A stretch of 64,000 nt of DNA from Burkholderiales bacterium (GTDB lineage Bacteria; Pseudomonadota; Gammaproteobacteria; Burkholderiales; SG8-41), in assembly GCA_036398235.1 (NCBI GenBank), contig DASWHI010000117.1, forward strand, positions 588 through 64,587. Reading direction: 5' to 3'. The notes under the pieces are model-generated. The model was not told where the DNA came from. It did no database searches and worked only from the letters and a program-made list of their open reading frames with translations. Below, in pieces: positions 1 through 64,000 of this stretch. Each line of letters starts with the position of its first letter. Position 1 is the stretch's first letter. The position numbers and the translations under genes are program-made.

Positions 1-637
1 GGGTGCTGGCACCGATGAACACGCCCATCGAAATGACGCTTCCTTCCTCGACCACCACGCCTTCGACGATCTCGGAGCGCGCGCCGATGAAGCACCCGTC
101 CTCGATGATGGTGGGACCGGCCTGCAGCGGCTCGAGCACGCCGCCGATACCGACCCCGCCCGACAGGTGCACGTTCCGGCCGATCTGGGCGCAGGATCCC
201 ACCGTGGCCCACGTGTCCACCATGGTGCCTTCGTCGACGTAGGCCCCGATGTTGACGAAGGAGGGCATCAGCACCACGTTACGGGCGATATAGGCGCCGC
301 GCCGCACCGTGGCCGGCGGCACGACGCGAAAGCCGCCTCGCCCGAATGCCTGCTCAGTGTAGCGGGCGAACTTGGAGGGAACCTTGTCGAAGTAGCGGGT
401 GGCGCCGCCTTTCATCACGAAGTTGTCCTGCAGCCGGAACGACAGCAGCACTGCCTTCTTGATCCACTGGTGCGTGACCCACGCTCCCGCCGCCTTTTCC
501 GCGACGCGCAGCCGCCCCGTATCGAGCCCGGCGATGGTCTGCACGACGGCGCGTTTCAGCGCCGCACCGGCCTTGCGCGGGGTGATTTCGGCCCGGCTCT
601 CCCACGCCCGCTCGATGACGGCCTGCAATCCTTTCAT
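1..637 (-). CDS. dapD: 2,3,4,5-tetrahydropyridine-2,6-dicarboxylate N-succinyltransferase (3' end lies outside the window)
   Basis: Reverse-strand translation from the ATG at 637 reads [20 protein letters not shown]...[12 protein letters not shown], followed by hexapeptide-repeat sequence. It is absent from the ORF track because it runs off the edge. Confidence 0.85.
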
Positions 638-678
638 GCGGCGATTCCTCTTCGTGTCAAAACGCGGACCACCGGCGA

Positions 679-1098
679 TCAGCCGCGCGTGCTCGGGAAC
701 GTCGGCAGCGGGTCGAGACTCACGGGCGGACCCGGTTTCCAGCCGGGTTCCGCGTGCTCGGCGACGACCGTCGTGAAGATCCCGCCCCGAACGTAGAATT
801 TGGCGGTGAGCCGCATGAAGCGCGGGCGCGTGACGCGCACCAGGTCATCGAGGATGCGGTTCGTCACGTCCTCGTGGTACGCGCCCCGGTTGCGGTACGA
901 CCCGACGTAGAGCTTGAGGCTTTTCAATTCGACGCAGCGCGCGGCCGGCACGTAATCGAGCACGAGGGTCGCGAAGTCGGGCTGGCCGGTGCGCGGGCAC
1001 AGGCAGGTAAACTCCGGTATTTCCATGTGAATCCGGTAGTCGCGCGCGGGACGGGGGTTGGCGAAGGTCGCGAGCTTCGCGCTCGGTCGTTGCGGCAT
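679..1098 (-). CDS. queF: NADPH-dependent 7-cyano-7-deazaguanine reductase (short type I form)
   Basis: 139-aa ORF with [15 protein letters not shown] and the Y..YRN.G.YHE motif typical of QueF. Confidence 0.85.
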
Positions 1099-1176
1099 TA
1101 TCGCGGCGGCCCAAATCCGTTAGAATGTCATTCCCAAATGGCCTGCGGATTATAACCTCTACCCCAGACCGCTCAA

Positions 1177-4100
1177 TTGCGACTCAAACAGATCAATCTG
1201 GCAGGCTTCAAGTCTTTCGTAGACCCCACCCACATACCCGTCCCCGGACAACTGGTAGGCATCGTCGGCCCCAACGGCTGCGGCAAGTCGAACGTCATCG
1301 ACGCCGTGCGCTGGGTGCTCGGCGAGACCTCCGCGAAGCACCTGCGCGGGGACACCATGCAGGACATCCTGTTCAACGGCTCGGGCCAGCGCCAGCCGGT
1401 GAATCGCGCGAGCGTCGAGCTGATTTTCGATAACAGCCTCGGCCGCGCGGCGGGACAGTGGTCGAGCTACGCCGAGATCTCGGTGAAGCGCGTGCTCGCC
1501 CGCGACGACGAGTCCACCGCCTACTACATCAACAATGTCCACGTGCGGCGCCGCGACGTCGCCGATATCTTCCTCGGCACCGGCCTCGGCAGCCGCGCCT
1601 ATGCCATCATCGAGCAGGGCATGATTTCGCGGGTGATCGAAGCGAAGCCCGAGGACCTGCGGATCTTCCTCGAGGAGGCGGCCGGCGTCTCGAAGTATCG
1701 CGCGCGCCGCCACGAAACCGAGCTCCGCCTCCAGGATGCGCGCGAGAACCTGCTGCGGGTGGAGGACGTGCGCGCCGAGCTCGAGAAACAGCTCGAGCAC
1801 CTGCAGGCGCAGGCGGAAGTGGCGACCCGCTATCACGAACTCCAGGCGCGGACGCGTGCGACGCAGAACCTGCTGTGGCTCCTGCGAAAACAGGACGCGG
1901 GCGCGCAGCGCGAGCGCCACGCCAGGGAGGTCGAACGGGCAGGGCTGGAGCTGGAAGCGCAGACCGCCGCGCTGCGCGCGGCCGAGATGCGTCTCGAGGA
2001 GATGCGGGAACAGCATTTCCGCTCGAGCGACGCCGTTCACGCCGCGCAGGGCGCCTTCTACGAAGCTAACGCGGAGACCGCGCGCCTCGAGCAGGAGATG
2101 GCGCATCTGCGTGAGAACCGCCAGAGGGTTGAGCGCGAGCTCGCCGACTTGCGCGCCCAGATCGATCGCGATCGTGACCAGCTGGCAGCGGCCCAGGCGG
2201 AGCTGACCGAGTGGCAGGGCGAACGCACCTGCGCCTCACAGCGGCTCACTGCGAGTGAAGCCGCACTGAAGCTCGAAGCAGGCAAGCTGCCGGTGGCAGA
2301 GGAGGCCTTCAAGGCCACCCGGGGCCGTTACGAGGAACTGCAGCGCACGCTTGCGCTAGCCGAGCAGGCGGCCGGTGTGGAGCGCACCAAGCACGAGTAT
2401 GCGCGGCAGACCCTGGAACAGCTTGCGCAGCGCACGCAGCGGCTGACTGACGAGCGCTCCGGATTGCAACCCGCGGATGCCGCTCAGCTGGCGCTTCTGC
2501 GCAACAATATCGCCGCGCTGGAAAATGAGTTGCGGGGATTCTCCGGAACGCTCGCGGCGCATGAGGCGCAGTTGCCACAGGCCGAGCAGGCACTGCGGGA
2601 TTGGGATGCGGCGGTCGAGGGCGCACGCGAGCGCTTGACCGGGGTCGACGCGCGGCTGCAGGCCTTGCGCCAATTGCAGGAACAGGTTGCACGCGGGGCA
2701 CAAACCGAAGGCTGGCTCGAGACCCGCGGGCTCAAGGGCGCGCCGCGGCTGTGGCAAGGCATCCGCATAGAGCCGGGCTGGGAGGGCGCGCTCGAGGCGG
2801 TTCTGCGCGAGCGCCTGAACGCCATCCCGTTGGAGCGACTGGAGCAGGCTGAAACCTGGTTCGCCGAGCCCCCTCCGGGAAAAGTCACGATATTCGCCGC
2901 GACGCGCGAGGTCGGGCAGGCGTCTGCGACGCTTGCCGGCTGCGAACCGCTAAGCCGCTACGTGAGCTGTACCGATGCCCGCATGGAGGCGGTGCTCGCG
3001 GACTGGCTGCACCGGGTCTATGTGATCAGCGATGCGGCAGGCGGCCTGGCGGCACGCGCGCAGCTTCCGGAGGGTGCGCTGCTCGTGACGCGCGAGGGGC
3101 ACATATTCACCCGTCACGCGGTGAGCTTCCATGCGCCCGACAACGAGCTTCACGGGGTATTGACCCGGCAACGCGAGATTGCGCAACTCGACGGCACGTT
3201 GCAAGAGGCACGGGCCGAGGTCGAGGAACTGCGAACGGCAGCAACCGCTGCCGAGCAGGACGTTCACGGGCGGCGCGCACGAATCGGCACGCTGCGCGAA
3301 ACGATCGGCGAGCGGCAGCGGCGCACCCATGTGCTGCAGCTCGAGGCAACGCGGCTCGCGGCAGTCGATGAGCGGGTGCGGAGCCGCACGCAGCAGATTG
3401 CGGCAGAGCTTGCCGAAATCGATGCCCAGGCGGACGTCACCTACGCGGCGGAGCAGGCGGCGTCGCGCCGCATAGCCGAACTGCAATCCGAAGTGGAGGA
3501 GCTGCGCGCCCAGCTGGCGTTGGCGACCGACCTCTACCAGCGCGCCGAGGGCGTGCTGGAGCGCCAGCGGTCAGCCTTGCAACAGGCGCGCGACGAGGCC
3601 CAGGCGGCGACTTTTGGAAAACAGTCATGCGACTCTAAAATCAATGAGATAGATTCATCAATTAAGGTTATTTCTGAAGGCGGCGAGAGGCTCCATTCGG
3701 CATTCGAGTCCAGGCAGAAGGAGTCCCAGAGTTTCGACGAAGCGCCGGTTCAGCAGCGCCTGCAGTTGGCCTTGACGACACGCACTCAGTGCGAACAGGC
3801 GCTGGCGCGCGCGCGCGATGCGCTGGACGGCATGGAAAACGGCCTCAAGGCGGTCGATGCAGAGCGCCACGCAGCGGAGCAGCAGCTCGAGCCGCTGCGC
3901 GAGCGCAGCGCGGAGGCGCGGCTCAGGGAACAGGAAGCGCGCTTGAACGAAGAGCAGTTTGCCGCGCAACTGACGGCTGCGGGCGCGATCGAGGACGAAG
4001 TTGCGCGGCAGTTGGAAAAGGGCATGCGGCCGGGCACGCTGGCCGCCGACATCAACCGGCTGGGCGAGGAAATCAATTCCCTCGGCGCGGTCAATCTGGC

Positions 4101-4701
4101 TGCGCTGGAGGAGCTCGAATCGGCACGATCTCGCCGGGATTACCTCGACTCCCAGTCGCGCGACCTGAATGAGGCGATGGCGACGCTTGAGGACGCGATC
4201 CGGCGCATCGATCGCGAGACGCGCGAGCGGCTCCAGCACACCTTCGATGAAGTCAACCGCCATTTCGGAACCCTGTTCCCGGCGCTGTTCGGCGGCGGAC
4301 AGGCGCGGCTGGTGCTGACCGGCGAGGAGATTCTCGACGCGGGCGTGCAGGTCATCGCGCAGCCCCCTGGCAAGAAGAACACCACCATTCAACTGCTTTC
4401 GGGCGGCGAAAAGGCGCTCACGGCGCTCGCGCTGGTATTCTCGATGTTCCAGCTGAACCCGGCGCCGTTCTGCCTGCTCGACGAAGTCGACGCGCCGCTC
4501 GACGATAATAATACCGAGCGCTTCTGCGAGCTGGTGAGAACGATGTCGCAACACTCGCAGTTCCTGTTCATCAGCCACAACAAGATCACCATGGAGATCG
4601 CCGAGCAGCTGCTCGGCATCACCATGCAGGAAGCCGGAGTGTCGCGCGTCGTGGCGGTCGATATCGAAGAGGCGATGAAGCTGTCCGAAGCCGCGGCCTG
4701 A
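1177..4701 (+). CDS. smc: chromosome segregation protein SMC
   Basis: 1174 aa. N-terminal Walker A (GPNGCGKSN), long coiled-coil middle, C-terminal LSGGEK signature and Walker B (LLDEVDAPLD). TTG start. Confidence 0.95.
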   Translation: MRLKQINLAGFKSFVDPTHIPVPGQLVGIVGPNGCGKSNVIDAVRWVLGETSAKHLRGDTMQDILFNGSGQRQPVNRASVELIFDNSLGRAAGQWSSYAEISVKRVLARDDESTAYYINNVHVRRRDVADIFLGTGLGSRAYAIIEQGMISRVIEAKPEDLRIFLEEAAGVSKYRARRHETELRLQDARENLLRVEDVRAELEKQLEHLQAQAEVATRYHELQARTRATQNLLWLLRKQDAGAQRERHAREVERAGLELEAQTAALRAAEMRLEEMREQHFRSSDAVHAAQGAFYEANAETARLEQEMAHLRENRQRVERELADLRAQIDRDRDQLAAAQAELTEWQGERTCASQRLTASEAALKLEAGKLPVAEEAFKATRGRYEELQRTLALAEQAAGVERTKHEYARQTLEQLAQRTQRLTDERSGLQPADAAQLALLRNNIAALENELRGFSGTLAAHEAQLPQAEQALRDWDAAVEGARERLTGVDARLQALRQLQEQVARGAQTEGWLETRGLKGAPRLWQGIRIEPGWEGALEAVLRERLNAIPLERLEQAETWFAEPPPGKVTIFAATREVGQASATLAGCEPLSRYVSCTDARMEAVLADWLHRVYVISDAAGGLAARAQLPEGALLVTREGHIFTRHAVSFHAPDNELHGVLTRQREIAQLDGTLQEARAEVEELRTAATAAEQDVHGRRARIGTLRETIGERQRRTHVLQLEATRLAAVDERVRSRTQQIAAELAEIDAQADVTYAAEQAASRRIAELQSEVEELRAQLALATDLYQRAEGVLERQRSALQQARDEAQAATFGKQSCDSKINEIDSSIKVISEGGERLHSAFESRQKESQSFDEAPVQQRLQLALTTRTQCEQALARARDALDGMENGLKAVDAERHAAEQQLEPLRERSAEARLREQEARLNEEQFAAQLTAAGAIEDEVARQLEKGMRPGTLAADINRLGEEINSLGAVNLAALEELESARSRRDYLDSQSRDLNEAMATLEDAIRRIDRETRERLQHTFDEVNRHFGTLFPALFGGGQARLVLTGEEILDAGVQVIAQPPGKKNTTIQLLSGGEKALTALALVFSMFQLNPAPFCLLDEVDAPLDDNNTERFCELVRTMSQHSQFLFISHNKITMEIAEQLLGITMQEAGVSRVVAVDIEEAMKLSEAAA

Positions 4702-4715
4702 CGCGGACCTGGTCC

Positions 4716-7893
<3,178 letters not shown>

Positions 7894-7896
7894 CCC

Positions 7897-8778
7897 ATGT
7901 CCAGAATCACCAAGGCGGTGTTCCCGGTGGCGGGCCTGGGCACGCGCTTCCTGCCGGCGACCAAGGCAAGCCCCAAGGAGATGCTGCCGGTCGTGGACAA
8001 GCCGCTCATCCAGTACGCGGTGGAGGAGGCGGTGGCAGCCGGCATGACCGAGATGATCTTCGTCACGGGGCGCGGCAAGCGCGCCATCGAGGATCACTTC
8101 GACAGGGCGGTGGAGCTGGAAGTCGAGCTGGCAGAAAGCGGGCGCACGGAGCTCCTCAGGATCGTGCGGAACATCATTCCGCGCCGCGTGAGCTGCACCT
8201 ACGTCCGGCAGGCGCAGGCGCTGGGGCTCGGACATGCGATCCTGTGCGCCGAGCCGGTGGTGGGGGATGCGCCCTTCGCGGTGGTGCTCGCCGATGACCT
8301 GATCGACGGCGATCCGCCCGTGTTGCGGCAGATGGCGCGGATCTTCGAGCGCCGCCGCTGCCCGGTGGTGGCGGTGGAAAACATCGCGCGCGAGGAGACG
8401 CGGCGCTACGGCATCGTCGCCGTGCCGCGGAAATCACGCTCGCCTCATCGCATTACCGGCATCGTGGAGAAGCCGGAGCCGCGTGCCGCTCCGTCCACGC
8501 TCGGCGTGGTCGGCCGCTACCTGCTGACGCCGCGCGTGTTCCACCATCTGCGCCGGGTCAGGCCCGGCTCCGGCGGCGAGATCCAGCTGACCGACGGCAT
8601 TGCGGCGCTGCTCGGCGAAATGGACGTGCTGGCTCACGAGTTCCACGGCGTGCGCTACGATTGCGGAAGCAAGCTCGGCTACCTTCAGGCCAACGTCCAG
8701 CTCGGGCTGAAACACGCGGAAGTGGGCGCGGCATTCGGACGCTACCTGCGCGGGCTGCGGGGCCGCGCTGCAAAATAG
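7897..8778 (+). CDS. galU: UTP--glucose-1-phosphate uridylyltransferase
   Basis: [35 protein letters not shown]-terminus is typical of GalU. Confidence 0.92.
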
Positions 8779-8792
8779 CCTTCACTCATTGA

Positions 8793-9347
8793 GTGGCATT
8801 CACTCCCGACCAGGCGCGGCGCGTGCTCGAGACGGCGGATCTCATGTGTTCCGCCGCGGCCGTTTCCACGGCGGTGAGCCGTATTGCGCGCGAGATCACC
8901 GCCGCGCTTTCCGGCAGCTTCCCGCTGGTGCTGTGCGTGATGCGGGGCGCCGTCGTCTTCGCCGGCCAGTTGCTGCCGCAGCTCAAGTTTCCGCTCGAGT
9001 TCGACTATCTCGACGTGAGGCGTTACGGCGACACGACCCGCGGGGGAGCGATCGAGTGGCGCGTGTTGCCGGGCACCGCCGTGGCGGAGCGGACGGTGCT
9101 GGTGCTCGACGACATTCTCGACCAGGGGAGCACGCTGGCTGCGGTGCGGGAAAGGCTCCTTGCGGCGGGCGCGAGCTGCGTCTATTACGCGGTACTGACC
9201 GAAAAGGACACCGGCGGCGCGAAACCGATGCACGCGGACTTCGTCGGCTTGCGCCTGCCCGATCGCTACGTGTTCGGATGCGGAATGGACGTCGGCGGGG
9301 TCTGGCGCAACCTGCCCGAGATCTACGCCCTGAAGGAGGAGAATTGA
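8793..9347 (+). CDS. hpt: hypoxanthine-guanine phosphoribosyltransferase
   Basis: 184 aa with the PRPP-binding motif VLVLDDILDQGSTL and type I PRTase length. Confidence 0.8.
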   Translation: MAFTPDQARRVLETADLMCSAAAVSTAVSRIAREITAALSGSFPLVLCVMRGAVVFAGQLLPQLKFPLEFDYLDVRRYGDTTRGGAIEWRVLPGTAVAERTVLVLDDILDQGSTLAAVRERLLAAGASCVYYAVLTEKDTGGAKPMHADFVGLRLPDRYVFGCGMDVGGVWRNLPEIYALKEEN

Positions 9348-10090
9348 TAGGAATCATCGGCGGCAGCGGCCTGAGCGAGCTCGAAGGCGTGGAAGGCGCG
9401 CGGCGCCGCGCGGTGCGCACTCCGTATGGAAGGCCTTCCGGCGCGCTCGTCCTCGGCACCCTCCGCGGCCGCAAAGTGGTGTTCCTCCAGCGCCACGGTC
9501 CGGGGCATGCGATCCCGCCGCACGAGGTCAATTACCGCGCCAACATCTGGGCGCTGCACGCGCAGAAAGCGAGGAACGTGGTGGCGATCGCGGCTGTGGG
9601 CGGCATCCGCCGGGATCTGGGACCCGGCGCGTTTGCCGTTCCCGACCAGATCATCGACTATACCCATGGGCGTGCCTCGACTTTTTACACGCGCGGTCGC
9701 GGCCCGGTGACGCATATCGATTTCACCCGCCCCTATTGCGAGGCCATGCGTCAGCGGCTGCTCCGCGCCGCGCGCGCGGCGGGAGTCGCGGTGGCGGCCG
9801 AAGGCACTTACGCCGCCACGCAGGGACCGCGGCTCGAGACAGCGGCGGAAATCGGGCGCCTCGAGCGCGACGGCGCCCACCTGGTCGGCATGACCGGCAT
9901 GCCCGAGGCGGCGCTCGCGCGCGAGCTCGGGCTGTGCTACGCCGCGCTCGCGATCGTCGTCAACCACGCCGCCGGCCGCGGCGCGGCCGAGCGTGAAATC
10001 CGCCCCGCGGAGCTGCGCGTCGTGGCGGAGCGCGCCACGGGGCGCGTGCGCGCGATTCTCGAGCAACTGGTGATGCTCGATGGCGATTAG
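9344..10090 (+). CDS. S-methyl-5'-thioadenosine/thioinosine phosphorylase (PNP family)
   Basis: The [10 protein letters not shown]-terminus, [18 protein letters not shown] and MTGMPEA motifs match MTAP-type phosphorylases. The TTG start at 9344 overlaps the hpt stop; the upstream part of the track ORF (8789-) overlaps hpt out of frame and is rejected. Confidence 0.8.
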
Positions 10091-10613
10091 GACAGTGCTG
10101 CGGATGGGGGACCCGCGCCTGCTCGAGCCGGCGCGGCCGGTGGAGCGATTCGACACACCGGAGCTGCACGCGTTGATCGCCGACATGAACGACACCATGC
10201 GGGCGCTCGACGGCGCGGGCCTGGCGGCGCCGCAGATCGGGGTGGGCCTGCAGGTCGCGGTGTTCGGCGTCGAGCGCAATCCCCGTTATCCCGACGCCGA
10301 GCCGGTCCCGTACACCGTGCTGGTCAATCCCGCGCTCACGCCGGTCGGACGCGAAATGGAGGAGGGCTGGGAAGGGTGCCTCAGCGTGCCCGGCATGCGG
10401 GGGCTGGTGCCGCGCTACCGGCAGTTGCGCTACCAGGGCTGCGACCCCTACGGCCGGCCCCTCGACCGCACCGTGAGCGGATTCCATGCCCGGGTGGTGC
10501 AGCACGAGTGCGACCACCTCGCGGGGATCCTCTACCCGATGCGCATCCGCGACCTGCGCAACTTCGGCTTCAACGAGGAGCTGTTTCCGGGGCAGGACCT
10601 GCAGGACGAGTGA
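10080..10613 (+). CDS. def: peptide deformylase
   Basis: [16 protein letters not shown] and HECDHL motifs. Confidence 0.93.
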
Positions 10614-10730
10614 AGTTTCAAGTTCCGAGTTGCGAGTTTCGAGTTGGAAGCCCGCATCGGTCGGGAATTCTTGCTGGCGGCAGTCGCCGCGCACGAGGCA
10701 ACTGGAAACTCGAAACTGGAAACTCGAAAC
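10614..10730. repeat. imperfect ~32-bp inverted repeat built from GAGTTTC/GAAACTC-type subrepeats; probable bidirectional terminator between convergent def and glnD
   Basis: Left arm agtttcaagttccgagttgcgagtttcgagttgg. Right arm caactggaaactcgaaactggaaactcgaaac, which contains two tandem 14-nt units. Spacer ~50 bp. Confidence 0.6.
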
Positions 10731-10733
10731 CGG

Positions 10734-13328
10734 CTACGTGCGCAGCTGCTCGACCAGATCGCTTTCCAGCCGCACCACCGTCTTTGCGTTCTTGAGCGCC
10801 GCGCCGGTGATGATGAAGACGTCCTCGGCGCGCGCGCCGAGCGTGTTGATCTTTGCGGTGTGCAGGTTGATGTCGTAGGCGGTCAGCACCCGCGCGATGC
10901 GGGAGAGCAGTCCGGGGCGGTCGCCGGCGATGATCGAGAGCACCGACGAGGTGCCTTTCTCGTCCGGCTGGAGGTTGACCTCGGGCGAGATCGGGAAATG
11001 CCGCAGCTGGCGGGAAAGCCGCGGACGGGTGAGCGGCGGCAGCGGCGCCTTCAGCCGCAGGCGCTCGGCGAGATCATGCTCGATGAGCCCGATCACGTCG
11101 CGGTACTGCGGGCGGCGGTTGTTGGCGTCCTGCACCTGGAAGCTGTCGAGCGCGTAGCCATGACGCGTGGTGTAGATCTTTGCCTCGTAGATGTCGTAGC
11201 TGATGTGCTCGAAGAAGCTGCAGATGCGCGCAAACAGCTCCTTCTGGTCGGGCACGTAGATCATGACCTGCAGGCCTTCCCCCGCGGGCGACAGGCGCGC
11301 CTTGACGACCGGGTCCTGGCTCTGCACCCGGTAGTAGAGCAGCCGGGTGTGCCAGGCGATTTCCTGCGGCTCGTGGCGCAGGAAATAGGCGTCCTCGAGC
11401 CCCCTCCACAATTTCTGCTCGGCGGCTTCCGGTACCGCGTAGAGCCGCAGCTTGGCGCGCGCCTCGTTCTGGCGCGCCTGCAGGCTGCTGGCGAGCGCGA
11501 GACTGTCCCCTGCGAGCAGCCGCCGGGTCGTCCAGAACAGGTCCTCGAGCAGCTTGGCCTTCCACGCGTTCCACACCTTGGGGCTGGTGCCGCGGATGTC
11601 GGCGACGGTCAGCAGGTAGAGGGCGGAGAGGTGGCGTTCGTCGCCGACGCGCTGCGCGAAGGCCTGCACGACGGCCGGGTCGGCGATGTCGCGCTTTTGT
11701 GCGGTCATGGACATCACCAGATGGTTCGCGACCAGCCAGGCGACGAGCTCTACGTCCTCGGGCGCGAGGCCATGGTCGCGGCAGAACTGCCGTGCATCCG
11801 CCGCCCCCAGCTCCGAATGGTCGCCGCCGCGTCCCTTGGCGATGTCGTGAAAGAGCGCGGCAAGGTAGAGCACCTCGGGGCGCTCGAAATTGCTCATCAG
11901 CCGGCTGCACAGCGGAAACTCGTGCGCGAGCTCCGGAATCGAGAAGCGGCGCACGTTGCGCACCACGCGCAGGATGTGCTCGTCCACCGTGTAGACGTGG
12001 TAGAGGTCGTGCTGCATCTGCCCGACGATGCTGCCGAATGCGGGAAGGTAGCGGCCGAGAACCCCGTACTGGTTCATGCGCCGCAGCGCGCGTTCCACCC
12101 GCGTCGGGCTCCGCAGCAGCTGCAGGAATTGCTGCCGGTTGCGCGGGTTCTTGCGGAAGGCCGGGTTGATCAGCCGACGTGCCCGCCAGAGCGCGCGCAG
12201 GGTGGGCGCGCCGATGCCCTTCAGCTCGGGATGCTGCTGCAGGAGAGTAAAGCACTCCAGTATCGCGGAGGGCTCGCGCTCGAACAGGCGCTCGTCGCGC
12301 GCCGCGAGCAGCTCGTCGCGCACGCCGAAGCGCTCGTTGATCGGGTGATAGCCCTTGTCGTGCGGCGGCGCAACGCGCGCATCCAGGTTCTGCAGCACGA
12401 AGGTGGCGAGGCGCGTCACCGCCTGCGCGGTCCGGTAATAGCGCTGCATCAGCTGCTCGCTGGCGAGGCGGTGCGGGCGGTCGTGCAGGCCGAACTCGCG
12501 CGCCAGCGCGGTCTGGAAATCGAACAGCAGGCGATCCTCGCGCCGGCCCGCGAGGTAATGCAGCCGGATGCGCAGGGCCTGCAGGAACTGCTCGTTCTGG
12601 TGGATCTCGCGCACCTCGGCGCGGGTGATCACACCCCGGCGCGCCAGCTCGCCCCAGCTCGCGCCGATGCCGGCCGCGCGCGCGATCCACAGCACGGTCT
12701 GCAGATCGCGCAGCCCGCCGGCGGACTCCTTGATGTTGGGCTCGAGGTTGGTCTCGGCGTAACGCATGTGGCGCTGCTGCTGCTCGAGCAGCTTCGCCTG
12801 CAGAAATGCGGAGGGGTCGAGGGCGTCACGCACGCGCTTGACGAATCGCGAGAACAGCTCGCGCCTGCCCGCAAGCAGCCGCGCCTCGAGCAGCGTGGTT
12901 TGCACGGTGACATCCGCCGCGGCCAGCGCAAGGCATTCGTCGATGGTGCGCACGCTGTGGCCGACCTCGATTCCGATGTCCCACAGCGTGCCGATCAGGC
13001 GCTCGATCTTGCGTGCGCAGTCGGCGTCCGCCGGTCCCGGGAGCAGGATCAGGATATCGACATCCGAGCAGGGGAAGAGCTGTCCCCGGCCGTATCCGCC
13101 CACCGCGGCGAGCGCAATTTCGCGCGGCATGGCGTGGCTCACCCAGACTTCCTTGAGCTGGCGGTCGACCAGCGCAGACTGGCGGCGCAACAGCTCTTTC
13201 GGAAAATTGCGCGAGGACAATTCCTCGCGCAGCAGCGCACGCGAGGCCGCGAGTTTTTGCTTCCAGTGTCCCGCTCGGGCGTGCGCCGCGATTGCCGGGG
13301 CGGCGGTGGCGGTTTGCAGATCGGCCAT
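10734..13328 (-). CDS. glnD: bifunctional [protein-PII] uridylyltransferase / uridylyl-removing enzyme
   Basis: 864 aa with a nucleotidyltransferase N-terminal region (GGYGRGQLFPCSDVDILIL), an HD domain (LFHDIAKGRGGDH) and two C-terminal ACT-like regions. Confidence 0.93.
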   Translation of the reverse strand: MADLQTATAAPAIAAHARAGHWKQKLAASRALLREELSSRNFPKELLRRQSALVDRQLKEVWVSHAMPREIALAAVGGYGRGQLFPCSDVDILILLPGPADADCARKIERLIGTLWDIGIEVGHSVRTIDECLALAAADVTVQTTLLEARLLAGRRELFSRFVKRVRDALDPSAFLQAKLLEQQQRHMRYAETNLEPNIKESAGGLRDLQTVLWIARAAGIGASWGELARRGVITRAEVREIHQNEQFLQALRIRLHYLAGRREDRLLFDFQTALAREFGLHDRPHRLASEQLMQRYYRTAQAVTRLATFVLQNLDARVAPPHDKGYHPINERFGVRDELLAARDERLFEREPSAILECFTLLQQHPELKGIGAPTLRALWRARRLINPAFRKNPRNRQQFLQLLRSPTRVERALRRMNQYGVLGRYLPAFGSIVGQMQHDLYHVYTVDEHILRVVRNVRRFSIPELAHEFPLCSRLMSNFERPEVLYLAALFHDIAKGRGGDHSELGAADARQFCRDHGLAPEDVELVAWLVANHLVMSMTAQKRDIADPAVVQAFAQRVGDERHLSALYLLTVADIRGTSPKVWNAWKAKLLEDLFWTTRRLLAGDSLALASSLQARQNEARAKLRLYAVPEAAEQKLWRGLEDAYFLRHEPQEIAWHTRLLYYRVQSQDPVVKARLSPAGEGLQVMIYVPDQKELFARICSFFEHISYDIYEAKIYTTRHGYALDSFQVQDANNRRPQYRDVIGLIEHDLAERLRLKAPLPPLTRPRLSRQLRHFPISPEVNLQPDEKGTSSVLSIIAGDRPGLLSRIARVLTAYDINLHTAKINTLGARAEDVFIITGAALKNAKTVVRLESDLVEQLRT

Positions 13329-13332
13329 GCTC

Positions 13333-14133
13333 TCAGCTCTGGAGCGGGGGCCGCGGCGGCGCGCCTTCAGACACGGTGAGGACCTCGTGGCCGTACTCGG
13401 TCACCAGCACGGTGTGTTCCCACTGCGCCGAAAGGCTGTGGTCCTTGGTCACGACCGTCCAGCCGTCAGCGAGCTGCCGGATGTCCGCCTTGCCGGCATT
13501 GATCATGGGCTCGATGGTGAAGGTCATGCCCGGCTCCAGCCTGAGCCCGACGCCCGGCCTGCCGTAGTGCAGCACCTGGGGCTCCTCGTGGAACTTCCTG
13601 CCGATGCCGTGGCCGCAGAACTCGCGCACCACGCTGTAACCGTGGCCTTCCGCGTGCTCCTGTATGGCGTGCCCGATATCGCCGAGATGCGTGCCGGGGC
13701 GCACCGACTCGATGCCCCGCCACAGGCACTCGAATGTCACCTCGCACAATCGCCGCGCCTGGATGGAAGGGCTCCCGACGTAGAACATGCGGCTGGTGTC
13801 GCCGTGGTAGCCGTCCTTGATGACGGTGATGTCGATATTGACGATGTCGCCGCTGCGCAGCTTCTTGCCACCGGGCACGCCGTGACAGACCACGTGGTTC
13901 ACGGAGGTGCAGATCGAGCGCGGGAACGGCCGATAGCCGGGCGGGGCGTAGTTGAGCGGAGCGGGGATCGCGTGCTGCACATCGGCAATGTATTCGTGGC
14001 ACAGGCGGTCAATTTCCCCCGTGGTCGCGCCCGGCTTGACATGGGGAGTGATGAAGTCGAGCACGTCCGAGGCGAGACGGCCGGCCACGCGCATCTTTTC
14101 GATTTCGTCCGGGGTCTTGATGCTGACGGCCAT
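13333..14133 (-). CDS. map: type I methionine aminopeptidase
   Basis: An internal ATG at 14133 gives MAVSIKTPDEIEKMRVAGRLASDVL. Metal-ligand context present (DIVNIDITV, HGIG, FTIEPM, EHTV). Confidence 0.92.
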   Translation of the reverse strand: MAVSIKTPDEIEKMRVAGRLASDVLDFITPHVKPGATTGEIDRLCHEYIADVQHAIPAPLNYAPPGYRPFPRSICTSVNHVVCHGVPGGKKLRSGDIVNIDITVIKDGYHGDTSRMFYVGSPSIQARRLCEVTFECLWRGIESVRPGTHLGDIGHAIQEHAEGHGYSVVREFCGHGIGRKFHEEPQVLHYGRPGVGLRLEPGMTFTIEPMINAGKADIRQLADGWTVVTKDHSLSAQWEHTVLVTEYGHEVLTVSEGAPPRPPLQS

Positions 14134-14419
14134 GGAACTCCCCCGCGCGCTGCATGCGGCGGCCGCGGGGGGATGGAGGCGCTGGTTTTTCAAGGACTGC
14201 GGATTGTAGTCCAGATCGACGCGCCACGCACCCGCGGCGACAATCTTGAGGCGGGATATTTTACTGTGCTAAAATAAATAGTTAGCTTTTCGGCTCGGGA
14301 CGTTGATCCGTGACGGAAAAGCTCAATTCGCACATCCGCCATTTACAGTGAGGGTGGCCCTTGCAGACAAGGGCCCCGCGGCGGGTGGAGGCTCAACCCT
14401 TACAGGAGAACAAGGCAGC

Positions 14420-15163
14420 ATGTCAGTCACGATGCGTGAAATGCTCGAAGCCGGGGTCCACTTCGGGCACCAGACCCGCTACTGGAACCCGCGGATGGCC
14501 CCCTACATCTTCGGCCATCGCAACAGGATTCACATCGTCAACCTCGAGAAGACGATGGAAAAGTACCTGGAGGCGCTGAAATTCGTGCGCCGCCTCGTCA
14601 CCAACAAGGGCACGGTGCTGTTCGTCGGCACCAAGCGCCAGGCGCGTGAAATCATCAAGGAAGAAGCCGTGCGCTGCGGCACGCCCTACGTCGATTATCG
14701 CTGGCTGGGCGGCATGCTGACCAACTACAAGACCGTCAAGCAGTCGATCAAGCGGCTGAAGGACATCGAAGCCATGGCGCAGGACGGAACGCTCGACAAG
14801 CTTCCGAAAAAGGAAGCTCTGCGTTATCAGCGCGAGATCGCCAAGTTCGACCGCAGCCTCGGCGGAATCAAGGACATGAACGGGCTGCCGGATGCGCTGT
14901 TCGTGATCGATGTCGGCTACCAGAAGGGGGCGGTCGCGGAAGCGAACAAGCTCGGCATCCCCGTCATCGCGGTGGTCGACACCAACCATTCGCCCGAGGG
15001 CGTCGCCTATGTCATTCCCGGCAACGACGACTCGAGCCGGGCGATCCGCCTCTACGTGCGCGGCGTCGCCGACGCGGTGCTCGAAGGCCGCCAGGACAGC
15101 CTCAAGGAAGTCGTCCGGGGCGGCGAGGAGTTCGTCGAGGTCGAAGAAGCCGAGGAAGCGTGA
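14420..15163 (+). CDS. rpsB: 30S ribosomal protein S2
   Basis: [26 protein letters not shown], preceded by aggaga. The ORF-track start at 14303 is upstream leader. Confidence 0.95.
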
Positions 15164-15185
15164 CGCGCGGTCCGGATGTCACGGC

Positions 15186-15208
15186 GGGGGCGCGAGCCCC
15201 CTTTTTTT
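15186..15208 (+). terminator. GC hairpin plus T7 tract between rpsB and tsf (intrinsic terminator/attenuator)
   Basis: gggggc-gcga-gccccc followed by ttttttt, 23 nt after the rpsB stop. Confidence 0.6.
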
Positions 15209-15226
15209 AACCACCGGGGACGGGAA

Positions 15227-16111
15227 ATGGCGGAAATCACCGCGAGCATGGTCAAAGCGCTGCGCGACAAGACCGATGCGCCGATGATGGAGTGCAAGAA
15301 GGCGCTGGCGGAAGCCGGCGGCGACTCCGCGCGGGCCGAGGAGATCCTGCGCGTGAGGCTCGGCAACAAGGCGAGCCGGGCCGCGAGCCGGATCGCGGCG
15401 GAGGGCGTGGTGGTGGCCCACGTTGCGCCGGACGGCAGGATCGGCGCTTTGGTCGAAGTGAATTGCGAGACCGATTTCGTGGCCAAGAACGGCGAGTTTC
15501 TCGCGCTGGCCGCGGCGATTGCGGAACTGGTCGCATCGCGCAACCCCCCTACCGTGGAAGCACTCGGCCAGCTGCCGTTTAGCGGATCGACGGTGGAAGA
15601 GGCCCGCAAGGCGCTCGTCGGGAAGATCGGCGAGAACATGGCGATCCGCCGCTTCACGCGCATGACGGCGCAGGGAAGGCTTGCGGTCTACATCCACGGT
15701 GGGGCGAAGATCGGCGCGATGGCGGATGTCGTGGGCGGCGACGACGCGCTCGCCAGGGATATCGCCATGCACATCGCGGCGAGCAAGCCCGTGGCGCTTT
15801 CGGCGGCCGCGGTTCCGGCCGAACTGGTGCAGAAGGAACGCGGCATCGCCGCCGCCAAGGCGGCGGAGTCGGGCAAGCCCGCCAACATCGTCGAAAAGAT
15901 GGTGGAGGGCGCCGTACAGAAATTTCTCAAGGAAGTGACGCTGCTCGGCCAGCCGTTCGTGAAGAACGACAAGCAGAGCGTCGAGCAGCTGCTGAAGTCC
16001 AAGGGGGCCACAGTCGCCGGTTTCACCCTCTACGTCGTCGGCGAGGGCCTGGAAAAACGCAAGGACGATTTCGTATCGGAAGTGATGGCGCAAGTCGGCC
16101 AGACGGCGTGA
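15227..16111 (+). CDS. tsf: translation elongation factor Ts
   Basis: [28 protein letters not shown]-terminus. Confidence 0.95.
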
Positions 16112-16164
16112 ACGTCCCGCTCCGGCCAGCCGACCTGCCTGCTCCCGCCCGCACCGGGGACCCC

Positions 16165-16884
16165 ATGCCGCAGACGCCCGCCTACAAGCGCATCCTCCTC
16201 AAGCTCTCCGGCGAGGCGTTGATGGGGCAGGAAAGCTACGGTATCAGCCGGGAGACGGTCGACCGCATCGTGGGCGAGGTGGCCGAGGTGGTGAATCTCG
16301 GCGTGGAGGTGGCGGTCGTCATCGGCGGCGGCAACATATTTCGCGGCATCGCGCCGGCGGCGTCCCACATGGACCGCGCGACCGCGGACTACATGGGGAT
16401 GCTCGCGACGGTGATGAACGCGCTGGCGCTGCAGGACGCGATGCGCCGCGTGGGCCTGGTGAGCCGGGTCCAGTCCGCGCTCAACATCGAGCAGGTTGTC
16501 GAGCCCTACATACGGGGCAAGGCGATGCGCTACCTGGAAGAGGGCAAGGTGGTCATTTTCGCCGGGGGCACGGGCAACCCGTTCTTTACCACCGACACCG
16601 CGGCCGCATTGCGCGGCATGGAGATGAACGTCGACCTCGTGTTGAAGGCCACCAAGGTGGACGGGGTGTATACCGACGACCCCAAGACCCACCGCGACGC
16701 AATGCGCTACCAGCGCCTTACCTTCGACGAGGCCATCATCAAGAATCTCAAGGTGATGGATGCCACCGCGCTGACGCTGTGCCGCGGCCAGAACCTGCCG
16801 ATCAACGTCTTCAGCATATTCAAGCCGTCGGCATTGAAGCGCATCGTTCTCGGCGAGGACGAAGGCACATTCCTGCATAATTGA
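16165..16884 (+). CDS. pyrH: UMP kinase
   Basis: Internal ATG gives [29 protein letters not shown] motif present. Confidence 0.93.
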
Positions 16885-16915
16885 GGGCCACCACGGTGAT
16901 GACGGGAGGCGCAAC

Positions 16916-17473
16916 ATGATTGCCGACATCAAGAAGACCGCGGAGCAGAAGATGCGCAGAACGGTGGACGCGCTGAAAACGGACCTGGCGAAGATCCGCA
17001 CCGGGCGCGCTCACACCGGGCTGCTCGATCACATCATGGTGGACTATTACGGCACGTCGACCCCGGTTCCCCAGGTGAGCAACGTGACGCTGATCGACGC
17101 GAGGACGATCTCCGTCAGCCCTTGGGACAAGAAGATGGCGCCTGCGATCGAGAAGGCGATACGCGATTCCGACCTCGGGTTGAACCCGGCATCGATGGGC
17201 GAGACCGTGCGGGTGCCGATGCCGGCCCTGACCGAGGAGCGCCGCAAAGATCTTATCAAGGTGGTGCGCCATGAATGCGAGAACGCGCGCGTGGCGGTGC
17301 GCAATGTGCGCCGCGACGCCATCCACCACCTGAAGGAGCTGCTCAAGCAGAAGAAGGCCTCGGAGGACGAGGAGCGCCGGGCCCAGGACGATATCCAGAA
17401 GCTCACCGACCGCTCGATCGCCGACATCGACAAGCTCATGCAGCAGAAAGAAGCTGACCTGATGGCGGTGTGA
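16916..17473 (+). CDS. frr: ribosome recycling factor
   Basis: 185 aa, with [13 protein letters not shown]...[13 protein letters not shown] typical of Frr. Confidence 0.95.
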
Positions 17474-18270
17474 TGGCGACGTTCACGAGCTCCACGGTCG
17501 AAATTCCCCCGGACCGGCGCATTCCGCGCCACGTCGCCGTCATCATGGACGGCAACGGGAGATGGGCGAGGCAGCGCCGCCTGCCGCGGGTGGCGGGCCA
17601 CCGCCAGGGCGTGAAGGCGGTGCGCGAAATCGTGCGCTCATGCGGGGAGCGGGGCGTGGAATACCTCACCCTGTTCGCCTTTTCGAGCGAGAACTGGCGG
17701 CGTCCCGCGGATGAGGTCAGTTTTCTGATGCAGCTGTTCGTGATGGCGCTCGAGCAGGAAGTCGAAAAACTCCACGAGAACGGCATCCGTTTCAAGCTGA
17801 TCGGCGACGCGAGCCGGTTCGAGCCCAGGCTCGTGCGGCTCGCCCGGGAGGCGGAAGCGCTTACGGCGGCGAACCAGCGGCTGACGCTGACCATCGCGGC
17901 GAACTACGGCGGGCGCTGGGACGTGCTGCAGGCGGCAAACCGGATGCTGCGGGAGCGTCCCGGGCTGGCCGCGGGCTTCGGCGAGGGCGATCTGACCCCG
18001 TACCTCGCGCTGAACTACGCGCCCGAACCCGACCTCTTCATCCGCACCGGGGGCGAGCAGCGCATCAGCAATTTCGTGCTGTGGCAGCTCGCCTACACCG
18101 AGCTCTATTTCACCGATACGCTGTGGCCGGACTTCGACGCCGCGGCACTCGATCGCGCCATCATTTCGTACCAGCAGCGCGAGCGCCGCTTCGGGCGCAC
18201 CAGCGAGCAGCTGCCGGCCGGCACCGGGCTGGCTGACTTCCGCGCCGGCGCATTCCGCTCTGGCGAGTAA
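17470..18270 (+). CDS. uppS: di-trans,poly-cis-undecaprenyl-diphosphate synthase
   Basis: [13 protein letters not shown] and [14 protein letters not shown] motifs. GTG at 17470 or ATG at 17473; overlaps the frr stop. Confidence 0.92.
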
Positions 18271-18303
18271 CGGCGGCCGAGGCCGTCGAAGCTTCAGGAA
18301 CGT

Positions 18304-19113
18304 ATGCTCAAGGCGCGGCTCGCCACGGCGCTCACCCTTCTTGCCGCTTGCATCGCGGCGGCCCTGTTCCTGCCGAACCGGTGGTGGGCTGCGCTGCTGC
18401 TGGCGGCGCTGGCGCTCGCCAGCTGGGAATGGGGCGGGCTGGCAGGCATCAGGGGGACGCGGCGCGGGCTGTTCTCTGGCGCCGTGCTCGTCTCGGCGTG
18501 GGCAATCGGACAAATTGCCGGAGAGGAGGGCGGGGGGGCGAGCCGGCAGCCGGCGCTGGAGGCCGCGGTCTACGGGGCGAGCGTCGCGTTCTGGGTGCTG
18601 ATTGCGCTGCCGTGGATGATGCGGCGCTGGCAAGTGCGCTCGCCGCTCGCGGTTGCCGCCGCCGGGTGGATCGTGCTGGTGCCGGCGTGGCTCGCGCTCG
18701 CGCGCCTGCAGGCGGATCCGGAGCGGCTGCTCGCGCTGCTCGGCATCGTCTGGATCGCCGATACCGCGGCTTTTCTCGCGGGACGCGCGTGGGGACGGCA
18801 TCACCTCGCGCCCGCGATCAGTCCCGCCAAGACCTGGGAAGGCGTGGCGGGCGCCGGTGCCGCAGTGGCAGTGTATTATGTCGCTCTGTCGATCTTCACG
18901 CCTGAATGGCGCGGGTGGAGCGGCGCGTTGCTGTTCGCAGGCGTCACGGTGATGAGTATCGTGGGGGACCTGTACGAATCGTGGATCAAGCGCCAGGCGG
19001 GGGTGAAGGACAGCGGCGCGCTGCTGCCGGGGCATGGCGGCGTCCTCGACCGGATTGACAGCCTGAATTCGAGCATGCCGTTTGCCGCCCTGCTGCTCTC
19101 CTGTGTCCGCTAG
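18304..19113 (+). CDS. cdsA: phosphatidate cytidylyltransferase
   Basis: Multi-TM protein with the C-terminal SxxKRxxGxKDxGxLxPGHGGxLDRxDS signature. Confidence 0.9.
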
Positions 19114-19127
19114 ACCGCCCTCGAGCC

Positions 19128-20339
19128 ATGGCTGACAAAAAACGCCTCGCGATACTGGGTTCCACCGGCAGCGTGGGCACCAGCACGCTCGACGTGGTGG
19201 CGCGCCATCCCGAGCGGTTCGAGGTGGTGGCACTCGCCGCGCGTCACCAGGCCGCGGCGCTCTACGAGCAGTGCCTCGCGTTCCGGCCGCGCGTCGTGGT
19301 GCTGCTGGAGCCGACGCCGGCCCGCGATCTGCAACGGCGCCTGCTGCAGGCGGGACTCGGCTGCGAGGTGCTGAGCGGGGCAGGCGCGCTGGAGCGGGTC
19401 GCGAGCCTGCCCGACATCGATACGGTCATGGCGGCGATCGTGGGCGTGGCCGGGCTGCGCCCGACGCTTGCCGCGGCGCGCGCCGGCAAGAAAATCCTGC
19501 TGGCGAACAAGGAGTCACTGGTGTCTGCGGGCGCGGTGCTGATGGACGCGGTGCGCGCAAGCGGTGCGACGCTGTTGCCGATCGACAGCGAGCACAACGC
19601 CGTGTTCCAGGCGCTGCCGCGCGCGCGCGGCGGTCCCGATACCGCGGGCGTGCGCCGCATCCTGCTCACCGCCTCCGGCGGGCCGTTCCGCACGGCGTCG
19701 CTGCGCCAGCTCGAGGAGGCGACACCCGCGCAGGCGTGCGCGCATCCGAACTGGGTGATGGGGCGAAAGATCTCGGTCGATTCGGCGACCATGATGAACA
19801 AGGGGCTGGAGGTGATCGAGGCGCGCTGGCTGTTCGGGGCGCGCGCAGACCAGATCGAGGTCGTGATCCATCCCGAGAGCGTGGTCCATTCGCTGGTCGA
19901 GTATGTCGACGGATCGGTCATCGCCCAGCTCGGCAACCCCGACATGCGCACCCCGATCGCCTACGCGCTCGGCTTCCCTGACCGCATCGATGCCGGCGTG
20001 GAGTATCTGGATCTCGCGCGCATCGGCGCGCTGCACTTCGAACGTCCCGACCGCGAGCGGTTTCCGTGCCTGCGGCTGGCCTATGAAGCGCTCGCGGCGG
20101 GCGGCACCGCGCCGGCGGCACTCAACGCGGCGAACGAGGTTGCGGTTGCGAGCTTTCTTTCCGGAGCGGCCGGGTTCCGGCAGATCCCGGCCGTAATCGA
20201 GGCCGTGCTGTCGGACACGGCATGGCGCCCCGTCGACAACCTCGAGGACGTGCTTGCAGCGGATCGTGACGCGCGCGAGCGCGCCGACGGGTGGCTGCGC
20301 GCGGCGGGGCGCCGCCCGCTCGCCACTCACGGCACCTGA
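19128..20339 (+). CDS. dxr: 1-deoxy-D-xylulose 5-phosphate reductoisomerase
   Basis: [25 protein letters not shown] and [23 protein letters not shown] motifs. Confidence 0.95.
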
Positions 20340-20342
20340 AAC

Positions 20343-21710
20343 ATGTCGCTGCTCATCACCATCGCCGCCTTCGTGGTGGCGCTCGGTTGCCTGATCGTAG
20401 TTCACGAATTCGGTCATTTCATCATCGCGCGCGCGTGCGGGGTCAGGGTCTTGCGCTTTTCGGTCGGCTTCGGCAGGCCGCTGTGGGCAAGGCGCTTGGG
20501 GCGCGACGCGACGGAATGGGTGATCGCCGCCTTCCCGCTCGGCGGATACGTCAAGATGCTGGACGAGCGCGAGGGGCCGGTGGCAACCGCGGAGCTCCCG
20601 CGGGCGTTCAACCGGCAATCGGTCTGGCGCCGGGTCGCGATCGTGGTTGCGGGGCCTGTGGCGAATTTTGCACTGGCGATTGCGCTCTATTGGGTGCTGT
20701 TCGTCTACGGCGTGCCCGGCTTGAAGCCCGTAGTCGGGGAGCCGCCCGCCGGCACACCCGCGTACCACGCCGGTTTCGCGGCCGGAGAGGTCATTGTCAG
20801 GATCGGCGACGAGCCGGTTGCGAGCTGGCAGGACGCGCGCTGGATACTCCTGCAACACGCCGTCCGGAAATCCGCGATCGAGGTCACGGTGTCGCGTGCC
20901 GGAGGCGGGACCGCCGCGCGCCGCCTCGACCTCTCCGCAGTGAGCGCGGCCGACCTCGACGGTGATTTCCTCCGCACGCTCGGCCTCATGCGCTATCAGC
21001 CGCCGCTGAAGCCGGTCATCGGCGAGGTCGTGAGCGGCGGCGGCGCCCAGCGCGCGGGGCTGAAGGCAGGCGACGAGATCGTGGCGATCAACAATCAGCG
21101 CATCGAGAGTTGGGATCAAGTAGTCAAAATCGTGCGTGCGCACCCCGGCGCCCAACTCGTGTTCGAGGTCAGGCGTGGTGGCGCGCTGCAGCCAGCGATC
21201 GCAATCTCCCCCGAGACCGTGGTCGAGGGCGGGGGAAAGTTCGGCAGGATCGGAGCGGCGCCGAGAATCGACCGGTCGGCGCTCGCGGACATGGTCGTCG
21301 ACGTGCGCTACGGGCCGCTGGAAAGCCTCGGCCGGGCCGTTCAGAAGACCTGGGACACCTCGGTCTTCAGCCTGAGGATGCTCGGCAAGATGATCGTTGG
21401 CGATGTCTCGCTCCGGAATCTTTCCGGCCCGATCACCATTGCCGACTACGCGGGGCAGTCGGCGCAGAGCGGAGCCACCTCGTACCTCCTGTTCCTTGCC
21501 CTCATCAGCATCAGCCTCGGCGTGCTGAATCTCCTTCCGATCCCGTTACTCGACGGCGGGCACCTCATGTACTATGCGATTGAAATTCTCCAGGGTCGTC
21601 CCGTTTCGGACCGTGCCATCGAGATCGGTCAGCACGCCGGCCTGGTGCTGCTGGTCGCACTGATGGCCTTCGCGCTCTATAACGACATTCACCGCCTCCT
21701 CGGCGGCTAG
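20343..21710 (+). CDS. rseP: RIP (site-2) zinc metalloprotease RseP
   Basis: HEFGH motif in TM1, two PDZ-like regions and a C-terminal LNLLPIPxLDGG motif. Confidence 0.93.
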   Translation: MSLLITIAAFVVALGCLIVVHEFGHFIIARACGVRVLRFSVGFGRPLWARRLGRDATEWVIAAFPLGGYVKMLDEREGPVATAELPRAFNRQSVWRRVAIVVAGPVANFALAIALYWVLFVYGVPGLKPVVGEPPAGTPAYHAGFAAGEVIVRIGDEPVASWQDARWILLQHAVRKSAIEVTVSRAGGGTAARRLDLSAVSAADLDGDFLRTLGLMRYQPPLKPVIGEVVSGGGAQRAGLKAGDEIVAINNQRIESWDQVVKIVRAHPGAQLVFEVRRGGALQPAIAISPETVVEGGGKFGRIGAAPRIDRSALADMVVDVRYGPLESLGRAVQKTWDTSVFSLRMLGKMIVGDVSLRNLSGPITIADYAGQSAQSGATSYLLFLALISISLGVLNLLPIPLLDGGHLMYYAIEILQGRPVSDRAIEIGQHAGLVLLVALMAFALYNDIHRLLGG

Positions 21711-22008
21711 GAGCCCCTAACACGATGAAACGCGCGATGCGCTGTCACGATTTTGGCTCAGGGCGCGAAGCAAGGCCCGCCGCTTAGACCGACTAAGCAA
21801 GGGACTTGCGACAAAGCCATGGGCCAAAATTCGTGCCAGCCCCTGGGTTGTCATTGGAAATTCAGATGCCTGCGCCGGGGTTGCGGCTAAAATCGGCGCT
21901 AACTTTGTCGCTCGGCTTGCCAATATCGACATATTGACTGCACCTCGCTTCGCGTTATCACCGATTTTGGCTCGCAACGCACGCGTGTTTCATCGTGTTA
22001 GGGGCTCC
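21710..22008. mobile_element. 299-bp foldback (MITE-like) element with 27-bp terminal inverted repeats filling the rseP-bamA spacer
   Basis: Left end ggagcccctaacacgatgaaacgcgcg. The reverse complement of the right end is ggagcccctaacacgatgaaacacgcg (26/27). Internal motifs (cgattttggctc x2, ggccaaaat/ggctaaaat, gcgacaaag/ctttgtcgc) sit symmetrically about the centre at ~21859. The interior looks lower in G+C than the flanks. Confidence 0.7.
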
Positions 22009-22011
22009 ATC

Positions 22012-24279
22012 ATGCGCCGGTTCCGCGCAGCATTGCTGCTTCTCGCGTTTCATGCGGCAGCGGCAGCCGCCCTTGAGCCTTTCGTCATCCGCGATATCCG
22101 GGTGGAGGGCATCCAGCGCACCGAGGCCGGCACGGTGTTCAGCTACCTTCCGGTCAGGGTCGGGGACAACCTGACCGACGAGAAGGCGGCCCAGGCCATA
22201 CGCGCGCTGTTCGCGACCGGGTTCTTCCGCGACGTCAGCCTGGAGCGCGAGGGCGAAGTGCTCGTGGTGGTGGTGCAGGAGCGGCCGTCAATCGCCCAGA
22301 TCGAGTTCTCTGGTTTGCGTGAGTTCAACAAGGACGAGCTCACGAACGGGCTGCGCCAGATCGGCATCAGCGAAGGCCGCATTTTCGACCGCGGCCTGCT
22401 CGAGCGCGCGGAGCAGGAAATGAAGCGCCAGTACCTGAGCCGCGGCTACTACGCGGCCGCCATCAACACCACGGTGACGCCGCTTGAGCGCAACCGGGTC
22501 GCGCTCAACTTCAATGTCGAGGAGGGCCAGGTCGCCAAGATCCGGCAGATCAGCATCATTGGCGCGCAGGCCTTCAGCGAGAAGGAGCTCACGGGACAGT
22601 TCGTGCTGCGCACCCCGGGGTTGCTGACCTGGTTCAGCAAGCACGACCAGTATTCGAGGGAAAAGCTCTCCGCCGACCTGGAGCGGCTGCGTTCCTACTA
22701 CCTCGATCGCGGCTATATCGAGTTCCGGATCGACTCCACACAGGTTTCGATCACGCCCGACAAGCAGGATATCTACATCACGATCAGCATCACCGAGGGC
22801 GGCCGCTACACCGTGTCGGATGTGCGGGTAGCGGGCGAGCTGTTGATCCCGGAGGAGGAGGTGCGCAAGCGGATACTGGTCAAGCCGGGCGAGACGTTCT
22901 CACGCGAGCGCGTGACCGAGTCGACCAAGTTGATCGGCGACCGCCTGGGCGACGACGGCTACGCCTTTGCCAACGTCAATGCCGTGCCGAGCCTCGACAG
23001 GGAAAAACGCCAAGTCGCGTTCACGTTCCTCATCGATCCGGGACGGCGCGTCTACGTGCGCCGCGTCAACGTCACCGGCAACTCCCGAACGCGCGACGAG
23101 GTCGTCCGGCGCGAGGCGCGCCAGCTGGAAGGCGCCTGGTACTCGCAGAAAAAGGTCACCGCCTCCAAGCAGCGCATTGACCGGCTCGGTTATTTCACCG
23201 AGGTCGGCGTCGAGACGCCTGCGGTGCCGGGGTCAACCGACCAGGTGGACGTCAACTTCTCGGTCGTCGAGAAGCCAACCGGGTTGGTGTTGTTGGGCGC
23301 GGGCTTCGGCAGCGACGAGGGTGTGACCGTTTCCTTCTCGATCGCACAGCAAAACATCTTCGGCAGCGGCCGGCACGTTTCGGTCAACGTCAATACGAGC
23401 CAGATCAACACGGTCTACTCGCTGTCCTACACCAACCCCTATTTCACGGTGGACGGCGTGAGCCAGGGCTTCGATATCTATTACCGGGAACTCGATCCCG
23501 ACGCCAGGGACCTGGGCGCATACCAGACGAAGACCGCGGGCGGGCAGCTGCGGTTCGGCGTCCCGGTCTCCGAAATCGATACGATTCAGTACGGCATAGG
23601 TTATGACGACACGACCATCACGACTTTTCCCGACAGCCCGCAGCGCTATCTGGATTACGTGGCGGTCTTCGGCTCGCAGAACACCAACCTGTTCCTGACG
23701 GCCGGCTGGGCACGCGACGAGCGCGACAGCCGGATTTACCCCACCAAAGGCTCGCTCCATAGAGCGAACGCGGAGCTCGGCACGCCGGCCGGGGACCTGG
23801 AATACTACAAGCTCTACTATCAGTACCAGCGCTATTTCCCCCTGACCCGCTTCACCAGCTTGATGGTGAATGGCGAGGCCGGATACGGAGACGGCTATAA
23901 TGATAAGCCGTTGCCATTCTTCAAGAATTATTACGTTGGCGGTGTCAACTCGGTGCGCGGCTTCAAGTCCTTTACAATAGGCCCCAAGGACATCAACGGC
24001 GATCCCACGGGCGGGCCGCGCAAGGTGCAGGCCAACACCGAGCTGCTGTTTCCGTTTCCGGGCCTGGAGAATGACCGGTCGGTGAGATTGAGCGCGTTCG
24101 TCGATTCAGGCGTCGTCGGCGACACCATCGATCTAAACCTGCTGCGGGTTTCGGGCGGATTGGCGCTGCTGTGGGTGTCGCCGCTCGGCCCGCTGAAGAT
24201 CAGCCTTGGCCTTCCGATCCGCAAGCAGCCGGACGACGATCTGCAGGAATTCCAGTTCACGTTCGGCGGAGCGTTCTGA
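22012..24279 (+). CDS. bamA: outer membrane protein assembly factor BamA
   Basis: The ATG at 22012 gives a signal peptide (MRRFRAALLLLAFHAAAAAA). IRVEGIQRTE starts POTRA1, and the C-terminal beta-barrel ends ...FQFTFGGAF. Confidence 0.95.
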   Translation: MRRFRAALLLLAFHAAAAAALEPFVIRDIRVEGIQRTEAGTVFSYLPVRVGDNLTDEKAAQAIRALFATGFFRDVSLEREGEVLVVVVQERPSIAQIEFSGLREFNKDELTNGLRQIGISEGRIFDRGLLERAEQEMKRQYLSRGYYAAAINTTVTPLERNRVALNFNVEEGQVAKIRQISIIGAQAFSEKELTGQFVLRTPGLLTWFSKHDQYSREKLSADLERLRSYYLDRGYIEFRIDSTQVSITPDKQDIYITISITEGGRYTVSDVRVAGELLIPEEEVRKRILVKPGETFSRERVTESTKLIGDRLGDDGYAFANVNAVPSLDREKRQVAFTFLIDPGRRVYVRRVNVTGNSRTRDEVVRREARQLEGAWYSQKKVTASKQRIDRLGYFTEVGVETPAVPGSTDQVDVNFSVVEKPTGLVLLGAGFGSDEGVTVSFSIAQQNIFGSGRHVSVNVNTSQINTVYSLSYTNPYFTVDGVSQGFDIYYRELDPDARDLGAYQTKTAGGQLRFGVPVSEIDTIQYGIGYDDTTITTFPDSPQRYLDYVAVFGSQNTNLFLTAGWARDERDSRIYPTKGSLHRANAELGTPAGDLEYYKLYYQYQRYFPLTRFTSLMVNGEAGYGDGYNDKPLPFFKNYYVGGVNSVRGFKSFTIGPKDINGDPTGGPRKVQANTELLFPFPGLENDRSVRLSAFVDSGVVGDTIDLNLLRVSGGLALLWVSPLGPLKISLGLPIRKQPDDDLQEFQFTFGGAF

Positions 24280-24329
24280 CGGCGACGGCGCGAGGCGAGG
24301 CGCGGCGACATTACTGCAAGGAGAAGGCA

Positions 24330-24833
24330 TTGAGGCACATATACAGTACAGCGGGTGTGCTGCTCGCGATCGCCATCGCGGGGGCCGCCGGGGCCGCAGA
24401 GCTGAAGATCGGCTTTGTCGACGTGGAGCGCATCAGCCGCGAATCGGCGCCGGCGGAGCGCGCGAGCAAGCAGCTCGAGAAGGAGTTTGCGCCGCGGCAA
24501 CAGGAGCTGCAACGTCGCGAGGCCCAGATCAAGGAACTCAAGGGTCAGCTCGAGAGGGAAGCGATGACAATGTCCGAAAGCGATCGCCGCGGAAAGCAGC
24601 AGGAGCTGGCGCGCGCCAACGTGGAATTTCAGCGCATGCAGCGGGAATTTCGCGAGGATCTCACGATCCGGCGCAACCAGGAGATACAGGGATTGATGGA
24701 GCGGGCCAACCGCGTGATCAGGGCGATGGCCGAAGCCGAGCAATTCGATCTCATCGTCCAGGACGCGGTCTATCGGAATCCGCGTATCGATATCACGGAC
24801 CGGGTGCTCAAGGCGCTCGCCGAAGGCAAATGA
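24330..24833 (+). CDS. skp: periplasmic chaperone Skp (OmpH family)
   Basis: TTG start preceded by aaggagaagg. Signal peptide, then KIGFVD...coiled-coil Q/E/R-rich sequence; ~167 aa. Canonical position between bamA and lpxD. Confidence 0.85.
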   Translation: MRHIYSTAGVLLAIAIAGAAGAAELKIGFVDVERISRESAPAERASKQLEKEFAPRQQELQRREAQIKELKGQLEREAMTMSESDRRGKQQELARANVEFQRMQREFREDLTIRRNQEIQGLMERANRVIRAMAEAEQFDLIVQDAVYRNPRIDITDRVLKALAEGK

Positions 24834-24837
24834 CGAC

Positions 24838-24945
24838 CGTCGTGATAATGCGCGACGACGCTCGACCCCTCACCCCTTCCCCCTCTCCCGAGTGGCGAGG
24901 GAAAATGGGCACCGGTAAATGGTTTGTCGCCCATTTACCGAAGGC
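24838..24945. repeat. ~105-bp structured intergenic repeat, family B, copy 1 (three hairpins)
   Basis: Aligns with 27339-27445. Shared core ccctcaccccttccccctctcccgag. Hairpins: cgtcgt/acgacg, ccctc/gaggg, ggtaaatgg/ccatttacc. Confidence 0.8.
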
Positions 24946-25014
24946 TCAATAGGCGACCATGCACTGCGCGCTGCGCCGGCGTACGACTGCTGCGGCCGGC
25001 AGCGTCCCGCGCCC

Positions 25015-34143: not shown

Positions 34144-34442
34144 CGCGCCCCCCCGCGCATACAACTGTAAACACCGAAACCGAATCGTGCCGCGGGGTTG
34201 CTGCCGGTTTGTAGTACCTGTGTAGTCGTTGGGTTTACACGACAATCCCACTGCGGCGCGCACTTAGCGCAGCCTGGTAGGTGCGTATGGTGTGGTGGGG
34301 TCTTCGGGCGTTAAAGAACGCCCGAAGAGCGTTTCCGTTGCCGACGCTTTAGCGTCGGCCGGCAGAGCAGCGCCGGGCCCTCTGTCCACTGGACGAATAC
34401 TGAACAATTGGGGCCAGGTTCAGATTTCTTCTCGCTCCTTCA

Positions 34443-34775
34443 TCACTTGCAATTTTTCAGCTGATTCGAATCCCAACTGCGCCGTAAGCTCCCCCATCGA
34501 GTAGACAGCTCAGAAGTAGACTGTTTCGCCGCAAGGCGCTCGCGGTATAGCGCTGGTGGCAGGCTTCCCAGCGAATCATGGGATCGTTCCTCGTTGCAGG
34601 TCCTGAGCCACTCGCGCGAGATCTGGCGCACATCGCGTAGATCGGCGAACACGTAGGCGTCGAGCACCTCGTCGCGGTAGCTGCGATTGAAACGCTCGCT
34701 GAACGCGGTGTGATCCGTGAATGGAAAGGGGACTAAAACGATGTCGCCGAAGCTATAGCTTGTCGTAGGCGGCAT
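34443..34775 (-). pseudogene. chimeric remnant: first 21 codons of a second MazF-like toxin fused to the C-terminal end of an IS3-family transposase (rve domain tail)
   Basis: [21 protein letters not shown] is followed by HTAFSERFNRSYRDEVLDAYVFADLRDVRQISREWLRTCNEERSHDSLGSLPPALYRE, the conserved end of DDE/rve transposases. No transposase N-terminal part is present. Confidence 0.7.
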
Positions 34776-35008
34776 CTTCTTCGTTGTCCCAGATCTTGGC
34801 AAATGCCGGCTCGGCTGCGCGGGCGGCAGTGCGCACCCTCGCGCGCTCCCCGTCCCGCGTGCACAGGAAATCGACAAAGTCTTCGACCTCAGCCACCCGT
34901 TCCGGGGGCAGGTTCTTGAGCTTCTCAATGAGCGTGTTCGGATCTCGCGTGTTCATGCTAAAGCCGTCAATGTGAGCCAGACATTCTTGTACTCCTTCAC
35001 TGGAAAAT
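34712..35008. repeat. ~296-bp direct repeat, copy 2
   Basis: Aligns with 31084-31379. Confidence 0.85.
34753..34956 (-). CDS. type II antitoxin, second copy (its partner toxin is disrupted)
   Basis: [67 protein letters not shown]. It is the same length as the 31120-31323 product, with several substitutions. Confidence 0.6.
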   Translation of the reverse strand: MNTRDPNTLIEKLKNLPPERVAEVEDFVDFLCTRDGERARVRTAARAAEPAFAKIWDNEEDAAYDKL

Positions 35009-35043
35009 CGACTCGATGCGGGGCCGCGCCATCGGTGCTGCCT
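34997..35043 (-). pseudogene. orphaned ppsR 5' stub (MARPR then out of context) with the right copy of the 27-bp direct repeat (35017-35043)
   Basis: The reverse strand reads ATG GCG CGG CCC CGC ATC GAG TCG ATT TTC CAG TGA. The first 5 codons are identical to the ppsR start. The native ppsR/ppsA divergent spacer follows at 35044-35111. Confidence 0.75.
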
Positions 35044-35111
35044 CATGCCTGGATTGCCGGTAAAATAACTGCTTTTCCCGCAATGCACAAACCGGCATCG
35101 CGTCCGCGGCC

Positions 35112-37505
35112 ATGAGCGGCTCCCGCCTGACCCTCGATTTCGCAAGTCTGCGCATGACTGACGTTGCAGACGTCGGCGGCAAGAACGCCTCACTCGGCGA
35201 AATGATGAGCCAGCTCGGCGGAGCCGGCGTGCGTGTTCCGGGCGGATTCGCAACGACGGCGCAGGCATACCGCGAGTTCCTGGCGCAGGGGGGGCTCGAT
35301 CAGCGCGTGGCGGGGCGGCTGCGCGGGCTCGACGTCTCCGATGTCCCGGCATTGACACGGGCCGGCGAGGAGATCAGGGGCTGGATCCTCGCGCAGGACT
35401 TGCCCCGGCAGCTACAGCTGGACATCGCAGCGGCGTACCGCAAGCTGGCGGATGGCGCCGGGGCGGAGGCCACGTTTGCGGTGCGGTCCTCGGCGACGGC
35501 CGAGGATCTTCCCGACGCCTCGTTTGCCGGGCAGCAGGAAACCGTGCTCAACGTGCACGGGCTCGACCCTCTTTACGTGGCGCTGAAGCAGGTCTTCGCG
35601 TCGCTCTACAACGATCGCGCCATCTCGTACCGCGTGCACAAGGGCTTCACGCACGGCGAGGTTGCGCTGTCGGCCGGTATCCAGCGCATGGTGAGGAGCG
35701 ACCTCGGGTCGAGCGGGGTCGCGTTCACGCTCGACACCGAGTCGGGCTTCGACCAGGTGGTGCTGATCACGTCCGCCTACGGACTGGGCGAGACAGTAGT
35801 GCAGGGCAAGGTCAACCCGGACGAGTTCTACGTCTACAAGCGCGCCTTGCGCGAGGGAAAGCAGGCGATCCTGCGCCGCGGCCTCGGATCGAAGGCGGTC
35901 AAGATGGTATACGCCGGCTCGCGGCAGGCGGGAACGTCGGTGACGACGGTGAGCGTGCCGGAGATCGAGCGACGCCGCTTCTCGCTGAGCGACGCCGAGG
36001 TCGAGGAGCTCGCGCGCTACGCGCTCGCCATCGAGGACCATTACCGGCGGCCGATGGACATCGAGTGGGGCAGGGACGGCCTCGACGGGAAAATCTATAT
36101 TCTGCAGGCGCGTCCCGAAACCGTGAAGGCGAGGGAAAAGCCCGACACCCTGCGCCGCTACCGGCTGAAGCAGCGCTCCGAGGTCCTCGCGACCGGCCGC
36201 GCCATCGGCCAGCGGATCGGAGCCGGCCCGGTGCGCGTGATCCTCAGCGCCGCCGAGATGTCGCGCGTGCGCGAGGGCGACGTGCTGGTGACGGACATGA
36301 CCGACCCGGACTGGGAGCCGGTGATGAAGCGCGCGGCGGCGATCGTCACCAACCGCGGCGGCCGTACCTGTCACGCCGCCATCATCGCGCGCGAACTCGG
36401 CATACCGGCGGTGGTGGGCTGCGGGGACGCCACCCAGGTGTTGAAGGACGGGCGCCCGGTCACGGTTTCCTGCGCCGAGGGCGATACCGGCTTCGTCTAT
36501 CGCGGCATCCTCGAGGCGGAGATCATCGACCTCACGCTCAAGGGCATGCCCAGGGCGCCGGTGAAGATCACCATGAACGTCGGCAATCCCGAGCTCGCCT
36601 TCGAATTCCAGCGCCTGCCCAACGAAGGCGTGGGGCTCGCGCGCCTCGAGTTCATCATCGCGCGCATGATCGGCGTGCACCCCCGGGCGGTGCTCGCCTA
36701 TCCCGATCTGGGATCCGATCTCAAGCTCGCGGTCGAGGAGCACAGCGCCGGCTACCCGGACCCGGTGACGTTCTACGTGGACAAGCTCGCGGAGGGCGTC
36801 GCCACGCTCGCCGCGGCGTTCTGGCCCAAGCCGGTGATCGTGCGTCTGTCCGATTTCAAGTCGAACGAGTATTCGGCCCTCACCGGCGGGGCGCGCTACG
36901 AGCCGCGGGAGGAGAACCCGATGCTCGGCTTCCGCGGCGCGGGGCGCTACCTCGATCCCTCGTTCCGGGAATGCTTCGAGCTCGAGTGCCGAGCGTTGAA
37001 GAAGGTCCGCGACGGCATGGGGCTCACCAACGTCGAGATCATGGTGCCGTTCGTGCGCACCGTGGCCGAGGCGCGGAAGGTGCTCGAGCTGCTCGCCGCC
37101 AACGGCCTGAAGCGCGGGGAGGGCGGGCTGCGCGTCATCATGATGTGCGAGCTGCCGTCGAACGCGATTCTCGCCGACCGGTTCCTCGAGCATTTCGACG
37201 GCTTCTCCATCGGCTCCAACGACATGACTCAGCTGACCCTCGGCCTCGACCGCGATTCGGGCGTCGTCGCGGAGCAATTCGACGAGCGCGATCCGGCGGT
37301 GAAGGCGATGCTGCATCTCGCGATCCAGGCGTGCCGGCGGGCGGGCAAGTACGTCGGCATCTGCGGGCAGGGGCCGTCGGACCATCCGGATCTCGCGAAA
37401 TGGCTGGTGGAGGAAGGCATCGAGAGTATCTCCCTCAATCCCGACACGGTGGTGGAGACCTGGCTCTACCTCGCAAAGGAGACCGCAGGAGCGCAGAAAG
37501 CCTAG
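35112..37505 (+). CDS. ppsA: phosphoenolpyruvate synthase
   Basis: 797 aa with [11 protein letters not shown] at the N-terminus, a phosphohistidine region ([24 protein letters not shown]) and a C-terminal PEP-utilising TIM domain. Confidence 0.95.
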
Positions 37506-39272
<1,767 letters not shown>

Positions 39273-39331
39273 GGACCGCTACGGTGACCTCCCGCCCGCG
39301 ACGATCGCAGCCGGCGGCGCCGCAGCGCGGC

Positions 39332-40185
39332 ATGCGGCTCTCCCGCGCCACCATCGAGCTGTGCGGCTTCAAGGCCGGCCTCGACCAGCCGTTGTTCTTG
39401 ATAGCCGGCCCGTGTGTCGTGGAGTCGCGCGACCTCGCGCTCGACACGGCGGGCGAGCTCAAGGAGATATGCGCCGGCCTTGGCGTGCATTTCATCTACA
39501 AGTCGTCGTACGACAAGGCCAACCGGACGTCGCTCAAATCCTTTCGCGGCCTGGGAATGGACAAGGGGCTCGAAATTCTGGGCGAGGTGAGGAAGAAGGT
39601 GGGAGTCCCGGTCCTGACCGATGTGCACGAGAGCGAGGACATCGACGCGGTGGCGAGCGTAGTGGATGTGCTGCAGACGCCGGCGTTCCTGTGCCGGCAG
39701 ACCGATTTCATCTGCGCGGTCGCGGCCGTGGGCAAGCCGGTCAATATCAAGAAAGGCCAGTTTCTCGCGCCCGGCGACATGCGCAACGTCGTGGAGAAGG
39801 CAAGGGCGGCGAGCGGGCGCGACAACATCATGGTGTGCGAGCGCGGGGCTTCCTTCGGCTACAACAACCTGATTTCCGACATGCGCTCGCTTGCAATCAT
39901 GCGCGAGACCGGCTGCCCCGTCGTGTTCGACGCCACGCATTCGGTGCAGCTCCCGGGCGGGCAGGGTACCGCGAGCGGCGGTCAGCGCGAGTTCGTGCCG
40001 GTGCTCGCGCGCGCCGCGGTGGCGAGTGGCATTGCGGGGCTTTTCATGGAGACTCATCCCGACCCGGAGAAGGCGCTCTCCGACGGTCCCAATGCGTGGC
40101 CGCTCAAGCTGATGAAGCCGCTGCTCGGCACGCTGCAGGCGCTCGATGGCATGGTCAAGCAGCGCGGGTTCGCCGAAGACATGCT

Positions 40186-40189
<4 letters not shown>
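39332..40189 (+). CDS. kdsA: 3-deoxy-8-phosphooctulonate synthase
   Basis: [23 protein letters not shown], and [13 protein letters not shown] motifs. The start may instead be 39284. The TAG stop lies within the CTAG terminus of repeat A1. Confidence 0.9.
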
Positions 40190-41626
<1,437 letters not shown>

Positions 41627-41660
41627 TGGGTGCTTCCCGCTGCCCGTCGGCCATCACGTG

Positions 41661-41969
41661 ATGAGAGCGCTGACGCTCGCGCTAGCTGCCCTGATCGTGC
41701 TGATCCAGTATCCGTTGTGGCTCGGGAAGGGCAGCTGGTTCCGGGTGTGGGAAGTGGATCAGCAGATCCGCGCCCAGCGCGAGGCGAACTGGCGGCTGCA
41801 GGCGCGCAACGCGGGGCTTGAGGCCGAGGTGCGCGATCTCAAAGTCGGGCTCGACGCGATCGAGGAGCGGGCGCGCAGCGAGCTCGGCATGATCCGGCAG
41901 GACGAAATCTTCTTTCAGGTGCTGGAGGCATCGCCCGCGGCGGCGCCCGGCGAACCTGCCGCGCGCTGA
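41661..41969 (+). CDS. ftsB: cell division protein FtsB
   Basis: ~102 aa with an N-terminal TM segment ([17 protein letters not shown]) and a coiled coil. Sits in the eno-ftsB synteny. A GTG at 41658 is an alternative start. Confidence 0.85.
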
Positions 41970-41970
41970 G

Positions 41971-42855
41971 ATGGCTGCCTCCGGGGCAACGGGCCCGGCG
42001 AGGGTCATCGACGGGGTGGCCGCGGCTCGCGAGGTCTACGCCCGGTTGAGGGAGCGGGTCGCCGCGCTTGGTCGCGTCAAGATCCGGCCGGCCCTCACCG
42101 CGGTGCTCGTCGGCGACAATCCCGTCTCCCGTATCTACCTGCGGAACAAGACGCGGGCGTGCGCGGAGGCCGGAGTCCGTTCCGAGGTGCTTGAGCTGCC
42201 GGCGGGTTGCCCGGCGCAAACGCTGCGCGCCACGCTCGCAAAGCTCAATGCGGATCCCGGGGTCCACGGGATACTGGTGCAGCTCCCGCTGCCGCAACCT
42301 CTCGATGCATCGCTGGTGGCGCAGTCGGTCGCGCCCGCGAAGGACGTCGACGGCTTGACCTGGCACAACCTGGGCGCCCTCATGGTGGGACAACCGTTGT
42401 TCGAGCCGTGCACGCCGCGGGGGGTGATGGCGCTCCTCGAGCGCGCCGCGGTCGAGATCGATGCGCGGGAGGCGGTCGTGGTCGGGCGCAGCCCGATCGT
42501 CGGCAAGCCGCTGGCGCTGATGCTGATGGCGCGCGGGGCGACCGTGACGATCTGTCACAGCCGGACCCGCGACCTCGCAGCGCACACGCGCCGCGCCGAT
42601 ATCCTGGTGGTCGCGGCCGGCCGGGCCGGGCTCGTGACCGGTAACATGGTGAAACCGGGCGCCGCCGTCATCGACGTCGGCATCAACCGCCTGCCCGGAG
42701 GCAAGCTCGCCGGCGACGTCGATTTCGCCTCGGTGCGCCCGGTCGCCGGCTGCATCACACCGGTGCCCGGCGGCGTGGGGCCGATGACGATCGCCATGGT
42801 CATCGCCAATACGGTTCTGGCCGCCGAGCGCAGCCTCACGCCAGGGGCGGCATGA
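41971..42855 (+). CDS. folD: bifunctional methylenetetrahydrofolate dehydrogenase / methenyltetrahydrofolate cyclohydrolase
   Basis: YLRNKTRAC, ILVQLPLP, VVVGRSPIVGKPLA, and PGGVGPMT motifs. Confidence 0.93.
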   Translation: MAASGATGPARVIDGVAAAREVYARLRERVAALGRVKIRPALTAVLVGDNPVSRIYLRNKTRACAEAGVRSEVLELPAGCPAQTLRATLAKLNADPGVHGILVQLPLPQPLDASLVAQSVAPAKDVDGLTWHNLGALMVGQPLFEPCTPRGVMALLERAAVEIDAREAVVVGRSPIVGKPLALMLMARGATVTICHSRTRDLAAHTRRADILVVAAGRAGLVTGNMVKPGAAVIDVGINRLPGGKLAGDVDFASVRPVAGCITPVPGGVGPMTIAMVIANTVLAAERSLTPGAA

Positions 42856-42870
42856 GCGGCAGGTCGCCGC

Positions 42871-43002
42871 TCAGCACGAAAAGGCGTTGGAGAAGTTGAA
42901 CAGGAACTCCGGGCTGAAATAACCCCGGAATCCCAGGTAGGCGACGACCGCAGCAAGCACGGCCAGCATTGCCCACAGGAGGAGGCGCGTGGATTGCGTC
43001 AT
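42871..43002 (-). CDS. hypothetical 43-aa single-TM protein
   Basis: MTQSTRLLLWAMLAVLAAVVAYLGFRGYFSPEFLFNFSNAFSC. Hydrophobic core and plausible ATG, but no recognisable family. Confidence 0.35.
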   Translation of the reverse strand: MTQSTRLLLWAMLAVLAAVVAYLGFRGYFSPEFLFNFSNAFSC

Positions 43003-43200
43003 GCGCACTTCAAGCACGGGTGCCGCCGCTCGCCGGATTCGGACCTTCATTATTGCATACCACGCTCGCACGCCCGTCCAGGATGACGGTGCGAGGCGCC
43101 GCAGTGTGGCGAGGGCGCATATGCACAGAACGGCAGGTTATGAAACCGCGCCCCGGCGGTTGATATAATTTTCAGTTTTTTAGAGGGTTGTCACGCGCAC

Positions 43201-46200
43201 TTGGCCTCACGCTCCATTCCGGCGGCGGGTTTCGATTGCACCTTCGACGAGCTCTATACGCGCGAGGGGCTGGTGAAACTCGACCGGCGCTTTCTCACGG
43301 GGTTGAGGGAGAGCGACGCCACCCTTCACGACCGGCTCGTGCATGCGCGCGGCAATCCCGCCGGGCTGGCGCCGAAGCAGGAATCGGAGCTCCTGCTTGC
43401 GCTCGCCCCGCATCTGGAACGGTTCGTCGCGCGCCTGTTCGGCATCGAGCCGGAAGTCCAGGCGCTTGCGGCGAAGCATCACGTGCTCGCGCCGCTCTAC
43501 CAGGTCAAGCGGCAGTTCGTGCAGCGCAAGGCGATGCACCGTTACGCGGCGCCGGAAGCGGCGGCCTTCGACGGCCCGGCGCTCGAGCGCGAGCTCGAAG
43601 CGGCATTCGGCGAGCCGTTCACCGAGCTCGCCTACGCGCGTCATGTCGCGCAGTGGCAAAAGGACGAAGCGGTGCACGCAACGCAACTCGAGCGCGCGCT
43701 GCGCTACGCGGCGTGGGCCGCGCATACGGAAGCAGGCAAGGCGCGCCGCGGGTCCGGTGTGCTGTTCAAGGCGCCGTCCAAGCTGGATCCGCGGCGGCTC
43801 GTGCCCCTCGTCAGCGATGAGTCTGCCGGTTACCGCAGCCACCGGCTCGCCCCGCACCACCTGCGGCGGCGCGACGGCTTCAAGTTGACCGATGCCGGCG
43901 CCGATCTGGTGCGCGCGCTCGACGAGGCGAACTACTGCATCTGGTGCCACGAGCAGGGCAAGGATTCGTGCTCGAAGGGCCTGCCGGAGAAGGGCGCGAC
44001 CGGGCGCGGGGCGGCTTCCTTCAAGAAAAGCCCGTTTGGCGTCACCCTGGCCGGGTGCCCGCTCGAGGAGAAGATCTCGGAGTTCCACCAGGCGAAAGCC
44101 GAGGGGCACGCCATCGGCGCGCTCGCGATCATCGTCGTGGACAACCCGATGGTGGCGGCGACCGGGCACCGCATCTGCAACGACTGCATGAAATCGTGCA
44201 TCTACCAGAAGCAGGACCCCGTGGACATCCCGCAGGCCGAGACCCGCACGCTCAAGGATGTCCTCGAGCTGCCGTGGGGCTTCGAGATCTATTCGCTGCT
44301 CACGCGCTGGAACCCGCTCAACGTGCGCGCGCCGTTTCCGAAGCCGGCAAGCGGCAAGCGCGTGCTGATCGCCGGCATGGGGCCGGCGGGGATCGCGCTC
44401 GCGCATCACCTGATGAACGACGGGCACTCGGTTGTCGGCATCGACGGTCTGAAGATCGAGCCGCTGCCGGAAGGTTTGTCGGGCAGCGATGCGCGCGGCG
44501 AGCGGGCGCCGTTCGAGCCGGTGCGCGAGATGGGGAGGCTCTTCGAAGCGCTCGACCGGCGCGTCATGGCGGGCTTCGGCGGGGTGGCGGAGTACGGCAT
44601 CACGGTGCGCTGGGACAAGAATTTCCTCAGGGTGCTGCGCCTCCTGCTCGAGCGCCGGCGCGAATTCGCCCTCTTCGGCGGCGTGCGCTTCGGCGGCACG
44701 TTGACCGCCGACGAGGCATTCGCCATGGGCTTCGATCATGTCGCGCTCGCCCTCGGCGCCGGGCGCCCGACCGTGCTCGACTTGCCGAACGGGCTCGCAC
44801 GCGGAGTACGGGCAGCGTCGGATTTCCTGATGGGGCTGCAGTTGACCGGCGCGGCGAAGACGGATTCTCTTGCCAACATGCAGCTGCGGCTGCCGGTCGT
44901 GGTGATCGGCGGGGGTTTGACCGCCATCGACACCGCCACGGAGGCCCTTGCGTACTATCCCCTCCAGGTGGAGAAGTTCCTGCGGCGCTACGAGCAGCTT
45001 GCGCGCGAGCATGGCGAAACCGCGGCGCGCATCGCATGGGATCAGGAGGAGCAGGGCATCGCGGACGAATGGCTCGCGCACGGACGGGCCTTGCGCGCTG
45101 AGCGCGCGCGCGCCGCTTCGGAAAGCCGCGAGCCGCGCATCCTCGAGCTGCTGCAGGAATGGGGCGGGGTCGTCATCGCCTATCGCAAGCGACTGATCGA
45201 CAGTCCGTCCTACACGCTCAATCACGAGGAAGTGCACAAGGCGCTCGAGGAGGGGATCCGGTTCGCGGAAGGCCTGGTTCCGCTGGCGGTGGAAGTCGAT
45301 GAACACGGGCACGCCTGCGCGCTCAGGGTTTCGGTGCGGCGGCGGGGCGACGACGGCGGATGGACGGAAGTATCGAGGGTCGAGCTGCCGGCCCGGACCC
45401 TCCTGATCGCGGCCGGCACCCATCCGAACACCGTGATCGCGCGCGAGGACCCGGAACACTACCGGCTCGACGGCGAGTATTTCCAGTCCTGCGACGAAAG
45501 CGGCGCGCCGGTTGCGGCGGAGCAGGCCATCTCCAAGCCGTCGCAGCCGCGGGTGCTGCTTGCGCGCCGCAATGACGGGCGCTTCCTGAGCTATTTCGGA
45601 GACGTACACCCTTCGTACTTCGGCAACGTGGTGAAGGCGCTGGGCAGCGCCAAGCAGGGCTACCCGGTGGTGAGCCGTGTGCTCGAGCGCGTCAGGCCGG
45701 CCTCGGCGCTGAGCGACCCGCAGTTCTTCGGCCGGCTGAACCAGGAGCTGCGGGCGACGGTGCACGAGGTGGTGCGGCTGACGCCGCTGATCGTCGAGGT
45801 CGTGGTGAAGGCGCCGGCCGCGGCGCGGCGCTTCCGGCCCGGCCAGTTCTACCGCCTGCAGAATTTCGAGATGCTCGCCCGGCAGGCCGAAGGAACGCGC
45901 CTCATGATGGAGGGCATTGCGCTTACCGGCGCCTGGGTGGACGCGGCGCGCGGCCTGATCTCACTGATCACGCTCGAGATGGGCGGCTCCTCGGACCTGT
46001 GCGTGCTGCTCAAGCCGGGCGATCCGGTGGTGGTGATGGGACCGACCGGCACACCCACGGAGATTCCGAAAGGCGAAACCGTCATACTCGCGGGGGGAGG
46101 GCTCGGCAACGCGGTGCTGTTCTCGATCGGACAGGCGATGCGGCGTGCCGGGAACCGCGTGCTCTACTTCGCGGGCTACAAGCACATGACTGACCGCTAC

Positions 46201-46731
46201 AAGCTCGGGGAGATCGAGGCGGCAGCGGACGCCGTGGTGTGGTGCTGCGACGAGGAGCCGGGCTTCACGCCCGACCGCCCCCAGGACCGGAGCTTCGTCG
46301 GCAACATCGTGCAGGGCATGCACGCGTATGCCAGCGGCGGCCTGGGCGAGCAGCCGATCCCGTTCAATGCGGCGGATCGCATCATGGCCATCGGCTCGGA
46401 CCGCATGATGGGGGCGGTAGCCCGCGCCCGGCACGACCTCCTCAAGCCCTATCTCAAGCCGGGCCACCGGGGCATCGGCTCGATCAATTCGCCGATGCAA
46501 TGCATGATGAAGGAGATCTGCGCCCAGTGCCTGCAGCCGCACGTGGACGAGATGAGCGGCAAGGTGAGCTACGTCTTCTCGTGCTTCAACCAGGACCAGC
46601 CGCTCGACCGCGTGGACTGGACGGCGCTCGATGCGCGGCTGCGCCAGAACTCCGTGCAGGAAAAGCTTGCCGCCGAGTGGATCGACCACTGCCTGGTCGG
46701 GCTCGGCGCGCGCGACATGCAGCGCGTGTAG
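43201..46731 (+). CDS. large multidomain Fe-S flavoprotein: unassigned N-terminal region, GltD-like NAD(P)H/FAD oxidoreductase, and a PyrK/FNR-like C-terminal module
   Basis: Cys clusters CIWCHEQGKDSC and ICNDCMKSC. Dinucleotide fold (VLIAGMGPAGIALAH; VVVIGGGLTAID). The C-terminal FNR-like part has ILAGGGLGNA and a [2Fe-2S]-type C...CAQC...C cluster. The TTG start is uncertain. Confidence 0.7.
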   Translation: MASRSIPAAGFDCTFDELYTREGLVKLDRRFLTGLRESDATLHDRLVHARGNPAGLAPKQESELLLALAPHLERFVARLFGIEPEVQALAAKHHVLAPLYQVKRQFVQRKAMHRYAAPEAAAFDGPALERELEAAFGEPFTELAYARHVAQWQKDEAVHATQLERALRYAAWAAHTEAGKARRGSGVLFKAPSKLDPRRLVPLVSDESAGYRSHRLAPHHLRRRDGFKLTDAGADLVRALDEANYCIWCHEQGKDSCSKGLPEKGATGRGAASFKKSPFGVTLAGCPLEEKISEFHQAKAEGHAIGALAIIVVDNPMVAATGHRICNDCMKSCIYQKQDPVDIPQAETRTLKDVLELPWGFEIYSLLTRWNPLNVRAPFPKPASGKRVLIAGMGPAGIALAHHLMNDGHSVVGIDGLKIEPLPEGLSGSDARGERAPFEPVREMGRLFEALDRRVMAGFGGVAEYGITVRWDKNFLRVLRLLLERRREFALFGGVRFGGTLTADEAFAMGFDHVALALGAGRPTVLDLPNGLARGVRAASDFLMGLQLTGAAKTDSLANMQLRLPVVVIGGGLTAIDTATEALAYYPLQVEKFLRRYEQLAREHGETAARIAWDQEEQGIADEWLAHGRALRAERARAASESREPRILELLQEWGGVVIAYRKRLIDSPSYTLNHEEVHKALEEGIRFAEGLVPLAVEVDEHGHACALRVSVRRRGDDGGWTEVSRVELPARTLLIAAGTHPNTVIAREDPEHYRLDGEYFQSCDESGAPVAAEQAISKPSQPRVLLARRNDGRFLSYFGDVHPSYFGNVVKALGSAKQGYPVVSRVLERVRPASALSDPQFFGRLNQELRATVHEVVRLTPLIVEVVVKAPAAARRFRPGQFYRLQNFEMLARQAEGTRLMMEGIALTGAWVDAARGLISLITLEMGGSSDLCVLLKPGDPVVVMGPTGTPTEIPKGETVILAGGGLGNAVLFSIGQAMRRAGNRVLYFAGYKHMTDRYKLGEIEAAADAVVWCCDEEPGFTPDRPQDRSFVGNIVQGMHAYASGGLGEQPIPFNAADRIMAIGSDRMMGAVARARHDLLKPYLKPGHRGIGSINSPMQCMMKEICAQCLQPHVDEMSGKVSYVFSCFNQDQPLDRVDWTALDARLRQNSVQEKLAAEWIDHCLVGLGARDMQRV

Positions 46732-46737
46732 CGAGGG

Positions 46738-46845
46738 CTAGTGCCGTTCCAACTATTTACGAGTAATCGAGTGAGTCCCGTAAATCCAGACGCCACGGGC
46801 AGGGAAGCAGCTCGAGCTTGGCGAAACAAGTTGGAACGGCACTAG
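46738..46845. repeat. 108-bp TIR element, family A, copy 2
   Basis: Same termini as copy 1. Lies between convergent genes. The aminotransferase stop codon (46842-46844) is inside its right CTAG terminus. Confidence 0.85.
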
Positions 46846-48164
46846 GCCAGCTCCCGCAGGACGGCACCGAGCGTTCCCGCGATCTCGTCGATTTGCTCCG
46901 GGCTGATGATGAGGGGGGGCGAGAGCGCGATGATGTCGCCCGTCACCCGGGTCATCACCCCTTTCGCGAAGCACTTGAGGAAGGCCTGATAGGCGCGCGC
47001 GCCCGGCTTCCCCGGCAGCGGCTCGAGCTCGATCCCGGCCATCAGGCCGAAATTGCGGATGTCGATCACCGGTCCCGCTCCTTTCAGGCTGTGCAGCGCC
47101 TGCTCGAAACGGGGCGCGCGCTCGCGCGCGCGCTCGAAGAGCTTTTCCTCGTGGTAGAGCGCAAGCGTCGCCTCGGCCGCGGCGGTGGCGAGGGGATGGC
47201 CCGAATAAGTGTAGCCGTGGGAGAACTCGACCGTATCGGGCGGCGCGCTGTTCACCACCGTCTCGTAGATCTCGCGGCGCACCACCACGCCGGCAAGCGG
47301 AACGGTGCCGCTCGTGACACCTTTGGCGAAGGTGATCATGTCCGGAGTCACACCAAAGGTCTGCGCGGCGAACGCCTGGCCGGTACGGCCGAAACCGGTG
47401 ATCACCTCGTCGAAAATGAGAAGCAGACCATGCTTGTCGCAGATCGCGCGCAGCCTCTCCAAGTAGCCTTTGGGGGGAACCAGCACGCCGGTGGAGCCCG
47501 CAACAGGCTCCACGATCACCGCTGCGATGTTGGAAGAATCATGCAGTGGAATGAGGCGCGTCTCGAGATCGTCGGCAAGATGCGCGCCCCACGCCGGCTG
47601 CCCGCGGCTGAAGGCATTGCGCTCGAGGTTGTGGGTGTGAGGCAGGTGATCGACGCGCGCGAGCATGTTTCCGAAGGCCTTGCGGGTGGCGGGAACGCCG
47701 CCGACCGAGATGCCCCCGAAGCCTACTCCGTGATATCCGCGCTCGCGGCCGATCAGCACGTTGCGGTGCCCCTCTCCGCGGGCGCGCTGGTAGGCGAGCG
47801 CCATCTTCAACGCAGTGTCGACCGCCTCGGAGCCTGAGTTCGCGAAAAAGACGTGGTCGAGCCCCGCGGGAGCCATCTGCGCGATCAGCGCCGCCGCGCG
47901 GAATTCTCCGGGATGCCCCATCTGGAAGAGGGGCGAGTAGTCGAGCGTTTCCGCCTGGCGGCGGATCGCTTCGACGATCTTCGGGCGGCAGTGTCCGGCG
48001 TTCACGCACCACAGGCCTGCCGTGCCGTCGAGTACCCGCTGGCCGCTCTCGGTCTGGTAATGCATGTCCCTGGCCGCTACCAAAATGCGGGGCGCGGCCT
48101 TGAACTGGCGGTTGGCGGTGAACGGCATCCAGAACGGCTCGAGGGGGTAGTCGCGTGGTGGCAT
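46842..48164 (-). CDS. class III (omega) aminotransferase, beta-alanine/omega-amino acid:pyruvate type
   Basis: An internal ATG at 48164 gives MPPRDYPLEPFWMPFTANRQFKAAPR, typical of this subfamily. DEVITGFGRTG PLP-region motif present. Confidence 0.8.
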   Translation of the reverse strand: MPPRDYPLEPFWMPFTANRQFKAAPRILVAARDMHYQTESGQRVLDGTAGLWCVNAGHCRPKIVEAIRRQAETLDYSPLFQMGHPGEFRAAALIAQMAPAGLDHVFFANSGSEAVDTALKMALAYQRARGEGHRNVLIGRERGYHGVGFGGISVGGVPATRKAFGNMLARVDHLPHTHNLERNAFSRGQPAWGAHLADDLETRLIPLHDSSNIAAVIVEPVAGSTGVLVPPKGYLERLRAICDKHGLLLIFDEVITGFGRTGQAFAAQTFGVTPDMITFAKGVTSGTVPLAGVVVRREIYETVVNSAPPDTVEFSHGYTYSGHPLATAAAEATLALYHEEKLFERARERAPRFEQALHSLKGAGPVIDIRNFGLMAGIELEPLPGKPGARAYQAFLKCFAKGVMTRVTGDIIALSPPLIISPEQIDEIAGTLGAVLRELA

Positions 48165-48235
48165 GGGTCGCGGGCAATGGCGGATGGACGATCTATTTTG
48201 CCAGCGTCGCCGGCCTTCAGCCATACTGCTATGCG

Positions 48236-49765
48236 ATGACGCAATTCACGCTGCGCGTGCTCGCGCTCCTGCTGCCGCCCGCGCTTTGCCTCGCCCAGCC
48301 GGTCGTCCACATCGGCTCGAAGCGCTTCACCGAGTCCTACATCCTGGGCGAGATCATGGCGCGCACTGTTGAGGCAGCGGGGGAGGCGCGCGCGCAGCAC
48401 CACCAGGGGCTCGGCAATACCGCGATTCTCTACTCCGCTCTGAGGAGCGGGGCGATACACGCTTACCCCGAGTACACCGGCACCATCGCTTTCGAGCTGC
48501 TCGGATTGCAGCGCGTGCCGGACCTCCCGGAGCTCAACCAGCTGCTCGCCCCGCACGGATTGGCGGCTGCGGTGCCGTTCGGTTTCAGCAATTCTTATGC
48601 TCTCGCCATGCGCGCGACGCGCGCCGAGGAGCTGGAAATCACGCGCCTTTCCGACCTGGCGCGGCACCCCACCCTCAAGCTCGCGCTGTCCCAGGAATTC
48701 CTCAACCGCCGCGACGGGTGGCCGGCGCTGCGGGCGGCTTACCGCTTCGCGTTCACGGACGTGCGGGGGCTTGATCACGGGCTCGCGTATGAAGCACTCG
48801 CGGCCGGGCAGGTCGACGTCGTCGACGCCTACACGACTGACGCCAAGATCCCGCGTTACCAGTTGCGGGTGCTGGAGGACGATCTCCGATTCTTCCCGGC
48901 GTACGATGCGCTGATACTCTACCGTCGCGATTTCGCGCAGCAATTTCCGCGATCGTGGGAGGCGCTGCGGCATCTGGCGGGCCGTATCAGCGTGGAGCGG
49001 ATGATCGAGCTGAACGCCGCGGTCGAGCTCAGGGGATTCTCGTTCGCGGCGGCCGCGAACGCGTTTCTCGAGACGTCATTCGCGGGCGCGCCGCAGGCAG
49101 CGGGCGGGCAGCGGTCATTTCTGGCCGCCTTGACCGGTCCCGACTTGTGGCGCCTCACGCTCGAGCACCTGGGGCTGGTCGCCGCGTCTCTCGCGCTAGG
49201 GGTGGCGATCGGCGTGCCGCTCGGGGTTTGCGCGGACCGGATGCCGCGCGCGCGCCACTGGATACTGGGCGCGGCAGGGGTGCTGCAGACCCTACCGGCT
49301 CTCGCGCTGCTCGCCTTCCTGATCGCCGCGCTCGACCGGATCGGAACGCTGCCTGCGATCATCGCGCTGTTTCTCTATTCGCTGCTGCCCATCGTGCGCA
49401 ACACGGAGTCGGGGCTCGGCGGCGTGCCCGGATCGCTGCGGCAATCCGCAATCGCCCTCGGGCTGACCGACTGGCCGCGCCTGCGGCTGATCGAGCTCCC
49501 GCTCGCGGCGCGGACGATACTTGCGGGAATCAAGATCGCCGCCGTCATCAACGTGGGAACCGCCACCATCGCGGCTTTCATCGGTGCCGGGGGCTATGGC
49601 GAGCGCATCGTGGCCGGGCTTGCGGTCAACGATCACGCATTGCTGCTGGCGGGAGCCGTGCCGGCCGCGGTGATGGCTCTTGCCGTCCAGTGGATCTTCG
49701 ACTTTTTGGAGCGCCGTTTCTTCTGGATGGGCCCTCCTCGCGGCCGGCGCGCAGGCCGTTCCTGA
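48236..49765 (+). CDS. fused glycine-betaine/osmoprotectant ABC transporter substrate-binding domain plus permease
   Basis: Signal peptide (MTQFTLRVLALLLPPALCLA), an OpuBC-like SBP (GSKRFTESYILGEI...YPEYTGT), then a multi-TM permease half. Confidence 0.75.
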   Translation: MTQFTLRVLALLLPPALCLAQPVVHIGSKRFTESYILGEIMARTVEAAGEARAQHHQGLGNTAILYSALRSGAIHAYPEYTGTIAFELLGLQRVPDLPELNQLLAPHGLAAAVPFGFSNSYALAMRATRAEELEITRLSDLARHPTLKLALSQEFLNRRDGWPALRAAYRFAFTDVRGLDHGLAYEALAAGQVDVVDAYTTDAKIPRYQLRVLEDDLRFFPAYDALILYRRDFAQQFPRSWEALRHLAGRISVERMIELNAAVELRGFSFAAAANAFLETSFAGAPQAAGGQRSFLAALTGPDLWRLTLEHLGLVAASLALGVAIGVPLGVCADRMPRARHWILGAAGVLQTLPALALLAFLIAALDRIGTLPAIIALFLYSLLPIVRNTESGLGGVPGSLRQSAIALGLTDWPRLRLIELPLAARTILAGIKIAAVINVGTATIAAFIGAGGYGERIVAGLAVNDHALLLAGAVPAAVMALAVQWIFDFLERRFFWMGPPRGRRAGRS

Positions 49766-49841
49766 GCCCCCAATCGGGCGGCAGGCCGGGGACGGGCGCA
49801 GGGGGTGCGGCACGGACGGGGGAGCGGGAATGGTTCTCACT

Positions 49842-49868
49842 GAACTAATTTTTAGCCGCCCTGTCAGT
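49842..49868 (+). promoter_or_regulatory. candidate sigma-E-type autoregulated promoter upstream of rpoE
   Basis: GAACTA-N16-TCAGT resembles the GAACTT-N16/17-TCnnA consensus of RpoE/AlgU promoters. It lies ~115 nt upstream of the rpoE ATG. Confidence 0.3.
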
Positions 49869-49982
49869 GGATTATCGATCGGCTTCGCGGCATCCGGACG
49901 CGGTCCGGGCGGGTATACTTGCCGTTCTGAATGGCGAGCCTGCCGCTCGTCTCGCATAACAAGAAGGCCAGGGACGGGTTTG

Positions 49983-50582
49983 ATGAGCGATCGCGAACTC
50001 GATCAGCAGCTGGTCGAGCGCGCGCAGCGCGGCGACAAGCATGCATTCGAGCTGCTGGTGAGCAAGTACCAGCGCAAGCTTGCCCGGCTGCTGTCACGCT
50101 TCATCCGCGACTCGACCGAGGTCGAGGACGTGACGCAGGAGGCCTTCATCAAGGCCTACCGGGCGCTGCCGAGTTTTCGCGGTGACAGCGCGTTCTATAC
50201 GTGGCTGTACCGGATCGGGATCAATACCGCCAAGAACTACCTGGTGGCGATGGGGCGGCGGGCGCCGACCACGACCGAGATCGACAGCGAGGAGGCTGAG
50301 GGCTTCGAGGAAGCGGAGCAGCTGCGCGATCTCAATACGCCCGAGAACGAGCTGATGAGCCGGCAGGTGGCGGAAACCGTGAACCAAACCCTCGCCGCGT
50401 TGCCAGAGGAGTTGAGGACTGCGATCACGCTGCGGGAAATCGAAGGGCTGAGCTACGAGGATATCGCAAATATAATGAATTGCCCGATCGGCACCGTCCG
50501 GTCGCGCATATTCCGGGCGCGCGAGGCAATCGCCGCGAGATTGAGGCCGCTGCTGGGCACCCGGAAGGACAGGAGATGGTGA
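49983..50582 (+). CDS. rpoE: RNA polymerase sigma-E (ECF) factor
   Basis: MSDRELDQQLVERAQRGDKHAFELLVSKYQRKL, with region 2 and region 4 sequence. Confidence 0.93.
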   Translation: MSDRELDQQLVERAQRGDKHAFELLVSKYQRKLARLLSRFIRDSTEVEDVTQEAFIKAYRALPSFRGDSAFYTWLYRIGINTAKNYLVAMGRRAPTTTEIDSEEAEGFEEAEQLRDLNTPENELMSRQVAETVNQTLAALPEELRTAITLREIEGLSYEDIANIMNCPIGTVRSRIFRAREAIAARLRPLLGTRKDRRW

Positions 50583-50583
50583 G

Positions 50584-51105
50584 ATGAACAGGGTCTCGGA
50601 ATGGATGGATGGCGAGCTGCCGGCGCACGAAACGCGCCTGCAGATCGACCGCGTCAAGCAGGACATGGAGCTGCGTCAGTGCTGGGACACCTTTCATCTG
50701 ATCGGCGATGTGCTGCGGGGCGAGCACGCCCTGTCGCAGGATTTCGAGCGCCGCCTGGCCAGCCGGCTCGCCGGCGAGCCGACCGTGGTGGCGCCGCGGC
50801 CCCCGGCGGTCAGGCGCTTCGCGACCTACGCGCTCTCGGCCGCGGCTTCCCTCTCCGCGATTGCGGTGGTCGGATGGCTGGCATTTTTCGACAATCCCAT
50901 TCTCCCCCACGAAGTCGCCCAGCCGCAGATCGCCCCTCCGCCCGCAGCAATCCCCGCCGAGCCGCAGCTTGCCAGCGTTCCCAGCGACGGCACGATGAAC
51001 GAGTATCTCATCGCGCATCAGGAATTCTCGCCAAGCACCGAGTTCCAGGGCCTGGCTCCCTATATCCGCGGTGTATCGAGCTCCCGACAGGTCAAGGATC
51101 GCTAG
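50584..51105 (+). CDS. rseA: anti-sigma-E factor (RseA/MucA family)
   Basis: MDGEL...W..FHLIGDVLRGE N-terminal anti-sigma domain, a central TM segment, and a position immediately after rpoE. Confidence 0.8.
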   Translation: MNRVSEWMDGELPAHETRLQIDRVKQDMELRQCWDTFHLIGDVLRGEHALSQDFERRLASRLAGEPTVVAPRPPAVRRFATYALSAAASLSAIAVVGWLAFFDNPILPHEVAQPQIAPPPAAIPAEPQLASVPSDGTMNEYLIAHQEFSPSTEFQGLAPYIRGVSSSRQVKDR

Positions 51106-51206
51106 TGCCGCTCCCTTGTTGGCGTAATCTGCCGCGCAGGGCCGGGCTTGCCGCTGGGAATGGGGCAGCCGGACGCTATTCCCGTCAGGCCGGAGCGCTC
51201 CGGGGC

Positions 51207-52175
51207 ATGAAGACCGCGAGGCTCATTGTTCTCCTGGTATTCGCGAGCCCGGTTCCCGCTGCGGAGCTGGACGGGACAGGCTGGCTCAGCAAGATGGCCA
51301 ACGCGTCGCGGCGGCTCAATTACAGCGGCGTGTTCGTCTACCAGCATGCCGACCGCATCGAGACCTCCCGCATCGTACATTTCGTCAACCCCGCCGGCGG
51401 CGAGTTCGAGAAGCTGGAGACCCTCGACGGGCCGGTGCGCGAGGTGATCCGCACCAACGACCAGGTGAGCTGCTACCTTCCCGACACGAAGACCGTGATC
51501 GTGGAGCCGCGCAGCGCGCGCCGGTTTCCGGCGCTCCTGCCGGAGCAGCTGAGCGGGGTCTCCGAAAATTACGAAGTGACCGTCGCCGGCCGGGACCGCG
51601 TGGCGGGACTCGAGTGCCAGGTGATCGTGCTCGCGCCGCGCGACCGGCTGCGTTACGGCCACCAGTTCTGTGCCGAGGCCGTCTCCGGGCTCCCGTTACG
51701 CGCGCGCACCTTCAACGAGAAGAATCAGCCGCTCGAATCGTTCGCCTTTACCGAGGTGAAGCTGGGCGGGCGCTTTTCGCGCGACCAGGTGCGATCGCGC
51801 TACGCGGCGAAAAGCCGGACCTGGAAGGTCGATCAATCGTCGCTGGTGTTGAGCGATGTGCCAGCCGATACCGGATGGACGTTGACGCGCCAGCCAGCCG
51901 GATTCAGGAAGCTGACCGAATTGAAGCGCTCCATCGCCGGACGCGCCGCGATGGTGTCCCACATCGTGTATTCCGACGGGCTTGCCGCGATTTCGGTTTT
52001 CATCGAGCCGCTGCCCAAGACCCGGCCCGTCAAAAGCCTCTCCCACCAGGGGGCGGTCAACATTTACGTCCGCCCGGTGGCGGATCACCTGGTCACGGTG
52101 CTCGGGGAAACGCCCGCCGCGACGGTGATGCAGGTCGCCAATTCCCTCGAATTAAGGAGCGGGCACACCCGGTAG
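51207..52175 (+). CDS. rseB: sigma-E regulatory protein RseB/MucB
   Basis: Signal peptide, then WLSKMANASRRLNYSGVFVYQH, typical of the MucB/RseB N-terminus. Confidence 0.85.
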   Translation: MKTARLIVLLVFASPVPAAELDGTGWLSKMANASRRLNYSGVFVYQHADRIETSRIVHFVNPAGGEFEKLETLDGPVREVIRTNDQVSCYLPDTKTVIVEPRSARRFPALLPEQLSGVSENYEVTVAGRDRVAGLECQVIVLAPRDRLRYGHQFCAEAVSGLPLRARTFNEKNQPLESFAFTEVKLGGRFSRDQVRSRYAAKSRTWKVDQSSLVLSDVPADTGWTLTRQPAGFRKLTELKRSIAGRAAMVSHIVYSDGLAAISVFIEPLPKTRPVKSLSHQGAVNIYVRPVADHLVTVLGETPAATVMQVANSLELRSGHTR

Positions 52176-52239
52176 CGTCGTGCCGCGGCTTCCGGCCGCG
52201 GCTATTCCAGGAAACTTTCCAGGACTGTCGAGTTTGAAT

Positions 52240-53625
52240 ATGCTCAAGCGCCTAGTTCTCGTGCTGCTCCTTATCGCGGCGCCGGTTGCAGCTGCGGCGC
52301 AGCTGCCCGATTTCACCGAGCTGGTCGAGAAGCAGGGCCCGGCGGTGGTGAACATCAGCACGACGCAGTCGGCGCGCAATCCCCTGCTGCCGCAGGCGCC
52401 GAACCTGCCGGAGGACGATCCGTTCTACGAATTCTTCCGGCGCTTCATCCCTCAGCCGGGGCCACGCGAGTTCCAGCCGCAGTCGCTGGGGTCGGGCTTC
52501 ATTATCAGCCAGGACGGCTACATCCTCACCAATGCCCACGTGGTCGAGACCGCCGACGAGATCAACGTGAAGTTGACCGACAAGCGCGAGTTCAAGGCCA
52601 AGGTCATAGGCGCCGATCGCCGCACGGATGTCGCCCTCATCAAGATCGAGGCGAGCGGGCTGCCCGCGGTCCGTTTCGGAGATCCGGGCAAGCTGCGCGT
52701 CGGGGAGTGGGTGCTGGCGATCGGCTCGCCCTTCGGCTTCGAGAATACGGTGACGGCCGGCATCGTCAGCGCCAAGGGGCGCTCGCTGCCGCAGGAGAAC
52801 TACGTTCCCTTCATACAGACCGATGTGGCCGTCAATCCCGGCAACTCGGGCGGGCCGCTGTTCAACCTGCGCGGGGAGGTGGTCGGCATCAACTCGCAGA
52901 TCTACAGCAAGAGCGGCGGCTTCATGGGCTTGTCGTTTGCAATACCGATCGACGTTGCCAACGACATCGCCAGGCAGTTGCGCACGACCGGCAAGGTGAC
53001 GCGGGGACGCATCGGCGTCGTGATCCAGCCGCTCACCAAGGAGCTCGCCGACGGCTTCGGGCTCGCGCGGCCGCAAGGCGCGCTGGTGAATTCGGTCGAG
53101 AAAGGCGGGCCGGCCGACAAGGCGGGTGTCGAGCCCGGCGACGTCATCGTGCGCTTCGACGGCAAGGCGGTGGCGTCCTCGGAGGACCTGCCGCGGATCG
53201 TCGGCGCGACGCGGCCGGGCGCCAAGGTGACGATGCAGGTGTGGCGCAACAAGGAGACGCGTGACATGCAGGTGGTTGTGGCGGAGATACAGGACGACCG
53301 CGCAACGCGGCAGTCGCGGCGCGGCGGCAAGCCGCCGGCCGTGCTGCCGAGCCAGTACGGGCTGGCGCTGTCCGACCTGACCGATGCCCAACGCGAGGAG
53401 CTCAAGGTTACCGGCGGAGTCCTGGTCGAGAACGTGAAGGGCGCGGGCCAGCGCGCCGGCGTGCGCCGCGGCGACGTCATCCTCGCCATCAACAACCAGG
53501 ACGTGAAGTCGGTCGAGCAGTTCAACCAGATGATGGGCCGGTTCGACAAGGGGAGCATCGTTGCGCTGCTGGTGCGTCGCGGGTCCAATTCCCTCTACAT
53601 CCCGATGCGGGTGGATGCCGGCTAA
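52240..53625 (+). CDS. degP: Do/DegP/MucD-family periplasmic serine endoprotease with two PDZ domains
   Basis: Signal peptide, catalytic TNAHV, D(V)ALIK, and GNSGGPL, plus two PDZ regions. Confidence 0.92.
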   Translation: MLKRLVLVLLLIAAPVAAAAQLPDFTELVEKQGPAVVNISTTQSARNPLLPQAPNLPEDDPFYEFFRRFIPQPGPREFQPQSLGSGFIISQDGYILTNAHVVETADEINVKLTDKREFKAKVIGADRRTDVALIKIEASGLPAVRFGDPGKLRVGEWVLAIGSPFGFENTVTAGIVSAKGRSLPQENYVPFIQTDVAVNPGNSGGPLFNLRGEVVGINSQIYSKSGGFMGLSFAIPIDVANDIARQLRTTGKVTRGRIGVVIQPLTKELADGFGLARPQGALVNSVEKGGPADKAGVEPGDVIVRFDGKAVASSEDLPRIVGATRPGAKVTMQVWRNKETRDMQVVVAEIQDDRATRQSRRGGKPPAVLPSQYGLALSDLTDAQREELKVTGGVLVENVKGAGQRAGVRRGDVILAINNQDVKSVEQFNQMMGRFDKGSIVALLVRRGSNSLYIPMRVDAG

Positions 53626-53626
53626 A

Positions 53627-53651
53627 AGAGCCTATCTCAATGATAGGCTCT
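53627..53651 (+). terminator. stem-loop after degP (weak terminator; no clear T-tract)
   Basis: agagcctatc-tcaatg-ataggctct. Confidence 0.35.
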
Positions 53652-53708
53652 AGTTCCGATCTCGGATAAAATACGCGGCTTTGGGGGCACTGACCGGTGC
53701 CCTTTTCG

Positions 53709-55495
<1,787 letters not shown>

Positions 55496-55499
<4 letters not shown>

Positions 55500-56299
55500 A
55501 TTTCGCGCTGATCCTGTTCCTGCTGCTCGTCGCGACGGGGGCGGTATGGGCGCTCGACCGCTGGTGGCTGCGCCAGCGGCGCCCCGCGGGCCGGGCCGAG
55601 CCGTGGTGGGTGGAGTATCCGAAGAGCTTCTTCCCGGTGATCCTCGTGGTGTTCCTGCTGCGCTCGTTCCTGGTGGAGCCGTTCAAGATACCCTCGGGAT
55701 CGATGCTGCCGACGCTGCTGGTGGGCGACTTCATACTGGTCAACAAGTTCACCTACGGGATCCGATTGCCGATCATCAACGTGAAGGTCGCCGACCTCAA
55801 CGCGCCGCGGCGCGGGGAGGTCATGGTATTCCGCTACCCGGAGAACCCGGCGCTCGATTACATCAAGCGCGTCGTCGGCCTGCCGGGCGACCGCATTTCC
55901 TACCGCAACAAGCGGCTGTCGATCAACGGCGAGGAGATCCGGATCAAGACCGATGGCGAGTATCACTACATCGAGTCCGGCAATAACTTTATCGCGGCGC
56001 AGCGCCTGACCGAGACGCTGGGAGAGCACCAGCACGCGGTGCTGCTTCAAGCGGAAATTCCCGGCGTGCACCTGTCGGGTGTGCGGCTCTTTCCCTTCCG
56101 CGAAAATTGCGCCTACAATGAGGCGGGCTTCAGCTGCACCGTGCCGCCCGGTCACTATTTCCTGATGGGAGACAACCGGGACAGCAGCAGTGACAGCCGC
56201 TACTGGGGATTCGTGCCCGAGTCGCATATCGTCGGCAAGGCGTTCCTGATCTGGTGGAATTTCGACGACTTCAAGCGCATCGGACAGCTCATCAATTGA
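55496..56299 (+). CDS. lepB: signal peptidase I
   Basis: The ATG overlaps the lepA stop (ATGA). [31 protein letters not shown], and [17 protein letters not shown] motifs. Confidence 0.95.
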
Positions 56300-56311
56300 G
56301 AAGGACGGATC

Positions 56312-56668
56312 ATGCGTAGACAGAAAGGCGTCACCCTGTCGGGCTTCCTGATGTGGTCGGTGGTGGCGGTGTTCGCCGCGCTGCTGTTGTTCAAGATCGG
56401 CCCGCCCTATATGGAGTTCCTGACGATTCAGGCCAATTTGAAGGCCGTCGCCAACGATCCGGAAGGGCGCTCTGGCGTGCGCCGCGTCGTGGAGGACCTG
56501 TTCGACCGGCGTTCGGCGATCGAGAACATCAGCGCGGTGAAGGCCAGGGACATCATCATCACCAAGTCCGGCGATGGCGTGGTGCTGAGCTTCGAGTACA
56601 CGGTGTGCGTGCCGATCGTGTTCAACATCCGCGCCTGCATGGATTACCAACCGACGTCGAGCAAATAG
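56312..56668 (+). CDS. DUF4845-family small membrane-anchored protein
   Basis: 118 aa with an N-terminal TM segment. It occupies the conserved lepB-rnc slot, where I recall this family usually sits. Confidence 0.6.
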   Translation: MRRQKGVTLSGFLMWSVVAVFAALLLFKIGPPYMEFLTIQANLKAVANDPEGRSGVRRVVEDLFDRRSAIENISAVKARDIIITKSGDGVVLSFEYTVCVPIVFNIRACMDYQPTSSK

Positions 56669-56695
56669 GGCCGGTATGGCGCGACTTGCCGTCTG

Positions 56696-57367
56696 ATGGA
56701 ACCGGGAGAGCTCGATCTCGGCATCGGTCATCGCTTCTCCGACCCGGAACTGCTGCGCCGGGCACTGACCCACCGCAGCTACGGTCCCGCTCACAACGAG
56801 CGCCTGGAGTATCTCGGCGACAGCGTGCTCAACTGCGTGGTGGCGCTCGAGCTGTATCACAAGTTCCCCAGCCTTCCCGAGGGCGAGCTGTCGCGGCTGC
56901 GCGCGAACCTCGTCAACCAGCAGTCGCTTGCCGCCAGCGCGCAGCAATTCGGCTTCGGCGCGCGGCTGCGGCTGGGCGAAGGCGAGCTGAAAAGCGGCGG
57001 GGCGCGACGCCCCTCCATACTCGCCGATGCGGCGGAGGCGGTGGTCGGTGCGGCATTCCTGGACGGCGGCTTCACAGCAGCGCGCAATGTGGTGCGCGTC
57101 CTGCTGGGCGGCGCCATCGATGCCATCGACCCCGCGCTCTCGGGGAAGGACCCCAAGACCCTGCTGCAGGAATACCTGCAGGGGCGGAAGCTCGCGCTGC
57201 CGCAGTACGCGGTGGTGGCGACGCGCGGCGAGGCGCACGAGCAGCAGTTTCAGGTCGAGTGCGTCATCCACGAGCTCGGGATCCGCTCGTTGGGGGAGGG
57301 CGCAAGCCGGCGCAGCGCCGAGCAGGAGGCGGCGCGGCAGGCCTATGAGCTTGCAAACCGCGCCTGA
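56696..57367 (+). CDS. rnc: ribonuclease III
   Basis: [23 protein letters not shown] signature, and a C-terminal dsRBD. Confidence 0.95.
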
Positions 57368-58259
57368 AGCCGGAGCGGCGCACCGTGCCGGCCGCGTCGC
57401 GCTGGTGGGACGGCCCAACGTCGGCAAGTCGACGCTGTTGAACCGCCTGGTCGGCTGCAAGCTGAGCATCACTTCCGGCCGCCCGCAGACGACGCGCCAG
57501 CGCGTGACCGGCATCGTCACGCGGCCGGACGCGCAGATCGTGTTCGTCGACACGCCGGGCTACCAGACGGAGCATCGGTCCGCCCTGAACAGCGCCATGA
57601 ACCGCGGCGTGGCGGCCGGGCTGCAGGACGTCGACGCCGTCGTATGGCTGGTGGAAGCCCTGCAATACGGCGAGCGCGACGCGGCCATCGCCGCGCTGCT
57701 GGCCCGCATCCCCAAGGTGATCCTCGCGATCAACAAGACGGACAGCATCAGGGACAGGAAGCGCCTGCTTCCGTTCATCGCCCGGCTTTCAGAGCTGCGC
57801 GCGTTCGAGGCGATCATCCCGATTTCGGCGGAGAAGGGCTGGCAAGTGAACGAGTTGCTGGATGCGATCGTCGCGCTGCTGCCCGAAGGGCCGCCGGTGC
57901 ACGGAGCGGATGACATCACTACCGTCAACGAGAGATTCCTGGCGGCGGAGCTGCTGCGGGAGAAGCTGTTTCGGCTCCTCGGCGAGGAACTGCCGTACGC
58001 CTCGACCGTCGAGATCGACCGCTTCCGGGAGGAGGGAGGTCTGCGCACCATCCATGCCTCGATCGTGGTCGACAAGGAAAGCCAGAAAGCCATCGTAATC
58101 GGCAAGGGCGGCAAGCAGCTGAAAACGATCGCCTCGCAGGCGCGCCGGGACATGGAGCGGCTGTTCGGCGGCAAGGTGTTCCTCGAGGTCTGGGTCAAGG
58201 TGAACCGCGGCTGGGCGGGAAGCGCGGCCGCGCTCAGGCGCATGGGGTTCGATAACTGA
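57345..58259 (+). CDS. era: GTPase Era
   Basis: [16 protein letters not shown], and NKTD motifs, and a KH domain. Overlaps rnc by 23 nt. Confidence 0.95.
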
Positions 58260-58297
58260 GGGATGAGGGCCTTTCAACGTTGCTCAGGACAGGCGAA

Positions 58298-59020
58298 ATG
58301 AGCGAGAAGCTCCGGCGCGACGCGCAACCCGCTTTCGTGCTGCACAGCTACGCGTACCGCGAGACCAGCCTGATCGTGGAGACCTACGCGCGCGACCACG
58401 GGCGGGTGGCGCTGGTGGCACGCGGTGCGCGGAGGCCGAAGTCGGCGGTGCGCGGGGTCCTGCTCTCGTTCCAGCCGCTGCTCCTGTCATGGAGCGGCCG
58501 CGGCGAGCTGCGCACGCTGACGCGCGCCGAGTGGCGGGGCGCCTACTGCCCGCTCAAGGGCGAGGCGCTGATCTGCGGGTTCTATCTCAATGAGCTGCTG
58601 CTGAAGCTCCTTCCGCGCGACGATCCGCACGAGCAGTTGTTCCAGGTCTATGAGGAAACGCTTGCTGCGCTCGCGGACGACGGCGAGCGCCCGGCGGTGC
58701 TGCGGCGATTCGAGATGTGCCTGCTGCGCGAGCTCGGCTACGCGGTCATACTCGATCGCGACGTCGAGCGCGGCGAGCCGGTGATGCGCGAGGAGAGCTA
58801 CGTCTACGTCGTCGAGCGCGGCCCGGTCGGTGCGGCGGGCGCCCCGCGGAACGGGGTAGAATTGTCGGGCCAGACACTGCTCGACATGCAGTCCGGCGTT
58901 TTCACCAGCGCGGCGACACAGCAAGAGAGCAAGCTCTTGATGCGGACGCTGATCAACCACTGCCTCGGCAACCAGGTCCTGCACACCCGCCAGCTGCTGC
59001 GCGACCTGCAAGATCTGTGA
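58298..59020 (+). CDS. recO: DNA repair protein RecO
   Basis: [40 protein letters not shown]-terminal OB-fold pattern. Confidence 0.9.
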
Positions 59021-59745
59021 AAAAGATACTGCTCGGCGTCAATATCGACCACGTCGCTACCTTGCGGCAGGCGCGGGGCACGGAATATCCGAGCCCCCTG
59101 GATGCGGCGCGCGCCGCCGAGGACGCGGGGGCCGATTACATCACGCTCCACCTGCGCGAGGACCGCAGGCACATCCAGGACCGCGACGTCGTCGCCTTGC
59201 GCAAGGCCCTGCGGACGCGGATGAACCTGGAAGCGGCGGTGACGCCGGAGATGATCGCGTTCGCCAGGCGCGTGCGCCCGCAGGATGTCTGCCTGGTGCC
59301 GGAGCGGCGCGCCGAGCTCACCACCGAAGGCGGACTGGACGTGGCGGGCGCATTGAGGCGCGTCGGGCGGGCGTGCCGGGAGCTCGCTGCGGCGGGCATC
59401 CGAGTATCGCTGTTCATCGATGCCGACCGCCGCCAGGTCGACGCCGCGTTGAGAACGGGTGCGCCTGTGATCGAGCTCCATACCGGGGGTTATGCCGGAG
59501 CCGGCGGTGCGGCACGAAAGCGGCGGGAGCTCGCGAGAATTCGCGCTGCCGCGGAATATGCTGCGGGAAAGGGCCTGCGCGTGAACGCCGGACACGGGCT
59601 CAATTACGACAATGTCAAGCCGATTGCCGCGATTGCACAGATCGGCGAGCTCAACATCGGCCACGCCATCGTTGCCAGGGCTGTATTCGTGGGCATGGGG
59701 CAGGCCGTGCGCGAGATGAAGGCGCAGCTCGAGTCCGCGCGATGA
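59017..59745 (+). CDS. pdxJ: pyridoxine 5'-phosphate synthase
   Basis: The GTG overlaps the recO stop. [28 protein letters not shown], and NAGHGLNY motifs. Confidence 0.93.
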
Positions 59746-60122
59746 TTCTCGGCATCGGCATCGATCTCGTAGAGCCCCAGCGCATCGCGCGGCTGCGGGA
59801 GAAGTACGGCGAGCGCTTTGCCCGGCGCGTGCTGACGCCGCTCGAGTGGCCGGTCTATGTCCAGTCCGCCAGACCGGTGCTGTTCCTCGCCAACCGGTTC
59901 GCGGCGAAGGAGGCCTTTTCCAAGGCGATGGGAACCGGCTTCCGCTACCCGGTGACGCTGCAGTGCATCAGCGTGGTCCAGGAGCGGTCGGGCAAACCCG
60001 GGTTCGCGTTTCACCCGAACCTGGAGCGGCTGGTCTTGAGTCGCGGCATCGTCAGGCATCACCTCACGATCAGTGACGAGATGAGCCTTGCCTGTGCCTG
60101 TGTGGTGCTGGAGGCGGAATGA
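59742..60122 (+). CDS. acpS: holo-[acyl-carrier-protein] synthase
   Basis: [11 protein letters not shown]...[10 protein letters not shown]. Confidence 0.92.
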
Positions 60123-61183
60123 CGGCGCGCAGCATCCCGCTCGGTCCCGTGATGCTCGATGTCGAAGGGACCCACCTCACCGACGCGGAGCGCAGGCGGC
60201 TCATCCATCCTCTGGCGGGCGGAGTGATCCTGTTCGGCCGCAACTACGCCGGCGCCGGGCAGCTCGCCACGCTGACCGAGGAGATCCACGCCCTGCGCAA
60301 CCCGCCGCTCGTCATCGCGGTCGATCACGAGGGCGGGCGGGTACAGCGTTTCCGCGACGGTTTCGCGGCGCTGCCTGCCATGCGCGAGCTCGGCTGGGCT
60401 TGGGACCATGGACAACAGCAGGCGCGGCAGCTGGCCCAGGAGGTGGGCTTCGTGCTCGCGGCCGAGCTGCTTGCGCACGGAGTGGACTTGAGCCTCGCGC
60501 CGGTGCTGGATATCGACCGCGGCGCAAGCAGCGTCATCGGCGACCGGGCATTCCATTCCGACCCGCGCGTGGTCGGGGAACTCGCGCGCGCGCTGCTCCA
60601 CGGATTCCGGCAGGCGGGCATGAACGGGGTCGGCAAGCACTTCCCGGGGCACGGGCACGTCGCGGCCGATTCGCACCACGAGGTGCCGGTCGACGAGCGG
60701 ACCTACGAGGCGATCGAGGCGGCGGACCTGGTGCCGTTCCGGCGCCTGATCGAGGCGGGGCTCGGCGGCATCATGCCCGCCCACGTGATCTATCCGAAGG
60801 TAGACGACCGTCCGGCAGGATACTCGTCAGTGTGGCTGAAGCATGTGCTGCGCGGCCGGCTCGGCTTCGACGGCGTGATCTTCAGCGATGATCTGAGCAT
60901 GGAAGGGGCCCGTATCGCGGGCGACGTGACGCAGCGCGCCCGGGCGGCGCTCGGCGCCGGCTGCGACATGGTTTTGTTATGCAACAGCCCGCAGGCGGTG
61001 GACGACCTGCTCGAGAACCTGGGTTATGCGATGCCGGCGGTAAGTCTCGCGCGGCTTGCCCGCATGCACGGCAAGCTGCTGCCGGGAGGCATGCCGAGGC
61101 TGTGCGAGGACGCACGCTACGCGCACGCGCTGCAGGCGGTCGCTGGACTCGCCAAGCGGGAGGGCGAGCTGCCTCTTGCCTGA
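60119..61183 (+). CDS. nagZ: beta-N-acetylhexosaminidase (peptidoglycan recycling)
   Basis: AVDHEGGRVQRF, KHFPGHG, and FSDDLSMEGA motifs. Confidence 0.92.
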   Translation: MTARSIPLGPVMLDVEGTHLTDAERRRLIHPLAGGVILFGRNYAGAGQLATLTEEIHALRNPPLVIAVDHEGGRVQRFRDGFAALPAMRELGWAWDHGQQQARQLAQEVGFVLAAELLAHGVDLSLAPVLDIDRGASSVIGDRAFHSDPRVVGELARALLHGFRQAGMNGVGKHFPGHGHVAADSHHEVPVDERTYEAIEAADLVPFRRLIEAGLGGIMPAHVIYPKVDDRPAGYSSVWLKHVLRGRLGFDGVIFSDDLSMEGARIAGDVTQRARAALGAGCDMVLLCNSPQAVDDLLENLGYAMPAVSLARLARMHGKLLPGGMPRLCEDARYAHALQAVAGLAKREGELPLA

Positions 61184-61227
61184 CGGCTACGGGCGCGCAT
61201 TCGCGCACGCAGCCTCGCCGCCGACGG

Positions 61228-61794
61228 CTATGCGCGGTCGATGTACTCGCCGGTATCCGTGTTGACGTTGATACGGCTGCCCCTCATGACGAACTGCGGC
61301 ACCATCACGGTGATGCCGGTGTCGGTCTTGGCGGGCTTGAAGGAACCGGTCGCGGTCGCGCCCCTGAGATTGGGCTCGGTTTCCGTCACGGTAAGCGTCA
61401 CGGTGGGGGGCAACTGCACGCCGATCGGGCGGTCGTTGTGAAAATTGACCTGCACATCGATGTTGGGAACGAGGTAGCCGGACTGCCCCTCGAGCAGCTC
61501 CTGCGGAAGCGAGAGCTGCTCGAAGGTCTCCTGGTCCATGAAGACGTAGCTCGATCCGTCGTTGTAGAGGTATTGCATGGAGCGCGGCTCGACATAGGCG
61601 CGTTCGATCTTGTCCTCGGTGCGGATGCGCTCGTTCCTCTTGGTGCCGGACTCGATGTCCTTCATCTCGACCTGCATGAAGGCGCCGCCGCGGCCGCCGA
61701 CGTGGACGTGATAGGACTTGAGAACGCGCCAGACGCGCTTGTCCCATTCGATCAGGTTGCCGGCGCGGATCTCGGTTGCCAGGACTTTCGCCAT
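61228..61794 (-). CDS. efp: translation elongation factor P
   Basis: An internal ATG at 61794 gives MAKVLATEIRAGNLIEWD...HVGGRGGAFMQVEMKD. Confidence 0.93.
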   Translation of the reverse strand: MAKVLATEIRAGNLIEWDKRVWRVLKSYHVHVGGRGGAFMQVEMKDIESGTKRNERIRTEDKIERAYVEPRSMQYLYNDGSSYVFMDQETFEQLSLPQELLEGQSGYLVPNIDVQVNFHNDRPIGVQLPPTVTLTVTETEPNLRGATATGSFKPAKTDTGITVMVPQFVMRGSRINVNTDTGEYIDRA

Positions 61795-61841
61795 TTCGAC
61801 ATACTCTCCGAAAAAAGCGCGTAATTTTATCAGGTCCCACC

Positions 61842-63641
61842 GTGTTCGACTCCGCCGCCGCCATCGCCAGCCTGCCACATCTGCCCGGCGTCTACCGCAT
61901 GGTGAGCGGCGCGGGCGAGGTGCTCTACGTCGGCAAGGCTCTCGATCTGAAGAAGCGGGTCGCCTCGTATTTCCAGAAGGCCGGTGGCGGGGGCTCGCCG
62001 CGCATCCAGCTGATGCTCGAGCAGGTGGCGGCCGTAGAGACGACCGTCACCCGCTCCGAGGCCGAGGCGCTGCTGCTCGAGAGCAACCTGATCAAGACGT
62101 GGGCGCCACGCTATAACATACTGTTTCGCGACGATAAATCCTATCCGTACTTGATGCTGAGCGGGCATCGTTTTCCACGCCTGGGATTCCACCGCGGCAG
62201 CCTCGACAAGCGCCACCGCTACTACGGGCCGTTTCCCAACGCGGGCGCGCTACGGGAGAGCATCCAGCTCCTGCAAAAAGCCTTCCGCATCCGCACCTGC
62301 GAGGACTCCGTATTCAGCAACCGGTCACGGCCGTGCCTGCTGCACCAGATCCGGCGCTGCACCGCGCCGTGCGTGGGTCTCGTCAGTGAAAGCGCCTACG
62401 CCGAAGACGTCGCCGCCGCCGCGCTATTTCTGGCGGGGAAAGAGGACGAGGTCATCGAGCGGCTGGCCGCGCGGATGAACGCCGCCTCGGAGCACATGCG
62501 TTACGAGGAAGCGGCCGCATATCGCGACCAGATCGCGGCGCTGCGCAAGGTGCGTGAAAAGCAGTTCGTGAGCGGGGGCGGCGAGGATACCGACGTGGTC
62601 GCGTGCGGCCGCGCCGGCGGCATCGTTTGCGTCAACCTGGCAATGATCCGGGGTGGACGGCATCTCGGCGATAAGAACTTCTACCCGCGCAACGCGGAGG
62701 GCTGCAGCCCGGAGCAGGTGCTGGAGGCGTTCGTGCTGCAGCATTACTCTCAGCACGGCGTGCCGCCCCAGATCGTGCTCGGGGCGGAGCTGGACGCGCG
62801 GTCCCTCGGGGATCTGCTCTCCGAACGTGCGGGCCACAAGGTGCAGATCACGGTCAAGCCTGCGGGCGCGCGCAGGGCATGGCTCGAGATGGCGGCAAGA
62901 AACGCCGAGCTCGGCGCCGGCCAGGCGCTGGGGTCGCTGGCGACCCAGGAGGCGCGCCTGGCGGCGCTGCAGCAGCTGCTCGAGCTGCCGGAATCGGCGC
63001 ACCGCATCGAATGCTTCGACGTGAGCCATACCATGGGCGAGGCGGCCGTTGCCGCGTGCGTTGTCTACGACGCGTCGGCGATGCAGAAAGGCGAGTACCG
63101 GCGCTTTAACATCGTCGTCAAGCCGGGCGACGACTACGCCGCGCTGCGCGATGCTCTGTCGCGCCGCTACCGCAGGATCGTGGCGGGCGAGGGCAGGGTG
63201 CCGGATCTCGTCCTGATCGACGGCGGCAAGGGACAGCTGGCGGTGGCCGCCGACGTCTTCGCGGAACTCGGATTGAGCGACGTCGCATTGGCCGCGGTCG
63301 CCAAAGGGCAAGCGCGCCGGCCGGGGGAGGAGCAGCTGCTCGTGGCGGGCCGCGCCGATGCGCTTGCACCGGGAGCCGATCATCCGGGTCTGCACCTGAT
63401 TCAGCAGATCCGCGACGAAGCGCACCGTTTTGCCATCCAGGGCCATCGCGCCCGCCGCGGCAAGGCTCGCAGCAGCTCGCCGCTGGAGAACATCGCGGGA
63501 GTCGGCGCCAAGCGCCGGCAAAAGCTGCTCGCCCGCTTCGGCGGCCTGCGCGGGCTGCAGGCCGCCAGCATGGACGAACTGGCCTCGATCGAGGGCATCG
63601 GCCGCGCGCTGGCCGAGAAGATCTATCGCGAGCTGCATTGA
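61842..63641 (+). CDS. uvrC: excinuclease ABC subunit C
   Basis: GVYRM..GAGEVLYVGKALDLKKRV GIY-YIG domain, a UVR domain, and a C-terminal HhH. GTG at 61842 is preferred because the track start at 61776 would overlap efp head to head. Confidence 0.92.
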   Translation: MFDSAAAIASLPHLPGVYRMVSGAGEVLYVGKALDLKKRVASYFQKAGGGGSPRIQLMLEQVAAVETTVTRSEAEALLLESNLIKTWAPRYNILFRDDKSYPYLMLSGHRFPRLGFHRGSLDKRHRYYGPFPNAGALRESIQLLQKAFRIRTCEDSVFSNRSRPCLLHQIRRCTAPCVGLVSESAYAEDVAAAALFLAGKEDEVIERLAARMNAASEHMRYEEAAAYRDQIAALRKVREKQFVSGGGEDTDVVACGRAGGIVCVNLAMIRGGRHLGDKNFYPRNAEGCSPEQVLEAFVLQHYSQHGVPPQIVLGAELDARSLGDLLSERAGHKVQITVKPAGARRAWLEMAARNAELGAGQALGSLATQEARLAALQQLLELPESAHRIECFDVSHTMGEAAVAACVVYDASAMQKGEYRRFNIVVKPGDDYAALRDALSRRYRRIVAGEGRVPDLVLIDGGKGQLAVAADVFAELGLSDVALAAVAKGQARRPGEEQLLVAGRADALAPGADHPGLHLIQQIRDEAHRFAIQGHRARRGKARSSSPLENIAGVGAKRRQKLLARFGGLRGLQAASMDELASIEGIGRALAEKIYRELH

Positions 63642-63662
63642 AGAAATAGGCGATAATCGGCA

Positions 63663-64000
63663 ATGCCGCTCAACCTGCCCAACCTGCTCACCTGGCTCAG
63701 GATCGTCCTCATCCCGCTGTTCGTCGGCATCTTCTACTTCGAGAAGAGCTGGGTGTCCGTGCCCAATCAGAATCTGGTGGCGACCATCATCTTTACTGCT
63801 GCGGCCATCACCGATTGGCTCGACGGCTGGCTCGCGCGCAAGCTCAACCAGACCTCCGCCTTCGGCGCCTTTCTCGATCCGGTCGCGGACAAGCTGATGG
63901 TGGCGGCGGCACTGATCATCCTGGTGCAGCTCGAGCGCGTGGACGCGATCATCGCTCTCATCATCATCGGACGCGAGGTCGCGGTCTCGGCACTGCGGGA
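63663..64000 (+). CDS. pgsA: CDP-diacylglycerol--glycerol-3-phosphate 3-phosphatidyltransferase (3' end outside the window)
   Basis: MPLNLPNLLTWLRIVLIPLF...TDWLDGWLARKLNQTSAFGAFLDPVADK matches the CDP-alcohol transferase motif. Confidence 0.9.
   Translation, partial: MPLNLPNLLTWLRIVLIPLFVGIFYFEKSWVSVPNQNLVATIIFTAAAITDWLDGWLARKLNQTSAFGAFLDPVADKLMVAAALIILVQLERVDAIIALIIIGREVAVSALR

Follow-up and report, generated by a model that had tools for sequence, protein, structure and literature searches.

A probable relic of a second DUF2281-PemK/MazF toxin-antitoxin module, with an orphan antitoxin and an IS-fused toxin stub, in an island in ppsR

In the stretch of 64,000 nucleotides of Burkholderiales DNA that was analysed (the window), two related sets of toxin-antitoxin (TA) genes lie about 3.6 kb apart, and in the second one the toxin frame breaks off and continues as the tail of a transposase. 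This raises the question of what the second copy is and how it came to lie there. It is very likely the relic of a second DUF2281-PemK/MazF TA module, consisting of an orphan antitoxin and a toxin stub fused to an insertion sequence (IS), in an island in ppsR. The relic is genuine and a fairly ordinary rearrangement scar which changes no concept, and it is a well-preserved example of TA decay, with the toxin lost and the antidote kept, and of the stitching of a mosaic island at microhomologies.

The first module (TA1) is intact. Its PemK/MazF-like toxin T1 (30795..31142, minus strand, 115 aa) has a complete domain (Pfam PF02452, 58.4 bits against a gathering threshold of 23.1, model positions 3-108 of 109), and 2942 homologues were retrieved, mostly of 115 aa. 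The antitoxin A1 (31120..31323, minus strand, 67 aa) as well as A2 (34753..34956, minus strand, 67 aa), the antitoxin of the second copy, were assigned to DUF2281 (Pfam PF10047) with 26.6 and 27.8 bits, matches that are marginal relative to the gathering score of 26.5 and cover only model positions 1-28 of 64. In both copies the antitoxin lies upstream and overlaps the toxin frame by 23 nt, and the same overlapping order was present in at least 80 relatives. The PF02452 toxin domain, the overlapping antitoxin-then-toxin operon, the compact size of ~0.6 kb and a small antitoxin with an acidic C-terminus are shared with MazEF and PemIK (Kis-Kid). The module differs from these systems in that its antitoxin is DUF2281 and not MazE/AbrB or PemI, in that T1 reaches 21 bits with the MazF equivalog model, far under the cut-off of 120 bits, and in that only 21 toxin codons remain in copy 2. 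DUF2281 (COG5559) is documented as an antitoxin, with PIN/VapC toxins as partners in Synechocystis (ssl0385/sll0205, ssr8013/slr8014) and in a marine VapC/DUF2281 pair that was validated in E. coli (PMC4963859, PMC12654330). With these pairs the locus shares the antitoxin family, A1 and A2 lying just above the cut-off; the partner here, however, is PemK/MazF instead of PIN, and the match is confined to the N-terminal part of the model. A relative of solved structure was not found by sequence, and the PADLOC defence models gave no match for the TA genes.

The TA unit is compact and occurs in unrelated contexts. Among 575 pairwise comparisons, only 19 showed homology reaching further than 150 nt upstream from the ATG of the antitoxin, and only 6 showed homology reaching further than 20 nt past the toxin stop. 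The upstream end of the unit, GT(T/A)ACGGG(G/A), is common to copy 1 and to the units of L107 and L097, with four different continuations, and the closest other antitoxin (91%) belongs to an intact module beside a tRNA gene elsewhere. In a non-exhaustive metagenome scan with the toxin, same-species contigs were absent among the matches listed.

In the second copy exactly 21 PemK/MazF codons were kept, as the original prediction had claimed, and the peptide they encode is identical to the start of T1. The 110-aa open reading frame (ORF) that begins with this stub, T2' (34443..34775, minus strand), did not match PF02452 but rve_3/rve_2 (rve_3 E=2.7e-13), and in a tblastn search for the toxin past codon 21 identity in copy 2 was at noise level. 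From residue 24, at the joint, the ORF aligns to positions 315-369 of 369 of the NCBIfam transpos_IS3 model, which bears out an in-frame fusion to the extreme C-terminus of an IS3-family transposase. Sequences related to this tail are the C-termini of IS3 transposases, which end in ...QNAFIERFNRSYR...NSTSELST and a stop; the closest are 75-81% identical and are themselves fragments. In addition, 827 plasmid records with the annotation 'IS3 family transposase' are ~51-53% identical to the tail at the amino acid level, and a close named IS relative was not among these plasmid matches.

The joint at toxin codon 21 is formed by the motif GATCA (34711..34715, minus strand), which is present in both parents: it spans toxin codons 21-22, IS relatives carry it at the homologous position, and in both it encodes Asp-Gln. 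With proxies taken for the IS parent, the sequence in common is GATCA, or possibly C-GATCA-R-A. The proposal of an illegitimate joint at a microhomology therefore stands, although it had been based on a comparison of the toxin with the fusion, which is not the relevant one.

Of the IS itself, 232 bp remain (34483..34714, minus strand), comprising a complete right inverted repeat and the last ~70 transposase codons. DNA homology to the IS copies of L183, L187 and L188 (80-83% nucleotide identity) ends at 34483, and the right inverted repeat aligns with the right repeats of all three, among them that of the L188 IS, which is ~1.2 kb long with inverted repeats of ~40 bp. As the left inverted repeat is absent, the sequence is a remnant and not an element. 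The catalytic aspartates of the DDE (rve) core, orfA and the original stop are also missing, and no further IS3 sequence was found in the window. The transposase stop was mutated from TGA to CGA at 34497-34499, and for this reason the ORF runs on to 34443.

The chimeric ORF is made up of 21 aa of T2', 71 aa of transposase tail and an 18-aa read-through. Since it lacks the DDE aspartates and retains a single strand of the toxin, it was judged to be a pseudogene or junk. The idea that it is a functional, selected protein, which would fit its open frame, the preserved translational-coupling overlap with A2 and its identity in all contigs, is barely conceivable: the population is near-clonal (≥99.9%), so that identity across contigs is uninformative on selection, the tail lacks both catalytic Asp residues, the toxin part amounts to 21 of 115 residues, the last 18 residues are read-through of the mutated stop into the inverted repeat and flanking DNA, and the sequences related to the tail are gene fragments that lie in unrelated surroundings.

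An IS terminus near 34402 had been proposed and is ruled out, as the 80 nt between the end of the IS homology and this position (34403..34482, containing TTCGAATC) are not IS. They match only positions 3381-3460 of L097 (87.5%), and both in the window and in this unrelated contig they lie just downstream of an RHS cassette. The segment was rejected as a tRNA/att relic or a structured RNA, with nothing from ARAGORN, nothing relevant from Rfam and fold z-scores of ~0. The order of features in L097, a TA unit (85%), then an RHS core (79%), then the 80-nt segment, is that of the window, with the IS and a second TA missing, and on this basis the L097 block appears donor-like.

How the two TA copies relate to each other was addressed by pairwise alignment. 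Direct repeats had been predicted at 31084-31379 and 34712-35008, and they were recovered as two stretches of ~310 nt with 88.7% identity, one holding toxin codons 1-21, the antitoxin and the upstream region of copy 1 (31078..31397, unit end ...TTACGGGG) and the other T2', A2 and their upstream region (34711..35023). The local alignment of 31072-31386 with 34705-35014 has 275 of 310 identical positions and one 4-nt indel, and a separate repeat search agreed (282 nt, 89% identity, spacing 3633). The homology proper runs from the Asp21 codon (31080-31082 and 34713-34715) to the end of the TA unit (~31397 and ~35023). The repeats lie on both sides of the RHS cassette, as had been stated. With perfect runs of 54 nt and 26 nt they are a possible RecA substrate, through which the 3,633-bp cassette might be deleted or, as the original prediction also held possible, amplified; a deleted or recombinant allele was not seen among 17-22 same-species contigs.

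A recent local tandem duplication of the TA module, with the RHS cassette and the IS inserted later between the copies, would account for their direct orientation 3.6 kb apart and for the 97.7% identity of the stretch 31084-31170. The divergence of the copies speaks against it. A1 and A2 share 61 of 67 residues, and their genes differ by 15 synonymous and 6 non-synonymous changes, corresponding to a dS of ~0.41 and a dN/dS of 0.10. Over the antitoxin core (31171-31323) identity between the copies is 86.9%, and that of each copy to the L097 module is 88.9%; the similarity between them is no higher than to L097, L102 or L110, which are from other organisms. The upstream regions of the two copies are just 74% identical, and the near-identical tract is also the best-conserved part of the TA family (89-93%) and may reflect gene conversion. 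At site 34722 (T/G), the polymorphism in the population includes the copy-1 base, and a second variable site is 34871 (T/G); these may be real polymorphisms, in keeping with gene conversion, or cross-talk of the assembler. The dS and the distance of the antitoxin core argue that no recent duplication took place, and this explanation, which we regard as highly improbable, is already largely refuted. Thus, a second diverged copy does exist, as claimed, but it is no simple duplicate: as far as sequence comparison shows, TA1 and TA2' are separate lineages of one widespread family.

Ten or more metagenome contigs, assembled independently and from different samples, have the same arrangement with at least 99.9% identity, which excludes an assembly artefact, and the island is fixed in one near-clonal metagenomic population. 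Among the samples with the locus are ENA ERZ27256991, ERZ27256989 and ERZ27254795 and JGI 3300037762, 3300030606 and 3300033407. Contigs with exact A1, A2 or PpsR proteins, those with a 99%-identical A2 variant and the closest antitoxin relatives were searched for other alleles. Among the 17-22 same-species contigs there was no empty site, single TA, intact TA2, full IS or deleted cassette. One contig, L008, was considered as a diverged strain for selection tests and rejected, as its differences are confined to ppsA beyond 35762, which indicates a chimeric or recombinant contig.

Both copies are part of an island of 4,230 bp (30787-35016) that consists of TA1, a 5'-truncated RHS-tip cassette, the 80-nt segment, the IS scar and TA2', with a GC content of 56-59% compared with 65-70% in the flanks. 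Judged from the comparison with the empty site, whose sequence is continuous across the duplication, the island is an insertion into codons 1-5, at the 5' end, of ppsR and is bracketed by a perfect 27-bp duplication, TGCGGGGCCGCGCCATCGGTGCTGCCT. The ppsR gene (29951..30775, minus strand; NCBIfam PpsR 410 bits, Pfam Kinase-PPPase) encodes the PEP synthase regulatory kinase/phosphorylase. It starts 19 nt past the T1 stop, and the left copy of the duplication (30760..30786) holds its ribosome-binding site (RBS) and first five codons. The right copy (35017..35043) contains a dead ppsR RBS with the ATG and five codons, and is followed by the native 79-nt ppsR-ppsA spacer and by ppsA (PEP synthase, 35112..37505, plus strand), the native divergent neighbour of ppsR. 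Exactly two matches to the 27-mer exist in the window; the chance expectation is 0. The joint-specific strings are CACAACGAAGGCAGCACCG for the T-end/ppsR joint and GGAAAATCGACTCGATGCGGGG for the P2-end/ppsR joint. Of 80 loci from related Burkholderiales MAGs, ~66 have ppsR and ppsA side by side in divergent orientation with ~70-170 nt between them, and TA, RHS or IS sequence is absent from all 80. Neither the insertion into ppsR nor the duplication had been mentioned in the original prediction.

By the insertion ppsR was split off from its own promoter region, and its transcription now probably comes by read-through out of the A1-T1 operon. Such wiring would tie the regulation of PEP synthase to the autoregulation of the TA operon, and TA1 would as a consequence be hard to lose.

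At each end the island stops where a ~0.6-kb TA unit stops, and together with the perfect 27-bp direct repeats this would fit an arrival in one step, in which the island was either a composite unit with a TA unit at each border or a decayed site-specific integrative island whose repeats are attL and attR. A distant case in the same direction is provided by L141/L143, where the TA ends a 6.3-kb element with two recombinase-like genes beside RHS fragments. However, among the ORFs of the island (30787-35016) there is no integrase, recombinase or transposase gene, other TA units lack a comparable flanking duplication, and the TA-unit end may account for 7 of the 27 nt; a one-step arrival is therefore considered unlikely. 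Long target duplications were also rejected as a general property of TA units: the repeats at L131, L161, L175 and L149 are REP-like palindromes and that at L171 is a microsatellite. L173 is the sole other TA unit with a long flanking repeat (19/20). Neither homology-facilitated illegitimate recombination (HFIR) nor any IS is known to produce a target duplication of 20-27 bp, and no known mechanism accounts for one around a fixed-ended 0.6-kb TA unit.

Between the TA copies lies the RHS cassette. Its first ORF (31397..33466, plus strand) is truncated at its 5' end in mid-domain at the TA1 boundary and encodes two repeats of ~220 aa, a Big_7 Ig domain and a C-terminal domain of unknown type; of an Rhs core it has only the final ~120 residues. 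A plus-strand site, TTGATA-17-GAAAAT (31351-31379), is a candidate promoter for this ORF. The end of the Rhs-associated core was recognized by TIGR03696 at residues 502-582 (82 bits against 32.5), the Rhs cores of PDB entries 7q97, 8qja and 8uy4 align to residues 465-586 only, and NF041261 matches only over its positions 1156-1261 of 1261. There was no match to YD/RHS_repeat in this ORF, and the YD-repeat shell and the N-terminal delivery domain are missing. Downstream follow an 87-aa ORF located where an immunity gene would be expected (33489..33752, plus strand), which matched neither a protein family nor a PADLOC model, and a 122-aa DUF2513/winged-helix protein (33775..34143, plus strand; Pfam PF10711, 93 bits), for which PADLOC gave a weak Csa3-like match (E=0.0014). 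The end of the Rhs core, a variable C-terminal domain, small downstream genes and the missing shell are shared with orphan Rhs tip/immunity cassettes, whereas here the island has neither a main rhs gene nor T6SS genes nearby. The recombination of orphan Rhs genes is reportedly the subject of an earlier study.

For the origin of the arrangement, a capture in two steps is proposed tentatively, as an explanation to which we assign somewhat less than an even chance. First, a single TA unit would have been resident in ppsR. Second, this resident TA would have captured a foreign segment composed of a related TA, the RHS tip and the IS fragment, by HFIR with a homologous anchor in the 3' part of the toxin and an illegitimate joint at GATCA, leaving the stub of the resident toxin, its antitoxin and its promoter behind. 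This order of events is favoured because the novel joints all lie at short microhomologies, namely GATCA (T2'/IS), CGGGGT (TA1/RHS) and GCGGGG (TA2/ppsR), and because the island ends coincide with TA-unit ends. A homologous breakpoint within T1 was sought and is undetectable, as the sliding-window identity of T1 to its relatives reveals a family too mosaic to have a clean breakpoint. Against this route, an allele with a single TA at ppsR was not found among the same-species contigs or the closest antitoxin relatives, and the target duplication likewise counts against it. HFIR is an established route, and for effector/immunity arrays as well as Rhs loci it has been put forward before (PMC5361080). 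As in that model, what lies beside the newly arrived module is a displaced stub together with an antidote gene that was kept; here, however, the displaced and retained pair is a classical TA and not an effector-immunity pair, and the homologous anchor would be the TA module and not the Rhs core.

Only a little less probable is a deletion in situ, in which a full IS3 element stood beside the 80-nt segment and an intact TA2, and a deletion from GATCA to GATCA removed ~1 kb from the 5' part of the IS, toxin codons 22-115 and any spacer that may have lain between them, perhaps under selection for disarming a redundant toxin. The right end of the IS is complete and borders directly on non-IS DNA, just as transposition would leave it, deletions between microhomologies of 5-9 nt are frequent, and TA modules usually decay by losing the toxin while the antitoxin persists. 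On the other hand, more events are needed, as an island with two TAs and TA-unit ends has to arrive before the IS inserts and the deletion follows; the intermediate was not found in the same-species contigs or the closest relatives, and no close or intact copy of the IS was found in the window or the protein database. Capture in two steps remains the preferred explanation.

Irrespective of its origin, A2 is an intact orphan antitoxin beside a destroyed toxin, as had been predicted. Orphan antitoxins are common in surveys (PMC12654330). A2 resembles them in being intact, with its own upstream region and a cognate-like toxin, T1, 3.6 kb away; it differs in carrying R32C at a position where the 10 other family members examined all have Arg, and neutralisation of T1 by A2 is putative. 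For orphan antitoxins a role as 'anti-addiction' antitoxins is one idea. Since the C-terminal half matches that of A1, with the last 24 residues identical, A2 could bind T1 as a surplus antidote, a possibility that we regard as evenly balanced. A2 is probably still made; its function is doubtful given R32C, D29A in one population variant and the lack of a promoter upstream of A2 in a consensus scan. Relaxed selection on A2 was considered as well and rejected, as the branch changes (4 non-synonymous to 4 synonymous in A2 versus 2 to 9 in A1) are not significantly different (p=0.32).

Finally, members of the TA family were found bordering RHS cassettes at 16 of 86 loci, compared with 0 of 80 controls, and this association is strong and strand-consistent. 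If functional, it would offer a testable model for the gain and loss of cassettes in polymorphic-toxin arrays. A more far-reaching reading, which is rather unlikely, holds that DUF2281-PemK would be a dedicated border module of RHS arrays, a 0.6-kb unit with fixed ends that provides portable homology. The TA would then always lie on the strand opposite to the RHS genes, and RHS tips would be captured (by HFIR or by integration of a circle), exchanged and deleted through TA homology. If so, one such capture would have left the T2'::IS joint and the orphan antitoxin as its trace, and the period of 3,633 bp would correspond to one 'TA + cassette' unit of an array.

Direct repeats of 31072-31386 and 34705-35014, the first of which spans part of the toxin-antitoxin module TA1, were aligned pairwise and found to be identical at 275 of 310 positions (88.7%) with one 4-nt indel in the local alignment, in line with the original prediction of a second TA copy; independently, a repeat finder returned a pair of 282 nt, 89% identical and spaced 3,633 nt apart. 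Copy 1 (TA1) is an intact module. It consists of a 115 aa toxin, T1, on the minus strand (30795-31142; PemK/MazF domain PF02452, 58.4 bits) and a 67 aa antitoxin, A1 (31120-31323), which matches DUF2281 (PF10047) with 26.6 bits at a cut-off of 26.5. Copy 2 (TA2') retains the upstream region, an antitoxin (A2) and toxin codons 1-21, which encode the same peptide as in T1 and after which the toxin is cut, as had been proposed. The orphan antitoxin (34753-34956) is intact as well (PF10047, 27.8 bits; 61 of 67 residues identical to A1), and the fusion to the C-terminus of an IS3-family transposase was confirmed: from residue 24 on, the chimeric ORF 34443-34775 (110 aa) has matches to rve_3 (E=2.7e-13) and to the NCBIfam IS3 transposase model, in which it covers positions 315-369 of 369. 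The finding is real and was for the most part correctly read. The TA2' arrangement is not an assembly accident, being present in at least 10 independently assembled contigs from different metagenomes at ≥99.9% identity, and several short-read contigs terminate within the repeat, which is expected if the repeat is real. No further IS3, TA or RHS sequence was detected elsewhere in the 64-kb window.

The original prediction had missed that the block as a whole was inserted into ppsR. Among 80 related Burkholderiales MAG loci, about 66 have ppsR and ppsA side by side in divergent orientation with an uninterrupted spacer of about 70-170 nt, and TA, RHS or IS sequence was found in none of the 80. 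The closest relatives are continuous across the site (...GGTGCGGGGCCG(C/G)GCCATCGGTGCTG(C/T)CTCATG...). The window contains the perfect 27-mer TGCGGGGCCGCGCCATCGGTGCTGCCT, comprising the ppsR ribosome-binding site, ATG and five codons, at both 30760-30786 and 35017-35043, with 0 such repeats expected by chance. Next to the right 27-mer come the native 79-nt spacer and ppsA. The left one is the live ppsR start, 19 nt after the T1 stop (30775-30795), so that ppsR is probably transcribed by read-through from the A1-T1 operon, the simplest reading. The divergent promoter region native to ppsR now lies 4.2 kb away, beside ppsA (35033-35111). Between the 27-mers lie 4,230 bp of inserted DNA (30787-35016) with a GC content below that of the surroundings. 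To our knowledge, a duplication of 27 bp far exceeds any IS target duplication, and an integrase gene was not found in the island. Two further routes, in which a composite with two TA copies was inserted in one step or a 3,633-bp circle was excised and then integrated, are improbable even if counted together, and neither these nor any other proposed route accounts for the 20-27-bp duplication.

The 0.6-kb TA unit is a discrete module: among 575 pairwise comparisons of TA loci, only 19 showed homology reaching beyond 150 nt upstream of the antitoxin start, and only 6 beyond 20 nt past the toxin stop. A fixed upstream unit end, ...AAGT(T/A)ACGGGG, is common to copy 1 (31390-31398) and to the comparison loci L107 (upstream of 2822) and L097 (upstream of 5820), and four unrelated continuations were found beyond it. 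Copy 1 runs into the middle of a domain of an RHS-like gene (see the second internal repeat, ...ACCGGGGTCAACCTCTTCCGG, at 32059, for comparison) with the common stretch CGGGGT at the joint, and copy 2 continues as ppsR codons 3-5 (GCGGGG) at the same unit position, for which reason 7 of the 27 duplicated nt might belong to the TA unit end. On the toxin side, the unit ends 8 nt past the stop codon (TGAcacaacga) and directly abuts the left 27-mer; relatives continue here into a terminator hairpin. Since the toxin end abuts the left 27-mer and the upstream end abuts ppsR, both island ends are TA-unit ends. On its sequence, every novel joint is a microhomology joint. Joints, duplication and empty site are seen directly. 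Among more distant TA members, REP-like palindromic repeats occur on both sides in L131, L161, L175 and L149 (e.g. GTAGGAGCGGCGTCC...CGCCGCGATG arrays), and in L173 a 19/20 direct repeat flanks the TA unit on both sides.

The claim that the direct repeats flank an RHS cassette holds, and the end of an Rhs core (TIGR03696, 82 bits) lies between them. The ORF 31397-33466 starts in the middle of a ~220-aa repeat, where it is cut by TA1, and contains two such repeats of unassigned family (31393-31692 and 32059-32358, 78% nucleotide identity), a Big_7 Ig domain, an Rhs core reduced to its last ~120 residues and a C-terminal domain to which no family was assigned. The solved Rhs effectors 7q97, 8qja, 8uy4 and 8cp6 align to residues 465-586 only. 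It amounts to an orphan tip cassette rather than a complete Rhs gene; downstream follow an 87-aa ORF and a DUF2513 protein. Within the upstream region of TA1, 31351-31379 (+) is the sole sigma-70-like match in the island (TTGATA-17-GAAAAT) and faces the RHS ORF, and its equivalent in copy 2 faces ppsA.

RHS association was analyzed in 86 listed TA loci (L097-L182), chosen purely by toxin homology. An Rhs core end was detected in 16 of these 86 and in 12 of the 42 that are ≥3.5 kb (about 12 independent contigs), never on the same strand as the TA, and in 0 of the 80 ppsR control loci (L017-L096, 954 kb). L097 carries TA, RHS core and an 80-nt segment in the same order as the window, L130 has three orphan tip/immunity pairs followed by a convergent TA, and in L119 the TA is flanked by two RHS-type genes. 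In L141/L143 (one contig, Ga0316207_10000936) the TA ends a 6.3-kb element, tandemly duplicated at 99.8%, which also has an HTH gene, an 814-aa primase-like ORF and two tyrosine-recombinase-like ORFs; behind the first element copy lies an RHS tip fragment, and behind the second a 1,303-aa RHS gene. DUF2281 is a documented antitoxin, with PIN/VapC partners in the documented cases (PMC4963859; PMC12654330); the partner here is PemK/MazF. A description of the association between the DUF2281-PemK family and RHS cassettes was not found in the literature.

All protein relatives of the transposase tail are C-terminal pieces of IS3-family transposases with the motif ...IQPGKPDQNAFIERFNRSYR(D/E)EVLDAYVF...SLGSLPPALYRERL..NSTSELST followed by a stop; plasmid matches annotated 'IS3 family transposase' share about 51-53% identity, and the protein search returned no close or intact copy of the window IS. 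DNA identity to the IS copies in L183, L187 and L188, the last of which is a decayed, roughly full-length IS (about 1.2 kb, inverted repeats about 40 bp long), is 80-83% and limited to 34483-34714/5. As the window also retains the complete right inverted repeat (...GGGGGAGCTTACG), the IS ends at 34483 and not, as had been suggested, at 'tgaacaattgggg' near 34402. The transposase stop TGA of the relatives is CGA in the window (34497-34499), which makes the chimeric ORF 18 codons longer, to 34443, its read-through crossing the inverted repeat into flanking DNA. The 80-nt segment 34403-34482 was considered as IS sequence and rejected, its sole match in the fetched data being L097 3381-3460 (87.5%). 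In both window and L097 an RHS-type cassette lies just upstream of it; the two ends of the segment are imperfect inverted repeats of each other (CAATTGGG / CCCAACTG), and searches of it for a tRNA, an Rfam/RNA-family match or a stable fold were negative.

At the joint between the toxin stub (T2') and the IS, T1 reads ...TTC ACC GAT CAG AGC GCC ATC..., IS relatives read ...CC(C/G) GAT CA(A/G) AAT GC(A/G) TTC ATC GAG... at the homologous place, and the window reads ...TTC ACG GAT CAC ACC GCG TTC AGC GAG.... Both parents encode Asp-Gln and have GATCA in common (34711-34715), downstream of which the window agrees with the IS at 14 of 18 positions and with the toxin at 9 of 18. The idea of an illegitimate joint at microhomology is right, because the parents share GATCA and the window then follows the IS; the comparison of toxin and fusion made in its support was uninformative. 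The microhomology could perhaps be longer (C-GATCA-R-A). Insertion of a full IS, followed by a deletion from within it to toxin codon 22, is a possible origin of this joint, only slightly less likely than the capture favoured below. In L183-L186, the 110-aa ORF P0123 has the same transposase tail fused directly to an IS3 OrfA N-terminus (...ARAY|QNAFIERF...). This IS derivative arose by internal deletion, and its breakpoint lies within a few codons of the T2'/IS joint.

A fresh duplication of the TA copies was rejected, as A1 and A2 are separated by 15 synonymous and 6 non-synonymous changes (dS 0.41, dN/dS 0.10) and the antitoxin core (31171-31323) is 86.9% identical between the copies, compared with 88.9% for both copies to L097 and 87.6% for copy 2 to L102. 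The upstream regions of the two copies are 74% identical, with lower values noted for other organisms (at most 77% for copy 1 and 66% for copy 2). Over 31084-31170 (toxin start and antitoxin end) the copies share 97.7% identity, against 89-93% among relatives, with 2 differences in 87 positions compared to 23 in 178 further on (Fisher p=0.006) and perfect runs of 54 and 26 nt. This tract is the most conserved part of the TA family, so that its similarity is partly constraint; the excess identity would be compatible with gene conversion between the copies.

For the order of events at the island, which we infer, capture by a single TA unit in ppsR through homology-facilitated illegitimate recombination (HFIR) is tentatively and slightly favoured, because a TA-unit end is found at either end of the island and a donor-like block of TA, RHS and 80-nt segment exists in L097. 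A lone TA unit would have resided in ppsR and then captured a foreign segment of a related TA, an RHS tip and an IS fragment, anchored by homology in the 3' part of the toxin and closed by the illegitimate joint at GATCA. Such an event would leave behind precisely what is observed: the toxin stub, antitoxin and promoter of the resident unit. HFIR is an established process that has been proposed before to act on Rhs loci and effector/immunity arrays (PMC5361080). An intermediate allele was not present among contigs that carry the 99% variant of A2 or exact A1, A2 or PpsR proteins, and a clean recombination breakpoint was not seen in T1.

TA2' is a relic, an orphan antitoxin with a junk fusion at an illegitimate joint, and these are well-known kinds; its context adds some interest, since the ppsR island has a long duplication and microhomology joints throughout, and RHS cassettes are habitual neighbours of the TA family. 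A pseudogene is the best reading of the fusion ORF, which holds 21 of 115 toxin residues, a transposase tail lacking the catalytic aspartates and an extension by read-through. A2 may still be produced and bind T1, as its C-terminal 24 residues are identical to those of A1. Whether it would serve as a working spare antidote is evenly balanced in our estimate, given four observations: residue 32 (34861-34863) is Cys in A2, whereas the ten other family members examined all have Arg (R32C); the 99%-identical A2 variant in L197 carries D29A (34871 T>G); branch changes are 4 non-synonymous to 4 synonymous in A2 and 2 to 9 in A1, a difference that is not significant (p=0.32); and a consensus scan found no promoter upstream of A2. 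A1 itself has Gln at an otherwise invariant Glu (codon 37, 31213-31215).

Judged by their length, the repeats would in principle suffice for RecA-mediated loss of the cassette, and a crossover in the 54-nt run would restore an intact A2-T1 module beside ppsA; a cassette-loss allele was not observed. Site 34722 is T in the window and G, the copy-1 base, in the contigs L008 and L197; assembler cross-talk and gene conversion across the repeats are both possible causes. L008 shows no difference from the window through the island and is about 10% diverged in ppsA beyond 35762, being either a chimeric assembly or a recombinant strain.
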